This document shows positions 1 to 64,000 of a DNA stretch of 64,000 nucleotides, in pieces. This DNA is from Bradymonadia bacterium (GTDB lineage: Bacteria; Myxococcota_A; Bradymonadia; UBA7976; UBA1532): positions 192,001 to 256,000 of the forward strand of contig JBKAGE010000038.1 in assembly GCA_046290225.1 (NCBI GenBank), in the 5' to 3' direction. The notes beneath the pieces are model-generated. The model was not told where the DNA came from and searched no databases. It saw only the letters and a program-made list of their open reading frames with translations. Within the stretch, counting starts at the first letter, position 1. The number at the start of each line of letters is the position of its first letter. A program made the position numbers and the translations under genes.

Positions 1-1
1 G

Positions 2-676
2 CGAGACGCCCCCTCGGAGCGTCCGCTCCAAGAAGAGGTGCGCATGGAGGTGCCCACGCCGGGCTGGTACACCGTGGGGGTCGACCTTTACCCCAACGAG
101 GGTGGGCCTAATCGAGGCGAAGCAGAGGTGGTCCTGCATTGTCGCGGCGAAGAGGTGGAGCGCCTCGGGCCGCGGCGGCTCGACTCTCGGGGTGATCGTC
201 GGCAGCTCTGGGAGGTGTTGCGGTTCAACCCCATCACCTGCGAGGTGGATCTCATCAACGACATCCGCAACCTCGACTGCGAGAACGGCAACTCCAACTG
301 CGTGTGCGATGATTGCGAGCAGGGCATCTGTGCGCCGAACAACTGCGCCGAGGGCATGTGCAACATCATCACGGGCCAGTGCATCGACTTCTGCGACGAG
401 GTCGATTGTCCTGACGGTGAGATCTGCGATCCGAACACGGGCCAGTGCCTCGCGTCTTTCGATGGCACCTGCGACGAGTGCGAGAGCTTCCGCGACTGCC
501 CTGACAACTTCGTCTGCGTCGACTATGGCTTCGCGGGCAGGGGCTGCGCGCCCCGCTGTCGTGACGTCGGTGAGCAGTGCCCCGAGAACAGCGTCTGTGA
601 GCAGAGCGTGTTCATGGGGCAGCCGGTCTCGGTGTGCTTCGATGCCAACAACTGCCGAGCACCCGATGAGGACTGA
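2..676 (+). CDS. Cys-rich secreted/surface protein, 5'-truncated by the window edge
   Basis: The frame is open from base 2 (RDAPSERPLQEEVRMEV...). The C-terminal part has dense Cys repeats (CVCDDCEQGIC, CPDGEICDPNTGQC) typical of myxobacterial disulfide-rich proteins. Confidence 0.75.
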   Translation, partial: RDAPSERPLQEEVRMEVPTPGWYTVGVDLYPNEGGPNRGEAEVVLHCRGEEVERLGPRRLDSRGDRRQLWEVLRFNPITCEVDLINDIRNLDCENGNSNCVCDDCEQGICAPNNCAEGMCNIITGQCIDFCDEVDCPDGEICDPNTGQCLASFDGTCDECESFRDCPDNFVCVDYGFAGRGCAPRCRDVGEQCPENSVCEQSVFMGQPVSVCFDANNCRAPDED

Positions 677-697
677 CCCACGGTGAGCACGTGCTGC

Positions 698-2155
698 TCA
701 CCGTGACGCGAGACACGCCCTCAGCAAGATGGCCTCTCGCACCAGTGAAGCGCCTCCTTGAGCTCTGCCCTTGCCTCTCCGCGCGCTCGCAGAGCCGCCC
801 TGCCCACCCTTCTCGAGCAACCTCATCACTCGACGCATGGCGATCTCGTTGGTGAGACCGGTGCCATACGCCACCTCGAGGCCAGCAGCGATCACCACGC
901 TGGCCCCTCCAGCTCTGCGGGCTGGGCGGCCCTCTGTGAGCGCCTTTTTCACGCCCTCGACCCGCTTCCAACGCGGAACCGACATGCTCCAACCCGGTAT
1001 GGCGTTGAGGCCATGACCTGCGAGGGGCGGCAGGCCAGCGCCATAGATGGCATCCACCGCCCCGGCGTACTGGTGGATCACGGTGTCGACCTGCCACTCC
1101 TCCTCTGTGGTGGGATCAACGAAGAAGCGCGGCCTTCGGTGTGCGCCCCGCCACTGTGTCATGATCGGCCGTACGACCCTGGCAAAACCCATGCGGTGAA
1201 GCACATGGGCCATCAACGTGATCCGCAAGTGCGCTGGTGGCTGGGCGCCGTCGAGGGTCACCACCATCTCAGGGGCGTCGGGTCGGCCCAACGCAGATGC
1301 CCACCCTCGGAGCGCGCCAGGGCCCAGCCACACGGTCGTGAGCACATCGGCGACGAGGGTGGGCAGCCAGGGCGCGTACAGCGGCGCATTCGCCCCCTCA
1401 TTCGCCACCGACTCGAAGGCTGCGCGCCAGCCCGGACACAGCGCCACGAGCTCCTCGGCGAGCTGAGAGACTGCGTACAGCACACTGGCGGGCTCGCTCA
1501 ACGTCAGGGTGTCGAGGCTGATGATCGGCTGGTGTGCGCCCAACAGGGTGCGCCAGTGCTCGCGATCGATCTCCGCCTCTTCGCGATGACGCGGGATGAT
1601 CACCGGAGGCATCAGGCTCAACGTGATCCCATACGTCATGGCGAAGTGATGCAGGGGGTCGAGCATGCCCTGGAGGGCGCTCTCGAGGGTCTCGCACGTC
1701 TCGTGTACCCCCACCCGATGGCTGCCCGCGCTGTGGATGGCGTGCACGTCCGCCTGAATCTGGAGCACGCGCTGCTCTGCACGCTCCACGACATCGCTGT
1801 GTATCCAGAGACGGGCTGCCTGCTCTGGGGCCATGGTCTGCATGGAAGCCCACAACTCCACCATCTCGGATTCGCTTTCTTCGAGGGCAGCCATGGCGTC
1901 GCCGAGGCGATCGGCGAGCATGCTCCACGGATGTCCGAGTGGGTCGATCCAGGGCTTCGCCTCTGCAGCGAGGGCGTGGGCCTGTGCCCCCGCATCCATA
2001 CACGCCTGCATGCGGGCTCTCGCCTGGGCCACGATGGCGGCGTGATCCACCTTTGGTGCTCTGGCTTTCGCTCGGCCCTTGAGCAGCCGCCCGATGATGG
2101 AGAACAGTATGTTCACCACCACCACGATCACCCAAATGAGGCCTTCGCCGTCCAC
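698..2155 (-). CDS. Membrane-anchored hypothetical protein, last gene of the nfeD-floA operon
   Basis: 485 aa with an N-terminal TM helix (LIWVIVVVVNILFSII). The GTG start lies 1 nt after the stop of the upstream small ORF. Confidence 0.75.
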   Translation of the reverse strand: MDGEGLIWVIVVVVNILFSIIGRLLKGRAKARAPKVDHAAIVAQARARMQACMDAGAQAHALAAEAKPWIDPLGHPWSMLADRLGDAMAALEESESEMVELWASMQTMAPEQAARLWIHSDVVERAEQRVLQIQADVHAIHSAGSHRVGVHETCETLESALQGMLDPLHHFAMTYGITLSLMPPVIIPRHREEAEIDREHWRTLLGAHQPIISLDTLTLSEPASVLYAVSQLAEELVALCPGWRAAFESVANEGANAPLYAPWLPTLVADVLTTVWLGPGALRGWASALGRPDAPEMVVTLDGAQPPAHLRITLMAHVLHRMGFARVVRPIMTQWRGAHRRPRFFVDPTTEEEWQVDTVIHQYAGAVDAIYGAGLPPLAGHGLNAIPGWSMSVPRWKRVEGVKKALTEGRPARRAGGASVVIAAGLEVAYGTGLTNEIAMRRVMRLLEKGGQGGSASARRGKGRAQGGASLVREAILLRACLASR

Positions 2156-2156
2156 G

Positions 2157-2354
2157 TCAGCGTCGCTTCTGAGGTCGGAGCGCCAATGGCAAGCCCAAGG
2201 GCCCCAGGCCTCGACGGGGCTGATGCCGCTCCGGCCCTCGATACAGCCCTGGCGCTGGCCCCAGCAACTCGGCGAGCATCAACCTGCGGGCGAACCGCTC
2301 AGGGCCCCCGCCGAGCAGCACATCGAGATCTTCAGATGATCGTTCAGTCATCAT
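2157..2354 (-). CDS. Small protein (about 65 aa) with a YqfB-like 'MLAELLGP' motif
   Basis: The ATG overlaps the floA 3' end (gcgATGATGACTGA), and the ORF fills the gap to the next start exactly. [13 protein letters not shown] resembles the 'sEILG.P' motif I recall from proteins encoded after floA. Confidence 0.5.
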
Positions 2355-3333
2355 CGCCCCCGGATCCACCACCCATCTGGCCAATGTGGCTGCGCATCTC
2401 GGTGTCCGCGGCGATGTTCCTCAGGTTGTAGTAATCCATCACCCCCATGTTGCCGCTGCGCAGCGCCTCGGCGAGGGCCTGAGGCACCTCGGCCTCGGCC
2501 TCCGCCACCTTGGCTTTCATCTCCTGGAACCGAGCCATGGCCTCTTGCTCCGCGGCAACGGCCATGGCCCGACGGCTCTCTGCCTTGGCCTGGGCGATGT
2601 TCTTGTCGGCCTCGGCCTGCTCGATCTGCAGCTTGGCACCGATGTTGGCGCCGACATCGACGTCGGCGATGTCGATGGACAAGATCTCATAGGCCGTACC
2701 GGCGTCGAGCCCCTTCGCCATGACCACCTGAGAGATACGATCGGGGTTCTCCAACACCGCCTTGTGATTGCTCGCGGAGCCGATGGTGGTGACGATGCCC
2801 TCACCGACACGGGCGAGGATGGTGTCTTCGCCGGCGCCACCCACGAGACGCTCAATATTTGCCCGCAGCGTGATACGGCTCACGGCGATCAGCTGAATGC
2901 CGTCGCCTGCCATGGCGGCCACCTTCGGGGTCTGGATCACCTTCGGGTTTACGCTCATCTTCACCGCCTCGAGCACGTCGCGGCCGGCGAGATCGATGGC
3001 GGTGGCCTGAGCGAACGACAGGTTGATGCCCGCCTTGTCGGCGCTGATCAGCGCATTGACGACATTGCCGACGTTGCCCCCGGCGAGCCAGTGGGCCTCG
3101 AGCATGTCGATGGGCAGCTTGAGCCCCGCTTTTGCGCCGCTGATGCGGGGGTTCACGATCTGAGTGGGCGGCACTCGACGCAGACGCATGGCGATGAGCT
3201 GGAAGATGCTCACCCCGGCCCCAGAGAGGGCCGCTGCGATCCAGAGGCCGATGGGCACGAAGTACAGGAACAAGAGCACCAGGAAGAGGCCCACACCTCC
3301 CAGCACCAGCATCATCATGTTGTCGTCAAGCAT
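2344..3333 (-). CDS. floA: Flotillin-like protein FloA (YqfA/UPF0365)
   Basis: Characteristic segments [42 protein letters not shown] and [11 protein letters not shown]. Located directly downstream of nfeD. Confidence 0.95.
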
Positions 3334-4810
3334 CTGTCTCCTCCCGAACCACCACGATCCGCACCCCTTCCACCTGCACCACCCGAATCGGGGTACCCGC
3401 AGTGAGGTATTCCGTTTGACTCACGACATCGAGTACGTCGGAGCCCACCTTTGCCTTCCCAGAAAGTCTCAAATCGGTGAGCGCCTCCCCACGCTCGCCG
3501 ACATATCTGGCCCAGCCGGTGGGTGCCGAGGTGAAGCTCTCATCCTCACCGGCGCGGGTAGATCCCGCCCGCCCCACCGAGGCCTCGAGGACCATGCGTC
3601 CGCCGAGGCGGCTCTTGGGCAGAAACTTGATCACCGCCAACGAGCCCACCACGGCCACCACCAGAGAGACCATCACCAGACCCACAGATCGAGCGAGAGC
3701 CCCAGTCTGCCAGCTGACTTCGGTGGGCAGGCCGTTCATGGCCATGACCAGGCTGATCACGATGAGCACGATGCCCACCACCCCCACCACCCCGAAGCCC
3801 GGGATGACGAAGACTTCTACGAGCAACGCGATCACCCCCAAACTGAAGAGCAGCACCTCTTCCCAGCCGGCGAGCTCCACCACCATGTGACCACCGAAGA
3901 ACAGCGCGAGGCAGGTCAGGCCGAGGGCCCCAGGTACACCGAAGCCCGGAGAGTAGACCTCGGCGAGCATGCCCAGCAGCCCCAGAGACATCAGCAGCCC
4001 CGAGAACACTGGATCGGTGAGAAACCGCGCGAGCTTTTCAGCCCAAGTCAGGGTGGGGCTCACCCGCTTCGCCCCCTTCAGCCCCAACGCTTCGAGCACC
4101 CCCTCGAGGGTGTCTATGGGTGACGTGCTGATGCCCGTACGGACCGCAGAGTCGGTGGTGAGGGTGAGCAGCTTGCCCTTGGGCGAGACGCCGGGCACCT
4201 CTACATCTGCGTCCACCATGGCCTCGGCGAGGTCGCCATTGCGCCCCGTGGCCTCAGCGGTGGCCCGCATCTCCGAGCGCATGTAGCTGACCATCTTCTC
4301 GCCGACGGCTTTGGTCTCTCCCCCTTGAATCTGTACCGGCGTGGCGGCGCCGAGGGTGGCCCCTGGGGCGAAGACCACATGATCAGCGGCGAGGCTGATC
4401 AATGCCCCGGCACTGATGGCTCTGCGATCGATGTAGGCGATCACGGGCACCTCGGCTTTGAGCACTGCATCTCGAATCCGCACCGCGGCGTCGACCCGGC
4501 CACCGAAGGTGTCGACCTGCAAGATCACCGCGTCCACCTTGCCCTCGGCCTCGGAGATCAGGCGGCCGATGAACGGCGAGAGGCCCAAATCGATGGTGCC
4601 CGTCACCGGGATGATCATCACCTGGCCATTTTTCGCCTCGCCGCCCAGGTTGGGCAGCGCTGGTGCTGGTTCGAATTTAATCGATGGTGCCTCGACCTGC
4701 CCCGCATCACCTGATTGGGCCCCTTCTGGGGAGGCCTCGGGTGCTTGCGCATGGACCTGCGCGACACAGGCCATCAGCATCACCCACAACATCACGTTCC
4801 TCGGGTGCAT
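3326..4810 (-). CDS. nfeD: NfeD-family membrane-bound ClpP-class serine protease (YqeZ-like)
   Basis: Motifs [21 protein letters not shown] and GAATPV, a multi-TM middle region and a C-terminal OB domain ([11 protein letters not shown]...[11 protein letters not shown]). Start placed at ATG 4810 after an AGGAG RBS. Confidence 0.93.
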
Positions 4811-5046
4811 ATCGCTCCTCTCTCCTTGCCTGCCAGGGCCTCTGACTGCACAGAGCGGTTGACCCGGACAGCAGGTGCCAATATAGGCTTTGCCTCCACA
4901 AGACGGCACAGGTGACCTGATGTCGGTCACCCTCCGGTGAGGTATCCTGTACGCCTTGCCGTAGTTCAGAGTACGCCTGGAACGTCAGAAGAAGGACCGC
5001 CTCGGGGAAATATACCCTGTCCCCCTCCGGTTTCTTCCGAGCGAAA

Positions 5047-5994
5047 GTGAGCTCGATGATGAGAAACCTTCTGACCGCCTTGACCTTCGCGCTCCCCGCT
5101 GGTGTATCCGGCCAGGGGCCGTCGCCTCAGATCACCCCCGTGGTGGGCGCGCCGGCCCCAGCACCACGCCCTGCGCCAGAGGTACCCCCCCCTGTGGGCG
5201 AGCCTGGGGCCACCGCCACCGAAGGGTGCAAGATCGACCGCACCCTCACCCTACAGCCCGGCGACTTCACCCTCGACGCCTATGATGCTCAGGATCAGGT
5301 TTTGCGGATCCATGTGACGAACCCGCTGCTGCCTTCACAAGCGGCGGCGCGGCCAGCACCGGTACGACTCGACGTGCCTGCCCATGATCACAGCGTGCGC
5401 TTGCCGCTGGCGCCCGAGGCTTTTCAGGATGCCCTGGAAGCGCACCAGAGCGGGCATCTCGTCGCGACGCTCTCGGTGAAACAGCACACCGCCACTGAGG
5501 AAGATTGCCTGGTGAAGATCGACGGGCTCAAGTCACGCCTGATGGTGCGACAGGTGAGCGACGAGACCGAGCCCATCGAGCGAGATCTCAGACCGGGCCG
5601 TGTGGTCACCCGGGTGCCCATGGGGAAGGTCCGCGTGGGCCGGGTGCAGGTGGACGCTGGCAGCGCCCCCGAGCGCCCGGAGGTGCTCTCTCAAGCCCTG
5701 ATGCACGTCGGCCAGAGCTGTATGGAGCAGGCGCTCCGCAGCCGCCCCGTGGTGAACGGCTCGCTGCACATTCAGATCGAGCGCTCTCCCACAGGCACTC
5801 TGAGGGCCCCTCAGGTGGTGGTGGACGGCCTTGCCTGCCCCTTCGTCTCTGAGTGTCTGACCCACAGCATCGAAGCCACGGAGACAGCGACAACGCTGCA
5901 GGAGAGCTTGCCCGAGGGCACCCGCGTCTTCGTGCCCTTCTTCTTCAAGGGCGCGGTGGAAGAGCGTGTGGTGAGCGGGCAAGGGGCCGAGTAG
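5047..5994 (+). CDS. Secreted protein with an AgmX/PglI-type (TonB-C-like) C-terminal domain
   Basis: Signal peptide, Pro-rich linker and a C-terminus CMEQAL..RP.VNG.L.IQI...G....V......V.ECL...I...VPFFF. Confidence 0.6.
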   Translation: MSSMMRNLLTALTFALPAGVSGQGPSPQITPVVGAPAPAPRPAPEVPPPVGEPGATATEGCKIDRTLTLQPGDFTLDAYDAQDQVLRIHVTNPLLPSQAAARPAPVRLDVPAHDHSVRLPLAPEAFQDALEAHQSGHLVATLSVKQHTATEEDCLVKIDGLKSRLMVRQVSDETEPIERDLRPGRVVTRVPMGKVRVGRVQVDAGSAPERPEVLSQALMHVGQSCMEQALRSRPVVNGSLHIQIERSPTGTLRAPQVVVDGLACPFVSECLTHSIEATETATTLQESLPEGTRVFVPFFFKGAVEERVVSGQGAE

Positions 5995-6001
5995 GCGCCC
6001 C

Positions 6002-7225
6002 TCACAGCTCTCCCAGCCTGAAGCCCATGACAATGGTGTGGGTATCTGCGTCGACTCCTCCAGTGAGCAATCCGGGCTGATAGCGATAACCCACGCTGAA
6101 CGCCTCCATCCCGACATCAGCACCTACGACTGGCCCGATGACGAACGCCGGCCTCGCGATCTCCTCCGGCGAGAGTTCCACCTCCCGCACCGTGAGCGGA
6201 CATGCATCGACCCGCGGATCACAGCGCACCGAATCTGAGTAGAACGCTGGACCGTTGGTCCGATAGGTGTAGGCGCGGAACCGCGCACCAGCGGCGAGTG
6301 CGACGGGGATGGAGGCGACCTCGAACCCCTTCACCCTGGCCTCGGCGCTCATCGTGCTCCCAGTCATAGACACAGGGACGACGCCTGGCCCCGTGCCCTC
6401 AACGGGCTCGACGCCCAGGAGAGAAGGATTCGATCCGACATAGCCAGCGGATACGTTCACAGACCACCGCTCATGGACCCCAATGCTGGCCTCCAACTCA
6501 ACTGAGGTCGTACCTGCCCCCACCGGGCCATCTGTGTCGACCCCCAACCTGAGCGACCCTCGCAGATACATGTCGGGGAAAGGGGGCGCCCATCGAGTGC
6601 GCAGGGTGAGCAGGCGCTTCAACCGGCCGGCCCTGTCGACGAAGGCCATCACCCGACCGTTACGGTCGAAGAGGACGGCGCCAGGATCGAGGGCCGCCCC
6701 CACGCTCAGACGAGAGACACTCACTCCGGCGAGTTGGGTGGTCATGACCTCCACCGCATTTTGGAGACCTTTGCTGCCCGCTTCCTCCCGACGGGTGTGC
6801 CACACGGCATAGACCTGTTGCCCCATGTGGGCCTTTCCTGTGTAGGGCTGAAGTGAGAGCGGCGTGCCGTTGAGCATGCTCGACAAGTGCACCACCACAA
6901 AGGCGCTCTCGTCGAGCCCTTGGTGCTGAACCACCTCGACCCTCTCGGCCTCCACCCAGCCTCTGCCGTTGCGACAATGCGTCTTTCGAGCGGTGTCTCG
7001 CACCTCACTCTGCCGCTTGGGTGCCGGCAACAAGACGGTCTTGTTGTCATCGACGAGCACGCCATAGCCGAACATGTCGGGTGTGTTGCAGTAGACGAGG
7101 GCCCGGCTGAAGGTCTGCTGCACCCGAGCAGCTTCAGGGGTGAGGTCTTCGGGCTCAGCTGCAGCGAGAGCAGGCAGGCAGAGGCAGATGAACAGGCTCA
7201 GGGCGATGCGCAGTACGCGGGGCAT
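6002..7225 (-). CDS. Secreted degenerate trypsin-like domain fused to an outer-membrane beta-barrel (paralogue A)
   Basis: Signal peptide, HtrA-like fragments FGYGVLVDDNKTVL and GAVLFDRNGRVMA, and alternating beta-strands ending HTIVMGFRLGEL. Confidence 0.65.
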   Translation of the reverse strand: MPRVLRIALSLFICLCLPALAAAEPEDLTPEAARVQQTFSRALVYCNTPDMFGYGVLVDDNKTVLLPAPKRQSEVRDTARKTHCRNGRGWVEAERVEVVQHQGLDESAFVVVHLSSMLNGTPLSLQPYTGKAHMGQQVYAVWHTRREEAGSKGLQNAVEVMTTQLAGVSVSRLSVGAALDPGAVLFDRNGRVMAFVDRAGRLKRLLTLRTRWAPPFPDMYLRGSLRLGVDTDGPVGAGTTSVELEASIGVHERWSVNVSAGYVGSNPSLLGVEPVEGTGPGVVPVSMTGSTMSAEARVKGFEVASIPVALAAGARFRAYTYRTNGPAFYSDSVRCDPRVDACPLTVREVELSPEEIARPAFVIGPVVGADVGMEAFSVGYRYQPGLLTGGVDADTHTIVMGFRLGEL

Positions 7226-7267
7226 GGGCTCTCCAGGTGATGTCGCGATTCAGTCGCGCCTCCCTAG

Positions 7268-7284
7268 AGCAGCTCATGTGCCAA
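7268..7284 (-). promoter_or_regulatory. Putative sigma54 (-24/-12) promoter of 6002-7225
   Basis: Minus strand reads TTGGCACATGAGCTGCT (GG-N10-GC), about 40 nt upstream of the ATG. Confidence 0.6.
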
Positions 7285-7365
7285 CACGCATTTTCCCTTT
7301 TATTCCTTTCCCCCATGTGAGCCAGAAGTTCATTCTGCGCACATGACCCAGCACTACACGTACAA

Positions 7366-8595
7366 TCAGAAGAATCGAATCCCCAGCATCAGCGTGTGGG
7401 TGTCCACTTCGGTGTCCACGCTCAACGCTTCAGGCTGGTAGCGATAGCCCACGCTCAACATGCCAGAGCGAAAGTCCACGCCCAGCACCGGGCCAAAGCT
7501 CACCGAGGCGTTGTTGTCCCCCTCGAGGGGGTTCGTCGTGGTGCGCACGGTGACCGCGCAGGCCGCCATAGCGGGGTCGCATCCCGGGTCATCCGAATAC
7601 AGCGCAGGTCCCTGCGGATCGTGGGCATACGCCCTCAAGCGCGCGCCCACGGTGAAGTCGAGGTACATGGGGCCGAAGAGGTTCAGTTGATACCGGGGCT
7701 CGAGGCTCAGCGAGGCCCCGAGGAGCCGGGTGGAGACCACGCCTGGGCCACCGCCCTCCTCCAGAGGCTCGAGGGCGTAGAGCGACTGCTCTTGACCCGC
7801 GATCAGGCCCACACCGAAAGACACAGCATAGCGATCATTGAAGACGACCCCTGTCTCCAGCTCGAAGGTCCCCGCCCCTTCGCCGAGGGGCCCTTCGAAG
7901 TCGGTCCCGAAGCGGAGGCCGAGGATCGGGTTGACGGCGACAGGGCGCGCCTCAGGGGTGATCACGCCATAGCGAACCAGCCGCCCATCGGCGTCGGCGA
8001 GGGCCAGCAACCGCCCCTCGGCGTCGAGCACAGGTGTGGCAGGCTCGATCTCCGTGCCCACGCTCAAACGGCGCTGGCCCACGGCGGTCAGCCGCGTAGT
8101 CATCACCTCGACCTCGGTGGGGCCCACCTTCTCTTCGGGATAAGCCCACCCGGTGGCCTGCACTGCGTAGACTTTCTCATCCAGAGCCACTGCGGGCTCG
8201 TCGGCCCGTGCAGAGAGCGGCTTGCCTTCGAGGGGCTTCGACAGATGCATCACCAACAGGGGCACGTCGTAGTCCCGGGCCCGGACGATCTCCACCTTCT
8301 CGGTCTCCACCCACTCGGTGCCCCGAAAGCAGGTGATGTTCCGGCCATCGTCGTACCAGCGGCCCAACCACTTCGGTGCAGACGTAATCACCGTCTTGTT
8401 GTCGCCGATGAGCACACCGTCTCCGAACATCGACGTCGAGAAGCAACGCACATAGGCCTCGCTGGCGATGCGTTGCACCTGCGCGGCTTCTGAAGAGAGC
8501 GCCACAGTAGAGTCAGCGGTGGCCTCAGCGAAGGCTGTGGTGGTCAACAAGGTGAGGGTGAGCGCGCTTAACGGCAGCGCATGTGCACGTGACAT
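7366..8595 (-). CDS. Secreted degenerate trypsin-like domain fused to an outer-membrane beta-barrel (paralogue B)
   Basis: Colinear with paralogue A (FGDGVLIGDNKTVI, VEVMTTRL, SVGYRYQP) and ends in Phe (MLGIRFF). Confidence 0.65.
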   Translation of the reverse strand: MSRAHALPLSALTLTLLTTTAFAEATADSTVALSSEAAQVQRIASEAYVRCFSTSMFGDGVLIGDNKTVITSAPKWLGRWYDDGRNITCFRGTEWVETEKVEIVRARDYDVPLLVMHLSKPLEGKPLSARADEPAVALDEKVYAVQATGWAYPEEKVGPTEVEVMTTRLTAVGQRRLSVGTEIEPATPVLDAEGRLLALADADGRLVRYGVITPEARPVAVNPILGLRFGTDFEGPLGEGAGTFELETGVVFNDRYAVSFGVGLIAGQEQSLYALEPLEEGGGPGVVSTRLLGASLSLEPRYQLNLFGPMYLDFTVGARLRAYAHDPQGPALYSDDPGCDPAMAACAVTVRTTTNPLEGDNNASVSFGPVLGVDFRSGMLSVGYRYQPEALSVDTEVDTHTLMLGIRFF

Positions 8596-8676
8596 CGTGT
8601 TTCTCCATGATGGGACTCACAGGAAGTCGTCCCGAGATCTCAGGTCATTCGTCATGAATTGGTCATGGCGCCCTTG

Positions 8677-8693
8677 AGCAGGGTCCGTGCCAG
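8677..8693 (-). promoter_or_regulatory. Putative sigma54 (-24/-12) promoter of 7366-8595
   Basis: Minus strand reads CTGGCACGGACCCTGCT (GG-N10-GC), about 80 nt upstream of the ATG. Confidence 0.6.
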
Positions 8694-8905
8694 AAGACGG
8701 CGTATTCAGTGCTTCGAGGGTCGGAATGGCCTCAGGTGCGAAAGAAAATACGCACTCAGCTTCACCACATCACTCGATGTACACCCAATGTGCACTCAGA
8801 GGACACCGCACGTATGTATGGAGACGGTGGGCCAGGTGCCACATCATCACAGTGTGGTGTGAAGGCACACACTCAAGAAGCTGCTGCACTCAGGCCACCT
8901 GCGCT

Positions 8906-10918
8906 TCAGGGTGTTTGTTGCTCAGCGGTGTCGCGCTCACCCGTGGGGGTGCGGAAGGTGGGATCTTCGTCAGGGAGCGGGCTGTTGAGGTTGGTGGTGC
9001 CCGGGGTGGCGATGATGATGTCGCGGTAGGCCGGCCTTACGTTCTCGCCGCCAGCGTCGCCCCGCGCTTCACCCCACGAGCGGGGATCCGCGCCATCAAA
9101 GACGCGCACACAGGGACCCTCGACGTCGGTGCACGGCGCCTGGGATCGGACCATGGAGTAGTTGCGGATCACCCCATCGGCGCCGGTGCGCCGGCCGCCG
9201 AAGAAGGGTGGGCCACCATCGCCAGCCCGATCCACGATGGTGCCCTTCCGATCGACGAGACGCAGCTCGAAGTCGGCGTTGCGCAGGTTCAAGCGCAAGA
9301 ACCGCTGATCGTTGGCCATGTTCATCACGAAGTCGGCCTTGTCGTAGGCTCCACCACGAGTGTTCGGGTAGAGGTCGTCGTAAGGCTGGGTGTTGTGGCC
9401 GAGCACGAGGAAACGCTCGTAGGGGCCGATGACCGTGCCCGGGTAGAAACCCACCACGAAGTCGTTCTGGGTGGTCAGAGTCCAGAGCGAGAGATCGATC
9501 ACCTGGTCGGTGGTGTTGAGCAGCTCGACGAACTCATCGTTGTCCACGACGCCGCGGCCGTTGGCCTCGGGATCGTCGCAGGGCACCGTAAGGCCAGCGA
9601 TGGTCCGGTGCAGGCAGTCGCCGTTGTAGCCGTCCCACATGATCTCGTTGATGATCACGTCGCCGACCTCGACGCCGTCGGGATCGCCCACGTAGTTGCC
9701 GCCGTAGTCCTTCCCGATGTTCCAGAGCACGTCGAAGTATTCGATGTACTCGCCGCCCACGCGCTCCCCCTTGAGCACCAGCAGGGTCTCGTCATTGGAG
9801 ACCGTGGCGCTTGAGGACCAGTTGAACGAGCCCGTGAGCACCACGGGCTGCTCGGTGCGGCCATCGATGATCATGGTCTTGGAGTGCTGGCGCCCACCGC
9901 CGGCCTGGTAGTCACCGGGGGTGCGGCTGTTGTCGTTGCCGTCGATGCGCAGATCGAGGCCGTTGGCCAGCAGACGGTAGATCTCGTGGTAGGGGCCATT
10001 GGAGTGCAACTGCGAGCGGTCGATCACCCCCCGAACGAACTTGCGCCGGTAGGGCTGCTCACAGGTGATCTCCTGATCGCAGATCGCCAGCTCTTCGGCG
10101 CTCAGCTGCGGGCGACGGCCAGGGCTGCAGCAGTCGTTGTACCGCTCGAACTCGTTATGCTTGGCGATGAGCGACGAGCCCACCTGATCTTTGGTGAAGG
10201 CGAAGATGAAGAACTCGATGGACTCCGTGGCCTCGTCGAGGCCCTGAAGAATCCGCCCCATGCAGTCATCCTGGGGAGAGAAGCAGGTCTCCACGACGGT
10301 GTCGCCCACCTGGAAGGTGTTCCCGTTGTCGATGATCTGCTTCCCGAAGCCAAAGCGCCCACTCATCATCTGGTCGAACTCGTCGGTGAAATCGGAGGCC
10401 ACCTGAGGCGAGTCGATGAAGGCCCAGTTGTTGTCGTTCCGGTTGAAGCCCGTGGTGGTGATGTTTCCGGTACCGGTGAGCACGAAGCGATCGTCGATGA
10501 CGAAGAACTTGTTGTGCATGATGTGGCTCTGGTTACCGATGGCCATGGGCACGTTGAGCCGGTCCATCTCGTGGTAACCGCTCACGGTGCCCCAGGCGTG
10601 ACGGGCGTCACCGACGAAGCGCAGCTCCACCCCTCTGAACCATGCCCGCACCAGAGCGTCGACGATGGTCTTCTTGCTGAAGCCCATGACGGCGAAGTCG
10701 ATCTTCGCCGTGGCCCGGTCGATCATCTGCACCAGGATGTCGTCCACGGGGGTGTTGATGCCGTCCTGCTCATTGCTCGAGGGGCGGTTGAAGTGGGTGG
10801 TGACCAGGGGGGACATGGCCCGGGCCTCGTCGGCGGCGTCGAGGGTCTGGCTGCACCCGCCAAGCCCTGCAGAGAGGCCCACCGCGCTCAAGAGCAACGC
10901 CGAAAGATGCTGTTTCAT
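8906..10918 (-). CDS. Lipoprotein: phospholipase D/Nuc-superfamily enzyme (two intact HKD motifs) plus C-terminal lamin-tail domain
   Basis: Lipobox LGGC; MHNKFFVID...TGTGN and QHSKTMIID...TGSFNWS; LTD signature VIINEIMWDG...DEFVELLN...IDLSLWTL...TPG. ATG 10918 overlaps the upstream stop (ATGA). Confidence 0.9.
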   Translation of the reverse strand: MKQHLSALLLSAVGLSAGLGGCSQTLDAADEARAMSPLVTTHFNRPSSNEQDGINTPVDDILVQMIDRATAKIDFAVMGFSKKTIVDALVRAWFRGVELRFVGDARHAWGTVSGYHEMDRLNVPMAIGNQSHIMHNKFFVIDDRFVLTGTGNITTTGFNRNDNNWAFIDSPQVASDFTDEFDQMMSGRFGFGKQIIDNGNTFQVGDTVVETCFSPQDDCMGRILQGLDEATESIEFFIFAFTKDQVGSSLIAKHNEFERYNDCCSPGRRPQLSAEELAICDQEITCEQPYRRKFVRGVIDRSQLHSNGPYHEIYRLLANGLDLRIDGNDNSRTPGDYQAGGGRQHSKTMIIDGRTEQPVVLTGSFNWSSSATVSNDETLLVLKGERVGGEYIEYFDVLWNIGKDYGGNYVGDPDGVEVGDVIINEIMWDGYNGDCLHRTIAGLTVPCDDPEANGRGVVDNDEFVELLNTTDQVIDLSLWTLTTQNDFVVGFYPGTVIGPYERFLVLGHNTQPYDDLYPNTRGGAYDKADFVMNMANDQRFLRLNLRNADFELRLVDRKGTIVDRAGDGGPPFFGGRRTGADGVIRNYSMVRSQAPCTDVEGPCVRVFDGADPRSWGEARGDAGGENVRPAYRDIIIATPGTTNLNSPLPDEDPTFRTPTGERDTAEQQTP

Positions 10919-12282
10919 CGGGCCTCCAGCAGGTTCAGGTACCACGAGACCGCGGCCTCGTAATCGCTCTGGCGACGCACCAGCGACTCGTGGAGCACCA
11001 ACAGGTTGCCGTCGGTGAAGAAGTCGCTGGGCAGGGCGTAGACCAGGTCATCGGCGAGATCGCGGCCAAAGGCCACCGTGGGCGCCAGCGGCTGCGACGA
11101 CACCATGACCTGACCGGGGTACTTCACCCCGTTCATCGGCGAAGGATCGACGTCGATGAGTATGGTGGTGCCCACCACCCCCTCGCGGACCGCCAACGAC
11201 GGCCTCAGCGTACGCCCCGTGGGGGCCACGCGGCCTTCGGCAGCCACCGCCTGGAACACCGCCGACAGATCACCGGCGAGGCTGACCTCCACACAGTCCG
11301 CTCTGGGCTCTCCCGTGTTGGGATCGTCACCACAGCAGAAGGCCGCGGTGCCCTCACAGGTGTTGTCCACGGGCCACGCCTCGGAGGCCGCCTCGGGGGC
11401 GAGGACCACCTGCACGTCGAAGCCTGCGGCGGCCTTGTAGGCCAGGGCCTCGAAGAGGCGAGGGTTGGAGAAGCTCTGGGCCACCACCCACACTGAGGAG
11501 CGCGCGCCATAGACCCGGTCGATGAGCTCCTTCGTCAGGGGCTCTTGCGGGCCGATGGACCACTCCACCACGCCGTCTTCCACAGGGTAGAAAGTGCGGA
11601 AGTTGCCGTCGGCGCCGAGGGGGGCGCCGAAGACCGTGAGGCTGGTGGAGAACGTGCCCCCGATCAGCTGGTTCAGGCTGTGACCCATGTCGCGGCCGAG
11701 GATCTCGCCCCGGCCCTGGGCCCCGAGCTGCCACATCGTTGAGTCAGGGCCCTGGAACCCACCCGTAAGGGAGATGAACCGGTACTGATCGACGAGCAGG
11801 AACCCGTGGGTCATGCGGTTGCTGTCGCCGGTGCGATCGACCTCGATGCCCGGCTGCGGTGACCAGAACTGCTGGCCGTCGCCGTAGGTGATGGGCACGC
11901 CGCCGGCTTCGAGCAGGGCAAAACCCACCTCGTCAGCGGTGTCGGCGTCGGCGGCCACCCGAACATCGACGCCGGCCTGGGCCTTGGCCACGAGGGCCTC
12001 GGCGATGGCCTCGCTGTTCAGGTGGGCCACGGCCATCTCGATCTTGTCTTCGGCGGTGTCGATGAGGGCCAGGGCCCGATCTTCGAACTGCGCCGGGGTG
12101 AGCACGCCGTCGGCGGGGGTGACCCCCGCAGGGGCTACGGTGACGGTGGCGAGCTTCTCGAAGTAGCTCGCCTCGCCGTCGATGGCCGCCGGATCACCGT
12201 CGAAGGGGGCCGGCATCGGATCGTCACCGCAGGCGGTGGCGAGGGCCAGGGCCGCGGGCATCACGAGGTGTGTGATCTTCAT
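10915..12282 (-). CDS. Lipoprotein with a double PLD-like fold but degenerate HKD motifs (pseudo-PLD)
   Basis: Lipobox ATAC. PLD scaffold LIDTAEDKIEMAV..LNSEAIAEAL..KAQAGVDVRV, repeated as IDRVYGARSSVWV...ALAYKAAAGFDVQVVL. The HKD positions read MTHGFLLVD and VVGTTILID. Confidence 0.75.
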   Translation of the reverse strand: MKITHLVMPAALALATACGDDPMPAPFDGDPAAIDGEASYFEKLATVTVAPAGVTPADGVLTPAQFEDRALALIDTAEDKIEMAVAHLNSEAIAEALVAKAQAGVDVRVAADADTADEVGFALLEAGGVPITYGDGQQFWSPQPGIEVDRTGDSNRMTHGFLLVDQYRFISLTGGFQGPDSTMWQLGAQGRGEILGRDMGHSLNQLIGGTFSTSLTVFGAPLGADGNFRTFYPVEDGVVEWSIGPQEPLTKELIDRVYGARSSVWVVAQSFSNPRLFEALAYKAAAGFDVQVVLAPEAASEAWPVDNTCEGTAAFCCGDDPNTGEPRADCVEVSLAGDLSAVFQAVAAEGRVAPTGRTLRPSLAVREGVVGTTILIDVDPSPMNGVKYPGQVMVSSQPLAPTVAFGRDLADDLVYALPSDFFTDGNLLVLHESLVRRQSDYEAAVSWYLNLLEAR

Positions 12283-13136
12283 TGGAAATCCCCCGATGAC
12301 ACGAAGCCGCTGTAGTCGGGGCTGTTGGGCATACCCGGCGTGGCGAAGGTGAGCGGGCGGAACTCTTCGGCGATGCGGCGCCGGAGCGAGACATGAAGCG
12401 CCGCTGCCTCGGGATCAGGGCTCGGCAGCCCCGGGAACGGATCGTTGAGGGCGTAGCTGTGCCACGCCGCTTCGCGGTTGCCCCGGTTGTTGAAGATGAG
12501 CTGAATGCGCTCCATGGAGCGGGCGCTCACCAGGTCGTAGCCGCCGGCGAAGGGCCGCTTGCGCTCGTCGCCAGCGCCGTCGATGAGGCGCTCGTCGAGA
12601 TCCCGCAACGTGATGCTGAAGGGGGCCTCGGGCAGGGCGAGGCCCTCGATGAAGATGTCGGCGTCGGCGAAGGCCCCGTCGCGCTTGTTGGCGATGACCA
12701 GAAACTGGTTGGGCTCGATGGGCCGGTTGTCCTCCCGAGCAGGGATCACATAGGTCCGGGCCCAGGGCTTCTGGCGGCTGCCCCCTTCGGTGAGGCCGTC
12801 GCTGTCGTTCCCGGTCTCGATGGTGAGCAGCCAGCCGGTGACGAACATCGCCCGGTTGTGCTTGTTCTGTAGCTCGATGAAGTCGTCGTCCGGATCGTAG
12901 ACCCGGCTCGGTCGCGACATCGTGAGATCGCCCTTCACGCTGCCGGCCCAGTGGACCTCGGTGATTTGGAAGTTGCCGCGCTCCCCGTTGGACCGATAGT
13001 CGTCGGCGGCGGTGCCGGTGCGATAGCCCACCTGCTGGTTGCGCTCGTCGCGCTCCAAGCTGCCGCTGAGCTGATCACAGCCCGCCACGGCCACCGCCGA
13101 GGTCATGGCCAGGGTGATGAGGTGTGACGCCTTCAT
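12279..13136 (-). CDS. Lamin-tail-domain lipoprotein
   Basis: Lipobox VAGC; ITEVHWAGS...DDFIELQN...VTGWLL...IEPNQFLVIAN...ITLRD....LID...RSMER...ATPG.PNS. ATG 13136 overlaps the upstream TGA (TGATG). Confidence 0.8.
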   Translation of the reverse strand: MKASHLITLAMTSAVAVAGCDQLSGSLERDERNQQVGYRTGTAADDYRSNGERGNFQITEVHWAGSVKGDLTMSRPSRVYDPDDDFIELQNKHNRAMFVTGWLLTIETGNDSDGLTEGGSRQKPWARTYVIPAREDNRPIEPNQFLVIANKRDGAFADADIFIEGLALPEAPFSITLRDLDERLIDGAGDERKRPFAGGYDLVSARSMERIQLIFNNRGNREAAWHSYALNDPFPGLPSPDPEAAALHVSLRRRIAEEFRPLTFATPGMPNSPDYSGFVSSGDFQ

Positions 13137-14857
13137 CAGAAGGTCACCATGGCACCGGCTCGGCCGGCCCAGAAGGTCTCGGTGCCTCCGAGCATGGTCT
13201 GATCGCCAGCGGCGGCGGGGTCGATCTCGATCTCGTAGAACGCCCCAGGCATGAACAGACCAAGATCGGCATAGAGACGGAAGTTGGCGTCCACCTCGTA
13301 CCCTGCGGAGAGGTTGAACTCCTGACCAAGGGCCTTGCCGAAGCGCTCCTGAGCGGCCACCTGGGCCTTGGACACCCCGAAGGGCAGCTCGGGCAGGTCG
13401 GTGAGACCGGCGCCGAAGTTCACCTCGCTGCTGCTGGTGTCGGTGTAGAGCCAGGTGTCGGCCCGCAGGGTGAAGCCCCCAACGCGGGTGCCGGCGCCGA
13501 AGTGCAGGAACTCGGTCCCCGAGACGCGGAAGAGCTCGTTGGGCGAGGCGTCGACGCCGAAGGTGTCCAGGGCCGCCGAGGGGCGCCACACCGAGAGGCG
13601 GCCGATGGCGAAGCCACCGACGCGGTTGCCGCGGAAGCTCACGAAGCCCCGCTCGTACTCGAGGCCGTCGCTGCCGTACTTGGCCCCGTCGAAGTGATAG
13701 CCGTCGCCCTGCAGGAAGAAGATGAGATCGTCGCTGCTCTGGATCCGGGCCTGCACGCCGCCACCATATGCGTTGCCGCCGGTGTCGACGTCTCGGAGCA
13801 CGGGGTTCTGACGGTCGATGCCCTCGGAGCGGGCGAACTCACCATAGAACTGCAGCTCGGTGCCACCACCCAGGGGCAGCTGGTAGGCCACGCGGCCGCC
13901 CCCGAGGTGCTGGTAGTCACGGTCGCGGAAGTTGCCGTTCTTACCGCCGAAGCTGATGTCGGCGCCCGACTCCTCGATGGGGCCGCCGCCGATGCTGGCG
14001 TAGAAGTAGTAGGCCCGCAGATCGAGGCGGCCCTCGTCGCTGTTGCCGGTGTCGAAGTCGTAGACCGCGCCGGTGCGGTAGGTCACCGTCTCGCCCCGCA
14101 GGCCGAAGACCGTGTCGCTGCCGTCCTTGAAGGTGCGCACGCCGCTGATGGGCAGGTCGTTTGCGGCGTAGAAGTCGATGGCCATGATGCGCAGCGAGCC
14201 GGCCTTGCCGAGGCCCACGTCGAAGGTCAGGCCGTCCATGGTGCCCTCGAGCATGTACTCCTTGGGCACCCCGCCGATGCGGAAGGGCTGACGGCCGAAG
14301 CGGGCCGTGAGGTTGAAGTCGTCGCCCTCGATGAAGGTGTAGTCGAAGTTCAGGCGGAACACCTGCACCCCGCCGCCCACGCCGTTGCTGCGGCCGAGGC
14401 GGTCGTCGCGCCACAGCAGGTTGTACTTGAGCTGGGTGTCGAAGCGGAGCTTGGGGTTCACCCGATAGGCCAGCGATACCGCCACATCGGTGTAGCCCGT
14501 GTTGGTGCGATCGTCGCTGTAGAAGACCGCCTCGTCGTTGCGCTCGTCGAGGGCGCGGAAGTCGCGGTTCTCGAAGCCGATGACCTCGCTCGCCGAGACC
14601 ACCTTCACCACGGGCACCCCCACCTGCATGGGGGCGCTCTTCTGTTGGATCACCGTCTCCAACGGATCCTCGAGGAACCGGGCGCTCGTCGGCGGGGCGA
14701 TGCGGGTGTCGATTTGGGTCTCGGGGCCCGCCTCGATGACCACGTCCTCTTGATCCTGGGCCTGTGCCGAGGTGGGTGCCATGACACCACAGGCACCGAA
14801 GATGCCCCCCGTGAAGCCCACCGCCGTCCAGATACCGCGCTTACCGAAGTCTCTCAT
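13136..14857 (-). CDS. Outer-membrane beta-barrel protein (porin/alginate-export-like)
   Basis: Signal peptide (SAQA|Q), Gly/aromatic alternating strands throughout, an ARFGRQPF motif and a C-terminal Phe (AGAMVTF). Confidence 0.8.
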   Translation of the reverse strand: MRDFGKRGIWTAVGFTGGIFGACGVMAPTSAQAQDQEDVVIEAGPETQIDTRIAPPTSARFLEDPLETVIQQKSAPMQVGVPVVKVVSASEVIGFENRDFRALDERNDEAVFYSDDRTNTGYTDVAVSLAYRVNPKLRFDTQLKYNLLWRDDRLGRSNGVGGGVQVFRLNFDYTFIEGDDFNLTARFGRQPFRIGGVPKEYMLEGTMDGLTFDVGLGKAGSLRIMAIDFYAANDLPISGVRTFKDGSDTVFGLRGETVTYRTGAVYDFDTGNSDEGRLDLRAYYFYASIGGGPIEESGADISFGGKNGNFRDRDYQHLGGGRVAYQLPLGGGTELQFYGEFARSEGIDRQNPVLRDVDTGGNAYGGGVQARIQSSDDLIFFLQGDGYHFDGAKYGSDGLEYERGFVSFRGNRVGGFAIGRLSVWRPSAALDTFGVDASPNELFRVSGTEFLHFGAGTRVGGFTLRADTWLYTDTSSSEVNFGAGLTDLPELPFGVSKAQVAAQERFGKALGQEFNLSAGYEVDANFRLYADLGLFMPGAFYEIEIDPAAAGDQTMLGGTETFWAGRAGAMVTF

Positions 14858-14928
14858 CGCTCGCTCTTCTGCTCGGCGGGGCCGAGGCCTCAAGTGTGTT
14901 CGTTGAAGGTGTGTAGATTCGAAATGGC

Positions 14929-16038
14929 TCAGGGGATCACCCGGGGCTCACCGGGATCCGCGAGGACCTCCACCTGACCGAGCTGGATGATCCAAATCTC
15001 TCGACGGCGGAAACCCCAGACCACGGGGCCGGTCACCGAGACCTGGGACCCCACGGGCACCGTGAAGCCCCGGCGACCCAGCTCGGCGTCGGCGCTCGCC
15101 GACCAGCACTGCATCGTGAGCTCGGCAGCGTCGAAGTCGGTGGTGCGGCCGGTGCACAGCTCCGGGCAAATCGTGTCACCACAGAGCTCGTCTCCGCAGG
15201 CGGTGTTCTGGGTGCACGGCGTGCGACAGAAGCGCATGCAGACCGGATCAGGCTCCGGCGCGTCTACCGCCCGCGGCTCGATGGGCTCCGAAGAGAGCAC
15301 CATGTCGTTGAAGTTGTCGTTGGTGGGCTGCACGGCCACATAGCCCTGGATCCGCCGGACCTGCCCCATGTCCGCGTCGCCGAAGAGCCCCTGCTGCCAG
15401 GTGAAGAACACCGGGCGGAAGGGGCGCCCGTCGGGATCACGGGCAGGCTCGATGCGCTCGACGTCGGCGATGATCACCGCCCGATCCGTGGGCTGGCGGA
15501 ACAGCTGCCCCACCCCGCGGATGGTCATCCGTACGCGATCACCAAAGGTGTAGTCCGCCACCCGGCCATCTCTGAGCACCACCATGCCGCCCGTGTCGTC
15601 GGCGATGGCGTACACGCCGTAGTTGCGCTCGTCCTGACCGCAGACATCTACCTTGCGGTAGTAGCGTGGGTGCAAAGTGACCACCGCCTCCACGGTCATG
15701 GGCAACATATCGAGGGTGCGGCGCTCCTCTGAGCACGCCATGGGGGCCGGCTCATCGGCGCCGGTGTAGAGCACGAGGTTGGGCTGACCGCTCAAGTCAC
15801 CGGGCAACGCCGCGAGCAGATCGCCGAGGCCCGGCTGGCCATCAGCAGGGAGGCCATAACCTGCCGCCCGAGAGCCGTCGATGAAGGTCACCGGCTCTTG
15901 CACCGGCAGCGTCTCCACAGGCTCGTTCCAGATCTCGTCGGGGTTCACCCGGTCTTCGAGCTCACCGGCGCAGCCCACACAGGTCAGCGCGAGCACCCAC
16001 CCACCGAGAGACTTCAAGAGAGACGTGCGGCCGATCAT
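14929..16038 (-). CDS. Lipoprotein with two OB-folds (DUF5689/YhcR-like) and a Cys-rich insert
   Basis: Lipobox VGC. OB1: TVEAVVT...YAIADDTGGMVV.....YTFGDRVRM. OB2: GQVRRIQGYV...VPVGSQVSVTGPV. Confidence 0.7.
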   Translation of the reverse strand: MIGRTSLLKSLGGWVLALTCVGCAGELEDRVNPDEIWNEPVETLPVQEPVTFIDGSRAAGYGLPADGQPGLGDLLAALPGDLSGQPNLVLYTGADEPAPMACSEERRTLDMLPMTVEAVVTLHPRYYRKVDVCGQDERNYGVYAIADDTGGMVVLRDGRVADYTFGDRVRMTIRGVGQLFRQPTDRAVIIADVERIEPARDPDGRPFRPVFFTWQQGLFGDADMGQVRRIQGYVAVQPTNDNFNDMVLSSEPIEPRAVDAPEPDPVCMRFCRTPCTQNTACGDELCGDTICPELCTGRTTDFDAAELTMQCWSASADAELGRRGFTVPVGSQVSVTGPVVWGFRRREIWIIQLGQVEVLADPGEPRVIP

Positions 16039-16040
16039 GG

Positions 16041-16952
16041 CTACTGCTCCACGTGGTTGGTGTGCCAGTCGAAGTTGATGGTGTCGAACTGGATGTCGGT
16101 GTTGAAGGCCCGGACCGGCCCCACATAGGTGACGCACTGCCCAGCGGTGAGGAAGTCGCTGGAGCTGCGGAAGATGCCCACGCCAGCACCGTAATTGAAC
16201 GTATTCCAACAGCGGCTCGAGCCACCACAGCCCACCGGCTCACCCTCGAGGATCCCCGTAACCCTGACCACTCGATCGACATCGTCCACAGTGAGGGCTC
16301 GATCTGGCTCGAACACGTGGACCGGCTGGTCGACGTTCACCAACTCCCACTCGGCGGCCTTGGTGATTTGCCCCTTGCCCCGGAACAGATTCACCTCGGT
16401 GACCTTCACCGAGACCACGTTGCCCACCTGCATGTCGAAGGGCGGCACGCTGTCGGGCTCGTTCTGATCGAGGAAGAACTCCACCGCCCCATTGGCATCT
16501 TCGAGCCAGAAGCGCGTCTGGCTTGCTGGCAAGCCGCCGCTGCCGAAGAAGCTCGTCGCCGAGACCACCGCTTCGGTGATCTGCAAATCCACAGGGACCG
16601 AGGTCTCCTCTGCAGGGAACGCAGCCTTCACCGCGGCGATCCCCGTGTCCCCATCGGGCCACGGGGTGAAGGCGGGGGTGCCCCCGTTCGGCGGCTCGGC
16701 CCCGGGGCCGTTGATCTGGCCAGCGAAGTCGATGACCGCCGGGCAGCCCTCGGGGTTCGTCATGCCCCCACCTGCGCCGCCGATGGCGCCTCCGGCCCCT
16801 CCGATGGGCGGCGTCACCACCGCCTCCACGCCCAGATCGGGGCGGGTGCGGAACGTGCCGAGGGTGAGATCGGCCGGATCTTCCCCCTGATCGCAGCCGG
16901 CGAGGGCACACAACATCAGGGTGAGGCAGGCGGACGTGCGGTGGGTGGGCAT
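16041..16952 (-). CDS. Lipoprotein with two OB-folds (YhcR/ExeM N-terminal type)
   Basis: Lipobox LAGC. OB1: ITEAVVSA...FWLEDANGAVEFF...MQVGNVVSVKVTEV..FRGKGQI. OB2: VVRVTG...GQCVTYVGPVRAFNTDIQF. Confidence 0.75.
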   Translation of the reverse strand: MPTHRTSACLTLMLCALAGCDQGEDPADLTLGTFRTRPDLGVEAVVTPPIGGAGGAIGGAGGGMTNPEGCPAVIDFAGQINGPGAEPPNGGTPAFTPWPDGDTGIAAVKAAFPAEETSVPVDLQITEAVVSATSFFGSGGLPASQTRFWLEDANGAVEFFLDQNEPDSVPPFDMQVGNVVSVKVTEVNLFRGKGQITKAAEWELVNVDQPVHVFEPDRALTVDDVDRVVRVTGILEGEPVGCGGSSRCWNTFNYGAGVGIFRSSSDFLTAGQCVTYVGPVRAFNTDIQFDTINFDWHTNHVEQ

Positions 16953-17008
16953 GGGCGCTCCCCGGTGCGGGTGTGGGGCCGCCTTGTACCAAAGTCGGGG
17001 TGTGGATT

Positions 17009-17026
17009 GTGCTGAAAAATCAGCAC
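17009..17026. promoter_or_regulatory. Perfect inverted repeat, candidate operator of the OB/PLD/LTD operon
   Basis: GTGCTGA-AAAA-TCAGCAC, about 57 nt upstream of the first ATG in an AT-enriched intergenic stretch. Confidence 0.45.
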
Positions 17027-17076
17027 CAGCACATGTGTTCTACAAATGTGACCGCTCTGTCATCGGCCAGCGGCCC

Positions 17077-17781
17077 TCAGTGATTCGCCGGGGTCATGAG
17101 GGCCAGCACGAAGCTGATCCCCCACATTTGCCGTTGCCGATCAGTGAGGTCCATCTTGGCCACCTGGGCCTGGATGTCCTGCCAGCGCTTGCCCGCGTCG
17201 GCCCCCTGGTCGAGGGTGCCCATCTTCGCCTCGAGCTCGAGCGGCAGGGGCTTGATGCCGTGGTCTAGAATCAGCGCCCGGCGGATCAGCGCCGCCCGCG
17301 CCTGGACCCCACCTCGATGCTTCTCCTCGTCACAGACGCTGGGCTTGGGATCCTTGAGCTTCTTGCAGTAGGCGGCGGCGCAGGTGGCGAAGGCCGGCGG
17401 CGCGCCCTTTTTGTAGATGTCCTTGAGGCCATCATGGCAGGCCTTCTGCTTGAACAAAGGGGCACAGATGGCGTTGATGCGGGCGCGGCGCTCCGACTGC
17501 TTCACCTTGAGGTGCTGCGCCATCTTCGAGGCCAGAGCGCAGCGCACGAAGGGATCATCGGGCAGCTCCACGTTGCCCTGCTGGGTGCCCGGCTTCATGA
17601 TCTTCGTCGACGTCGCCTGAGGCTGACTGCCTGGGGCCTTCTGCGGCTGACTGCCCGGAGCCACCTGCGGCTGACTGCCCGGGGCGCCCTGCGCCGCGGC
17701 GTCACCTGCCCACAGGAGCCCCCACGCCATCATCAACAGCACCTGCTTCATCAGCCCTGGCTTCGCAAACATCCGGGTCAC
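17077..17781 (-). CDS. Secreted hypothetical protein with (APGSQPQx)3 repeats and a Cys-containing helical domain
   Basis: Signal peptide and six Cys (C...CAPLF....C...CAAAYC...C). Confidence 0.7.
   Translation of the reverse strand: MTRMFAKPGLMKQVLLMMAWGLLWAGDAAAQGAPGSQPQVAPGSQPQKAPGSQPQATSTKIMKPGTQQGNVELPDDPFVRCALASKMAQHLKVKQSERRARINAICAPLFKQKACHDGLKDIYKKGAPPAFATCAAAYCKKLKDPKPSVCDEEKHRGGVQARAALIRRALILDHGIKPLPLELEAKMGTLDQGADAGKRWQDIQAQVAKMDLTDRQRQMWGISFVLALMTPANH
17616..17687. repeat. Three 24-bp tandem repeats coding APGSQPQx
   Basis: The core ggctgactgcc recurs at a 24-nt period. Confidence 0.85.
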
Positions 17782-17904
17782 GGCGCACCTCTCGTCTCGT
17801 CATCGACAGAGCCCGCACAGCGGTGAGTGCGTTGACGGCTCGGTCGCGGGTATGTGAAACACACTCACCCCTGTCGGGGCATCAGCCACAGTTCGGGAGT
17901 AGGG

Positions 17905-19614
17905 ATGAGCGGCTTCGTCGACACATTCAACGAGATCCTCGAGACCGTCAACGGGATCATCTGGGACGAGATGGTCCTCTACGTGGTCATGGGGGTCGGG
18001 GTGCTGTTCACCCTCTGGAGCGGCTTTGGTCAGTACCGCGCCCTCACCCACGGCACCGCGGTCACCCTCGGCAGATATGACGACGATGACCATGGAGATG
18101 GCGCCATCAGCCACTTCCAGGCCCTCTCGGCGGCCCTCTCCGCCACCGTGGGCCTCGGCAACATCGGCGGCGTCGCCGTGGCCATCGCCATCGGCGGGCC
18201 CGGGGCGGTGTTCTGGATGTGGATGGTGGGCATCGTGGGCATGGCCCTGAAGTCCACCGAGGTCACGCAGTCCATGTTGTTCCGGAAGACCGACGACGCC
18301 GACAACCCCAGCGGCGGCCCCATGTGGGTGGTCACCCGGGGCAGCGCCGACAAGGGTCCTCTGCTCGCAGGCCTCGGCAAGGCCCTCGGGGTGACCTTCT
18401 GTATCACCCTGCTCATCAGCAGCGTCACCGGCGGCAACATGTTCCAGGCCTGGAACGTCGCCGACGTGACCTTCACCGAGTTCGGGATGAACAAGCAGCT
18501 CACCGGGATCATCCTCGCCGTGCTCGTGGCGGCGGTCATCCTCGGTGGCATCAAGCGCATCGGTCAGGTGGCGGGCACCCTGGTCCCCCTCATGTGCGGC
18601 ATCTATCTCGTGGCCGCCATCTATGTGCTGATCCAGACCTATGAGCAGATCCCTGCAGTCTTCGGCCTCATCATGGACGGCGCCTTCAACCCCGTGGGGG
18701 CCCAGGAGGCCTTCCTCGGCGGCACCATGGGCTATGCGTTCTTGTGGGGCATGAAGCGGGCCCTCTTCAGCAGCGAAGCAGGTCAGGGCTCCTCGCCCAT
18801 CGCTCACTCCGCCGCTCGAACCTCCGAGCCTGTCCGCGAGGGCGTCGTGGCGGGCCTGGAGCCCTTCATCGACACCCTGGTGGTGTGCACGCTCACCGCT
18901 CTGGTGCTGCTCTCGAGCGGCGCCTGGAACCGCGGCGCCGAGGCCACCTTCGACACCGCCCCTCAGGTGGTGGCCGGTGCCGACGCAGGCACCTGGACTT
19001 TGAGCGCCTCAGCGGCCACAGCCCCCGGTAAAACCCGCAAGGCGGAGTCCATCGGCGGCACCTGGAAGCCGGGCCAGGCGGTGTTCATGCTGTACGAAGG
19101 GGAAGAGGTCCAGGGCCAGGGCACCAACATGCACCGCATCATGGGCACCATCCAACCCGCAGAGGGCAACGTCTTCTCCATCAAGTGGGACGCGGTGAAG
19201 TCGAAGACCCAACCAAAACTGGTCAACAACGGGCTCTATGTGGACTACGTCGCCGCCAGCCTCACGAGCTATGCCTTCAACAGCGTGACCCCAGGGTTGG
19301 GCACCTGGCTGATCACCATCGCCGCGTGGCTCTTCGCGCTGTCCACCATGATCTCGTGGAGCTACTACGGCGAGCAGGGCATCGTGTACCTCTTCGGCAA
19401 CAAAGCGGTTCTGCCCTACAAACTGATCTATTGCGCACTGATCTTCGCGGCATGCTCCGGCCTCGTGAGCACCACCACCGAGCTGTCCAACCTCACAGAT
19501 CTCGGCACAGGGGTGATGCTGTGGGCCAACATCCCCATCATGCTGCTCTTCGCCCCTCGGGCGATGAAGGCCTGGCATGGCTACTTCGCTCGAATGAAGG
19601 CCAGAAAAGCATGA
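17905..19614 (+). CDS. Alanine/glycine:cation symporter (AGCS/AlsT family)
   Basis: ATVGLGNIGGVAVAIAIGGPGAVFWMW, GGPM, ALFSSEAGQGSSPIAHS, FIDTLVVCT and FALSTMISWSYYGE. Confidence 0.93.
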   Translation: MSGFVDTFNEILETVNGIIWDEMVLYVVMGVGVLFTLWSGFGQYRALTHGTAVTLGRYDDDDHGDGAISHFQALSAALSATVGLGNIGGVAVAIAIGGPGAVFWMWMVGIVGMALKSTEVTQSMLFRKTDDADNPSGGPMWVVTRGSADKGPLLAGLGKALGVTFCITLLISSVTGGNMFQAWNVADVTFTEFGMNKQLTGIILAVLVAAVILGGIKRIGQVAGTLVPLMCGIYLVAAIYVLIQTYEQIPAVFGLIMDGAFNPVGAQEAFLGGTMGYAFLWGMKRALFSSEAGQGSSPIAHSAARTSEPVREGVVAGLEPFIDTLVVCTLTALVLLSSGAWNRGAEATFDTAPQVVAGADAGTWTLSASAATAPGKTRKAESIGGTWKPGQAVFMLYEGEEVQGQGTNMHRIMGTIQPAEGNVFSIKWDAVKSKTQPKLVNNGLYVDYVAASLTSYAFNSVTPGLGTWLITIAAWLFALSTMISWSYYGEQGIVYLFGNKAVLPYKLIYCALIFAACSGLVSTTTELSNLTDLGTGVMLWANIPIMLLFAPRAMKAWHGYFARMKARKA

Positions 19615-19712
19615 CTCATTTCGGGCCACCCAAACATTAAAGATACAACAATCGTTTACCGATACCCCGAATGCGCAGCGCATTGCTGGTTCAAACTCTC
19701 GGGGGTTCTTTC

Positions 19713-20993
19713 ATGTTCGGTTTCTTGAGAAAGTCTGATCTCGCTGACAACGTCGATTTATTCGATGATGGCTTCTCAGGCGCTCCCAGCACACACAACA
19801 CGGCATCTGGCGTCGATCTCCAATGGATCCTCGACGCATTGCCGTTGAACGTGATCACGCTCGACCCGCAGACTCTGGTCATCACCAGTACCAACGCCCG
19901 GACGGTGGATTTCCTCAAGAGGCTGCGCGCCTATTTGCCCCCGAACGTGAACCCGGAAGGCCTCGTGGGTCAGTCAGTCGACATCTTCCACAAGGTGCCT
20001 GGCCCCATCCGCCAGATGTTGCTCGATCACAGCAACTTGCCCTTCAGAGGCCAGGTCCGTCTGGGGCCGGAAACCCTCAAACTCGATGTCAACCTGGTGC
20101 GAGATCCGAGCGGTAGAGTGCTCTGTCTGCTGCAAACCTGGGAAGTGATCACCGAGCGCATGATGAAGGTCGAGAGCTTTGAGGATGAGGCTGACGCCAC
20201 CCTGAACAACGTGACCGCAGCGGCGGCAAAGATGCGCGACACCGCCAATCAGCTGGCGACCTCCGCCGATCAAGGACAGCGTCAGGCGAACACTTCTGCA
20301 GAGCAGCTGCAGCAAGCAGCCAACAATGTACAGGTCGTGGCCAGTGCCACAGAGGAGTTGACCAGCTCCATCAGCGAGATCAGTCGTCAGGTGGCCGAGT
20401 CCTCTGCCATGGCGCAAGACGCAGTGGCGGAGTCGCAGCGCACCAACGACATCGTCGAAGGCCTCGTCGAAGCCAGCGACAAGATCGGCGAAGTGGTGAA
20501 CCTGATCTCGGAGATCGCGGAGCAGACGAACCTGCTGGCGCTCAACGCCACCATCGAGGCCGCCCGGGCCGGTGACGCTGGCAAAGGCTTCGCCGTGGTG
20601 GCTGACGAGGTGAAGAACCTCGCCAATCAGACCGCCAAGGCCACTGAAGACATTGCGCGCCAGATCAACTCGATTCAGGGATCAACCGGCCAGGCGGTGA
20701 AGGCCATCAGTGGCATCACCGAGACCATCGGGCGTCTGTCCGAGGTGGCGACGGGCATCGCCGCTGCGGTGGAGGAGCAAGGCGCCGCGACCCAGGAGAT
20801 CGCCCGGAATGTTCAGGAGGCCTCTCGCAGCACGCATCAGGTCTCAGACACCATGCAGTCTCTCGCCAGAGCAGCCACCGACACTGGGGAAAGCGCCAAC
20901 ACGGTCCTGGGCGCAGCCGACGACCTCGCCGAGCAATCGAGCGCGCTCTCGGTGGAGATCAAGCAAGTGCTGGAGATGATCAAGAAGCTCTGA
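19713..20993 (+). CDS. Soluble methyl-accepting chemotaxis protein with an Aer2-like PAS domain
   Basis: MCP tip IAEQTNLLALNATIEAARAGDAGKGFAVVADEVK; no TM segments; PAS motif GQSVDIFHKVP...QTWEVIT. Confidence 0.9.
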   Translation: MFGFLRKSDLADNVDLFDDGFSGAPSTHNTASGVDLQWILDALPLNVITLDPQTLVITSTNARTVDFLKRLRAYLPPNVNPEGLVGQSVDIFHKVPGPIRQMLLDHSNLPFRGQVRLGPETLKLDVNLVRDPSGRVLCLLQTWEVITERMMKVESFEDEADATLNNVTAAAAKMRDTANQLATSADQGQRQANTSAEQLQQAANNVQVVASATEELTSSISEISRQVAESSAMAQDAVAESQRTNDIVEGLVEASDKIGEVVNLISEIAEQTNLLALNATIEAARAGDAGKGFAVVADEVKNLANQTAKATEDIARQINSIQGSTGQAVKAISGITETIGRLSEVATGIAAAVEEQGAATQEIARNVQEASRSTHQVSDTMQSLARAATDTGESANTVLGAADDLAEQSSALSVEIKQVLEMIKKL

Positions 20994-21058
20994 TCCATCG
21001 GGCCCACTGCAACCCCCCACCTTTCGCGGGGCCCTGCTGTTGGGGTATCTAAGGGCCC

Positions 21059-23254
21059 ATGATCCCGGATACCCTCATCGTCGTCTGCGTTTTGAGCGTC
21101 GGCGGCATCGCCCTCACCTGGGGCATGTCTCTGCTCTGGCGGTGTCTGGGGTTGCTCGGAGGCATACTCTGCGCAGTCTGGGTGGGCATCGCCTTCTTCA
21201 CCTTCGACCCTTCGACGCGCGATCTCAATCCCCTGCCCGGGGCCGAGCATCAACCTCTCAGCGCCACACAGTCGCCCGCACCGGAAGAGGTGTACACATC
21301 CTCTCGGGCCTGTCGTGCGTGTCACCCGGAGGCCTACGCCACCTGGCGCCGCACCTATCACCGGACGATGACTCAGCGGGCCTCTGAAGAAGCCATCATC
21401 CCTGAGTGGACCGGCACCCTCGAGGATCGAGGACGTACCTATCGGCTGTTCAAAGAGCGTGGTGGCTTCTGGGTAGACATGCCCGCCTACGGCACCAACG
21501 GCACTCGGCCAGAGGATCGCATCACCCGGCCCATCGTGATGACCACGGGCTCTCACCAGATGCAGATTTACTGGGTGCCGGCCCCCTGGGCAGAGACTGA
21601 AGCTTCAGAAGCCGAGGGGGAGGCCTACCGACGCCACTGCGGCCGATGCCATGTGTCCTCTGAGCATCAAGCCCTCGTGGCTGCTCCCGCCTGGGATCTC
21701 GACAACCAGGGCCTTCAGGCCGACGACATCAACGACATCTGGACGATGAAGGCCCACCGCAGGGCCTTCGGAGACATCAGCGAAGACGACAAGGCCCTGG
21801 CGCTGCGCCACCTGAAGCGCGGGCAGCTGGAAGGCCCGCTCACCCAGTTCCCCTTCTCGTGGTTCGTCCGGGAGAAGCGGTGGGTGCACGAGGAGTACAC
21901 CTTCCTGCAGCCTCCGGAAGATGACTACCGCGGCGAGCCCTATGGTGAAGACTGGAGCAACCGGTGCGATCAGTGTCACTCCGTCTCGCCGCGCTTCGAC
22001 GAGCAACTCGATGTGGGCAGCATGACGGTGGGGCAGGCGGAGGTGGCGGAGCTGGGCATCGCCTGTGAGGCCTGCCACGGCCCTGGCGCCGCCCACGTGG
22101 CCCGGCACCGGGATCCAACGGAGCGCTACCTGGAGCATCTCGGTCTGAGAGGCGAAGACGAGAAGCCCGACATCGTCAACCCCGCAGATTTGTCACCGGA
22201 GCGGTCGATGGCCGTGTGCGGGCAATGCCACGCCGAGCTGGTCTATCACGGCGACTGGAGCCAGCCGGAGACCGCCCGCTTCCGCCCCGGCGATCGCCTC
22301 GAGCTCTATGCCAATGTGCTGTACTACGAGCCAAAGCCTGATCAACGGCCAGACTGGCTCGCCAATGCCATCCGAGACGAGCCCGATCTGTTGCAGAGCG
22401 CTTTCTGGAAAGACGGCACCATGCGCATCGCGGGCCGGGATCTCAACGGCATCGCCATCTCCCCCTGTGCCACCGCCGGAGAGATGAGCTGCCTGAGTTG
22501 CCACGCCATGCACGGTCACTCTGATCCGGAAGACATGCTGGCGCCGAAGATGCACACTGATGATGCCTGTACGCAGTGCCACCCTGTGGTGGCGCAGAAC
22601 ATCGAAGGGCACACACACCACGGCGCCGACTCCACGGGCAGCCGCTGCTACAACTGCCACATGCCCCACACCACCTTCGGCCTGCTCAAGGCGATCCGCG
22701 CCCACCGGATCGACAGCCCCAACGCCGGGGTGAGCGCCGAGACGGGCCGCCCTACGGCATGCAACCTCTGTCACCTCGACAAAACCCTCGGCGAGGTGGC
22801 CGACCACCTGGCCGACTGGTACGGACATCCGATCCCGCCGATGACCGACGATCAGCGCGATGTGGCTCAGAGCGCCCTCCAGCTGCTCAAGGGGAACGCG
22901 GTGCAGCGCGGCATCATGGCCTGGCACATGGCCTGGCCCCCAGCCCAGGCGGTGAGCGATCCCTGGTGGTTCGGGCCCTACCTGGCCCAGCTCGTGGATG
23001 ATCCCTATGTGGCGGTCCGGTTCCTGGCCATCGAGGCTCTGCAGACCTTGCCGGGCTACGCGGACTTCGAAGCTGACTTCACCGGGTCAGATGACGCACG
23101 GGCCGAGGCGGCTCGAGAGGCGCTGCGTAGATGGCAGGCCCCTGCAGGGGCCAACGCCCCCCATGTGATGATCCAGAACGGTCGGTATGTGCGCGAGGCG
23201 CTGCTGCGGCTGCTCTCCCAAAGAGACGAAAGTCCCATCAGTATCAACGAGTGA
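21059..23254 (+). CDS. Membrane-anchored multiheme cytochrome c (9 CXXCH) with a C-terminal HEAT-like segment
   Basis: CRACH, CGRCH, CDQCH, CEACH, CGQCH, CLSCH, CTQCH, CYNCH and CNLCH; two N-terminal TM helices; LVDDPYVAVRFLA. Confidence 0.9.
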   Translation: MIPDTLIVVCVLSVGGIALTWGMSLLWRCLGLLGGILCAVWVGIAFFTFDPSTRDLNPLPGAEHQPLSATQSPAPEEVYTSSRACRACHPEAYATWRRTYHRTMTQRASEEAIIPEWTGTLEDRGRTYRLFKERGGFWVDMPAYGTNGTRPEDRITRPIVMTTGSHQMQIYWVPAPWAETEASEAEGEAYRRHCGRCHVSSEHQALVAAPAWDLDNQGLQADDINDIWTMKAHRRAFGDISEDDKALALRHLKRGQLEGPLTQFPFSWFVREKRWVHEEYTFLQPPEDDYRGEPYGEDWSNRCDQCHSVSPRFDEQLDVGSMTVGQAEVAELGIACEACHGPGAAHVARHRDPTERYLEHLGLRGEDEKPDIVNPADLSPERSMAVCGQCHAELVYHGDWSQPETARFRPGDRLELYANVLYYEPKPDQRPDWLANAIRDEPDLLQSAFWKDGTMRIAGRDLNGIAISPCATAGEMSCLSCHAMHGHSDPEDMLAPKMHTDDACTQCHPVVAQNIEGHTHHGADSTGSRCYNCHMPHTTFGLLKAIRAHRIDSPNAGVSAETGRPTACNLCHLDKTLGEVADHLADWYGHPIPPMTDDQRDVAQSALQLLKGNAVQRGIMAWHMAWPPAQAVSDPWWFGPYLAQLVDDPYVAVRFLAIEALQTLPGYADFEADFTGSDDARAEAAREALRRWQAPAGANAPHVMIQNGRYVREALLRLLSQRDESPISINE

Positions 23255-23405
23255 AGGGTTTAACCTTCCGCCCTTGGCATCCACTTCAGGGTTTGTGGCA
23301 TGTGTGAGATCGAGCAACGCTGAGCGCGGGTCCTCACAGACCCTCCTGTGCAGAGATGATGCCGACCTCTAAGCGTTCGGTCTCGAGAGGACGTTACGAG
23401 ATCTG

Positions 23406-25478
23406 ATGAGTGGCGACCGCACCAAAGGCTCTGACCTGCAGCAGAGCTTCACCCCCACCACTGTGGAGGGGGTCTCCGATCACGTGGTGGAGCACCACCG
23501 TGGCGATCGCCGGGGTGCGGCAGTGGGCTCGGTCTTCCCTGATCCACAACGCATGATGCCCCTCGACCCGTTCACCATCCCAGCCTGGTTTCGTCGACCT
23601 GCGGACTCCCTGGCGCCTGTCGTGAGCCCGTTTCCGGAGACTGGCGCCACCCCTGTGGACGCCGGTGCGCTCCAGCGCAGCGATACACCGATTCACCACC
23701 CACCGACGGCGGGTGAGCTGCCCCCCGAGGCAGATCCCTTCGCATCGACATGTGCACCCGAGCCGCCGAGCACCGAAGATGACGGGATGACGATCCGCGA
23801 GATCCCGCCCATGCCTCGGCCTGGCGCCTCACACCGCAAGACCCAGCACACGCTGCTTGGGCTGAACCGCGCCCAGGTCGAGGCCCAACAAGTCGCCTCG
23901 GAAGAGCTGCGCACGGTACGGGACGTGGTGCCCCCCTCGATGGACTCGCTGGATTCGATCCACCGCTCCAACGACGCGCTCAGCGGCTCCACGGATCACC
24001 GGGAGCGTCCGGTGGATCCCACCGGTGCAGTTCCGATGCCCCAGACGCCTGTAGATCCCCACATGGTGGCGGGCCGATACAAGATCAGGTGCCGCATCGG
24101 CACGGGCGGTATGGGGGTGGTCTATCTCGCGGAGGACACCCGCCTGCACGGGCGACTGGCGGCACTGAAAGTGCTCAACCCCTGGGGTCAGCCCGAGGTG
24201 GAGAAGGCTCGCTTCGAACGCGAAGTGCGGGTGATCTCCAGGCTGCGGAACCCACACACGGTACAAGTCTCTGATGCGGGCCTCCTCCCCGATCAGCGGC
24301 CCTTCATCGTGATGGAGTACATCGAGGGGCACTCCCTCGGTGACCTGCTCGACCAGGTCTACGCGCTGCCGCCCATTCAAGCCCTCGAAGTCATCGAGTG
24401 TGTGCTGGTCTCTCTCGAAGAAGCCCACGCTCGGGGCGTGATCCACCGGGATCTCAAACCCGACAACATCATGATCCGCCGTATGGACGGGCGTCGCATG
24501 CTGGTGCAGCCGGTCTTGCAGATCAAAGTGCTCGATTTCGGCATCGCCCGTGACTACAACGCCGGCCAGCGAGAGCAGCGTATTCTCGATCGACGTCTTT
24601 CGGGAACGCCGGCCTATATGGCGCCAGAGTTGTTCGCCAGTGCCCCGAGCGATGCACGCTCGGACATCTATTCGGTGGGCGTGTTGCTGTATCACATGCT
24701 CGCCGGACGCCTCCCCTTCGATCCAGACGATCAGCTGCCCCCTCGAGCGCCGAAGCTCCAGGGGGCCATGCGCATGGCCTGGATGCACCAGGAGCTGCCT
24801 CCTCGATACATCCCCAACTGCCCTGAGCCTCTCTGGGGTCTGATCCTGTCGCTGTTGTCGAAGCCCCCGGGCAAACGACCTCACAGCGCGGCGATGGCTC
24901 TGGAGCAGCTCGAGCGCGTCAAGGAGACGCTCGGGGTTCAAGGGGAGCACCCGCTCGTCCCACCGCCTTCTGACAGCTACAGTGGTGATCGACACTTCCG
25001 CGAGGCACCTCAGCCATTGCTCCGCCCTCAGCCGGCGCAGCCTCGAGAGCGTCGCCTCACCCCACCTGCGCTGGCCAATCGCTCTTCGTTCTGGAGTCGC
25101 TCGGCCATGGTCCTGCTTCTGGCCCTCGTCGGCGCCGCAGCAGTGGCGGTGTACTTTGCCCGGGATGCAGAAGAGTCCGGCTTCGGTGATCCTGTGCTCG
25201 ACACCCCCTCTGCTCTGGGCAGTGGTGTGCTGGATCCGGGTGGACGCTCAAGCAAGGCCTGCTGCACCTGCGCCAGTACGCTGACCTCTGATCCTCCAGG
25301 GGCCGAGGTCTGGTTGGGCAACACCGCCATCGGCCAGACCCCGATGACCCTCGACCGACCTTGCAGCGAGATCTGGCAGCTCAGGCTCACGGCGCCCGGG
25401 CATCAACCCCGGCTGCTCCGCGTAGAAGGCCGATCGCCCACGGGGCGTCCGTTCCACGCCAGCCTCGAGCGGGATTAA
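23406..25478 (+). CDS. Hanks-type Ser/Thr kinase with TM helix and PEGA domain
   Basis: GTGGMGVV, AALK, HRDLKPDN, DFG, GTPAYMAPE; C-terminal SDPPGAEV...IGQTP. The exact start is uncertain. Confidence 0.92.
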   Translation: MSGDRTKGSDLQQSFTPTTVEGVSDHVVEHHRGDRRGAAVGSVFPDPQRMMPLDPFTIPAWFRRPADSLAPVVSPFPETGATPVDAGALQRSDTPIHHPPTAGELPPEADPFASTCAPEPPSTEDDGMTIREIPPMPRPGASHRKTQHTLLGLNRAQVEAQQVASEELRTVRDVVPPSMDSLDSIHRSNDALSGSTDHRERPVDPTGAVPMPQTPVDPHMVAGRYKIRCRIGTGGMGVVYLAEDTRLHGRLAALKVLNPWGQPEVEKARFEREVRVISRLRNPHTVQVSDAGLLPDQRPFIVMEYIEGHSLGDLLDQVYALPPIQALEVIECVLVSLEEAHARGVIHRDLKPDNIMIRRMDGRRMLVQPVLQIKVLDFGIARDYNAGQREQRILDRRLSGTPAYMAPELFASAPSDARSDIYSVGVLLYHMLAGRLPFDPDDQLPPRAPKLQGAMRMAWMHQELPPRYIPNCPEPLWGLILSLLSKPPGKRPHSAAMALEQLERVKETLGVQGEHPLVPPPSDSYSGDRHFREAPQPLLRPQPAQPRERRLTPPALANRSSFWSRSAMVLLLALVGAAAVAVYFARDAEESGFGDPVLDTPSALGSGVLDPGGRSSKACCTCASTLTSDPPGAEVWLGNTAIGQTPMTLDRPCSEIWQLRLTAPGHQPRLLRVEGRSPTGRPFHASLERD

Positions 25479-25555
25479 ACTCTCACCCCCCGCCGGACAC
25501 CAACGGCCCTTTCGTGGCACACTGCGTCCCCCTTTGCTCACCCTGACGAGGTGTC

Positions 25556-27757
25556 ATGGTCGTCCTGCTCCGTCGCGCGCTGCGCTCTTCACTCTGCCTC
25601 GGCCTCCCCCTTTGGGGATGCACTGACGTGTCGCCGACCGACCCTGCCGTCGGCCAGCACTCGGCGTCGGTGATCTATGGCGAAGATGATCGTCAGGATG
25701 TGTATGCCGTCGAGTCGCCTCTCTGGCGCGCCCGGGCATCGGACTCGGTCGTGGCGCTGATGAATCGTGCCACCCTCGTCTTCGACGATCCCGATCGGGC
25801 CACACTGCGGGCCAGCACGCTCAACCAGAACATCCCTCTCTGCGAGGGTGAGCGATTCGCCGAGCAGCTCACGGCAGCGGACTGCTCAGGCACCCTCATC
25901 GACGAGGATCTGGTCCTCACCGCCGGTCACTGCATCGAGAACCAAGCGGCGTGCAACCAGCTGGCTTTCGTCTTCGGCTACCACCACGGTGAGTCACCAG
26001 ACGCGCTCTCGCCCATCACCTCTGACGATGTCTACACCTGTCGTGAGTTGATCGTCTCCTTCGACGATGGCCGGGCGGACTACGCCATCGTGCAGCTCGA
26101 TCGCCCTGCGGTGGCCCATACCCCTGCACCGGTGCGCCCTGGTGATGGCCCCATGGTGCAGGGAGAGTCGGTCACCCTCATCGGCTTCCCCAGCGGCCTG
26201 CCGGCGAAGGTGGACACCGGCGGCCAAGTCTGGGAGCCCCGAGCCAACGTGCTCGACTTCTTCTCGGCCACTGTGGACGCTTTTGGTGGCAACTCCGGCT
26301 CGGGCGTCTTCGACGCAGCGGGCAACGTCGTGGGAATCCTGGTCCGCGGGCAACAAGATTACGTACGCGACGGCCGCTGCTTCCGGGTGAACACGCTGCC
26401 CGAGTTGCCTGAGCAGGGCGAAGGAGCAGAAGGCATCACCTATGTGGCCCGGGCCATCGAAGCAGGCTGCGAGGCGGGCATGCGCAGCGACGTGCTCTGC
26501 GCCGGCGGCGGAGGTGAATGGTGCGCCCGTTGTGAGGTGAACGCAGACTGCGCCAATGGCTGGCAGTGCAACCGGTGGCCCCAGGCACCCGAGGCTTCCT
26601 GGTGCGCCCCCCCGTGCATGGACGACACCCAATGTCGTGACGATCATCAGTGCATCGAAGGCATGTGCACGCCTCGCCTCGCCTCCGGCTGCGCACCGTT
26701 CCTCGACGAAGGCGCAGGGCTGTGGTCCATTGACGCGTGTGGTCAGGTGCTGGCCCCCACCAACCTGTGCGAAGCGAACAGCCGCTGTCTCGACGGCGAC
26801 TGTGTCTCACGGCCTTCCGGGGATGTGTGCGCCGACGCCACGGTGATCGAGGCCGTGAGTCAGCGTCTCGAAGGCAACCTCGCCGAATACGAGGGCGACA
26901 CTCAAGGCAGCTGCGCGGGTGAGGGGCCAGATCAGGTCTACACCTTCACCCTCGACGCCCCTTCCACCTTCACCGCCACAGCAGAAGGCTTCGACACGGT
27001 CCTCTACCTGCGCCAGGGCTGCGAGGGCCCCGAGTGGGCGTGCAACGACGACTTCCGCCGCCGCGACGTCAGCGCTCAAATCACCGCCGAGCTTCAGCCT
27101 GGGACCTATCACCTGTTCGTCGACGCCTTCGACGAACAGGTGGGGCGCTATCTGCTCACGTTGGAGTTCACGGAGCAGTGCCAGGATCCGTGCCTGCCGA
27201 CAGCCACACGATGTGAGGGTGAAGATGTGCAGCAGGTCTGTGTCGACGACGGCACGGACTGCGGCCGCTGGGTCAGCGTGCTCTGCCCACCCGGCGAGCA
27301 ATGCCTCGGCGGCCTCTGCGCGCCCACCTGTGAAGACGAGTGTCAGCCAGGAGAGCGTCAGTGCCTCGACGATCGCACCATCGTGAGCTGCACCCTCGTA
27401 GATGGCTGTGGTCGGTGGGATGCCCCGGTCACCTGCCGCCCTGGCCGCATCTGCCGGGACGAGTTCTGCGCCCCTGCCCCGGTGGACGCAGCGGTGCCGC
27501 CTCCGCCAGAGCCTGATGCCGAGGTCCCGGACTTTGCGATGCCCCCGCCGGTACCCGACGCAGATCTCGAAGCTGACGCAGCCATCGGTGGCGGTCCACA
27601 AGAGGGTCTGCGCCCTGAAGGCAACGAGCGACCGCTGCTGCGGGGCGGTCGTGGTTGTGCGACGGGCTCCGGGCGCGCGCCCACAGGGGCCTGGCTGGTT
27701 GTGCTCCTCGGCGCCCTCGGGCTGCGCCGCCGCTCACGGACGCAGACGCGCCTCTAA
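25556..27757 (+). CDS. Trypsin-like serine protease lipoprotein with PPC-like domain, Cys-rich repeats and MYXO-CTERM
   Basis: LTAGHC, DYA, GNSGSG; FDTVLYLR...ACNDD; tail GCATG...AWLVVLLGALGLRRRSR. Confidence 0.9.
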   Translation: MVVLLRRALRSSLCLGLPLWGCTDVSPTDPAVGQHSASVIYGEDDRQDVYAVESPLWRARASDSVVALMNRATLVFDDPDRATLRASTLNQNIPLCEGERFAEQLTAADCSGTLIDEDLVLTAGHCIENQAACNQLAFVFGYHHGESPDALSPITSDDVYTCRELIVSFDDGRADYAIVQLDRPAVAHTPAPVRPGDGPMVQGESVTLIGFPSGLPAKVDTGGQVWEPRANVLDFFSATVDAFGGNSGSGVFDAAGNVVGILVRGQQDYVRDGRCFRVNTLPELPEQGEGAEGITYVARAIEAGCEAGMRSDVLCAGGGGEWCARCEVNADCANGWQCNRWPQAPEASWCAPPCMDDTQCRDDHQCIEGMCTPRLASGCAPFLDEGAGLWSIDACGQVLAPTNLCEANSRCLDGDCVSRPSGDVCADATVIEAVSQRLEGNLAEYEGDTQGSCAGEGPDQVYTFTLDAPSTFTATAEGFDTVLYLRQGCEGPEWACNDDFRRRDVSAQITAELQPGTYHLFVDAFDEQVGRYLLTLEFTEQCQDPCLPTATRCEGEDVQQVCVDDGTDCGRWVSVLCPPGEQCLGGLCAPTCEDECQPGERQCLDDRTIVSCTLVDGCGRWDAPVTCRPGRICRDEFCAPAPVDAAVPPPPEPDAEVPDFAMPPPVPDADLEADAAIGGGPQEGLRPEGNERPLLRGGRGCATGSGRAPTGAWLVVLLGALGLRRRSRTQTRL

Positions 27758-28261
27758 CCCGAAGATGTGCGGATCGTCGGCCCCCATGGCCCTGAGGGCC
27801 TCGGCGAGCCAGAGCACGTACTCAGTGTTCTCCCCGCTGGGGCCTCTGGAGCGGGCGACGTGGGCAGCGATCTCATCGAGAGAGGCCGAGCCGAGAAAAT
27901 GCGGGTTGTCGGGGCCTGCCACATAGACCAGCACATCATCGATGGTTGCCCCAGAAGGGCACGTGACCTGGACGCGATGGTGGGCATATCCCCCAGACTC
28001 GCGATGATCGAGTCGGGGCATGATCTCGCTGACCTTCTCCGGGGCCACCTCATAGGCCATGCCCCAACATGTGGCGCCTGCCTCGGGCAACAAGGTCACC
28101 ACGCGTCCTGGCGCCTCAGGGGTGCCTCGATGATCAGGGGATCCCTGCCAGAAGCGTCTGATCCAGCCTGTGATGTAGCCGGGCACACGCTGGCGATATT
28201 CAAAGGCAGGGCGCCACACCAGCGAGCCATAGCCGAAGATCCAGAGCGGGCGCTCTGTCAT
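27734..28261 (-). CDS. chaC: ChaC-family gamma-glutamylcyclotransferase
   Basis: WIFGYGSLVW, FWQGSPDHRGTPEAPGRVVTL and GPSGENTEY. Confidence 0.93.
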   Translation of the reverse strand: MTERPLWIFGYGSLVWRPAFEYRQRVPGYITGWIRRFWQGSPDHRGTPEAPGRVVTLLPEAGATCWGMAYEVAPEKVSEIMPRLDHRESGGYAHHRVQVTCPSGATIDDVLVYVAGPDNPHFLGSASLDEIAAHVARSRGPSGENTEYVLWLAEALRAMGADDPHIFGLEARLRP

Positions 28262-28265
28262 GAAA

Positions 28266-29093
28266 CTACCCCTCTGGGAGGGCTTTGCGGCGAATCAGCC
28301 CGCCCACCCCTTTGAGGGCAGCTCGCATGACCGGCCGGGGCGTGGCCCTGCCCATGGAGACGAGAGCGCTCATGAGGTGACCGGGCACCACGAGGGGCTT
28401 GCCCCTGGCGAAGGCCTTGAGGGTGGCCCTGGCGCACTCGTCGGCGGTGAGGGTGACCGACTTTGGCGGTGGGCGCCCGATCGGGTTGCCCGCCACGGCT
28501 TCGAACTCCGTGGACACGGGCCCGGGGCACGACTGGGTCACCGCCACCCCCGTGCCAGCGAGCTCGATCCGCAGGGACTCGGTGAAGCCAGTGACATAGT
28601 GCTTGCTGCCCACGTACACCGAGAGGCCAGGCATGAATGTCAGCCCGAACCCGGAGCTGATGTTCAAGATGCCCCCTCGTCCTCGAGCCACCATGGGCCC
28701 CATGAGGGCGTGGGTCAGGTAGGTGAGGGCCACCACGTTCACGTTCAACATCTGCTCGAGCTTCGACCAGTCGGCATGCTCGAGCAGCGCAAAGTCACCA
28801 AAGCCAGCGTTGTTCACCAGCACGTCGACATTGCCGAGCGCCTTGTCGGTGGCGGCGAGCATGGCGTCGACGGCCTCGCGGTCGGCGAGATCACACGGCT
28901 GTACGGTCACCACAAGATCAGGGTTCACCGCGAGCAGGTCTGCCTCGAGGGCTTCGAGGCGGCTGCGGCGCCGGGCCACCAGGGCGATGCCCCGGACCAT
29001 GGGGGCCAGCTGCAGCGCCATGGCCCGCCCGATGCCCGAGGAAGCCCCGGTGAGCAGCACATTGCTCCCTTCGATCGGCGGTCTGGCACCCAT
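28266..29093 (-). CDS. SDR-family oxidoreductase
   Basis: TGASSGIG, NNAG and YVGSK. Confidence 0.92.
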   Translation of the reverse strand: MGARPPIEGSNVLLTGASSGIGRAMALQLAPMVRGIALVARRRSRLEALEADLLAVNPDLVVTVQPCDLADREAVDAMLAATDKALGNVDVLVNNAGFGDFALLEHADWSKLEQMLNVNVVALTYLTHALMGPMVARGRGGILNISSGFGLTFMPGLSVYVGSKHYVTGFTESLRIELAGTGVAVTQSCPGPVSTEFEAVAGNPIGRPPPKSVTLTADECARATLKAFARGKPLVVPGHLMSALVSMGRATPRPVMRAALKGVGGLIRRKALPEG

Positions 29094-29581
29094 CAGGGCC
29101 TCCCTTCGTCGAGTCGATCGAGCAAGACCTCACAGGCCCCATAGACCAGCTGATACACGTGCTCGAAGCCATTGGGCCCGCCGTAGTACGGATCAGGCAC
29201 CTCCCGCGTGGGCGGATCGGACAGCTCGTCGAGCAGCAGACCCACCTCGGCGGTGGCGCCCTGAGGGGCCCGGGCGCGGATGTCCCGCAGGTTGCTGTGA
29301 TCCATGGCCATGACCACGTCGAAGCGGTTGAGATCGGCAGGCAGGAACTTTCGGGCACGCTGCGCAGTGAGATCGATGCCGTGGCTGCGGGCCACCTCGA
29401 TGCTCCGCGGATCAGGCAGCTCCCCAGCGTGCCAGCCGCCGGTGCCCGCCGAGTCGATCTCGAAAGCATCACTCAGCCCCCGAGCCTCGACGAGGTGGCG
29501 AAAGATCCCCTCGCCGAGGGGGGATCGGCAAATATTGCCAAGACAGACAAAGAGCACCCGCTTCACCAACTCGTCTCCCAT
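29093..29581 (-). CDS. Low-molecular-weight protein-tyrosine phosphatase
   Basis: VCLGNICRSP, DSAGT and VPDPYYG. Confidence 0.95.
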   Translation of the reverse strand: MGDELVKRVLFVCLGNICRSPLGEGIFRHLVEARGLSDAFEIDSAGTGGWHAGELPDPRSIEVARSHGIDLTAQRARKFLPADLNRFDVVMAMDHSNLRDIRARAPQGATAEVGLLLDELSDPPTREVPDPYYGGPNGFEHVYQLVYGACEVLLDRLDEGRP

Positions 29582-29603
29582 CGATCCCGCTCGGGATCAT
29601 CAC

Positions 29604-30722
29604 TCACTTCAGGCGGATCCAGCGTCCGCCGGTGTACTGGCCCCCACTCGGCGCCGAAGCGCCGAGCACGTAGATCGCCCGCCGATTCCGGGCTTCGTCT
29701 ACCCCGTCGGCGGTCTGCACCGCCAGCCCCGACTCGCCGAAGCCCTGATAATAGATCGGCAACCGCACACCGTGGGCGCGAAACCACGTGGCGATGGCCT
29801 TCGCCCGGGCGGTGCTCAGGGTACGGTTGTCGGCGGCGTTGCCCACCGTGTCGGTGTAGCCGCCGATGTAGAGCCGGGCCTCGAGCACGTTGCCCCACTT
29901 CTTCACATAGCCGTTGAGCACCTCCAGGGCCTTGTGCAGCTTCGGCGACTCTGGAGCCTCGATCTCGGCGCTGTTGGTGGCGAAGACCACATCTTCGTGG
30001 GGCAGCTCGACGAAGAAGGGCGTGAGGGTGAGCGTGTAGTTCTGGGCTTCGTGGGCATCGAAGACCATGAGCTTGACGTCCTTGATCTCCACGTCTTCTC
30101 CAGGGGGCGTCCACTCCAGGGTGAACCGACCCCCCTTAGGACCGCCCTGCCCGGTGAGATCGAGGGCCTCGTCCACCACAGTGGTACCTTCAATGTCAGT
30201 CACCGTCACGCTGCCGCGGCCGAGGGGCTGGTTGGCCGAGATCACCGCCCTGCCTTCTTCGAGGTAGATGTCCTTCTTCTCGATGCCCACCTTCAGAGGC
30301 GAGGTGACGTGCAGATCGAACTCGAAGTTCACCGTCTCGGGGCCGGCATCGAAGGTACCCGTGACCTCAGCGGACCAGTGGGTGGTGCCTTGAGGCGGCT
30401 TGAACTTGACCTTGTGCTTCTTGCCTGCAGGCAGGGACTTGATCTTGAAGACCTGTACCCGCTTCTTGCGATCGTTGCTCAGCCTCACCTTCACCTGCTT
30501 CACCGGCGCTGAAGGTACCAACATCAGAAAGGCGGTCTGGCCTTTGTGCACCACGGTGGAGTGGCCATACTGCCAGCGTGGCGCTTCGGCCTGCGCGGGG
30601 CGGCTTGCGAGGCTCAACGCGAGCAGCAGGGAGAGCGCCAAAATCGAGGCAAAGCCCGATGCGGCGGAGAAACGTTGAGTCCACAGCGGAGAGGGGTTCA
30701 TCATGCGAGGCATCTTGACCAA
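29604..30722 (-). CDS. OmpA-family peptidoglycan-binding protein
   Basis: VVFATNSAEI, GYTDTVG...NRTLSTARA and NRRAIY, with a signal peptide. The exact start is uncertain. Confidence 0.88.
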   Translation of the reverse strand: MVKMPRMMNPSPLWTQRFSAASGFASILALSLLLALSLASRPAQAEAPRWQYGHSTVVHKGQTAFLMLVPSAPVKQVKVRLSNDRKKRVQVFKIKSLPAGKKHKVKFKPPQGTTHWSAEVTGTFDAGPETVNFEFDLHVTSPLKVGIEKKDIYLEEGRAVISANQPLGRGSVTVTDIEGTTVVDEALDLTGQGGPKGGRFTLEWTPPGEDVEIKDVKLMVFDAHEAQNYTLTLTPFFVELPHEDVVFATNSAEIEAPESPKLHKALEVLNGYVKKWGNVLEARLYIGGYTDTVGNAADNRTLSTARAKAIATWFRAHGVRLPIYYQGFGESGLAVQTADGVDEARNRRAIYVLGASAPSGGQYTGGRWIRLK

Positions 30723-30776
30723 TCATCCTTGAGTGACGCCGAGGGTCTCGTATGTACCCCAGCAGAGGAGAGAGTT

Positions 30777-31595
30777 GTGAGTGAAGTGAGCGCGAGGCCG
30801 AGTGAAATCTTTCGAGCGGACCTGCTCGCCGGCAAGGTGGTGGTGATCACGGGCGGGGGTACGGGCATCGGCCGCAGCATCACTGAGGAGTGTCTGGCCC
30901 TCGGCGCGAAGGTGGCCATCGGCGCTCGCAAGGTCGACCGGCTCGAAGCGGCAGCCCAGGAGATGCGCGACGCCACCGGAGGCGAGGTCTTCGCCCACGC
31001 CCTCAACATTCGCGATCCGGAGTCGGTGGAAGCCTTCGTCGCCGCCACCGAGGAAGCCCTGGGCCCCATCGACACGTTGGTGAACAACGCCGGCGGCCAG
31101 TTCCCGGCGCCGGCGGAGATGATCCCCCCCAAGGGCTGGCGGGCGGTCATCGACACCAACCTCAACGGCACCTGGTACATGTGCCAGGCCGTGGGCCAGC
31201 GGATGATCGATCGCGGCACCGGCGGCCACATGGTGCAAATCGTCGCCAACATGTGGCGAGGGTTCCCCGGCATGGCCCACACCGGCGCCGCCCGGGCGGG
31301 GGTGGTGAACCTCACCAAGACTCTGGCCCTGGAGTGGGCCAAGCATCAGATTCAGGTGAACGCCGTGGCCCCAGGTGTGATCCAGTCCAGCGGCCTCGAC
31401 ACCTACGACGACGCCGTAAAAGAGGCCCTCTTCGCCGATCTGCCCAAGCACGTGCCTCTCAAACGCCTCGGCGTAGTGGAAGACGTGGCCTGGTCGGTGG
31501 TGTACCTGATCAGCCCCGCAGGCCGCTTCATCACCGGCGAGACGATCTGTGTCGACGGCGGGCAAGCCCACTGGGGCACGGTCTTCGAGGTCTGA
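30777..31595 (+). CDS. SDR oxidoreductase (trans-2-enoyl-/2,4-dienoyl-CoA reductase-like)
   Basis: TGGGTGIG, NNAGGQF and GMAHTGAARAGV. GTG start follows a GAGGAG RBS. Confidence 0.88.
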   Translation: MSEVSARPSEIFRADLLAGKVVVITGGGTGIGRSITEECLALGAKVAIGARKVDRLEAAAQEMRDATGGEVFAHALNIRDPESVEAFVAATEEALGPIDTLVNNAGGQFPAPAEMIPPKGWRAVIDTNLNGTWYMCQAVGQRMIDRGTGGHMVQIVANMWRGFPGMAHTGAARAGVVNLTKTLALEWAKHQIQVNAVAPGVIQSSGLDTYDDAVKEALFADLPKHVPLKRLGVVEDVAWSVVYLISPAGRFITGETICVDGGQAHWGTVFEV

Positions 31596-31605
31596 GCGCG
31601 CCTTC

Positions 31606-33141
31606 ATGCTGATCTCGAGAGCCTTCATCACGACCTGTCTGCTTCTGCCCGGAGCGGCCTTCGCTCAGAGCGAGACCGATCGAGAGGCAGAGATGTTCGG
31701 TGCGCCGGCCGATGAACCCGGCAGAGCCGACTCCACGAGGGTGGAGACGACCCCCGCAAAGCCCTCTCCAGAGCCGCGCTCTTCCGGTGACCCCAAACCA
31801 GACAACCGGGAGGCGGAGATGTTCGGCGCCCCTGGGACTTCGCCTTCTCCAACCCCACCTTCGACCCAGCCGCCTACCCCCTCTTCGGGGTTGCTGGGTT
31901 TCGGCGGCCTCGGCGCCGAAAGCCTGGCCATCGGCGGCCGCCTGCTCAGCCGTCTCGAGACCACGCTGAGCGAGGAGACCGATCTCAAAGACCAGTTCAT
32001 CAGCGCCCCGAATCTGTTCGACGTCTACCTCGACGGGCGCCCCACCGATCGCCTGCGGGTCTACTTTCGAGGGCGGATCCTCTACACACCCACTGCAGGT
32101 GGTGGCAACCAGTCCACCAGCGATGGCAGCACTGATCCGCTGGCAGGCTTGAGCGGCCAGCAAGTCACCCGACAGCTCGACCAGCTGTGGATGAAGTTCG
32201 ATGTCGACCGCACATACTTCTTCACCATTGGGGCCCAGCCGATTCGCTGGAGCACTGGCCGTGTATGGACCCCCACCGACTTCGTGAATCAGAACCTGCT
32301 CGATCCCCTGGCCCTGGCAGATCTGCGGACCGGCGTCGGTGCCGCCCGTATGCACGTGCCCCTCTTCGACGGCACGGTGAACCTCTACACGCTGTTGCTC
32401 TTCGACGGCGCCAACACCCTCGGCGATGTCGGCGGGGCCTTCCGCCTCGAGGGTGCAGTCGACACAGCGGAGGTGGCCCTCTCTGCGGCGACGGGTCGCG
32501 GACAGCCTGCTCGTGTGGGCGTCGATCTTTCTGCAGGTGTGGGCCCCATCGAGCTGCGGGGCGAGGTGGCCCTTTCCTCAGAGCAGCAACGGCTCACCCC
32601 CGACGGGCTCACCTCGGCCACCGTACAGCCGTGGCTCGATACGCTGCCTGAGGCTCCGGCCCCTGTGGATCACCCCTTCGTGCAGGCCATGACCGGCTTC
32701 GAATGGGAGATCAGCTATGGCGAGGACGACAGCGAGACGCTGTTCCTCGGCGCGGAGTACTATTACAACCAGGCGGGCATCACGAACCCCGAGGTCTACC
32801 CGGCGCTGCTGCTCACGGGGAACTATCGACCCTTCTATGTGGGCGAACACTATGGCGCCGTCTTTTTGCTGCTCCCCTCCCCTGGTGATTGGGATGCCAG
32901 CAGCTTCATCCTCACCGCCATCAGCAACTTGAGCGATCGCTCCGGGGTGGTCCGGCTCAACACCTCGTTCACAGTCCTCGACAAGCTCTCGGTGCAGCCC
33001 TTCGTCTCTGGGCGCTTTGGTCCCAAGGGCAGCGAGTTCAGACTGGCCCTCGATCTGCCTGCGGTGGGTGATCTCACCCCTGAGGTCTCGGTGCCCGCCC
33101 CCATCGCCGATGTGGGCATCTGGCTGAGCCTCGGGTTTTGA
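31606..33141 (+). CDS. Outer-membrane beta-barrel protein
   Basis: Signal peptide (AFA|Q), duplicated REAEMFGAP, TIGAQPIRWSTG...PTDF and a C-terminal Phe (WLSLGF). Confidence 0.75.
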   Translation: MLISRAFITTCLLLPGAAFAQSETDREAEMFGAPADEPGRADSTRVETTPAKPSPEPRSSGDPKPDNREAEMFGAPGTSPSPTPPSTQPPTPSSGLLGFGGLGAESLAIGGRLLSRLETTLSEETDLKDQFISAPNLFDVYLDGRPTDRLRVYFRGRILYTPTAGGGNQSTSDGSTDPLAGLSGQQVTRQLDQLWMKFDVDRTYFFTIGAQPIRWSTGRVWTPTDFVNQNLLDPLALADLRTGVGAARMHVPLFDGTVNLYTLLLFDGANTLGDVGGAFRLEGAVDTAEVALSAATGRGQPARVGVDLSAGVGPIELRGEVALSSEQQRLTPDGLTSATVQPWLDTLPEAPAPVDHPFVQAMTGFEWEISYGEDDSETLFLGAEYYYNQAGITNPEVYPALLLTGNYRPFYVGEHYGAVFLLLPSPGDWDASSFILTAISNLSDRSGVVRLNTSFTVLDKLSVQPFVSGRFGPKGSEFRLALDLPAVGDLTPEVSVPAPIADVGIWLSLGF

Positions 33142-33149
33142 GGCATGCC

Positions 33150-33196
33150 TGAATGGCTGTGTTCTGTGAATGGCTGTGCTCTATGAATGGCAGTGC
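33150..33196 (+). repeat. Three 17-bp intergenic tandem direct repeats
   Basis: TGAATGGCTGTGTTCTG / TGAATGGCTGTGCTCTA / TGAATGGCAGTGC. Confidence 0.85.
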
Positions 33197-33247
33197 GGCA
33201 GGCGCGTCCTGCCAGGCCAGCGCTTCAGCGGTTCGAGAGGAGAAGAG

Positions 33248-33625
33248 ATGATGCGGGCAGCGCCCACCATGGGTTTGATGATGCTTCTCAGCGCAGGATG
33301 GCTCTGTGCGGGCTGTGGGGGCACCCAGCTCAACCCCGAGCAAACTCAGGAGTACGAGAAGCTCACCGCTGAGCGGGCTCAAATGCAGCAGAAGCTCGGT
33401 CAGGCTAGGCGTAAAGCCGACGCCGCCTTCGACAAGGCAGGCAGCCTCGAAAAACGCAAGAAGGGCATCTTCAAGCAAGTGGTGCTCTGTGGCGCCAAAG
33501 CCGATGGCCAGGCCTTTGGCCCCATGCCCTTCACGGGCAAGAAGAAAGCGCGTCTCAAGAAGAGCGGCACCCGCAAGCTCGGCAACCAAAGCTGTACTGC
33601 CTACACCTTGGAGGTGAAGAAATGA
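33248..33625 (+). CDS. Basic lipoprotein with a coiled coil
   Basis: Lipobox CAGC, Lys-rich, ATGA-coupled to the next gene. Confidence 0.7.
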   Translation: MMRAAPTMGLMMLLSAGWLCAGCGGTQLNPEQTQEYEKLTAERAQMQQKLGQARRKADAAFDKAGSLEKRKKGIFKQVVLCGAKADGQAFGPMPFTGKKKARLKKSGTRKLGNQSCTAYTLEVKK

Positions 33626-34308
33626 GAGTGGCCCTCTTCATCTCCCTCATGCTCTTCACGCTCGCAGGCTGCGCCACCACCGAAGCCGATCTCAAGCGCC
33701 TGCGCGGCGAAGTGGGTACTCAACGCACCGAGCTGCGCTCGGTGGAGTCCGCCGGTGACTCCGTGACGCGCTACACCAATATGCTCAACGGCAAGAGCAA
33801 GGGCCGGCGCATGCTCATCGGTAGAGATGCGCTGCTGCGGGTGTTCAAAGGGCACATGCCCTACCAGTTCAAGGGCGACCGGCTCAGCAAACGCATCAAA
33901 GGCAACTTCACGCTGTCGAACGTCCGCGACTTCAAGCTGTTGTCCCGAAACCGCGCCCAGTGGCGATGGGACTTCAAGGGCAAAGGGGTGTCCGTGAACC
34001 TCAAAGGCGTCTTCGGCGCCTCTAAAAAAGACGCCACCAAGGCCAAAGAAGCCCTCGAGGGTGGCGGCACCCTGCTCATGGAGGGCTGGCTGTGGGTGGA
34101 TGGCCCCAAAGGCGTGCTTCGGGTGAACGCCCGATGCCGGAAAGCCAGCCTCAAACGCCACAACAGTAGCCGAAACCAGGGTTTCGTCTGCGACGGCTCC
34201 AACAACAAGCTGTTCCGTCATCAGCAGGCAGTGCCGCTCCCCAAGGCCATGCGGGGCAAGAAGGTCAAGGCCATGACCACGGCCAATCATCTCATCTTGC
34301 TCGACTGA
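33622..34308 (+). CDS. Basic lipoprotein
   Basis: Lipobox LAGC; Lys/Arg-rich beta-rich domain. Confidence 0.75.
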   Translation: MRVALFISLMLFTLAGCATTEADLKRLRGEVGTQRTELRSVESAGDSVTRYTNMLNGKSKGRRMLIGRDALLRVFKGHMPYQFKGDRLSKRIKGNFTLSNVRDFKLLSRNRAQWRWDFKGKGVSVNLKGVFGASKKDATKAKEALEGGGTLLMEGWLWVDGPKGVLRVNARCRKASLKRHNSSRNQGFVCDGSNNKLFRHQQAVPLPKAMRGKKVKAMTTANHLILLD

Positions 34309-34363
34309 CCCACAGGGGGGTGACCAGCCATGCTAGGCTGAGCTCCGGAGAGAGGAGCGCCCC

Positions 34364-35770
34364 TTGACCCTACCCCCCCTCGACGGCCCTGCCAGGGCGT
34401 TGATGTTGTTGACCGCGTGCAGCCTCGGCGGCTGCCTCGCCGAGTTCCCTGCCGAAGGCACCTCGAGTGCTGAAGCAGGTTCTGGCGATGTGAGCGTCGC
34501 CGGTGACAGCTTCACCCCTGACTTTGCCCTTGGGGGTGCAGGCGGTGCAGATGCCACACGCGCTGACAGCGCCCTCCCCTCCGCTGACGAGGGCATGCCT
34601 GATCTCGACGTCTCCGATGCAGAGACTGACGATATGGGTGCGCCAGATCTCGACGTGCCCGATCTCGATCTGCCTGACCTCAACCTCCCCGATGCCGAGG
34701 CACCCGACATCGGCCTGCTCGATGCAGAGGTTGCCGACCTGGGCCCCTCTGATCTCGGCCTCGACGACGCACAACTCCCCGACATGGCCCCCATCGACGC
34801 AGGTCCTGCGGACATGGGTCTGCCCGACGCTGACGTCGCCGACATGGATCCGCCTGATCTCGACGTACCGGATCTCGCTCTGCCCGACGCCAACATCCCC
34901 GACGCCGCCCTCGCCGACGCTGGCCCCCAGGTAGAAGCATGCACGGGCCTCGACGACGATCTCGACGGGCTCGTCGACGAAGGCAGAGTCTGTGGGCCCT
35001 TCATCGCCTCTCGCTGTCAGGTGATCCTGGGCTGGTCCGACAGCGACAACGGTCCCAGCGGCGACTGGGATGGCGGCCCGGCGGACTTCTGGTCCACCTG
35101 CCCTCCTGACGCCCGCAACAACGACGGCGCCCGCCGATGCGTGGCCACTCGGGGTCAGAGCCTGTTCCGAGGGATGGAGATCGGCGGCGGCATGGACGCC
35201 AACGATCAGATGGGCGTGGCTTTTCTCTGTGACGACGAGGATCGCCCCGACATCGCCGCCTGGATCCAGAGCCGCTGCGCCGTTTACCTGGCCCACGCCG
35301 ACTTCAACCGCGGACCAGGAGAAGGCAGCCCCACCTGGGGTCCGTGCCCTGAGGAAGAAGAAGGCGTAGGCCCCGAGGGGCTCATTCGATGCACATCCTC
35401 GGGCTACGACGGCCGTTTCCGCCCCATCTACCTCACCGGGGTGGTGAACCAGGATGATCGCTTTGGCGTAGCCTTCATCTGTGATGATCTCGTCCAGCCT
35501 CAGCGGGCTGAGGCCGTGCAGGCCTCTGCAGAGGTGTTCCTCGGTTGGGCCAACGATGATCGCGATGTCGGTGACAACGCCCTCGATCGGGACAGCTTCG
35601 GCGGGTGTCCGGGTGAGCTGAGAGACAATGGCGGTGACGTACGCTGTGTCAGCTCTCAAGGTGATGGCGGGTTCCACCTGTTCAACATCGGCGCTGACTC
35701 AGTTGGAGACCGGCCGGGCTTCTTCACCCGGATCATCTCGATCTTCTCCATCGCGCTGCGGGCTCGGTGA
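34364..35770 (+). CDS. Lipoprotein with an Asp/Pro-rich stalk, a MopE-like metal-binding motif and three tandem Cys-containing domains
   Basis: Lipobox LGGC, PDLD.PD repeats, EACTGLDDDLDGLVDEG and three roughly 85-aa repeats. Confidence 0.75.
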   Translation: MTLPPLDGPARALMLLTACSLGGCLAEFPAEGTSSAEAGSGDVSVAGDSFTPDFALGGAGGADATRADSALPSADEGMPDLDVSDAETDDMGAPDLDVPDLDLPDLNLPDAEAPDIGLLDAEVADLGPSDLGLDDAQLPDMAPIDAGPADMGLPDADVADMDPPDLDVPDLALPDANIPDAALADAGPQVEACTGLDDDLDGLVDEGRVCGPFIASRCQVILGWSDSDNGPSGDWDGGPADFWSTCPPDARNNDGARRCVATRGQSLFRGMEIGGGMDANDQMGVAFLCDDEDRPDIAAWIQSRCAVYLAHADFNRGPGEGSPTWGPCPEEEEGVGPEGLIRCTSSGYDGRFRPIYLTGVVNQDDRFGVAFICDDLVQPQRAEAVQASAEVFLGWANDDRDVGDNALDRDSFGGCPGELRDNGGDVRCVSSQGDGGFHLFNIGADSVGDRPGFFTRIISIFSIALRAR

Positions 35771-35910
35771 GCCTGCGTCACTCGATGGAGTGATGCTCGA
35801 TGCAGTGATGACCTGCGCCATCAGGCGAATACGTCAGCAGAATGAGATGGGGAAGGTTCGAGCGGTGAGATGCTCAGGTGGGGGCCGAGTGCATGACTCG
35901 GCAGCTGGAC

Positions 35911-36438
35911 TCAGTTGCCGTTGAAGAAGGCAGCGGCGTCCTTGGCGCAGGCGGGGCCGGCCTTGGCGATGGTCTTGCCGATGGCCTTCCAGAAGGCCTG
36001 GCGGGCGCTGCGGCAAGCCTGGTCACGGTAGGCGTTGCGGCACTCGGTCTTGCAGTTACGGGCGGCCTGGCGGTTGCCCCTCTTGGCACCCTTGGCGGCG
36101 GCGTTGCAGCTCTTCTTGCACTGGCGCTTGGCCTTGCCCTTCTTGCCCTTGCACTCGGACTTGCAGTCGCGGCGATCGGCGCGGACGTCCTTGTTGGCGC
36201 CACGCTTGGCCTGACGGCAGGTCTTCTTGCAGTTGCGCAGCTGGGCGCATCCCTGACGCATGGTCTGCCAGGCGTTGCCGACGTCACCAGCGTTGGCGCC
36301 GATCTTCTGGGCGCAATCGGTCTTGATGGCGTCCTCGCCCATCTCGATGAGCTCACCCACGTTGACCTTGCCGGCGAAGGCAGGGCTGGCAACCATGAAC
36401 ATGCTGGCGCTGATCAGGGCAAACAGGATCTTCTTCAT
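35911..36438 (-). CDS. Secreted cationic Cys-rich protein with four CKxxC motifs
   Basis: Signal peptide (PAFA|G); CKKTC, CKSEC, CKKSC and CKTEC; GGAGAG RBS. Confidence 0.8.
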   Translation of the reverse strand: MKKILFALISASMFMVASPAFAGKVNVGELIEMGEDAIKTDCAQKIGANAGDVGNAWQTMRQGCAQLRNCKKTCRQAKRGANKDVRADRRDCKSECKGKKGKAKRQCKKSCNAAAKGAKRGNRQAARNCKTECRNAYRDQACRSARQAFWKAIGKTIAKAGPACAKDAAAFFNGN

Positions 36439-36684
36439 GAGTCTCTCCCCCAGACCGTTCGTGCGGTCTGATTTGGTGCCGGGCTCCCCCCCGACAGTAG
36501 GTTGGGTGGACAGCCAACAGGCCGCCCGAAGTAATCGATGCTTTACGTCAGGAACTTGAGGCCACCGTTCTCCCTGGCTCTACACGAATTGGGTGGACCA
36601 TTTTTTCTGACATGAGCATGTGTCGTGTGAAGACTTTCGACGTGGCCACGACGGGCCTGACGAACTTTCTTATTCAACGTGGGC

Positions 36685-37488
36685 TCATTTTTTTCCATTT
36701 TTTTGCCACTCGCCCTGTAACGGGTCGAGATATCTGCCAAACCGCCACCTGCCCTCAGGGGCGAACATGGCTGATTCCCCTGCGCGGCGTTTGAAAAAAA
36801 ATGTCGGGTCGCGTGTCCAATGACCTCCGCGCAATGTTTTGGGCAGGTCTGGATGCAGGTAGGTGCTCAACATCAACTCGTTCACGAGGGCCGGCGTGTC
36901 ATAGAGCGCCGTGGTCGTCGAGGGCCCTGCTTCCACCACCACGACCTGTGGCTGCGCAGCGAGAAGCTGTACGACACCCCGAGCAGTGAGCTCTGCGTGG
37001 CCGACGATCTCCACAGATGATGGCGCCCTTGTTTTGAGTGCGGTGATGACTTCTGAAGGCACATGCAGTTGCACCCGCTGCCCGGTGTGAAACGCCGGAT
37101 GGTGGAAATCCAGAGCATGACCAGACGTCAACACAGCCAATGTCGGCGCCCCAGGGCCCATGCGCGCGTGCCTCCACAGCCTCAGCCCTTCGGGCAGCAG
37201 CCCCGGGCCCTGAAGCGTGTAGCGCACCTCTGGCTCCGCCCGAAGAATGGCCCCCGTCGTCAAGATCACCCCCGCTCGAGCCCGAGCGAGGTTGAGGGCG
37301 AAAGCATCCCAGGGAGATCGAGGGCTCTCTTCGGTGATGCGGATGACCTGCAGGCTGCCTGCGGGGCTCTGCCACATGGCCGCGACGTGAATCACCGAGG
37401 GTAGGTCGAGTTCGAGGGGGCCGCCGTACAGCGCAGCGACGAGGGCGTCGACCTCATCTGCGGTGCCTGCGGAGTGGGGACTGATCAC
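36685..37488 (-). CDS. RibD C-terminal/DHFR-like reductase family protein
   Basis: RARAGVILTTGAILRAE, AVLTSG, VVVEAGP and LVNELMLS. Confidence 0.65.
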   Translation of the reverse strand: MISPHSAGTADEVDALVAALYGGPLELDLPSVIHVAAMWQSPAGSLQVIRITEESPRSPWDAFALNLARARAGVILTTGAILRAEPEVRYTLQGPGLLPEGLRLWRHARMGPGAPTLAVLTSGHALDFHHPAFHTGQRVQLHVPSEVITALKTRAPSSVEIVGHAELTARGVVQLLAAQPQVVVVEAGPSTTTALYDTPALVNELMLSTYLHPDLPKTLRGGHWTRDPTFFFKRRAGESAMFAPEGRWRFGRYLDPLQGEWQKNGKK

Positions 37489-37491
37489 GCC

Positions 37492-39747
37492 TCAGCGCAT
37501 CAGCGCTTCAAAGGTGGCCGAGAGCACCAGCCAGCCATTGCGGATCAGAGGATCTTGAGGGAACACCGGCACGATGCGGATGGCGTTGAGATCCGGAGCC
37601 ACGGCGCCAAAGGCATCGGCGCCCAGCTCGATGGGGTCGAGCGTGAACGACAACCCTTCGCCGAGGGCCCCCTGAATCTCGGGCCAGATCAAAGTCTCCA
37701 GCAACCGCGCCAGCGCGTCGGTGGGCAGCAAGGGTCGGTTGCCCCCCTGGGAGATGAGCGCCACGCGGATGTCGGGGGTCTCGGCGATCTCGAAGCGTAC
37801 AGTGCCCTGCTCACCAGCATCGTCGAGATCCAGGATGAGTCCTGCCCTCAAGCTGATCACGTAGTGGTCCGGCTCTTCTTCTCGGATCTTCTGGATGAAC
37901 AGGTCGAGCTCGCCCACCTGGAGTTCGAAGAAGAACGGGCTGCCCGGATCGGTGCCCACCACCACCGGGGGCAAGCGCCCATCGGCGCTCGCGGAGTCGA
38001 CGAGGGCGGCGAACTGTGCGGGCAGCTGCTCGCTCACGTCGAGGCTGAGCACGCCCTGACGCCAGATCTCGTGCAACACGGCATTGATGGCCGAGAGCTG
38101 AATGGCCACCGCCACCCCTGCGGTCGCTGGCCAGGGGGGTGCATCTTCGAGGCCGGCGGCGGGGACCCCAGGATCAGGGTGAGGTGCCATCACAGGCGCA
38201 GGCTGATCGACACGACCAGAGAGCAGGATCTCCAACGCCTGCCCTTGTTGGACCGAGGGCGTCTCGGCGGTGAAACCCGCAGTGATGGAAATGGCCGGCA
38301 GGCCACCACCAGCAGGGACCTCAAGGGGGATCTCCGCCAGAGGCGCAAGCACATCGCCAAGCCCGAGCTCGAGGAACTCGGGGATTTGGGTGCGCACGAG
38401 ATCGTCGACCACCTCTACGGCGAAGTCTTCGAGCACGGTACGCAGCAGGCTGCCGAAGGTGTCGAGGATCGCCTGGGCGGTGGAGTCGTTGAGCACCCCG
38501 CCAATGGCTTCGATGGCCACCCCGACGTCGCTCACGCTCAAGCGCAGATCGCCGTTGGGGGTCGACTCGATGGTCAGGCGCCCAAAGGCCGCCGCCGAGG
38601 CGCGGATGACGCCGTCGAGGCTGATGCGCTCCCCCTCGAAGGTCAGGTTGCCCATGGTCTGGGCCTCGAGATCTTCGATGCGCAGGAACACCTCGATGCC
38701 CTCAGGGGTGAAGACCAGGGTGGCGTCGGGGCGACCTGGGCCGATGTCCACCACCCGCAGGCTCAGGGGCTCCCCAGCGGAGAGCACGGGATCCCTGAGC
38801 AGACCCAGGGGCTCCGCGCGGCTGATGAGGGCCTCGATGATGCCCGCCACATTGTCCACGGACTGGCTGCCGTCTTCTGCTGGAGGGTTCGGGGGGAGCC
38901 CGGTGTCGAGCTGCCGCTGTGAGAGCCTGAGGATCCCCGCTCGGGGGATCTCCACGCCCTCGGGGCTCGCCTCGAGGACCTCTGGGGCCCACATGACCTC
39001 CATGACCACGCGGCTCGCCGGTCGGCGCACCCCGTCGTCGGCCACCACGTCGACCCGGTTGAGGCCGAAGCGCGGCCGCAGAGTGTGGCTGAAGCGACCG
39101 TTCTCGTCGATCTCTACTGGGGCGTCGTTGACGAAGACCCGCACATCCCCCGTGTCTTCGGCGGTGCCCGTGACCTCGATGGTGTTCGCCCCCACGAGCA
39201 GCTCGCCGGGGGTGGGGCTCTCCACGGTGAGCGTGGGCGCCTTGTTGTCGACGAAGAAGCTCACTCGACCACAGAGATCGATCTCCTCGCGCACGCAGGC
39301 CTTCACCGCTCCGGCTCCCTCGCGGAGGAAGGTGAGCGTGCCGCCGTCGCCATCTCGATTGAAGGTGGCCGCCTCGTCGGAGATGACCGACCACACCATG
39401 TCCACCCCTTCGAGCAGCTCAGCGTTGCGATCGAAGACCTGCAGCTGCACCTGGGGCGTCTCGTCGAGGGTGTAGAACTGACGCCTCGGGCTCAGGGCGA
39501 TCTCAACATAGGCGGGGGTGCCCGGCGGCGGCCCGCCATCTTGCAAATACCCGGGCAATGCGTCGGTCCTGGGGAACAACAGCTCCGCATCGACAAAGGC
39601 ATCAGGCACCTCGGCGTCGGCCATGGGCCCCGCCATCATGTCGGGATCAGCGCCGCCACCAGAAGAGGTGCTGTCTTCACACCCCCACGCGGTCAACGCC
39701 AGCAACGCGATCATGGGCAAGTACGTCGTGGATCGCATCGGCATCAC
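37492..39747 (-). CDS. Large lipoprotein: Ig-like domains plus a BPI/LBP-like C-terminal region
   Basis: Lipobox AWGC; DNKAPTLTVESP...FGLNRVDVVADD; VAIQLSAINAVLHEIWRQGVL. Confidence 0.7.
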   Translation of the reverse strand: MMPMRSTTYLPMIALLALTAWGCEDSTSSGGGADPDMMAGPMADAEVPDAFVDAELLFPRTDALPGYLQDGGPPPGTPAYVEIALSPRRQFYTLDETPQVQLQVFDRNAELLEGVDMVWSVISDEAATFNRDGDGGTLTFLREGAGAVKACVREEIDLCGRVSFFVDNKAPTLTVESPTPGELLVGANTIEVTGTAEDTGDVRVFVNDAPVEIDENGRFSHTLRPRFGLNRVDVVADDGVRRPASRVVMEVMWAPEVLEASPEGVEIPRAGILRLSQRQLDTGLPPNPPAEDGSQSVDNVAGIIEALISRAEPLGLLRDPVLSAGEPLSLRVVDIGPGRPDATLVFTPEGIEVFLRIEDLEAQTMGNLTFEGERISLDGVIRASAAAFGRLTIESTPNGDLRLSVSDVGVAIEAIGGVLNDSTAQAILDTFGSLLRTVLEDFAVEVVDDLVRTQIPEFLELGLGDVLAPLAEIPLEVPAGGGLPAISITAGFTAETPSVQQGQALEILLSGRVDQPAPVMAPHPDPGVPAAGLEDAPPWPATAGVAVAIQLSAINAVLHEIWRQGVLSLDVSEQLPAQFAALVDSASADGRLPPVVVGTDPGSPFFFELQVGELDLFIQKIREEEPDHYVISLRAGLILDLDDAGEQGTVRFEIAETPDIRVALISQGGNRPLLPTDALARLLETLIWPEIQGALGEGLSFTLDPIELGADAFGAVAPDLNAIRIVPVFPQDPLIRNGWLVLSATFEALMR

Positions 39748-42554
39748 TCCTGGAAGTTCCCGTCGAGGATCCAGTGGGCCTCGGTGCCGCTCAGGCGCGC
39801 GTTGCGCAACCCGAGGGCCCGGCCCGCTGGGAGCCCGAACTGGCCGAGGCTCTGGGGGATCTCGAACTCGGGCAGAGGCAACGTGGGCAGCCCGTCGTTG
39901 AGGGCCCGGTCGATGACGTTCTGGATGATGCGGGTGAGCGTCTGCTCCAGAATCTCGCGGCTGCGCTGCTGCACCGAAGCCCCACCGAGGCCGAGGTGCA
40001 GCTGCACCACCCGCACCCCGTCGAAGACGATGTCCTTCTCACCCACGAGGCGCACGTTCACCTGCACCTCGGCGGCGACGCTCAAGGGGAACGGCTCGGC
40101 GAAAATGCCCGGGTAGATGACCCCGGCATTCGCAGGGCCCAGGAACACCGTCAGCGTGGACTGTCCGTCGGATCCGATGACCGCCGGTGGCGCCGGCAAG
40201 TCGAAGAAGACCTCGGCACCATCGGGCAAATCAGCAGCGACCCCTTCCACAAGGCCCCCGGCCTCGGCGTCGAAGTAACCCGCTCGCCAGAGCTTGTGCA
40301 GGATCTGATTCAAGAGCGCCACAGCGACAGAGGCCCCCACGGTTCGATCGCCGGGCAGCTGAGGCTGGAAGCTGCCCGGAGGCAGCGGCACCCCAGGGTT
40401 GCGCCCAGCTTGACGGTTGGGCCCCTGCACCCGGGTCTGGATGCCGAAGAGGGCCCGGGCGGGGGTGAAGTCGATGGCAGAAAACTGCGGGGCGATGGTG
40501 AGCCGGACCGGCGCCCCACCGGTGAGGCTGGGCACGTCGAAGCCCTGGGCCAGATCGCCGATGTCGAGGCCGTTGAGCAGGCCCTCGAGGGCGGCGTCGA
40601 TGTTGTCGGTGAGGAAGCCCTCCAAGGCGTCGACCACCGTACGGCGAATCAACCCCTCGAAGGCCTCGAAGGCCAGCTCGAGGATGAAGCCCGTGATGAA
40701 GCCGCTGAAGTCCGCATCGAGATCGCCCACGTCGACCCGGTCCAGAGAGCGCAGGCTCACCGTGGGGTTGCCGTCGAAGCGGCGGCCGATGTCGAAGGTC
40801 AGGCCGATGGTGATACGTCGGGCGATGATGCGGGCGCGGTTGCCCAACGTGCCTCGCAGGCGGGCTCGGACCTCGAGGTTGATGACCGTGGCCTCGACCT
40901 GCAGACCGCCGTCTACCAGCGTGAGGCGCAGAGTGTTGGGGCCGCCGATGCCCAGGCCCTCATAGTCGACGCCGAAGCGGAAGAGGCACACCCCGAGCAC
41001 CCGGGTGCGACATTCGTTGCGCACGATGGGGTTCTGGGCCAGGGCCGCCTGATTCACCGTGTCGATCAGGCCCTGGCTATTGAGGATCCGCCTCAGCACG
41101 TCGGAGATGCTGCTGATGGGGTTGTCGGGGGCGCCGTCGTCGATGGCGCCCTGGCCCAGGCGCAGCACCAGGGCGTCCGCGAGGGGAGACTGCTCGGAGA
41201 GGAAGTCGTCAGAGGCGAAGTAGGCGCAGAGCTGGCTGTTCTCGTTGCCGTTCTCGTCGACGGCCACCACCTCGTGCACGTTGAGGCCCCAGCGCACCGG
41301 CCGGGCGATGGACCACTGCCCCTCGGCGCTCAGAGGCACCGGCTCGCCATCTACGGTGACCGAGTCGATGGCGGCGACGTCGGCCACCCGACCCTGGACC
41401 ACGAGCTGGCCATTCTCAGGGCGGTAGAGCACCTCACCTGGGGCGGGCCGATCACAGATGATGCCCGGGCCACCGAGATCCACGAGGATCTCCTCTTCGG
41501 CGGTGAGCTCCACGCCCCCTTGGGTCTCTCCCTCGACTGTGGCCGACAGAATGTAGCGACCTTCACGAGCAGCCTGATAGCGGCCAAAGCCGAAGTCGGG
41601 CAGCTGAGGCTCGGCGTCGTGCACGATGGGCACCCCGATGAGGGGGTTGTCGAAGCGATCGGTGACGATGGTGGTCAGCTCCACCACGTTGCCCACCTGA
41701 TAGACCGGCCGCTCGGGGAACGCCGCCACGCTCAAGCGCGCAGGCAGCCCAGGGCGCACCTGCAGGGCTACCCCCGGCGCCGACTCTGCCCCAGGGGAGA
41801 CACAGGTCACGTCGAACACACCGGCGCTGGTGATGCGGAAACGATCATTGGGTCGACCCTCGAGGCCTGCTGGCGGCGGGTCGATGCCGATGAGCGGATC
41901 GCCCATCAAGTCGTCGGCGTCGATCTCGTTGCCGTAGTCGTCGAAGACCCTGCACGTGATCTCGACTTCATCTCCAGCGTTGATGTCATCGTCGCTGATC
42001 TCGGCGACAGCCACCGCAGGGGCCGCAGAGGTCACCGTCCAGTCCGCGGGGGTCGGATCCCGCAACCCCAGCGCCGGTGCAGTACACACCAGCCGGTAGT
42101 CTCGGGCGATCTCGCCGACGAGGCCGTCTTCTGTAACCTCGAAGCCGTTGTCGGGGTGCACCTCCACGAGGGTCTCGTGACCTGTGATGGGCGCCCCCTG
42201 TTGATCGAGCACCTGACACGTGACCCGGTTCTCCAGGCCCGCCGGGGTGCGTCTCTCCCCCACCCGGGTCTCCACGGCGAAGGGCACCTGTTCGAAGTTC
42301 GCCGCGTCGGGCCAGGCGTCGGCGAGCTCGGCGTCGGCCATCTCTCCAGTACCGCCAGCATCGAACATGCCCGCGTCCTCGGGGCCCATCTGCTCGGGGC
42401 TCATGTCCGGACGTCGGAACTGGGGTCCGCCAGAGTTGTCCTCCGGGCGGGCCTGATCGTCCTGGCAGCCCATGAAGGCTGCCGTGAGCGCCAGCACACC
42501 CAACAGGGAGGGCCAGCGATGGATCAGCGGAGCAGATCGACCGGGGTGTTTCAT
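39744..42554 (-). CDS. Large lipoprotein: Ig-like domains plus a BPI/LBP-like C-terminal region (paralogous architecture)
   Basis: Lipobox FMGC; WGLNVHEVVAVD; VLRLGQGAID; ASVAVALLNQILHKLWRAGYF; ATGA-coupled to the downstream gene. Confidence 0.7.
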   Translation of the reverse strand: MKHPGRSAPLIHRWPSLLGVLALTAAFMGCQDDQARPEDNSGGPQFRRPDMSPEQMGPEDAGMFDAGGTGEMADAELADAWPDAANFEQVPFAVETRVGERRTPAGLENRVTCQVLDQQGAPITGHETLVEVHPDNGFEVTEDGLVGEIARDYRLVCTAPALGLRDPTPADWTVTSAAPAVAVAEISDDDINAGDEVEITCRVFDDYGNEIDADDLMGDPLIGIDPPPAGLEGRPNDRFRITSAGVFDVTCVSPGAESAPGVALQVRPGLPARLSVAAFPERPVYQVGNVVELTTIVTDRFDNPLIGVPIVHDAEPQLPDFGFGRYQAAREGRYILSATVEGETQGGVELTAEEEILVDLGGPGIICDRPAPGEVLYRPENGQLVVQGRVADVAAIDSVTVDGEPVPLSAEGQWSIARPVRWGLNVHEVVAVDENGNENSQLCAYFASDDFLSEQSPLADALVLRLGQGAIDDGAPDNPISSISDVLRRILNSQGLIDTVNQAALAQNPIVRNECRTRVLGVCLFRFGVDYEGLGIGGPNTLRLTLVDGGLQVEATVINLEVRARLRGTLGNRARIIARRITIGLTFDIGRRFDGNPTVSLRSLDRVDVGDLDADFSGFITGFILELAFEAFEGLIRRTVVDALEGFLTDNIDAALEGLLNGLDIGDLAQGFDVPSLTGGAPVRLTIAPQFSAIDFTPARALFGIQTRVQGPNRQAGRNPGVPLPPGSFQPQLPGDRTVGASVAVALLNQILHKLWRAGYFDAEAGGLVEGVAADLPDGAEVFFDLPAPPAVIGSDGQSTLTVFLGPANAGVIYPGIFAEPFPLSVAAEVQVNVRLVGEKDIVFDGVRVVQLHLGLGGASVQQRSREILEQTLTRIIQNVIDRALNDGLPTLPLPEFEIPQSLGQFGLPAGRALGLRNARLSGTEAHWILDGNFQE

Positions 42555-42762
42555 GCAGTCACCACAAAGAAGAGGGTCAGTTCAGCGCGCCCAGCGGGGG
42601 CGGGCTCAGCGGTTCGCACCATAGCGCATCGGCCACAGATGGGGCGAGACGAGGCCCCCTCCAGGTAGACTTTACGCCCGGCACGCATTCCCCCTACCCC
42701 CCGAAAATGCCTCGTTATACTCGCCCGTGAACCCCTGGAGCACCCCCAAGAGGTCCTCATAG

Positions 42763-43146
42763 ATGCCGAGCGGATCGCAGTCAGATCGCACCCCTGAGCC
42801 CTCGCCAGCGTCGCCCATTCGGCGGGCGCCCATGGCAGTGGTGAAGGCTGTGGGCCCCTCAGGGCTGTGGCGGGTGCCGCGGAAGATGAAGCTCTTCTCG
42901 TGCACAGGGGGCGAGATCATCGATTTGCGCGAAGCGATCCTGCCGGCGGGGCCTGATCCCACGGTGATCCACTGCTTCTTGTTCATGGGGGTGGGGCACA
43001 TTCGCGTGCCGGATGGCATCTACGTCGAGGTCGAGCGCAAGGCGTTCTTCAAATCAGGCGCGCCGAACCGGCAGCCCCCTTCAGGCAAGGCCCCCTGGCT
43101 ACGCATCGTGGGCTGCAGCCTCTTTGGCCGCCTCAAGGTGAGCTGA
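42763..43146 (+). CDS. LiaF/DUF2154-like small beta-domain protein
   Basis: WRVP......GG..IDLREA......IHCF.FMG...I.VPDG...P.LRI.G.SLFG.L.V. Confidence 0.6.
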   Translation: MPSGSQSDRTPEPSPASPIRRAPMAVVKAVGPSGLWRVPRKMKLFSCTGGEIIDLREAILPAGPDPTVIHCFLFMGVGHIRVPDGIYVEVERKAFFKSGAPNRQPPSGKAPWLRIVGCSLFGRLKVS

Positions 43147-43160
43147 GCGTCAGAGCGCCC

Positions 43161-44051
43161 TCAGAGGGTGTCGGAGTCAGGTCGCCCGAGCCGACCATAG
43201 AGCCCCTTCCGGCTCAGCACATATCCATGCTTGCGGAACAGGTAGGCCAGCCCCTTGGCGTGGCTGAAGGTGCTCTTCTTGATGGGCAGCCCACGAGAGA
43301 TCTCCTGAGCGTCGTGCACCACGGTGGCTGCAGGCTCGTAGACGATGCGATAGCCCGACTGCCAGACCCGCACGCAATAGTCGACGTCTTCGGGAGAATA
43401 GAAGATGGCCTCGTCGAAGACCCCCGTGGCCTCGACGGCCTCACGGCTGAGCATCCAAAAAGCAGAGATGGCGTAGTCGACAAGGTGGGCCTCGGTAGGG
43501 GGGGCGTTCTTGTCGTGGGCGCGCTCCATGGCTTTGAGGCCGAGGTAGCGCTGCACTTTGCGGGGCAACGTGGGGAACACGTCGGTGCTCAGCTGAAACC
43601 GCCCGTCGGGGTAGGTGAGCATGGGCACCACCATGCCGTTGCGGGGGTCCTCCTCGAGGCGGGCGATGAGGGTTTCGAAGGTGCCGGGGGGGATCGTCAC
43701 CACATCGGAGTCGATGACCACCACGTACTTCCCCGTGAGGGCCCGCAAGGCCACGTTCCTTGAGAAGGTGGTGCCCGTGTTGCCGCCGAAGAAGATGGGC
43801 CGCACGCGATCGGGCTCTTTCTCACGCCACGCCTTGAGCATCTCGACGCTGCCGTCTTTCGACCCGTTGTCGATGATCCAGATCTCGTCGTGATGACCGG
43901 GCCCACCCTCGGCGGCGCTGTGATCGAAGGCGGCGAGAAGCGCCCCGATGCTGTGGTCGAGGTATTTCGCGGAGTTGTAGGACAACATCACGCAGGAGAT
44001 GCGCGTCTCCCTGCTCTTCTCGGTCTGGGCCCCAGCGCTGGCCTTGCTCAT
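43161..44051 (-). CDS. Glycosyltransferase family 2
   Basis: LSYNS, IDNGSKDGS, VIDSD and FDEAIFYSPEDVDYC. Confidence 0.9.
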   Translation of the reverse strand: MSKASAGAQTEKSRETRISCVMLSYNSAKYLDHSIGALLAAFDHSAAEGGPGHHDEIWIIDNGSKDGSVEMLKAWREKEPDRVRPIFFGGNTGTTFSRNVALRALTGKYVVVIDSDVVTIPPGTFETLIARLEEDPRNGMVVPMLTYPDGRFQLSTDVFPTLPRKVQRYLGLKAMERAHDKNAPPTEAHLVDYAISAFWMLSREAVEATGVFDEAIFYSPEDVDYCVRVWQSGYRIVYEPAATVVHDAQEISRGLPIKKSTFSHAKGLAYLFRKHGYVLSRKGLYGRLGRPDSDTL

Positions 44052-44162
44052 GAATGCTCCCTCAAGCGTATGCGGCGCTCAAACTGTCAGATCTGCCGCC
44101 TGAGGGCAATCGGATGGATCGCCAGAACACGTAAGGGCATTTGATGTGGAGACCGCAGGCCC

Positions 44163-45050
44163 TCAGAACTTACCGTTCTGGTTCTTCCAGGCCGACTGAG
44201 GCGGAATCGCCTCAATCGTGTCCCAGTGCTCGACGATTTTGCCGTTGTCGACGCGAAACAGATCATAGAAGGCCACGTGCTTGCCCATGAACTCGCCCTC
44301 GCTCACCGCAAGCACGAAGTGCCCCTCACCGAGGATCTTGTGATTCTGGGTGTACTTCATGGGGGTGCCTGCCTTGGCGAGGGCCTCAAGGGCCTTGCCC
44401 AGGCCTGAGAGCCCGTCAGCCACGCCAGGGTTGTGCTGCGTGTAGCGTTCGCCCTCGATGTACTTGGGCATGGTGTCCATCTTCCCGTTCATCAAGATGT
44501 CGTCGACAAAACCCTTCACCAGGGCCTTATTGGCCTCGGTCTTCTCTCGATCGACCACCTCGGTGGGTCCGTCGGTCATGGTGTGACCGCTGGGGTTGGG
44601 CCCCTTGGGGGCCTCTTGCAGGTTGTCCCAGTGCTCCACGATCTTGCCTTGCTCAAAGCGGAAGATGTCGAAGCCGATCTTGGGACCAAAGAAGTCATAC
44701 TCGGAATGAGCCACCACGTAGTCACCATCTTGGAACACCCGCACGGTGTTGACCCTTGCGGAGCCCTTGGGCAGCTGGGCCAAGACGGCGCCAAAGCCCT
44801 CGATGCCATCACCGACGGCGAGATTGTGCTGGATGTACTTCTTGGGATTGATCACCGCCGCCGGGCCTTGCTCACCGGTCTCGATCGACTTGAGCAGCGA
44901 CTTCACCTGGATCTTCTGATTCGACATTGCAGCCTCTTGGGTGTTCTGACTGTGGGCCGTTCCGGCGCAGCCTGTACTGAAGGCCAAGGTGGTACCCACA
45001 GCAAAGGCCAGAGCGGCGCGAGGGACGAAGGTCGTGTTGAGTGTGTACAT
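44163..45050 (-). CDS. Duplicated SnoaL/NTF2-like domain lipoprotein
   Basis: Two copies of YIQHN...DG...DIFRF..GKIVEHWD; STGC lipobox. Confidence 0.88.
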   Translation of the reverse strand: MYTLNTTFVPRAALAFAVGTTLAFSTGCAGTAHSQNTQEAAMSNQKIQVKSLLKSIETGEQGPAAVINPKKYIQHNLAVGDGIEGFGAVLAQLPKGSARVNTVRVFQDGDYVVAHSEYDFFGPKIGFDIFRFEQGKIVEHWDNLQEAPKGPNPSGHTMTDGPTEVVDREKTEANKALVKGFVDDILMNGKMDTMPKYIEGERYTQHNPGVADGLSGLGKALEALAKAGTPMKYTQNHKILGEGHFVLAVSEGEFMGKHVAFYDLFRVDNGKIVEHWDTIEAIPPQSAWKNQNGKF

Positions 45051-45133
45051 GGCGTAGTTCCTCTGGGTCGGACACGGCTCCAGAGGTAGACCTTGCCACC
45101 TCTGTTGTCACGCTCATGTACTTCAACCTAAAA

Positions 45134-45146
45134 TGAGCAACGCTCA
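45134..45146. promoter_or_regulatory. LysR T-N11-A recognition box
   Basis: Palindromic TGAGC-AAC-GCTCA between the divergent SnoaL-like gene and lysR. Confidence 0.6.
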
Positions 45147-45164
45147 ACTTACGTAAGTCTCCCC

Positions 45165-46106
45165 ATGCCGGACGATCGCAACCCCCTCGCGGGCATCAAT
45201 CTGAACCTGTTTCCAGTCCTCGACGCGCTGCTCAAACACCGCAGCGGTGCCCAAGCGGCGGCGGCCCTCGGGGTCACCCCCTCGGCCATCAGCCATTCGC
45301 TCAGAGAGCTGCGCGCGATCTTCGACGATCCACTGTTCCTCAGGATGAAGGGTGGGCTGGTGCCTACGGCCCGGGCTCTCGATCTCGAGCCTGCGATCAG
45401 GGCGAGCCTCGGCGCCCTCGGTGGCACGCTGCAGGGTCATTCGACCTTCGAGCCTGCGCAGTCAGGCAAGCGCTGTACTCTGGCCATGGGCGACTCGCTC
45501 GGGCCCACGGTGGTGCCCGCCTTCACCAGACGGGTCATGCGTCAAGCCCCAGGCATGGTGCTCGACTTTCGCATGCAAGAGTCACCGGCAGAGGCACTGC
45601 TCGCCAACAACACAGCCGATCTGGTGGTGCATCTCTCTCAAGATCGACCGAGCTGGGTCGGCAGAGCGGTGCTCTACACAGATCACATGATGTGTCTCGT
45701 CAGGTCGGATCACCCCACCCTGCACGGGCACCTCACCCTCGATGACTACCTCTCACATGTTCACGTGCGTGTCTCTCCAGACGGTTTTGGGCCCAGCGCC
45801 GTGGATCACTACCTGGCAGAGCAGGGTCTGAGGCGTCGCATCTCAGCCTTCACTGGCTCGTTCACCATGGCCCCGGAGATCGTGGCGGTCACCGACGCGA
45901 TTCTCACCTTGCCGAGTCGGCTGGCCCAGGCGATGGCCTCTCGTCTCGACCTTCAGCAGCTGCCGCCTCCCCTTGAGTTCCCAAGCTTCACCATCGAAGT
46001 CATCTGGCACCGTGGCTACACGGACGACGCCCTGGAATGGATACGCGCTCAGCTTCATCAGGCTGCGGATGAGGTGTTCGGCGAGGGTCGGGTCACCACT
46101 CAGTGA
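45165..46106 (+). CDS. LysR-family transcriptional regulator
   Basis: NLNLFPVLDALL...AAAALGVTPSAISHSLRELR..FDDPLF.R. Confidence 0.93.
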   Translation: MPDDRNPLAGINLNLFPVLDALLKHRSGAQAAAALGVTPSAISHSLRELRAIFDDPLFLRMKGGLVPTARALDLEPAIRASLGALGGTLQGHSTFEPAQSGKRCTLAMGDSLGPTVVPAFTRRVMRQAPGMVLDFRMQESPAEALLANNTADLVVHLSQDRPSWVGRAVLYTDHMMCLVRSDHPTLHGHLTLDDYLSHVHVRVSPDGFGPSAVDHYLAEQGLRRRISAFTGSFTMAPEIVAVTDAILTLPSRLAQAMASRLDLQQLPPPLEFPSFTIEVIWHRGYTDDALEWIRAQLHQAADEVFGEGRVTTQ

Positions 46107-46167
46107 TTGAAGCAGTGATGTGAAGACCTCTTCCTGAATGGACACATGAGTCATATCGGCATCACAG

Positions 46168-46992
46168 TCAGCGACTCTTGGACTCCAGCCAGGCCTTGGT
46201 GAACATGTTCGCAGGCAGGGGCTTGAGGGCCACCTGTTTGAAGGCGATGGTGGTGCGGTTCCCCTTCTCCACCTCGTCGTAGATCCTGATCTCGAGGGGG
46301 TAGTGCACCTCGGCCCCCTTGGTCTCGCTGAAGACCTTGGACCATTTGGGGTAGTAGAGCGTGCGCATCAACCGACCGCTCAACGCCCGTTCCTGTTGCT
46401 TGAGCGTGTTCTCGCTCTCGGCGTCGACCCACACCTCGATCACCGGATAGGCCACATCGACACCCGCTTTGGCCTCGAGCTTGATGTGCCATGTCTTGAA
46501 GCGGCCCAGGGTCTCGGTGCCCATATAGGTGGCGTTGAAGTCCTTCGACAGATCGACCACGTCGAAGTCAGCCCGGCGAGAGTCGGTGCCGCCGATGCGC
46601 TCACGCTCGGTTCTACGCTCCCACTTGCCGGTGTTCGGATCGTACATCCAGAGGTTGCGCTCGATGCGCAGGTAGCCCTTGCCTGCTTCCGCCCGAGGGT
46701 TGGTGAAGAGGATCATGAACCGCTCGTCCTCGTCACGGCGGTAGATCATGGCCTCGTAGACCAGGTCGTTCTTGTTCTTCTCTTTTTGCTCAATGAAGGC
46801 CAGCGAGGCGTAGTCCCCCACTGAGCGACGTCGCTCGTCCATCCGGACAAGCAACGCTTGGAGCTGCTCTGCGCCAAGGGCCTCGTCCTGTGCAGGGGCC
46901 TGGCCATCGGCCTTCGCTGGGGCAGGGTCCTGGGCCATAGAAGCAACAGGCATCGCGGCGAGCATCATCAAGGCGAGCGTCAATGAGCGCAT
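46168..46992 (-). CDS. Outer-membrane lipoprotein-sorting (LolA-like) protein
   Basis: FTNPRAEAGKGYL...LWMYDP...IGGTD...DF, signal peptide, last gene of the ABC operon. Confidence 0.8.
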   Translation of the reverse strand: MRSLTLALMMLAAMPVASMAQDPAPAKADGQAPAQDEALGAEQLQALLVRMDERRRSVGDYASLAFIEQKEKNKNDLVYEAMIYRRDEDERFMILFTNPRAEAGKGYLRIERNLWMYDPNTGKWERRTERERIGGTDSRRADFDVVDLSKDFNATYMGTETLGRFKTWHIKLEAKAGVDVAYPVIEVWVDAESENTLKQQERALSGRLMRTLYYPKWSKVFSETKGAEVHYPLEIRIYDEVEKGNRTTIAFKQVALKPLPANMFTKAWLESKSR

Positions 46993-47027
46993 AAATCCTC
47001 CTCAGCCGAGCACACCGGCCGACGACT

Positions 47028-48353
47028 TCAGCCGATGTGATGGATGGCGGTGATGGGGCGCATACGAGCGGCCCGGCGAGCGGGCAGCAGCGCCGCGAGC
47101 GCGGTGATGGTGGTGACCCCGAGGATGGTGGACAGCACATCGCCCGGACCCACGGCGAAGAACAGCCGATCGCTCATCAGCACCACCTGAAAGGCCTCCA
47201 TGGGGATGTGCACCCCTGCGGAATTCACCGCGGACCCCACGGCCCAGGCGAGCAAGGCTCCGGCCCCAGAGGCCAGGGCGCCGAGCATGCAGGCCTCGAG
47301 CATGAACATCGTCAGCACCCGACCACGGCCCATGCCGATGGCCCGCAGCGTGCCCACCTCACGGGTCCGCTCCCGAATGGCCATGAGCATGGTGTTCAAG
47401 ATGCCCACGATGACGATGGCGGCGAGCACGCTCAAAATCAGCACCCTCAGGGTCTCGAGGCCGGTGACGATCCACAACAGGAAGACGATCTCGTCTCGCC
47501 AGATACTCAAATCCAACCGCTGCCCGGAGAAATCCATGCCCGAGACGGTGCCGAACTTGGTGAAGAAGGGCTGCGGCGAGTAGTCGAGCATGTCGTGGCC
47601 CTTCGCCTTGAGGGCTTCTCTCAGGCGCCCCATGACCGCTGTGGCCTGCTCGGGATCATCGAGATAGATCTGGATCGCCCCAGTGGTGTCGTCCTTGATT
47701 TGATACAGGGTGCGCACCGCGGGCTTGGCGGTGAAGATGTTGAGGTTGGACAACGCCCCGAGATCACGACAGATGGCCACCACGGTGAGGTCGACGGTGT
47801 TGTTCACCCCCTTGAGGGTGGGCGACGACAGCGTCACCCCGTCCCCCACCTTCACCTTGAGGCGCTCCGCCTGGCCGGCGAAGAGCACGGCGGCGCTGGG
47901 CTGCACGAGATCTTCGAGGCGGCCCATGGGCTTGCCATCGGCGTCGGTGGCCAGCTCGAGGACCTCCATGAGGCCCCGCTCCTCTCCGACGTCGACACCG
48001 TTCACCCCCACGAAGAAGCCACCGTCGGCGCTGATGAGCCGTCCGAAGCCCCGCAGCCGGTCGATGACATAGGTGGCCTCGGGCACCTCGGCCTTCACGA
48101 GCTCACGGATCCCCCCCACCCCGGTCACCAGAGGCAAGGCGCCGCCGCCGCTCAGGCGATAGAAGCCGCCAACGTTCACGTGGCCGCTCATCAGCGTGGA
48201 GGCGGCCCGGACCAGGGTCTGCTCCACACCTCGGGTGAGGCCGCCGAGCAACAAGGCCAGCGACGTGAGGATCATGAGGGCCACGGACAACAGCAGAGTG
48301 CGGCGACCGCCCTGAATCAGATTGCGCCACGCGACGCGGATCAGCATGCCCAT
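47028..48353 (-). CDS. ABC transporter permease (LolC/E-FtsX/MacB family)
   Basis: AWRNL...RRTLL, NTMLMAIRERTREVGTLRAIG and PARRAARM.PI.AI. Confidence 0.9.
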   Translation of the reverse strand: MGMLIRVAWRNLIQGGRRTLLLSVALMILTSLALLLGGLTRGVEQTLVRAASTLMSGHVNVGGFYRLSGGGALPLVTGVGGIRELVKAEVPEATYVIDRLRGFGRLISADGGFFVGVNGVDVGEERGLMEVLELATDADGKPMGRLEDLVQPSAAVLFAGQAERLKVKVGDGVTLSSPTLKGVNNTVDLTVVAICRDLGALSNLNIFTAKPAVRTLYQIKDDTTGAIQIYLDDPEQATAVMGRLREALKAKGHDMLDYSPQPFFTKFGTVSGMDFSGQRLDLSIWRDEIVFLLWIVTGLETLRVLILSVLAAIVIVGILNTMLMAIRERTREVGTLRAIGMGRGRVLTMFMLEACMLGALASGAGALLAWAVGSAVNSAGVHIPMEAFQVVLMSDRLFFAVGPGDVLSTILGVTTITALAALLPARRAARMRPITAIHHIG

Positions 48354-48356
48354 GAC

Positions 48357-50432
48357 TTATCCTTCTGCCATGGCCTGCACCGGAGAGATCCGGGCGGCGA
48401 TCCGAGCGGGATAGAAAGTCGACAGCAGGGCGAAGATGAAGACCAGGGTGAGGGCGCCAGTGATGTGCCCGCTGGTGAGCTCCGGGAACAGCGCAGGGCC
48501 GCTGTAAAGCAGATCGGTGAAGGGGCTCGTCGAGGGGATGCCGCTGCTGTTGAGCCACAGGATGATGCCGGCGCCGATGCCGGCCCCCACGAGGCCCGAT
48601 ATGAGGGCCAGGGCGCAGGTCTCGGCGAGGAACAGCCGGGTGATGAAGCTGCGCTGAGCGCCGATGGCCCGCATGGTGCCGATCTCGTGCACCCGCTCCA
48701 TGGTGGCCATGACCATGGAGTTGTTGATGATGACCAGGGCCACGATGAGCAGGATGAAGACGGTGGCGTACAAGATCACCCGGATGACCCGCACCGCCTG
48801 CCCCATGAGCCCCGCGGCCTCCTGCCAGCCCACGACGGTGAGCTCCAGACCTGCGTCTCTGAAGGCCTGTTGCAATGCCAGGGCGGTCTCGAACTGCTTC
48901 TCGGGATCTTCGAGCACCACGGCGGCGTGGGGGGTGACCCCTCGGGTGACCTCTGCAGGGTCGAACCCCTGATCGCCCACAGCGCGCTCGAACTGCGGCA
49001 GCTCAGCTTGTACATCCGCGCCCATCGCCTCAGGTGCGGGCTCCACCACCAGCTCGGAGTTGTCACCGAAGAGGGCGTCTTCGATGTCGTCTCGGGCGAC
49101 ATCTTCGACCTTGTTCTTCACCCGCAGCGCCTCGATCTCCGCCCGGCGCGCCTCGGTCATCATGCCGAAGAGGTCTCGGAAGGTGACCAGATCAGAGAGG
49201 CTGTACACCCCGGCGATACGGCTGCGCTCCAGGCCGGACAGCGTGAAGGTGCCATACACCTTCACCGTGACCGAGCGGGTGTAGCCGCTCTTGGTGGCGG
49301 TCTTCAGGGTGGCCATGGTGCCCACGGGCACCCGGTACAGCTCGATGTGAGGGGCGATGTGCTCGTAGAAGAAGGCGTGGCGGGCCTTGATGGTGTCGTC
49401 GTCGACGGCGAGGAAGGCCTTGAGCAGCTCTGACAGCTCACCGGTCTCGCCGAGCAGGGTCTCGATCTCACCTTTGATCAGCTCTGCCTGATCAGGCGGC
49501 AGTTGATAGAGCACTCGGGGGAACTGCTGGGGCAACTGTTCGGCCTTGGCCTTGAGCTGGGCGTCGTCGGCGATGCGCTCTCCCTGCTCCACTTTCTCGA
49601 GCAGGCGATCGAGCTCCCGGGCCACGCGATGTTTGACGAAGCGCTCGTAGTAGCCGTCGTTGAACATGAAGCCCCGCTGGCCCTCGGGGATCGCCTCGCC
49701 CTTGGCCACGGCGAACCGATCGAACTGCTGGGCGAACTTGGTGGTGTCCGTGCCCAGGAACCTCAGGCCCAGCATCTGCCCCGCGGTCTGCCTCGGGGCC
49801 ACCTTGTTCTCCAGGAACTCCAGCGTGCCGAGGGGATCACCCTCGAAACGTGCCCAGAACGCGTCTTCCGCTGCTTTGATGACGTCCTCAGCACCGGCAA
49901 TGAGCACGCTGTCGTCGGCGGCGATGCCCTGCATCTCCTGCATCTGCGCCGCCATCTGCTTCAAGATGTGCTTCACCCGGGCGATCTGCACCTTCTGCCC
50001 TTCGGCGTCGCCCTGCCGCACGGCCTGGCGCAACGCCTCGAGGCGCCGGTCGAGATCGTTGCCGGTGTAGATCATCGCCACATTGGTGCCCATGGGCACG
50101 ACGTCGGCGACGTTGGGCACCGACCGGATCACCTCGGCCACTTTGGCGAAGTCTTGCATCACGCCAAGGTCGGGCACGCCAGCGAAGGTGTCGCCGAAGA
50201 GGGCGAGCTGCTCTTTTGCGTCGGCCCGGTGCACTTGCAGGTGGCCGGTGATGCTCTGGGTGATGCTGCGGCGCATGCCGACGTCCACGGCGTCGACGAG
50301 GGCAGAGCCCACGACGACGAGGCAGGTGCCGAAGGCGAGGATGAAGCCCACCACCAGAGACTTGCCCCGGTGGCGCCCCACATTGCCCAGGGCAATGCGC
50401 CACAGCACCCGAAACCGGTCGAGGGCGTTCAC
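48357..50432 (-). CDS. ABC transporter permease (LolC/E-FtsX/MacB family) with an enlarged periplasmic domain
   Basis: NSMVMATMERVHEIGTMRAIG and YPARIAARISPVQAM. Confidence 0.9.
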   Translation of the reverse strand: MNALDRFRVLWRIALGNVGRHRGKSLVVGFILAFGTCLVVVGSALVDAVDVGMRRSITQSITGHLQVHRADAKEQLALFGDTFAGVPDLGVMQDFAKVAEVIRSVPNVADVVPMGTNVAMIYTGNDLDRRLEALRQAVRQGDAEGQKVQIARVKHILKQMAAQMQEMQGIAADDSVLIAGAEDVIKAAEDAFWARFEGDPLGTLEFLENKVAPRQTAGQMLGLRFLGTDTTKFAQQFDRFAVAKGEAIPEGQRGFMFNDGYYERFVKHRVARELDRLLEKVEQGERIADDAQLKAKAEQLPQQFPRVLYQLPPDQAELIKGEIETLLGETGELSELLKAFLAVDDDTIKARHAFFYEHIAPHIELYRVPVGTMATLKTATKSGYTRSVTVKVYGTFTLSGLERSRIAGVYSLSDLVTFRDLFGMMTEARRAEIEALRVKNKVEDVARDDIEDALFGDNSELVVEPAPEAMGADVQAELPQFERAVGDQGFDPAEVTRGVTPHAAVVLEDPEKQFETALALQQAFRDAGLELTVVGWQEAAGLMGQAVRVIRVILYATVFILLIVALVIINNSMVMATMERVHEIGTMRAIGAQRSFITRLFLAETCALALISGLVGAGIGAGIILWLNSSGIPSTSPFTDLLYSGPALFPELTSGHITGALTLVFIFALLSTFYPARIAARISPVQAMAEG

Positions 50433-51157
50433 GGGTGGGCCACCTCGGCGCCGGTCTTCACGCCGGACAGACGGCCGTCCTCGAGCATGATCAGCCGGCC
50501 GGCCATCTCCATCACCTTGGGATCGTGGGTGCTGAAGAGGAAGGTGGTGCCCTTCCGGGCGTTGAGATCCCGCATCAGCTCGATGATGCGCTGCCCGGTC
50601 CCGGAGTCGAGGTTCGCCGTAGGCTCGTCGGCGAGCACGAGGGCGGGCTCGGTGACCAACGCCCGGGCGATGGCCACGCGCTGGCGCTGACCACCGGAGA
50701 GCTCAGTGGGTCGATGCCGCTTGTGTTCACCAAGGCCCACGGCCTCGATGATGGTGTTCACCTTGTCGGCCCGCTCTTTTCGGCTGAGTTTGCTCTGAAG
50801 CAGCAGAGGGAACTCGACGTTCTGGAACACGTCGAGCACGGCGACGAGGTTGAAGCTCTGGAAGATGAAGCCCAGCCGCTCGAGGCGCAGCCGAGTGAGC
50901 TCTTTCTCTTTGAGTGCGGCGGTGTCGCGACCATCGACCCGCACGGTGCCCTCGGTGGCAGTGTCGACGCAGCCAATGAGGTTGAGCGCCGTGGTCTTGC
51001 CGCTCCCCGAGGGGCCGGCGATGGCGGCGAACTCACCCCGTTCCAGCCGCAGGCTGATGCCCCTCAGCGCCACCACCGAGGTGCGGCCGAGGGGATAGAC
51101 CTTGTGCACGTCGACGAGTTCCACGATGGGGCCGGCGTCTCCGGCAGGGTTGTTCAT
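50429..51157 (-). CDS. ABC transporter ATP-binding protein (LolD-like)
   Basis: GPSGSGKT, LSGGQRQRVAIARAL, ADEPTANLD and STHD. Confidence 0.95.
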   Translation of the reverse strand: MNNPAGDAGPIVELVDVHKVYPLGRTSVVALRGISLRLERGEFAAIAGPSGSGKTTALNLIGCVDTATEGTVRVDGRDTAALKEKELTRLRLERLGFIFQSFNLVAVLDVFQNVEFPLLLQSKLSRKERADKVNTIIEAVGLGEHKRHRPTELSGGQRQRVAIARALVTEPALVLADEPTANLDSGTGQRIIELMRDLNARKGTTFLFSTHDPKVMEMAGRLIMLEDGRLSGVKTGAEVAHP

Positions 51158-51267
51158 CCAGGGCTCCCGCTCTCTGGCCGCGTGTGATGTGGCCAGTTCA
51201 ACGGGTGCAGACTGGCGACTGTTCCCTGTAGATGCAATAGGTCGGACACCGCCGCAGAGGAGAACGC

Positions 51268-51933
51268 ATGCTCACCTTCTACTTCGACTTCATCTCACCG
51301 TATGCCTGGCTCGCCTGGACGCAGATCCACGATCTCGCCGCCCGTCACGGGGTCGAGGTGGATCCGGCGCCGATTCTCTTCGCGGCGCTGCTGAACCACC
51401 ACGGTCAGCTGGGCCCCGCGGAGATCCCCGCCAAGCGCCTGTTCACCTTCAAAGACGTGGTGCGTAAGGCCGCTCGGCTGGGGCAGCCGCTGGTGCCGCC
51501 CCCTGCGCACCCCTTCAACCCTCTGCTGGGCCTGCGGCTGGCGAGCCTCGATCTCGACCCAGCGCCACGACGCCTGCTCATCGACACGCTCTTCCGTGCG
51601 GTCTGGGCTGATGGCCCGGGCATCACAGATCCCGTCATGGTGACCGCATTGCTCCAAGAAGTCGGGCTGGATGGCGAGGCCCTGGTGGCCCGCACCGCAG
51701 ATCCGGAGGTGAAGGCTCGGGTGAAAGCCCGTACCGCTGAGGCCATCGACCGCGAGGTCTTCGGCGTGCCCACGACGATGGTGGGCGACGAGCCTTTCTG
51801 GGGAGTGGAGACGCTGCCCGATGTGGAGCTGGCACTGCAGGGCGCAGATCCGGTGACGCCAGAGCTGATGGCCCGCTGGGCGAACCTGCCGGCCCAGTCT
51901 CATCGGCCCAAATCCCCGCAGAGCCAAAGGTGA
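51268..51933 (+). CDS. DsbA-family 2-hydroxychromene-2-carboxylate isomerase / GST-kappa-like protein
   Basis: FYFDFISPYAWL, HPFNPL and VFGVPT...FWG. Confidence 0.9.
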   Translation: MLTFYFDFISPYAWLAWTQIHDLAARHGVEVDPAPILFAALLNHHGQLGPAEIPAKRLFTFKDVVRKAARLGQPLVPPPAHPFNPLLGLRLASLDLDPAPRRLLIDTLFRAVWADGPGITDPVMVTALLQEVGLDGEALVARTADPEVKARVKARTAEAIDREVFGVPTTMVGDEPFWGVETLPDVELALQGADPVTPELMARWANLPAQSHRPKSPQSQR

Positions 51934-51984
51934 AATCACCCCCGGCTTGACGTGTGCCCCATCAGAGACCACCGTTAGCCCCTT

Positions 51985-53688
51985 TTGTCGCCCAATGTGA
52001 GTCTCCGACCGACGACCATGCTCCACGAACGTTATGAAATACTGGAACGGCTGGGGGCCGGGGGCATGGCCCGGGTCTACAAGGCCCGAGACACCCGGCT
52101 TGGCCGGATCGTGGCGCTCAAGAAGATTCACGAAGAGCTCGCCGAGCAGGACCAGGTCGTCACCCGGTTCCAGCGTGAGGCGCAGGTCGTCGCCCAGCTG
52201 CATCACCCCCACATCGTCGAGCTACACGACATCGTCGAGCTCGAGTCCGGGGGCATGGCCATGATCATGGAGTACGTCGAGGGGGTCGACCTCGCCGACG
52301 CCATCGAGAACCAGCGGCCCCTGCCGCCTGATCTGGCCCTCACCCTCATCCGCCCCATCGCCGACGCCCTTGCAGAAGCCCACAGCGCCGACATCGTGCA
52401 CCGCGACGTCAAGCCGGCGAACATCCTCATCGGCGTCGACGGTCGTTTGAAGCTGTCCGACTTCGGCATCGCCAAGATGCTCGAAGAGACCCAGCTCACC
52501 CGAACCGGCGGCTTCCTCGGCACTCCAGCGTACATCGCCCCTGAGCAAGCCAAGGGGGAGCCCGTGGGCCCCTCCTGCGATCAGTACGCGCTGGCCACCG
52601 TGCTCTACGAGCTGATCACTGGGCGACCGCCGTTCACCGGCGCCAACGCTCTGGCGTTGCTGAACAACATCCTCAAAGGGCACTACGACGATCCTCGGCG
52701 CCACAACCCCGAGGTCTCCGAAGCCTGCGCCGCCCTCATCGCCCGGGGTATGCACATCGATCCCGGCAGCCGCTACCCGTCTGTGGCCGCCTTCGGTGCC
52801 GCCATGGGCCGGCTGATGCCCCCTCTCGATCCGCCGCAGCAGCGACAGATCATCGCTCTGATGTGCGAAGGGCCTGATGCCGCCGCCGAGGCGCTGCGTG
52901 GGCTCACTCAAGATGGCCGGTCGCCCCGAGACGCACGCCCCGAGCCCCGCAAGTCAGCGACGCAACATCAGATCATCACCGCCCCTGGCGAAGACTCCGT
53001 GGAGATGGGGCCCAGCAAGCCCCCGGTGTGGCTCTGGGCCCTGCTCGGTCTCGCGGGCCTCGCCGCGGTCGTCGCCGTGGTCCTTTCTCTCGGCGATGCC
53101 GACACAGGCCAGCCCGCGGACGCCGCGGTGGTTACCACAGTGGAGAGCAGCGCCGGTGCGCGGCTCACTCAACCCGACGCCGCCCCATTGGAGATCGCCG
53201 AGGTGGTGCCCACCGGCCCTCTGGAGCGCCCGAGCAGGCCCGGACACACTGGCCGGCCTCGCGATCCTGCGCCCTCAGGGGCCCGCGATTCCGGCGTTCA
53301 GGTCGAAGACATGCCACCTGATGCAGGCAAGCCCACGACGCCAGACGCCTCGGTGAAGAAGACCCATGTCGGCCGGAAGCCTGCTCGCCGGAGCGGCCGC
53401 AGGCGGCAGAGCGACGCTGCGCCCACGCAAAAGCCCCCTGTGGCGGAGACGCCACCCAAGCCCGTGAAGGCTGTGCCAGGCACCCTGGCGCTCTTCACCT
53501 CTCCGTGGGCCAACGTCTATGTCGACGGCAAGCACAAGGGGCGCACCCCCTACCTCAAACAGTTGAAGCTCGGCGCCGGCAACCACACCCTCGAGTTGCG
53601 CAACCCCGGCAAGGGGACCTACACAGAGACCATCCGCATCAAGGCAGGCTCCACCCTCACCCGTCGGGTACGCCTGCCCGATCTCTGA
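51985..53688 (+). CDS. Hanks-type Ser/Thr kinase with TM helix and PEGA domain
   Basis: GAGGMARVY, HRDVKPAN, DFG, GTPAYIAPE; PWANVYVDG...GRTP. Confidence 0.93.
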   Translation: MSPNVSLRPTTMLHERYEILERLGAGGMARVYKARDTRLGRIVALKKIHEELAEQDQVVTRFQREAQVVAQLHHPHIVELHDIVELESGGMAMIMEYVEGVDLADAIENQRPLPPDLALTLIRPIADALAEAHSADIVHRDVKPANILIGVDGRLKLSDFGIAKMLEETQLTRTGGFLGTPAYIAPEQAKGEPVGPSCDQYALATVLYELITGRPPFTGANALALLNNILKGHYDDPRRHNPEVSEACAALIARGMHIDPGSRYPSVAAFGAAMGRLMPPLDPPQQRQIIALMCEGPDAAAEALRGLTQDGRSPRDARPEPRKSATQHQIITAPGEDSVEMGPSKPPVWLWALLGLAGLAAVVAVVLSLGDADTGQPADAAVVTTVESSAGARLTQPDAAPLEIAEVVPTGPLERPSRPGHTGRPRDPAPSGARDSGVQVEDMPPDAGKPTTPDASVKKTHVGRKPARRSGRRRQSDAAPTQKPPVAETPPKPVKAVPGTLALFTSPWANVYVDGKHKGRTPYLKQLKLGAGNHTLELRNPGKGTYTETIRIKAGSTLTRRVRLPDL

Positions 53689-53720
53689 TCTTCGAGACGC
53701 GTACAGGAGCCCCCATCTCC

Positions 53721-54485
53721 ATGATCACCGCCCTCGCCCTCGTGACCGCTCTGCTGGCTCCGCCGGAGCTGCAGAAGGCCCTCGACCACTTCGACTTCGG
53801 TCAGTTCGCCGAGGCGTGCACGCTGCTCGAGCCGCTCAAGAGCCAGCCCGGGCTCACCCGGCAGGCGCGCATCACCGTGCTCAGCCGCCTCGGCGCCTGT
53901 CATCACTACCAGGGCGAGACCGCTCAAGCGCGGGTGGCGTTCCAAGCGCTGCTCGATGCGGATCCCAGCCACGCCCTGGATCCTGTGCAGCACCCTCCGG
54001 AGTTGCTGGCCTTCTTCAGAGACATCAAAGCTGGATATGCCCGCACCCCGCCGGCCAAGCCCACGCGCGAGGTGCCACCGAGCAAGACCGCCGCAGAGGG
54101 TGACGGCTCGAAGGCCACCGCCTCTGCGCCTGCTCAGAAGAGCCACTGGGTGGCCCTGTCACCCTTCGGCGCGGGGCAGTTCCAGAACCAGCAGGTCTCC
54201 AAGGGGGTCACCATGGCCAGCCTGCAGACCGTCTCCCTCGGGGTGGGCCTCGTGGGGCTGATGCTCTTCGAAGCGGAGAAGGACAGCGGCAGCTTCCTCG
54301 GCGGCGGCACCTTCAAGAACACAGAAAAAGCCAACACCTACCAGAGCCTCTACCTCGCCGGGTTCGTGGGTTTTGCCGGTGTATGGATCTACAGCATCGC
54401 CGACGCGTTCTATCACTTCGACTCGCCCCCGACGGTCACCGTGACGCCCACGGGCAACGGCTTGTCCATCAGCGGCCGCTTCTGA
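53721..54485 (+). CDS. TPR-containing secreted/membrane protein
   Basis: ATG after AGGAG; helical TPR-like N-half; PFGAGQFQN motif and a C-terminal beta-strand ending in Phe. Confidence 0.75.
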   Translation: MITALALVTALLAPPELQKALDHFDFGQFAEACTLLEPLKSQPGLTRQARITVLSRLGACHHYQGETAQARVAFQALLDADPSHALDPVQHPPELLAFFRDIKAGYARTPPAKPTREVPPSKTAAEGDGSKATASAPAQKSHWVALSPFGAGQFQNQQVSKGVTMASLQTVSLGVGLVGLMLFEAEKDSGSFLGGGTFKNTEKANTYQSLYLAGFVGFAGVWIYSIADAFYHFDSPPTVTVTPTGNGLSISGRF

Positions 54486-54506
54486 AGCTCGACTCCGAGG
54501 TTCCCC

Positions 54507-55904
54507 ATGGATCGATACACACTCTGTCTCGCCGTGCTCTGCAGCGCCCTGGGCTGCCAGTCTGTCGAAGAGGCCGACGAACACGACGCTGGTGCTCAAA
54601 ACCCCGGGGCAGACGCCGCAGTGGGTGAAGGCGGCGGTGGCGAAGGGGGGGCGCGCAATGCCGGCCCTGGAGGCGGTGGCGGCGCCGGTGGCGAGGCGGG
54701 CAATGGCGGCTTCAGCGGCCTGGGTGGGGGCACGGGCGAGGGCTGCCCCAACCCCGGGCAGATGACGCTGTCGCTCATCGACCCGACCCCCGAAGCCCCT
54801 CTGACCCGAGCCGACTGGATCACCGCGGCCTTCGAGATCGACGGCGGCGCCCCACCCATCACCTACACCGCGCAGGGTGATCCAGGAGGCCTCATCGACA
54901 TCGATGTCGAGGGCATGGCCCTGCGCTGGGCGCCCGGGCGTAACGAGGGCGAGGCCGTGCCCTCGCCATGGTGGACCGGGCCGGTGTCGATCACCTTGCG
55001 CGCCCGTGACGCTCTGGGCTGCACCGCCGACAGCACCATCTCCGTCGAGCTTGGTGGCGATGTCATCATCAGCGACGGCAGCGATGGCCGGCTGTTCCTC
55101 TTCGGCGGCGACGGCCAGTTCCTCGGCTTCGGCCCCCAGCCCGCTCAAGGTCGTGGCATCAGTTTGCTGCTCCCGCTCCCACGCAACGTCGACGGGGGTG
55201 GCCTCATCGCCCTCATGGCCCCCGATGGCGACACCCCCGCTCAGATGCGACGGCTCGATCTCGCCGGGATGGCCACTGGGGTAGACTTCGAGACCCAGGA
55301 TCCCAGCGGCACGCCGCTCTACGGCCGGGGCAAGATGCCTCGGAGCATCTTCTACCACCCCAGCCTCGGGGAGGTGCTCGCCGACGACGCCGTCGACAGC
55401 AAGATCCACCGTTGGCGCCTCTCTGATGGTCGCTACATGGGTGCATGGGAGGTGCCCTATGATGGTCAGGGGCCCTCAGAGGTACTGGGCTTCGCCTGGC
55501 TCGACGACGCCCTCGTCGTCGGCCATGAGCAACACAACCGTCTGTACCGCATCGATGACGCGGGTCAGCCCACGGAGATCGGCCCTGTAGGTGACGGCAT
55601 CGACGACATGTTCATGGTGCGCTCCGCCGCGAGCGGGGATCAGGTCTTCACGGTGATGCGTCGGGGGCAGGAATTCGCCGCCTATGCATATGACGACACC
55701 GGGCGTCAGTTGAGCAGCGCTCAGCTGTTCCTCTACCGTCCACATCAGATCACCCGATTCTTCGATGGTTACCTGAGCACCTACCCCTACAACATCGAGA
55801 CCCGCCTCCATCTCGGTGATCTCTCCTTCGAAGGTGTGGATCGCTGGCACCAGCAAGGCGAGTACGAATGGCGGAGCCCCTCAGGGATCGTCTGGCTCGA
55901 CTGA
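54507..55904 (+). CDS. Lipoprotein with a Gly-rich linker, Ig-like domain and probable beta-propeller
   Basis: Lipobox ALGC; repeated beta-blade-like segments ending SPSGIVWLD. Confidence 0.7.
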   Translation: MDRYTLCLAVLCSALGCQSVEEADEHDAGAQNPGADAAVGEGGGGEGGARNAGPGGGGGAGGEAGNGGFSGLGGGTGEGCPNPGQMTLSLIDPTPEAPLTRADWITAAFEIDGGAPPITYTAQGDPGGLIDIDVEGMALRWAPGRNEGEAVPSPWWTGPVSITLRARDALGCTADSTISVELGGDVIISDGSDGRLFLFGGDGQFLGFGPQPAQGRGISLLLPLPRNVDGGGLIALMAPDGDTPAQMRRLDLAGMATGVDFETQDPSGTPLYGRGKMPRSIFYHPSLGEVLADDAVDSKIHRWRLSDGRYMGAWEVPYDGQGPSEVLGFAWLDDALVVGHEQHNRLYRIDDAGQPTEIGPVGDGIDDMFMVRSAASGDQVFTVMRRGQEFAAYAYDDTGRQLSSAQLFLYRPHQITRFFDGYLSTYPYNIETRLHLGDLSFEGVDRWHQQGEYEWRSPSGIVWLD

Positions 55905-56012
55905 GCACACTTGACTACACTGTCCACACTGTCACCCGCAGCCGGGCGGATCCTTTGTCCGGGGTGACGAGTGTGGTACACCCGGCTCCCCCGAAGACTG
56001 GAGAGACCCGCC

Positions 56013-56831
56013 GTGGATCAGATGCTCAACGCCGCCTTCCTCGGCTTGATCCAAGCCCTCACAGAGTTCCTGCCGGTCTCCTCGAGCGGACACCTCGTCC
56101 TGGGCAAGGTGATCCTCGGCATGGAGCTCGATGGCGGCGCCGCCACTGAGGTGGCCATGCACTTCGGCACCCTCATGAGCGTGATCGTGTTGTTCTTCAA
56201 GGACATCATTCGCCTGTTCAAGGCTACGGCGCGCCTCATGGGCAATCTGGGCCGGGTACGCTACCTCTGGCACGAAGATCCCGACATCAGACTGCTGGTG
56301 GCCATCATCATCGGCTGTATTCCCGCTGGAGTGATTGGGCTGCTGTTCAAAGATCAGCTCGAGAGCGCCTTCAATGATCCCCGAGGGGTCTGCGTGGCGC
56401 TGTTGTGCACAGGTGGTTTGTTGCTCACCACGGTGATGGCCCCCGTGGGCAAAGAGTCGATCCGCCCCCTCGACGCGCTGATCATCGGTGTGGCTCAGGC
56501 TGTGGCCATCATCCCCGGCATCTCCCGCTCAGGCTCGACGATCTCCGTGGCCCAGTTTCTGGGGATAGAGCGCGTGGATGCGGCCCGCTTCAGCTTCTTG
56601 ATGAGCTTGCCGGTCATCGCAGGGGCCACCTTGCTCAAGGGCAAGGACATGCTGGCCAACCCGCCCCCTGCAGATACGCTCGCTGCCCTCGGCGTCGGCG
56701 CGGCGGTCTCTTTCGTGGTGGGCCTCGGGGCGTTGTGGGCCCTGATGCAGCTGGTGCGCCAGGGCAAGTTCTCCATCTTCGGCTGGTACTGCCTCACCCT
56801 CGGTGTGGTGGGCTTGATCATGCTGCAGTAG
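56013..56831 (+). CDS. uppP: Undecaprenyl-diphosphate phosphatase
   Basis: LGLIQALTEFLPVSSSGHL, HFGT, PGISRSGSTI and AARFSFLM. Confidence 0.96.
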   Translation: MDQMLNAAFLGLIQALTEFLPVSSSGHLVLGKVILGMELDGGAATEVAMHFGTLMSVIVLFFKDIIRLFKATARLMGNLGRVRYLWHEDPDIRLLVAIIIGCIPAGVIGLLFKDQLESAFNDPRGVCVALLCTGGLLLTTVMAPVGKESIRPLDALIIGVAQAVAIIPGISRSGSTISVAQFLGIERVDAARFSFLMSLPVIAGATLLKGKDMLANPPPADTLAALGVGAAVSFVVGLGALWALMQLVRQGKFSIFGWYCLTLGVVGLIMLQ

Positions 56832-57200
56832 AGCGGACGGCCGTGCCTTTGGCACCGCCTGTAGCGGACGGCCGTGCTGCGCACCGCCTGTAGCGGACGC
56901 CGAGTCTGCCTTCGGCAGCCTGAGCTGTAGCTTTTTTAGAGAGTTATGGTGTGCTTGGTGGGCTTCTCGACCCAGGTTGGGGCTTACGCCGGAACTGGTA
57001 CGTCAACAGCCACTGCACTGCGCGGTAGATGAGCCCACGCCCCCAAAGTGATCTTCAAAAAGCTACAGGGAATTTGCCGTAGGCAAATGAGCGTCCGCTA
57101 CAGCTCTCGCCGAAGGCGAGGCGTCCGCTACAGACGCAGCGCAGCGAAAGCTTTTGCTGGGTCGTCCGCTACAGGCGGCCCGAAGGGCGGCCGTCCGCTC
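56831..57200. repeat. Mirror-symmetric REP/MITE-like element built from CTGTAGCGGACG units
   Basis: The 12-mer lies on + at 56859 and 56888 and on - at 57092, 57122 and 57163. The outer ends (GAGCGGACG/CGTCCGCTC) and inner ends (CTGTAGCTTTTT/AAAAAGCTACAG) are also inverted. Confidence 0.85.
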
Positions 57201-57288
57201 CCAGCCCACCCAGCCTTTCAGTCCCGACCCCCTTCTGCCGAAATCCAAGTCGATGTGCCCTCGGGCACCCATCTGCAGTGGGTTTCAC

Positions 57289-58827
57289 ATGTCTTCGGCG
57301 CCTTCGTTCCACTCCGCCTATGGTCGCCTCTGTCCGCGTTGCCGACGCCCCGCAGCGGGCGGCCGCCGCTGCCCCTATGACGGCGCGTTCTACGTCGAGC
57401 GGCAGGCTCTGGAGGCCGTGGGCCGTGACAGCCACCTCGGGGCCCTCGTGGGGGATCGCTATGTGGTCGAAGCCCGGTTGGGCTTTGGTGGCATGGGCAG
57501 CGTCTACCGCGGCCGGGACGAAGAATCTGGCGAGGCGGTCGCCGTGAAGTTCCTGCGGGAAGAGTACGCGAGTCACCCTGCCATTCGGCAGCGCTTCATC
57601 CGCGAGGCTGAGGCTGGGGCCTCTCTGGTACACCCCAACGTGGTGAGCCTGCTCGACTTCGGCGTCGACTCGAGTCACACCCTCTACATCGTCATGGATC
57701 TCGTCGAGGGGCACACGCTCAGAGATGAAGTGAACAAGAGCGGGGCCTTCAGTGTGGCCCACGCCCGCGATCTGGCGGTTCAGATCCTGAGAGGGCTCCA
57801 GGCTGCCCACGACGTCGGACTGGTGCATCGCGATCTCAAGCACGACAACATCATGCTCGTCGGCGATCGCAGCCGCCTGCAGGTGCGCCTGCTCGACTTC
57901 GGCGTCGTGAAAATCAACGGCCGCCCCAATGACGAGACCCTCGGCCTGGTGACGCAGACCGGGGTGCTGGTGGGCTCGCCGAGCTACATGAGCCCCGAGC
58001 AGGTTCGAGGCCTCGAGGTCGGGCCCCCTGCCGACGTCTATGCGCTGGCGGTGGTGCTCTATGAAGCCATGACCGCCCGCAGGCTCTTCAAGGTGGACAG
58101 CTACGATTCGCTGCTCCGTGAGGGTGCTCAGCGCGAGGCCCCACCGTTGACCCACACCGCTGAGGGAGAGGCGGTACCGCCGGCCTTCAACCGCATCATC
58201 CAGCGGGCCCTGGCCCATGATCCTGCGGAGCGTTTCCCTGATGCCCGCACCATGCGCCTCGCCCTGGAGCAAATGGATCCGAGGCCCCCAGGCCTGCCCA
58301 CGGAGCTGCTTGCCGATGCACCGGCGACGCCGCTGCCCACGCCTGTGCCGGCGGGATCTTTCCTCGAACCCACGCCCCTGCCTGATGTGCACCACGCCAT
58401 CCACGACACGATGCCGTCCACTCGGGCGCTCACCCGGACGCTGCTCGAAAATGCGAAGGCTGCCCAGGAAGCGCAGACTGCCGTTCGGACTGGCGCGCAG
58501 AGCCAAGCCCCGGACGCCCAAAGTGATCCGGACGCCTCCATCATGAAGGCCTTGTCGACGGATGCATCGCCCATCGCCCTGGACGGTACGCCCACTCGAG
58601 TGAACGCTGAGCCATCGAGCCTCGAAGGCGATCCACCTGCGTCAGAAGATCAGTCACCCCAGAATGCGGTGATGTCGAGCCGGCCAGCCCTCACGCCTCA
58701 ACCAAGCCCCGCTGGCGAGGAGGCGCTCCATGTCCCGCGCTCTGGTGGGGCAGTCTGGATGGCCGCCGGGGGTGCTCTGGCTGCCTTCGGGCTGGTGAAG
58801 CTCGGGGCTTTGCTCTTCGGTGGCTGA
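57289..58827 (+). CDS. Hanks-type Ser/Thr kinase with an N-terminal zinc ribbon and C-terminal TM helix
   Basis: CPRC...CPYDG; GFGGMGSVY, HRDLKHDN, DFG and GSPSYMSPE. Start is 57253 or 57289. Confidence 0.92.
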   Translation: MSSAPSFHSAYGRLCPRCRRPAAGGRRCPYDGAFYVERQALEAVGRDSHLGALVGDRYVVEARLGFGGMGSVYRGRDEESGEAVAVKFLREEYASHPAIRQRFIREAEAGASLVHPNVVSLLDFGVDSSHTLYIVMDLVEGHTLRDEVNKSGAFSVAHARDLAVQILRGLQAAHDVGLVHRDLKHDNIMLVGDRSRLQVRLLDFGVVKINGRPNDETLGLVTQTGVLVGSPSYMSPEQVRGLEVGPPADVYALAVVLYEAMTARRLFKVDSYDSLLREGAQREAPPLTHTAEGEAVPPAFNRIIQRALAHDPAERFPDARTMRLALEQMDPRPPGLPTELLADAPATPLPTPVPAGSFLEPTPLPDVHHAIHDTMPSTRALTRTLLENAKAAQEAQTAVRTGAQSQAPDAQSDPDASIMKALSTDASPIALDGTPTRVNAEPSSLEGDPPASEDQSPQNAVMSSRPALTPQPSPAGEEALHVPRSGGAVWMAAGGALAAFGLVKLGALLFGG

Positions 58828-58886
58828 GGCGTCGTTTACTCCGCCGGACCGGCGCGTTAACTTCGGCCCCTTGACGAAGGGCCGAG

Positions 58887-59339
58887 ATGACTTCACCGAC
58901 ACCCATCGAGCTGTTCACTGACGGCGCCTGTAGTGGGAATCCCGGCCCTGGCGGCTGGGGCGCTTTGCTCTGCTGGAAGGGCCACGAGCGCACACTGAGC
59001 GGCGGCGCTGATCACACCACCAACAACCGCATGGAGTTGCAGGCAGCCATCGAAGGGCTCAACGCGATCCACCGGCCCATGTCGGTGGTGGTCTACACCG
59101 ACTCCACCTACGTGAAGCAGGGCATCACCGCATGGGTGGACGGCTGGCGACGCCGTGGCTGGCGCACCGCCTCGGGGTCACCGGTGAAGAACGATGATTT
59201 GTGGCGCGCCCTCGTCGATGCCTGCACCCGCCACACCGTGGAGTGGCGCTGGGTGAAGGGCCATGCAGGTCACCCGGGCAATGAGCGAGCCGACGCCCTG
59301 GCCCGCGCCGCGGTGCCCCGCTCTGCTGTGTCGCGCTGA
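58887..59339 (+). CDS. rnhA: Ribonuclease HI
   Basis: [29 protein letters not shown] and [15 protein letters not shown]. Confidence 0.98.
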
Positions 59340-59355
59340 GCGGGGCGCGCCAGCA

Positions 59356-60951
59356 TCAGGCGAGGCGCTCTTTCACCACACCCCAGGTCAGGTCGAAGCG
59401 CGCGAGATACTTGCGCAGCCGATCGGCGTCGTTCACTTGCTTCCGTTGAGTGCGGGAGTAAGCGAACAGCAAGCGTCCTGCCTCTGACAGCGTCTTGCAC
59501 TGACGACACACCGAGAGCACATCGAGCAACTGCACCCGGTCGAAGCGATCGAGTTGCTCCACCGCTTCTTTGCCGAGCACCTGCTCCAGCATGGCCTGTT
59601 GTGGCGCAGACTGAGCCTCTTCTGGGGTGCGCCAGGCCACGTTGAGGCGGCCGATCTCTTCTTCGACCTCCACCTCGGTGATGCGGCCCCCGTGGGCGAG
59701 GGTGGCCATGCGGGTGACCGCGGCGTTGAGATCGCGAAAGTTTGCCCGCCAGCGACCCTCAGGGCCTGCTCCGAATCGCAAGAACCTCGCTCGAGCCTCA
59801 GCGTTGAAGCGCACCTGCGCGCCGGTCCGCTCCGCGAAGCGATCGAGCTCGTAGTCGAGGTTGGGCGCCAGATCTTCGATGCGGGCCTTCAGCCCCGGCA
59901 GCTCGAAGGTCCAGAGGTTGATCCGGGCGAGCAGGTCTTCGCGGAACGTGCCCTTCATCACCGCCGCTCGCAGGTCGCGGTTGGTGCCGGCGATGAGCTG
60001 GAACCGGCTGAAGGCCGGGCGATCGGCCCCAACGGGGAGAAACTCGCCGCTCTCCAGAGCCCGCAGCAACATCGCCTGCTCATCGAGGCCCAGCTCGCCG
60101 ATCTCGTCGAGGAACAGCACCCCCTGATCAGCGGTCTTCAGCAGACCAGGCCTTGGGTTCTGAGCCCCGGTGAAGGCGCCTTTGATATGGCCGAACAGGG
60201 TGGACTGCGCCGTGTCGCCCCGGAGGGTGGCGCAGTTCACCTCGACATATTCTCCCGTAACCTGATTACGGCTCTTCTTGAGGGCGAAGATGCGTCGGGC
60301 CAACTGGGTCTTGCCAGCGCCCGTGGGCCCCGTGAGCAGCATCGGGGCCTCGCTCACGATGGCCACGCGCTCGATCTGCTCGATCATGTGGTTGAAGGCG
60401 GCGTTGCGGGTCTCGATGCCTGCCTTCAAGAACGACAGCGCCTCTTGTTGCTCGACGACGAAGCGCTGGGCGATGGCGTCGTACCGCGACAAGTCGAGAT
60501 CGATCACCCGCCAGCGGCCGATCCGCGCCCCGCGGCCGGGAGGCGACGTCTGCAGCAGCCGCCCGGGCAGGTGCCTGGACTCCGTGAGCAGGAACGTACA
60601 GATCTGCGCCACGTGGCTGCCGGTGGTGATGTGGATCAGGTAATCCTCAGCCTCAGGGTCGAAGTCGTAGCTGCGCGTAAAGCCGTAGAGTGCGTCGTAG
60701 ACCTCTTCGAAATCCCACGGATCGGAGAACGTCACCGGGTGCAGGTTCACCGTGGTCTCCGGCGACACACGCCCCAGGTCCTCAATGACCTCGTCGGCGA
60801 TGGACCGGAATTGGGGCGAGTGCAGCAGCTCGAACCGATCGACGATCAAATCAGCGTGCTGACAGATCGACACAGAGGGCCGCCATCGCTGCCATCGCTC
60901 GGGGTTGCCGCCGGCGTCGAGTTTGGGCCCCAGCAGACCGATGACCACCAC
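59356..60951 (-). CDS. rtcR: RNA-repair sigma54 activator RtcR
   Basis: RWQRWRPSVSICQ, DPWDFEEVY, HITTGSHVAQIC, GPTGAGKT, GAFTGA and NDADRLRKYLARF. The start is uncertain (GTG 60951 or further upstream). Confidence 0.95.
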   Translation of the reverse strand: MVVIGLLGPKLDAGGNPERWQRWRPSVSICQHADLIVDRFELLHSPQFRSIADEVIEDLGRVSPETTVNLHPVTFSDPWDFEEVYDALYGFTRSYDFDPEAEDYLIHITTGSHVAQICTFLLTESRHLPGRLLQTSPPGRGARIGRWRVIDLDLSRYDAIAQRFVVEQQEALSFLKAGIETRNAAFNHMIEQIERVAIVSEAPMLLTGPTGAGKTQLARRIFALKKSRNQVTGEYVEVNCATLRGDTAQSTLFGHIKGAFTGAQNPRPGLLKTADQGVLFLDEIGELGLDEQAMLLRALESGEFLPVGADRPAFSRFQLIAGTNRDLRAAVMKGTFREDLLARINLWTFELPGLKARIEDLAPNLDYELDRFAERTGAQVRFNAEARARFLRFGAGPEGRWRANFRDLNAAVTRMATLAHGGRITEVEVEEEIGRLNVAWRTPEEAQSAPQQAMLEQVLGKEAVEQLDRFDRVQLLDVLSVCRQCKTLSEAGRLLFAYSRTQRKQVNDADRLRKYLARFDLTWGVVKERLA

Positions 60952-61107
60952 GGGGCGCCCGGGGCGTGGGCGCCAGTGCCATCCCTGCGACGCCTTCCCT
61001 CTGGTGTGTGTCTGTTGCAGTGATTCTCGCTGTGACGCTTGAGGGCTCTCCCCTCGGGCGATCCCCCCGCGTGAGGGCGCCAATTCTCGCTCCATCTGGG
61101 CTCCACC

Positions 61108-61124
61108 TTGGGGTATATCGTGCA
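61108..61124 (+). promoter_or_regulatory. Weak candidate sigma54 promoter for rtcA
   Basis: TTGGGGTATATCGTGCA has GG-N10-GC spacing but lacks the CAC consensus. Its position fits RtcR-driven divergent transcription. Confidence 0.3.
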
Positions 61125-61151
61125 CAGCACGCAGTAGCACGGAGACCGGAC

Positions 61152-62222
61152 ATGGTCGAGCCTGAGATGATCGAGATCAACGGAGCCGAGGGTGAAGGCG
61201 GAGGCCAGATCATTCGCACGGCGCTGAGCCTTTCGCTGCTCACCGGGCGCCCCTTCACCATCGAGCAGGTGCGGGGCGGGCGCCGCAAACCCGGGCTGCT
61301 GCGACAACACCTCACCGCAGTCCGCGCCGCTGCCCGCATCGGCGCCGCCGAGGTGGAGGGTGATCACCTCGGGAGCGATCGGCTGGTGTTCCGACCCCAG
61401 GGGCTCGTTGCCGGGCACTACGATCTGGCCATCGGCAGCGCCGGCAGCGCCAACCTCGTGGTGCAGACCCTGCTCCCTGCCCTGCTCAACGCGGATCAGC
61501 CCTCTCACGTGTCGGTCTCCGGAGGCACTCACAACCCGGCCTCTCCGAGCTTCGACTACCTCGACCAGGTGTTCTTGCCTGTGGTGGAGCGGATGGGCGC
61601 TCAGGTGAAACGCACGATGCACGCCCCGGGCTTCTTCCCTGCTGGGGGCGGCCGGATCAGCTTCGACATCACCCCGGTGCCGCTGTCGCCCATCACCCTC
61701 GACACCCGACCCGAAGACATCACGTGGCACGCCCAGGTGCTCATCGCTCACCTGCCTGCCCACGTGGCCGAGCGCGAGGTGAGCCAGCTCGCCGAGGGCA
61801 TGAGCCTGCGGCCCGAGGCCGTGCAGGTGGTCAACCTCGACGCGCAGTCCGCCGGGCCGGGCAACGCGGTGATCCTCACCGCCAGGGCCGGCGACGTGGT
61901 GGAGCAGTTCACCGGCTTCGGGCGCAAGGGCGTCAAGGCCGAGGTGGTCGTCGACGAGGTGGTGGCCGAGGCCCGGGCGTGGCTCGGCAGCGGCGCACCC
62001 GTGGGGCCTCACCTCGCCGATCAGCTCATCTTGCCCATGGCCCTCGCAGGTGGAGGGCGGTTCGTCACCCAGGCCCCCCAGCAGCACACCCTCACCCAGG
62101 TGAAGACTGTGGGCCGGTTCCTCGACATCGCCATCGACCTGCAGCACAACGACGACGAGACGGCCGGGCGCACCTGGACCCTCACCGTCGGCGACGGTCG
62201 CGCTCTCGGAGATGCCTCTTGA
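61152..62222 (+). CDS. rtcA: RNA 3'-terminal phosphate cyclase
   Basis: GEGGGQIIRTAL, RRKPGLLRQHLT, GGTHNP, GFFPAGGG and HLADQL. ATG follows a GGAG RBS. Confidence 0.96.
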   Translation: MVEPEMIEINGAEGEGGGQIIRTALSLSLLTGRPFTIEQVRGGRRKPGLLRQHLTAVRAAARIGAAEVEGDHLGSDRLVFRPQGLVAGHYDLAIGSAGSANLVVQTLLPALLNADQPSHVSVSGGTHNPASPSFDYLDQVFLPVVERMGAQVKRTMHAPGFFPAGGGRISFDITPVPLSPITLDTRPEDITWHAQVLIAHLPAHVAEREVSQLAEGMSLRPEAVQVVNLDAQSAGPGNAVILTARAGDVVEQFTGFGRKGVKAEVVVDEVVAEARAWLGSGAPVGPHLADQLILPMALAGGGRFVTQAPQQHTLTQVKTVGRFLDIAIDLQHNDDETAGRTWTLTVGDGRALGDAS

Positions 62223-62785
62223 GCACATCGGGCCCAGCGGGGATCCGCGCCACGGCGACGTGGCGTCTGCCCCCGGACAGCAGCCGCGCAGTGCGGCGCA
62301 CCCTGGCCTTCGTGCTGCCTCAGATTCCGCTGTGTCTGCTGGGGTGGTGGCTCTTCGAGCGCACAGATCTGCGACTGATGTGGGTCTGCCTGATCTTCTT
62401 CGTCTGGTGGGGCATCTGGATCCGCATCTTCCTTACGGGGCGCAGCTTCCCCATGGTCTTCGATGGTCGCGCGCTGCTCGTGTACGATCCTCGGGGCAAG
62501 CGCACGTGGCCTCTCGCCGAAGATGCGTCTGTACCGATCCGTAGCGAGCTCGTGGGCACTCGACGACCTGTGGGCAGGGGCGGGCACCAGGTGCCCATGC
62601 AACAGCTGATGTTGCAGGCCATCGACGGCGAGCCGGTCCGACTCCTGCGCACAGTGCCTGAGGAAGATCTCGAAGGATTGACACTGGTCCCCTGGTCCGA
62701 CGACGCCGCCCTCGAAGTCTGGAACGGTGACGGGGCGCTCTTCGACGCTCTGTGCGCACAATCACATCTGAAATCATCCGTGTGA
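62219..62785 (+). CDS. Two-TM hypothetical membrane protein
   Basis: TTG start overlaps the rtcA TGA (TTGA); two hydrophobic helices followed by a soluble domain. Confidence 0.6.
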   Translation: MSTSGPAGIRATATWRLPPDSSRAVRRTLAFVLPQIPLCLLGWWLFERTDLRLMWVCLIFFVWWGIWIRIFLTGRSFPMVFDGRALLVYDPRGKRTWPLAEDASVPIRSELVGTRRPVGRGGHQVPMQQLMLQAIDGEPVRLLRTVPEEDLEGLTLVPWSDDAALEVWNGDGALFDALCAQSHLKSSV

Positions 62786-62920
62786 TTCCGGGCGGTCGCC
62801 ACATCGCCCTTGACGGGCCAACCTCTGACGGGCTACCGAACACACACACCAGTGCTCACATCAACGATGGCGTCTGATTAAGCGATCCGCCATCGCGCTC
62901 TTGTAAGGAAGGCGAAGACC

Positions 62921-63361
62921 ATGGGTTTGCTCTCCCGCTTGACCAAAGGGGTGACCCCTCAAAAGAAGGTCACCGACGACGTCCTGCTCCTCCACTCCAT
63001 GCTCCTGATGGCCGGCGCCGACGGGGTGTTCGACGACGAGGAGATCGACGCGGTGCGCGGGTACTTCGGCACCCTCCCCGAGTTCAAGGACAAGTCTTTC
63101 GAGGAGCTCTACCAGGCTTCTTTGAAGCTCTTGAAGCGCTACAACAACCTCGCTGAGTCCGTCGCCTCTCTCGGCGATCTGTCGACCCAGAACATGAAGG
63201 ACAAGTGCTTCCTCATCGCCGTCGACATCGCCATGTCGACAGGTGACGTGGACGAGACCGAGGACGCCATGCTCGAGTCGATGCAGCGCGTGCTTCAGGT
63301 GGACGACGGCACCGCCACCAAGATCATCGAGGTCATGAACATCAAGTACGCCAAGGCCTGA
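62921..63361 (+). CDS. TerB-family (tellurite-resistance-like) protein
   Basis: MAGADGVFDDEE and IAMSTGDVDETE...L; AAGGAAGG RBS. Confidence 0.85.
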   Translation: MGLLSRLTKGVTPQKKVTDDVLLLHSMLLMAGADGVFDDEEIDAVRGYFGTLPEFKDKSFEELYQASLKLLKRYNNLAESVASLGDLSTQNMKDKCFLIAVDIAMSTGDVDETEDAMLESMQRVLQVDDGTATKIIEVMNIKYAKA

Positions 63362-63495
63362 TTCAGGTCTTCGCGACTCAGGCCAGCATGTGCACGACCG
63401 TGCATGTGCTGGTCCACCTCACGCCCCTTCCTCGGCGCGCTGCCTCTACAGTCTAGATTGCAGCGTTCAGGCCGCCCTTCATTCAGGAGACAGTC

Positions 63496-64000
63496 ATGTT
63501 GATTGACCCACGCACCATTCAGGTCCGGCGTGAGGCGGCCATGCGCCAGCAGCTCGCCGACAACTACGGCATCCGCAAGGGCCTCGAGTTCCTCAAGCAT
63601 CACCGGAACGGCCGGGGCTACGGCTACCGCCGCAGCCTGCTCACCCGAGCCCTGCGCCTCACCCGTGACATGGCACCGGAGATCGCCGACATCATCACGG
63701 AGTGCAAGCGCATCATCGGTTACGAGCGGCCCATCGAGGTCTTCGTCACTCCGGAGAACCACTTCAACGCCAGCTGTCAGCGTGAGCCAGGGCATGGCCC
63801 CACCATCCTCACGCTGTCGAGTCGGCTGCTCGAGGCCTTCACTGTGCCCGAGCTGCGCTTCGTCATCGGTCACGAGCTCGGCCACGCCAGCTTCGACCAC
63901 TACGAGCTGCCCATGCCCATCATCGCCACCCTCACCGATCGGGTGGGCGTCAAGTTCGTCGACCGCCACACCAGCATCGATCTCTACGCGTGGTGTCGTG
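63496..64000 (+). CDS. M48-family zinc metallopeptidase, 3'-truncated (absent from the ORF track)
   Basis: My translation from ATG 63496 (AGGAG RBS) reads MLIDPRTIQVRRE...FNA...LSSRLLE..T..ELRFVIGHELGH and stays open to the window end. Confidence 0.88.
   Translation, partial: MLIDPRTIQVRREAAMRQQLADNYGIRKGLEFLKHHRNGRGYGYRRSLLTRALRLTRDMAPEIADIITECKRIIGYERPIEVFVTPENHFNASCQREPGHGPTILTLSSRLLEAFTVPELRFVIGHELGHASFDHYELPMPIIATLTDRVGVKFVDRHTSIDLYAWCR

Follow-up and report, generated by a model that had tools for sequence, protein, structure and literature searches.

Six co-directional genes on the minus strand of the window (the whole stretch of 64,000 nucleotides from a Bradymonadia bacterium that was analysed) make up one conserved operon, for which the best explanation, with a probability of about 0.62, is that it encodes an outer-membrane complex predicted to cut extracellular nucleic acid and to admit the products as food. 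The products gained are likely to be a source of phosphate and nucleosides. The genes, denoted A to F, run from position 16952 to position 8906:

A, 16041..16952, minus strand: lipoprotein of 303 aa consisting of a tandem OB-fold on a long tether of low complexity, predicted nucleic-acid catcher
B, 14929..16038, minus strand: lipoprotein of 369 aa, short-tethered paralogue of A, likewise tandem-OB
C, 13136..14857, minus strand: 18-strand outer-membrane beta-barrel of 573 aa with an AlgE/Occ/MOMP-type porin fold and no TonB plug
D, 12279..13136, minus strand: lipoprotein of 285 aa, comprising a lamin-tail domain (LTD) whose paralogue is the C-terminal domain of F and a further conserved stretch at the C-terminus
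Conserved tail of D (PNSPDYSG..S.G.FQ), 12282..12329, minus strand: absent from the LTD of F, candidate barrel-docking peptide
E, 10915..12282, minus strand: lipoprotein of 455 aa, pseudo-PLD that has lost both HKD motifs, a paralogue of the catalytic region of F
Degenerate first HKD motif of E, 11788..11811, minus strand: T-H-G-F-L-L-V-D, aligned with H-N-K-F-F-V-I-D of F
F, 8906..10918, minus strand: lipoprotein of 670 aa, Nuc/Zucchini-type phosphodiesterase of the PLD superfamily with two HKD motifs and a C-terminal LTD, predicted nuclease
First HKD motif of F (HNKFFVID), 10493..10516, minus strand: H, K and D invariant in 18/18 aligned rows
Second HKD motif of F (HSKTMIID, then GSFNWS), 9863..9886, minus strand: H, K and D invariant in 18/18 aligned rows

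The original prediction described six co-directional genes, five with lipoboxes and one encoding an outer-membrane barrel, with the first two genes 2 nt apart and the last four overlapping, and this layout is fully borne out: the A/B gap is 2 nt, C and D overlap by TGATG, and D/E and E/F by ATGA each, with a gap of 71 nt between B and C. Lipobox-like signals, counted with our own regular expression and not with SignalP, are present in the homologues of A (40/44), B (40/40), D (40/41), E (36/40) and F (35/36), against 2/40 for the barrel, which carries an Ala-x-Ala signal peptide. The anticipated conservation of the gene neighborhood across Myxococcota was also found. Genes C, D, E and F are contiguous in 39 of the 41 loci, which come from nine families, the remaining two loci being cut by contig ends; an order maintained across so many families is far beyond chance. 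The trees of E and F contain the same main lineage groups, the locus is near-fixed in some families (34/35 in one, 20 of at least 21 in another), and the barrel gene is single-copy in nearly all carriers. The proposal that the products form a stoichiometric set has to be given up for A, which four loci lack and two have in triplicate, and which sits on a long tether. No signal of a sigma-70 promoter or a terminator above chance was detected at the locus; the upstream k-mers GGTACA and GTCACA are over-represented in 6-7 of 26 regions when multiple testing is not corrected for, and no Pho box is claimed. A plasmid search yielded 439 records with single-domain PLD or endonuclease matches only, none spanning 80% of the query.

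The catalytic component of the complex is expected to be F, which matches Pfam PLDc_2 twice and the LTD once. Two HxKxxxxD motifs with a downstream G(S/T)xN are found in 36 of the 37 F homologues that cover both, motif 2 being altered in the other one. As foreseen for an intact PLD-LTD protein with Nuc-like matches, the closest solved relatives of F in the PDB are Zucchini/PLD6 (E 6e-19), Nuc (3e-18) and NucT (2e-15), and neither Streptomyces-type PLD nor cardiolipin synthase is among its 19 PDB hits at E<=1. Nuc, NucT and Zucchini/PLD6 are single-HKD homodimers; F has the same HKD catalytic fold but, unlike them, carries two HKD repeats in a single polypeptide together with a lipid anchor and an LTD, and has a pseudo-enzyme encoded next to it. 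The best NCBIfam model for F is NucT (E 3e-12; 46 bits, below the cut-off of 297), compared with 22.9 bits (E 4e-5, below the cut-off of 290) for the cardiolipin synthase model, and F has a lipoprotein signal in place of the N-terminal membrane helices of cardiolipin synthase. One of the seven rows of its structural neighbours in the Atlas corresponds to a cluster of PLD-SNase fusions, and a PLD-3xLTD paralogue elsewhere in the source genome adjoins PhoD. Taken together, these comparisons make F a predicted nuclease. The PDB entry of one two-domain match, 7E0M (E 2e-10), calls it a phospholipase, although its authors point to nuclease-like loops and do not settle on a substrate (PMC8004604). 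An anti-phage role, raised by a match to DISARM DrmC (35 bits against a cut-off of 133), was discarded, as each of the six proteins is exported.

E is homologous to F (HHalign probability 99.7) and, as predicted, appears to be dead: none of its 40 homologues has the HxKxxxxD motif, and the branches of E in the trees are longer than those of F. The assignment of D as an LTD lipoprotein rests on a weak Pfam match (E 8e-4, below the cut-off) that is confirmed by profile comparison with F (HHalign probability 99.6), and the tail motif N[ST]xD[YF][STA]G is found in 40/40 Myxococcota D proteins. Judging by sequence, D and E together are a split, dead copy of F.

The predicted barrel, C, indeed models as an 18-strand structure (AF2; pLDDT 83.7, pTM 0.87). 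Foldseek retrieves AlgE (E 5e-13), and structural alignment with AlgE (VIA) gives Z 24.1 (rmsd 3.5, 358 aligned), compared with Z 12.4 for the TonB-type FecA; the uptake porins OpdQ (Z 23.0) and MOMP (22.8) tie with AlgE. Although the fold is common to C and the 18-strand AlgE/Occ (OprD)/MOMP porins (Z 20-24), the identity is only 9-13%, and we know of no member of these porin families that is paired with a nuclease operon. C matches no Pfam family; among 35 relatives, one (P0093) passes the cut-off of Alginate_exp (PF13372) and four more match weakly, and the names of ten distant barrels are uninformative. The original prediction invoked import through this pore. C is a plug-less diffusion porin, so that import would more likely concern small products than long DNA. 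The inward-facing strand positions are richer in acidic than in basic residues (20.7 vs 12.0 over 120 positions), and the conserved ones include three basic and five acidic residues, unlike an anion channel. All six proteins are acidic, with a median net charge of -5 to -9 per 100 aa compared with the genome median of -3.2; this acidity and the acid-rich lining of the barrel count against the nucleic-acid reading.

A is modelled as two OB domains (AF2, pLDDT 92) and B is its paralogue (HHalign probability 93.6, E 2e-7), so that the double-OB fold proposed for both stands. The best Foldseek match of A is the DNA-binding tandem-OB HIN domain of p202 (E 9e-5, TM ~0.35), which speaks for a binding role, and its single OB domains reach Z ~8, tied among tRNA synthetases, MCM and RPA, so these matches (TM ~0.35, Z ~8) are generic for the fold. 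HIN domains hold DNA through basic surfaces; the net charge of A is -8.4 per 100 aa. The linker between the lipobox Cys and the core of A has a median length of 88 aa among the homologues, and the alignment of B reveals a Cys-rich insertion in some of its homologues. The expected match to DUF5689 did not materialize: A and B have no Pfam match, and comparing their profiles with the DUF5689 region of P0054 gave none either; a sequence link to DUF5689 was not found. Searches of PDB sequences with the A, B and C profiles returned nothing significant. Leads that point to DUF5689 below the respective thresholds are the Atlas leads for B (DUF5689 and tRNA_anti-codon OB, 0.88, under the 0.9 line) and an A-like protein in a distant locus, L053, that matches DUF5689 at E 3e-4, under the cut-off. 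In addition, a secreted protein encoded elsewhere consists of a relative of the PLD of F fused to DUF5689. A longer, fused form of A was not found among 7999 candidates, which is weak evidence.

The strongest evidence for nucleic acid as the putative substrate comes from distant loci in which genes of nucleotide salvage lie in or beside the run. There are nine distant loci with the same barrel, seven of them distinct and probably of spirochaete origin, which keep the LTD and PLD genes, and sometimes those for the OB protein and the pseudo-PLD, in an order different from that in Myxococcota. Four of the seven distinct loci include 5'-nucleotidases or endonuclease I within the gene run. The L054 run consists of OB, Ig-LTD, D, F, two 5'-nucleotidases, the barrel, pseudo-PLD-LTD and two endonuclease I genes, with a CNT nucleoside transporter and a uridine kinase ~0.7 kb further on; the L053 run ends with endonuclease I, and in L055 and L056/57, 5'-nucleotidases immediately precede the barrel. 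An alkaline phosphatase stands at the start of L060. The pseudo-PLD-LTD proteins of L053 and L054 form long branches with an unsure position in the tree, and hence their orthology to E is uncertain; in L058 and L059, no E follows the barrel. These nucleotidases, endonucleases, transporter and kinase, in or beside homologous runs of another lineage, support the predicted substrate by association.

Among the Myxococcota, 5 of 40 loci have a neighbouring gene of the EEP family (four of these loci in one family), an acid phosphatase follows one locus, and most loci have no adjoining nucleotide gene. The scarcity of such neighbours, the generic OB matches, the phospholipase entry 7E0M and the lack of E after the barrel in L058 and L059 count against the nucleic-acid reading. 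The source genome encodes four endonuclease I proteins, two CNTs and udk; an UshA-type nucleotidase was not found in it. The presence of endonuclease I (48/71 genomes) does not track the locus. Nor does purine auxotrophy, assessed by the purine gene purF, which is present in the source genome and in 56/74 carriers of the locus. It is missing, by our subtraction, from 18/74 carriers compared with 29/327 non-carriers, and because 15 of these 18 carriers belong to one family, and two families lack both purF and the locus, auxotrophy was rejected as support. The failure of auxotrophy to track the locus and the missing UshA-type nucleotidase count against feeding on nucleic acid.

Under the proposed mechanism, the lipoproteins would face outward, which is the favoured, putative orientation. 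A, with its long flexible tether and variable copy number, would catch nucleic acid and the short-tethered B would pass it along to F, which is predicted to cleave it with a single active site built from both HKD motifs, an arrangement that is established chemistry in the Nuc/Zucchini family. E and D would serve as a scaffold that pairs with F and keeps it on the barrel, the invariant tail of D being the likely docking peptide. Physical binding of the lipoproteins to C is suggested by the overlapping genes and their co-conservation. Short oligonucleotides or nucleotides would then diffuse through C, periplasmic phosphatases would strip the phosphate, and the CNT transporter and uridine kinase would salvage the nucleosides; the salvage genes are in or beside the run at the distant loci and elsewhere in the source genome. 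A more specific version is tentative and somewhat doubtful as a whole: a TonB-independent 'DNA utilisome', both myxobacterial and spirochaete-like, in which a Nuc/Zucchini-type nuclease is clamped on an AlgE-like porin by its split dead copy (pseudo-PLD and free LTD) and fed by tethered HIN-like OB lipoproteins, with cutting coupled to passage through the pore.

Three other functions have to be weighed. Uptake of DNA that serves transformation or repair appears unlikely; in that scheme, the porin and the OB lipoproteins would thread one strand in while F trims or degrades the other, a model like those put forward for cyanobacterial ComA and for the Riemerella pair of outer-membrane and DUF5689 proteins. 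The nuclease of Synechocystis ComA is of the PLD type, AlgE-type barrels are established to let a polyanionic polymer through, and ComEC is encoded in the source genome. ComA, predicted to contain domains for DNA binding and for endonuclease activity, is reported to be crucial for transformation (PMC7690421), and the process in Riemerella is described as depending on a DUF5689 protein together with a neighbouring outer-membrane protein (PMC8459023). Nevertheless, ComEC is widespread (10/14 control genomes), no com gene is among the recurrent or scanned flanking genes, neither com/pil linkage nor a helix-hairpin-helix DNA receptor was found in the six proteins or the scanned flanking ORFs, and the operon is devoid of an energising module. 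The homologous runs carry genes that destroy and salvage DNA, for endonuclease I and nucleotidases as well as for uridine kinase and a nucleoside transporter.

An equally improbable function for F is that of a true phospholipase D or an enzyme acting on another phosphodiester (lipid head groups or prey wall polymers), with the porin admitting head groups. The PLD fold serves both kinds of substrate (the deposited entries name PLD6 a cardiolipin hydrolase and 7E0M a phospholipase), both the proteins and the lining of the pore are acidic, an acyl-CoA dehydrogenase adjoins L059, albeit on the opposite strand, and LTD and OB domains are described as able to bind membranes or sugars (PMC6746945). 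Against this stand the statement, in the 7E0M report, that Nuc, Zuc and NucT function as nucleases (PMC8004604), the scores of the cardiolipin synthase models for F, far below that of NucT, and the co-directional neighbours, which are nucleotidases and endonucleases and not lipid enzymes; the 44 flanking ORFs scanned in Myxococcota contain no member of the lipase or glycerophosphodiesterase families. Still less probable is outward action or action on the cell's own surface, whereby a polymer (matrix eDNA or another polyanion) would be exported or trimmed via the AlgE-like barrel to remodel biofilms or to escape DNA traps. In its fold, C matches an exporter (AlgE) best, the locus is near-fixed in some families in the manner of housekeeping envelope genes, and extracellular nucleases such as Xds are reported to shape biofilms; however, the uptake porins OpdQ and MOMP tie with AlgE in fold score, neither a synthase nor a flippase nor an inner-membrane exporter is recurrent among the neighbouring genes, and the salvage genes point inward.

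The preferred reading, feeding on extracellular nucleic acid, has a precedent in the ddbABCDEF locus of Bacteroides thetaiotaomicron, by which the 'DNA utilisation locus' is already an established concept (bioRxiv 10.1101/2025.03.18.642099). Hence the claim that no system of this composition had been described holds for the parts but not for the concept. As described there, ddbABCDEF likewise has six genes, lipoprotein nuclease(s), an outer-membrane transporter and PUL-like logic, and its adjacent tandem-OB protein DdbD was modelled with a p202 HIN match, as A is here. The two loci come from different phyla and differ in that DdbC is a TonB-dependent transporter whereas C is a plug-less porin, three nucleases are reported for ddb compared with one PLD-type enzyme, a dead paralogue and a free LTD here, and the ddb transporter is accompanied by a DUF5689 protein whereas A and B have no DUF5689 hit. 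The present locus would work like ddbABCDEF but is not a member of that system, having no TonB transporter and a different nuclease. The Riemerella anatipestifer pair RA0C_RS04915/04920 also combines an outer-membrane protein with a DUF5689 protein to handle outside DNA, but its barrel is a DdbC homologue, its function is transformation, and the account of the pair mentions neither PLD nor LTD (PMC8459023). In Xds and ExeM, LTD and OB accessory domains likewise accompany a surface-associated nuclease, the OB being required for the activity of Xds (PMC6746945), but these are described as single polypeptides that lack a dedicated pore and whose catalytic domain is of the EEP type (PMC6746945; PMC6085458), in contrast to the separate lipoproteins around a porin and the PLD catalytic domain found here. 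The DNA-degradation loci of Ca. Izemoplasmatales are similar in that nuclease-LTD proteins cluster with nucleoside transport and catabolic genes, but the transporters are of the ABC type and the main text describes no porin or phospholipase (PMC8289736). No published description of the present operon was found in the literature covered, mostly open-access main texts; the combination of parts appears to be new, whereas feeding on DNA is already known from systems of other construction, among them that of gut Bacteroides.

To our knowledge, the route of DNA across the outer membrane is poorly known in Gram-negative bacteria other than Bacteroidota and pilus-users. Extracellular DNA is described as a major pool of phosphorus and nitrogen (PMC8289736), and cultured Bradymonadales, which are not equated here with carriers of the locus, are reported to be without a complete pathway for purine and, mostly, for pyrimidine synthesis, with no uptake route for purines or pyrimidines named in the passages concerned (PMC7460792). 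If the preferred reading is correct, the operon would represent a second, independently built solution to feeding on DNA, alongside the differently built Bacteroides system, would provide a substrate for an unclassified porin family and a role for a bacterial pseudo-PLD, and the barrel gene, being almost always single-copy, would be a marker for DNA-foraging lineages in metagenomes.

All six open reading frames of the original prediction were found on the minus strand of the window:

A, 16952-16041, minus strand: lipoprotein with tandem OB-folds (OB)
B, 16038-14929, minus strand: lipoprotein with tandem OB
C, 14857-13136, minus strand: beta-barrel
D, 13136-12279, minus strand: lipoprotein with a lamin-tail domain (LTD)
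E, 12282-10915, minus strand: pseudo-PLD
F, 10918-8906, minus strand: PLD-LTD protein

The junctions are as tight as had been claimed, with 2 nt between A and B, a TGATG overlap between C and D, and ATGA overlaps at D/E and E/F; the B/C gap is 71 nt. Pfam detects two PLDc_2 domains and an LTD in F, PLDc_2 in E and a below-threshold LTD match in D, with zero matches for A, B and C. The proposed set of five lipobox proteins and one barrel is borne out across homologues, where a custom regular expression scored lipobox-like signals in 40/44 A, 40/40 B, 40/41 D, 36/40 E and 35/36 F proteins, and in 2/40 homologues of C. The region upstream of A (minus strand) contains GTCACA at 17052-17047, GGTACA at 16990-16985 and, between them, an inverted repeat with perfect 7-bp arms (GTGCTGA-TTTT-TCAGCAC, 17026-17009). 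Without correction for multiple testing, the two hexamers occur again upstream of the operon in 6-7 of 26 regions compared. Downstream of F, two tandem, apparently paralogous exported proteins (6002-7225 and 7366-8595, minus strand) combine a weak trypsin-like N-terminal part with an apparent C-terminal beta-barrel, and this pair is not conserved beside the operon in other loci. Genes for a membrane protein of the NfeD family and for a sodium:alanine symporter (3326-4930 and 17854-19614) are ordinary neighbours in the window.

The A-F operon is real and strongly conserved. The barrel is present in 27 of 61 related genomes; at the level of the phylum Myxococcota, 78 of 401 genomes carry it (74 strong and 4 short, weak matches). 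It is nearly fixed in some families (34/35 in f6, 7/8 in f3, 20 strong matches among at least 21 genomes in f31), patchy in the family of the window itself (5/17), and was not found in several large ones (f10, 0/29; f16, 0/26; f22, 0/23; f29, 0/26). From the 78 other carriers, 40 distinct loci were fetched, with preference for long contigs and strong matches and leaving out L033, a duplicate of L011; with the window, this makes 41 loci from nine families. The predicted co-conservation is apparent in that C-D-E-F are contiguous in 39 of these 41 loci, across all nine families. The gene orders are ABCDEF (27 loci), ABCDEF with an extra A on the opposite strand (4), BCDEF (4), ABAACDEF (2) and ABCDEF with a frameshifted D (1), the remaining three loci being cut by contig ends. 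The frameshift (L042:8556-9381) splits D, leaves the other five genes intact and could be an assembly error. The flanking genes vary between lineages, so that the six genes are the unit; with these varying flanks and a barrel identity of 29-54% across loci, chance linkage is untenable even though kin genomes are not independent. Several homologues are expanded: A carries two or three tandem double-OB modules per chain in L016:12121-14064, L019:5960-7885 and L032:1-2511, and a B homologue (L051:6109-9150) has a ∼540-residue insertion between its OB parts.

Profile comparison identifies A and B as paralogues (HHalign 93.6), E as a paralogue of the catalytic part of F (99.7) and D as a paralogue of the F LTD (99.6); hence, judging from sequence, the operon combines two OB proteins with a pore and with F, next to which lies a split copy of F. 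Both HxKxxxxD (HKD) catalytic motifs are kept in 36 of the 37 F homologues that cover both, the sole altered second motif being in L020 (contig start to 1866, minus strand). None of the 40 E homologues has HxKxxxxD, the His and Lys being replaced. In a tree of 49 rows, with near-duplicates excluded, E and F each form one supported group with the same main lineage groups, and branches are longer in E than in F. The C-terminal tail of D, missing from the F LTD, is conserved in 40/40 homologues. The low-complexity linker after the Cys has a median of 88 residues in A, the copy number of which varies across loci, compared with 12-27 residues in B, D, E and F; these differences fit a proposed fixed C-D-E-F(-B) core with a flexible catcher, A.

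The predicted folds agree with most of the original assignments. The model of C is confident (pLDDT 83.7) and shows a barrel, as anticipated; it is built from 18 long strands and lacks a plug domain. It best matches AlgE (Foldseek E 5e-13; VIA Z 24.1, rmsd 3.5, 358 aligned), OpdQ (VIA Z 23.0) and Campylobacter MOMP (22.8); the score against FecA, a TonB-dependent transporter, is far lower (12.4). The model of A (pLDDT 92) contains the two OB domains that had been proposed; the top Foldseek matches are HIN domains of p202, p204 and IFI16, followed by POT1 and RPA, with TM-scores of ∼0.35 and VIA Z of ∼8 per single domain, tied among many OB proteins. The tandem-OB fold of A is thereby established, with nucleic acid as a predicted ligand. 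The expected DUF5689 match was not obtained by sequence for A or B; DUF5689 and tRNA_anti-codon OB are sub-threshold Atlas leads for B (0.88). For F, the anticipated PLDc_Nuc-like relationship was recovered: among solved structures, its profile best matches PLD6/Zucchini (E 6e-19), Nuc (3e-18) and NucT (2e-15), followed by the Serratia enzyme 7E0M (2e-10) and then FAM83B and PLD3/4. Nuc, Zuc and NucT are termed nucleases in the available part of the 7E0M report (PMC8004604).

Searching 1.84 billion representatives by profile yielded 193 barrel relatives at E<=0.001, including a second, more distant tier; five of these relatives served as queries in a metagenome scan, which produced nine loci, seven of them distinct (L056/57 and L059/60 are near-copies). 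These loci are probably from spirochaetes because the flagellin beside L058 is closest to flagellins of 281-286 aa, including 6PWB FlaB1, which are spirochaete proteins. D-like and F-like genes lie upstream of the barrel in five of the seven, the other two contigs being too short. The L054 run comprises an OB protein, an Ig-LTD lipoprotein, D, F, two 5'-nucleotidases, the barrel, a pseudo-PLD-LTD fusion and two endonuclease I genes, with a CNT nucleoside transporter and uridine kinase ∼0.7 kb further; the transporter (L054:16936-19293) is an unusual fusion with N-terminal Ig/OmpL47-like domains. The L053 run consists of OB, Ig-LTD, D, F, barrel, pseudo-PLD-LTD and endonuclease I genes; here, D and F are separated by a small ORF (L053:7533-7820) that, by its motif, may be a GIY-YIG nuclease. 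The 5'-nucleotidases directly precede the barrel in L055 and L056/57, and an alkaline phosphatase heads the run in L060; no nuclease, nucleotidase or phosphatase gene was found within the contig stretches examined in L058 and L061. Altogether, nucleases or nucleotidases occur inside the run in four of the seven loci. Two HKD motifs are present in each of the five F-like proteins tested, and neither of the two pseudo-PLDs has any. The fusion in L053 and L054 mirrors E plus D, its orthology to E being unsure; in L058 and L059 it does not follow the barrel. The nucleic-acid argument from these loci derives from the position of the nuclease and nucleotidase genes inside the co-directional run and not from their frequency.

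This context is weaker in Myxococcota. From 66 flanking ORFs picked, 44 were scanned, excluding repeats of scanned families and apparent shadow frames. EEP-family genes occur beside five loci (L020, L021, L022 and L027, which share a family, plus L044); L021 is followed by an acid phosphatase gene. In 11 loci of one family (L036, L038, L040-L043, L045-L047, L049, L050), a divergent kinase-PP2C fusion gene lies upstream, often followed by a sulfatase. The genome of the window encodes four endonuclease I proteins, two CNTs and udk; a phmmer search found no UshA-type nucleotidase in it. A stand-alone paralogue, a lipoprotein with a two-HKD PLD and three LTDs (G000:C38:69587-72334, equivalent to L052:9588-12335, minus strand), ∼120 kb outside the window, is convergent with a Tat-exported PhoD phosphatase; a 906-aa ORF without a Pfam match is directly upstream, and an EEP-family gene is ∼4.6 kb away. 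Outside the operon, a long secreted protein fuses a relative of the F PLD to DUF5689.

The most likely reading of these sequence data, with a probability of about 0.6, is that nucleic acid from outside would be digested at the outer membrane, the small products would diffuse through C, and dephosphorylation and nucleoside salvage would follow. Because a plug-less porin lacks an energy source, short products would be favored over the threading of long DNA. Several observations count against this reading. All six proteins are acidic, beyond the genome median, although OB domains in the distant loci come close to neutral (0 and -3.3 per 100 aa). Among the strand positions of C that face inward, as judged from hydrophobic alternation, the conserved charged residues are three basic and five acidic ones (a tally of strands, apart from the conserved arginines in loops). 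Nor does loss of purF track the locus when carriers and non-carriers are compared. In families f2 and f4 of the class to which the window belongs, purF went undetected in all 3 and all 11 genomes searched, respectively, as did the locus; these could be purine auxotrophs with another supply route.

A role in competence seems unlikely. That F cleaves a lipid or another phosphodiester is similarly improbable. The authors of the 7E0M study noted nuclease-like loops in that enzyme and, in the part available, left its substrate open (PMC8004604). Lipase and glycerophosphodiesterase families are absent among the 44 scanned flanking ORFs. An export or self-surface role is less probable still.

The nearest described system, as far as the available text goes, is ddbABCDEF of Bacteroides, six genes that encode nucleases, a transporter of the TonB-dependent type and a protein with DUF5689, the model of which matches the p202 HIN domain (bioRxiv 10.1101/2025.03.18.642099). 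The two are proposed to work alike, but the present locus is not a member of that system, since C is a plug-less porin and not a TonB-dependent transporter; A and B give no DUF5689 match by sequence. In the portions consulted, Xds follows the LTD-OB-nuclease logic in a single chain (PMC6746945), and in Izemoplasmatales nuclease-LTD proteins are encoded in clusters with nucleoside transport (PMC8289736). A literature search found no published description of the operon, nor is it mentioned in the available parts of PMC7460792 and PMC11509652, so it is apparently undescribed. The locus is a variant of DNA-utilisation loci built from a porin, a predicted PLD nuclease and a split pseudo-enzyme. In the available text of a sludge-genome survey of secreted nucleases, PLD is absent by name from the domains searched (PMC11495043); thus, domain screens for secreted nucleases may miss the F-type PLD family.
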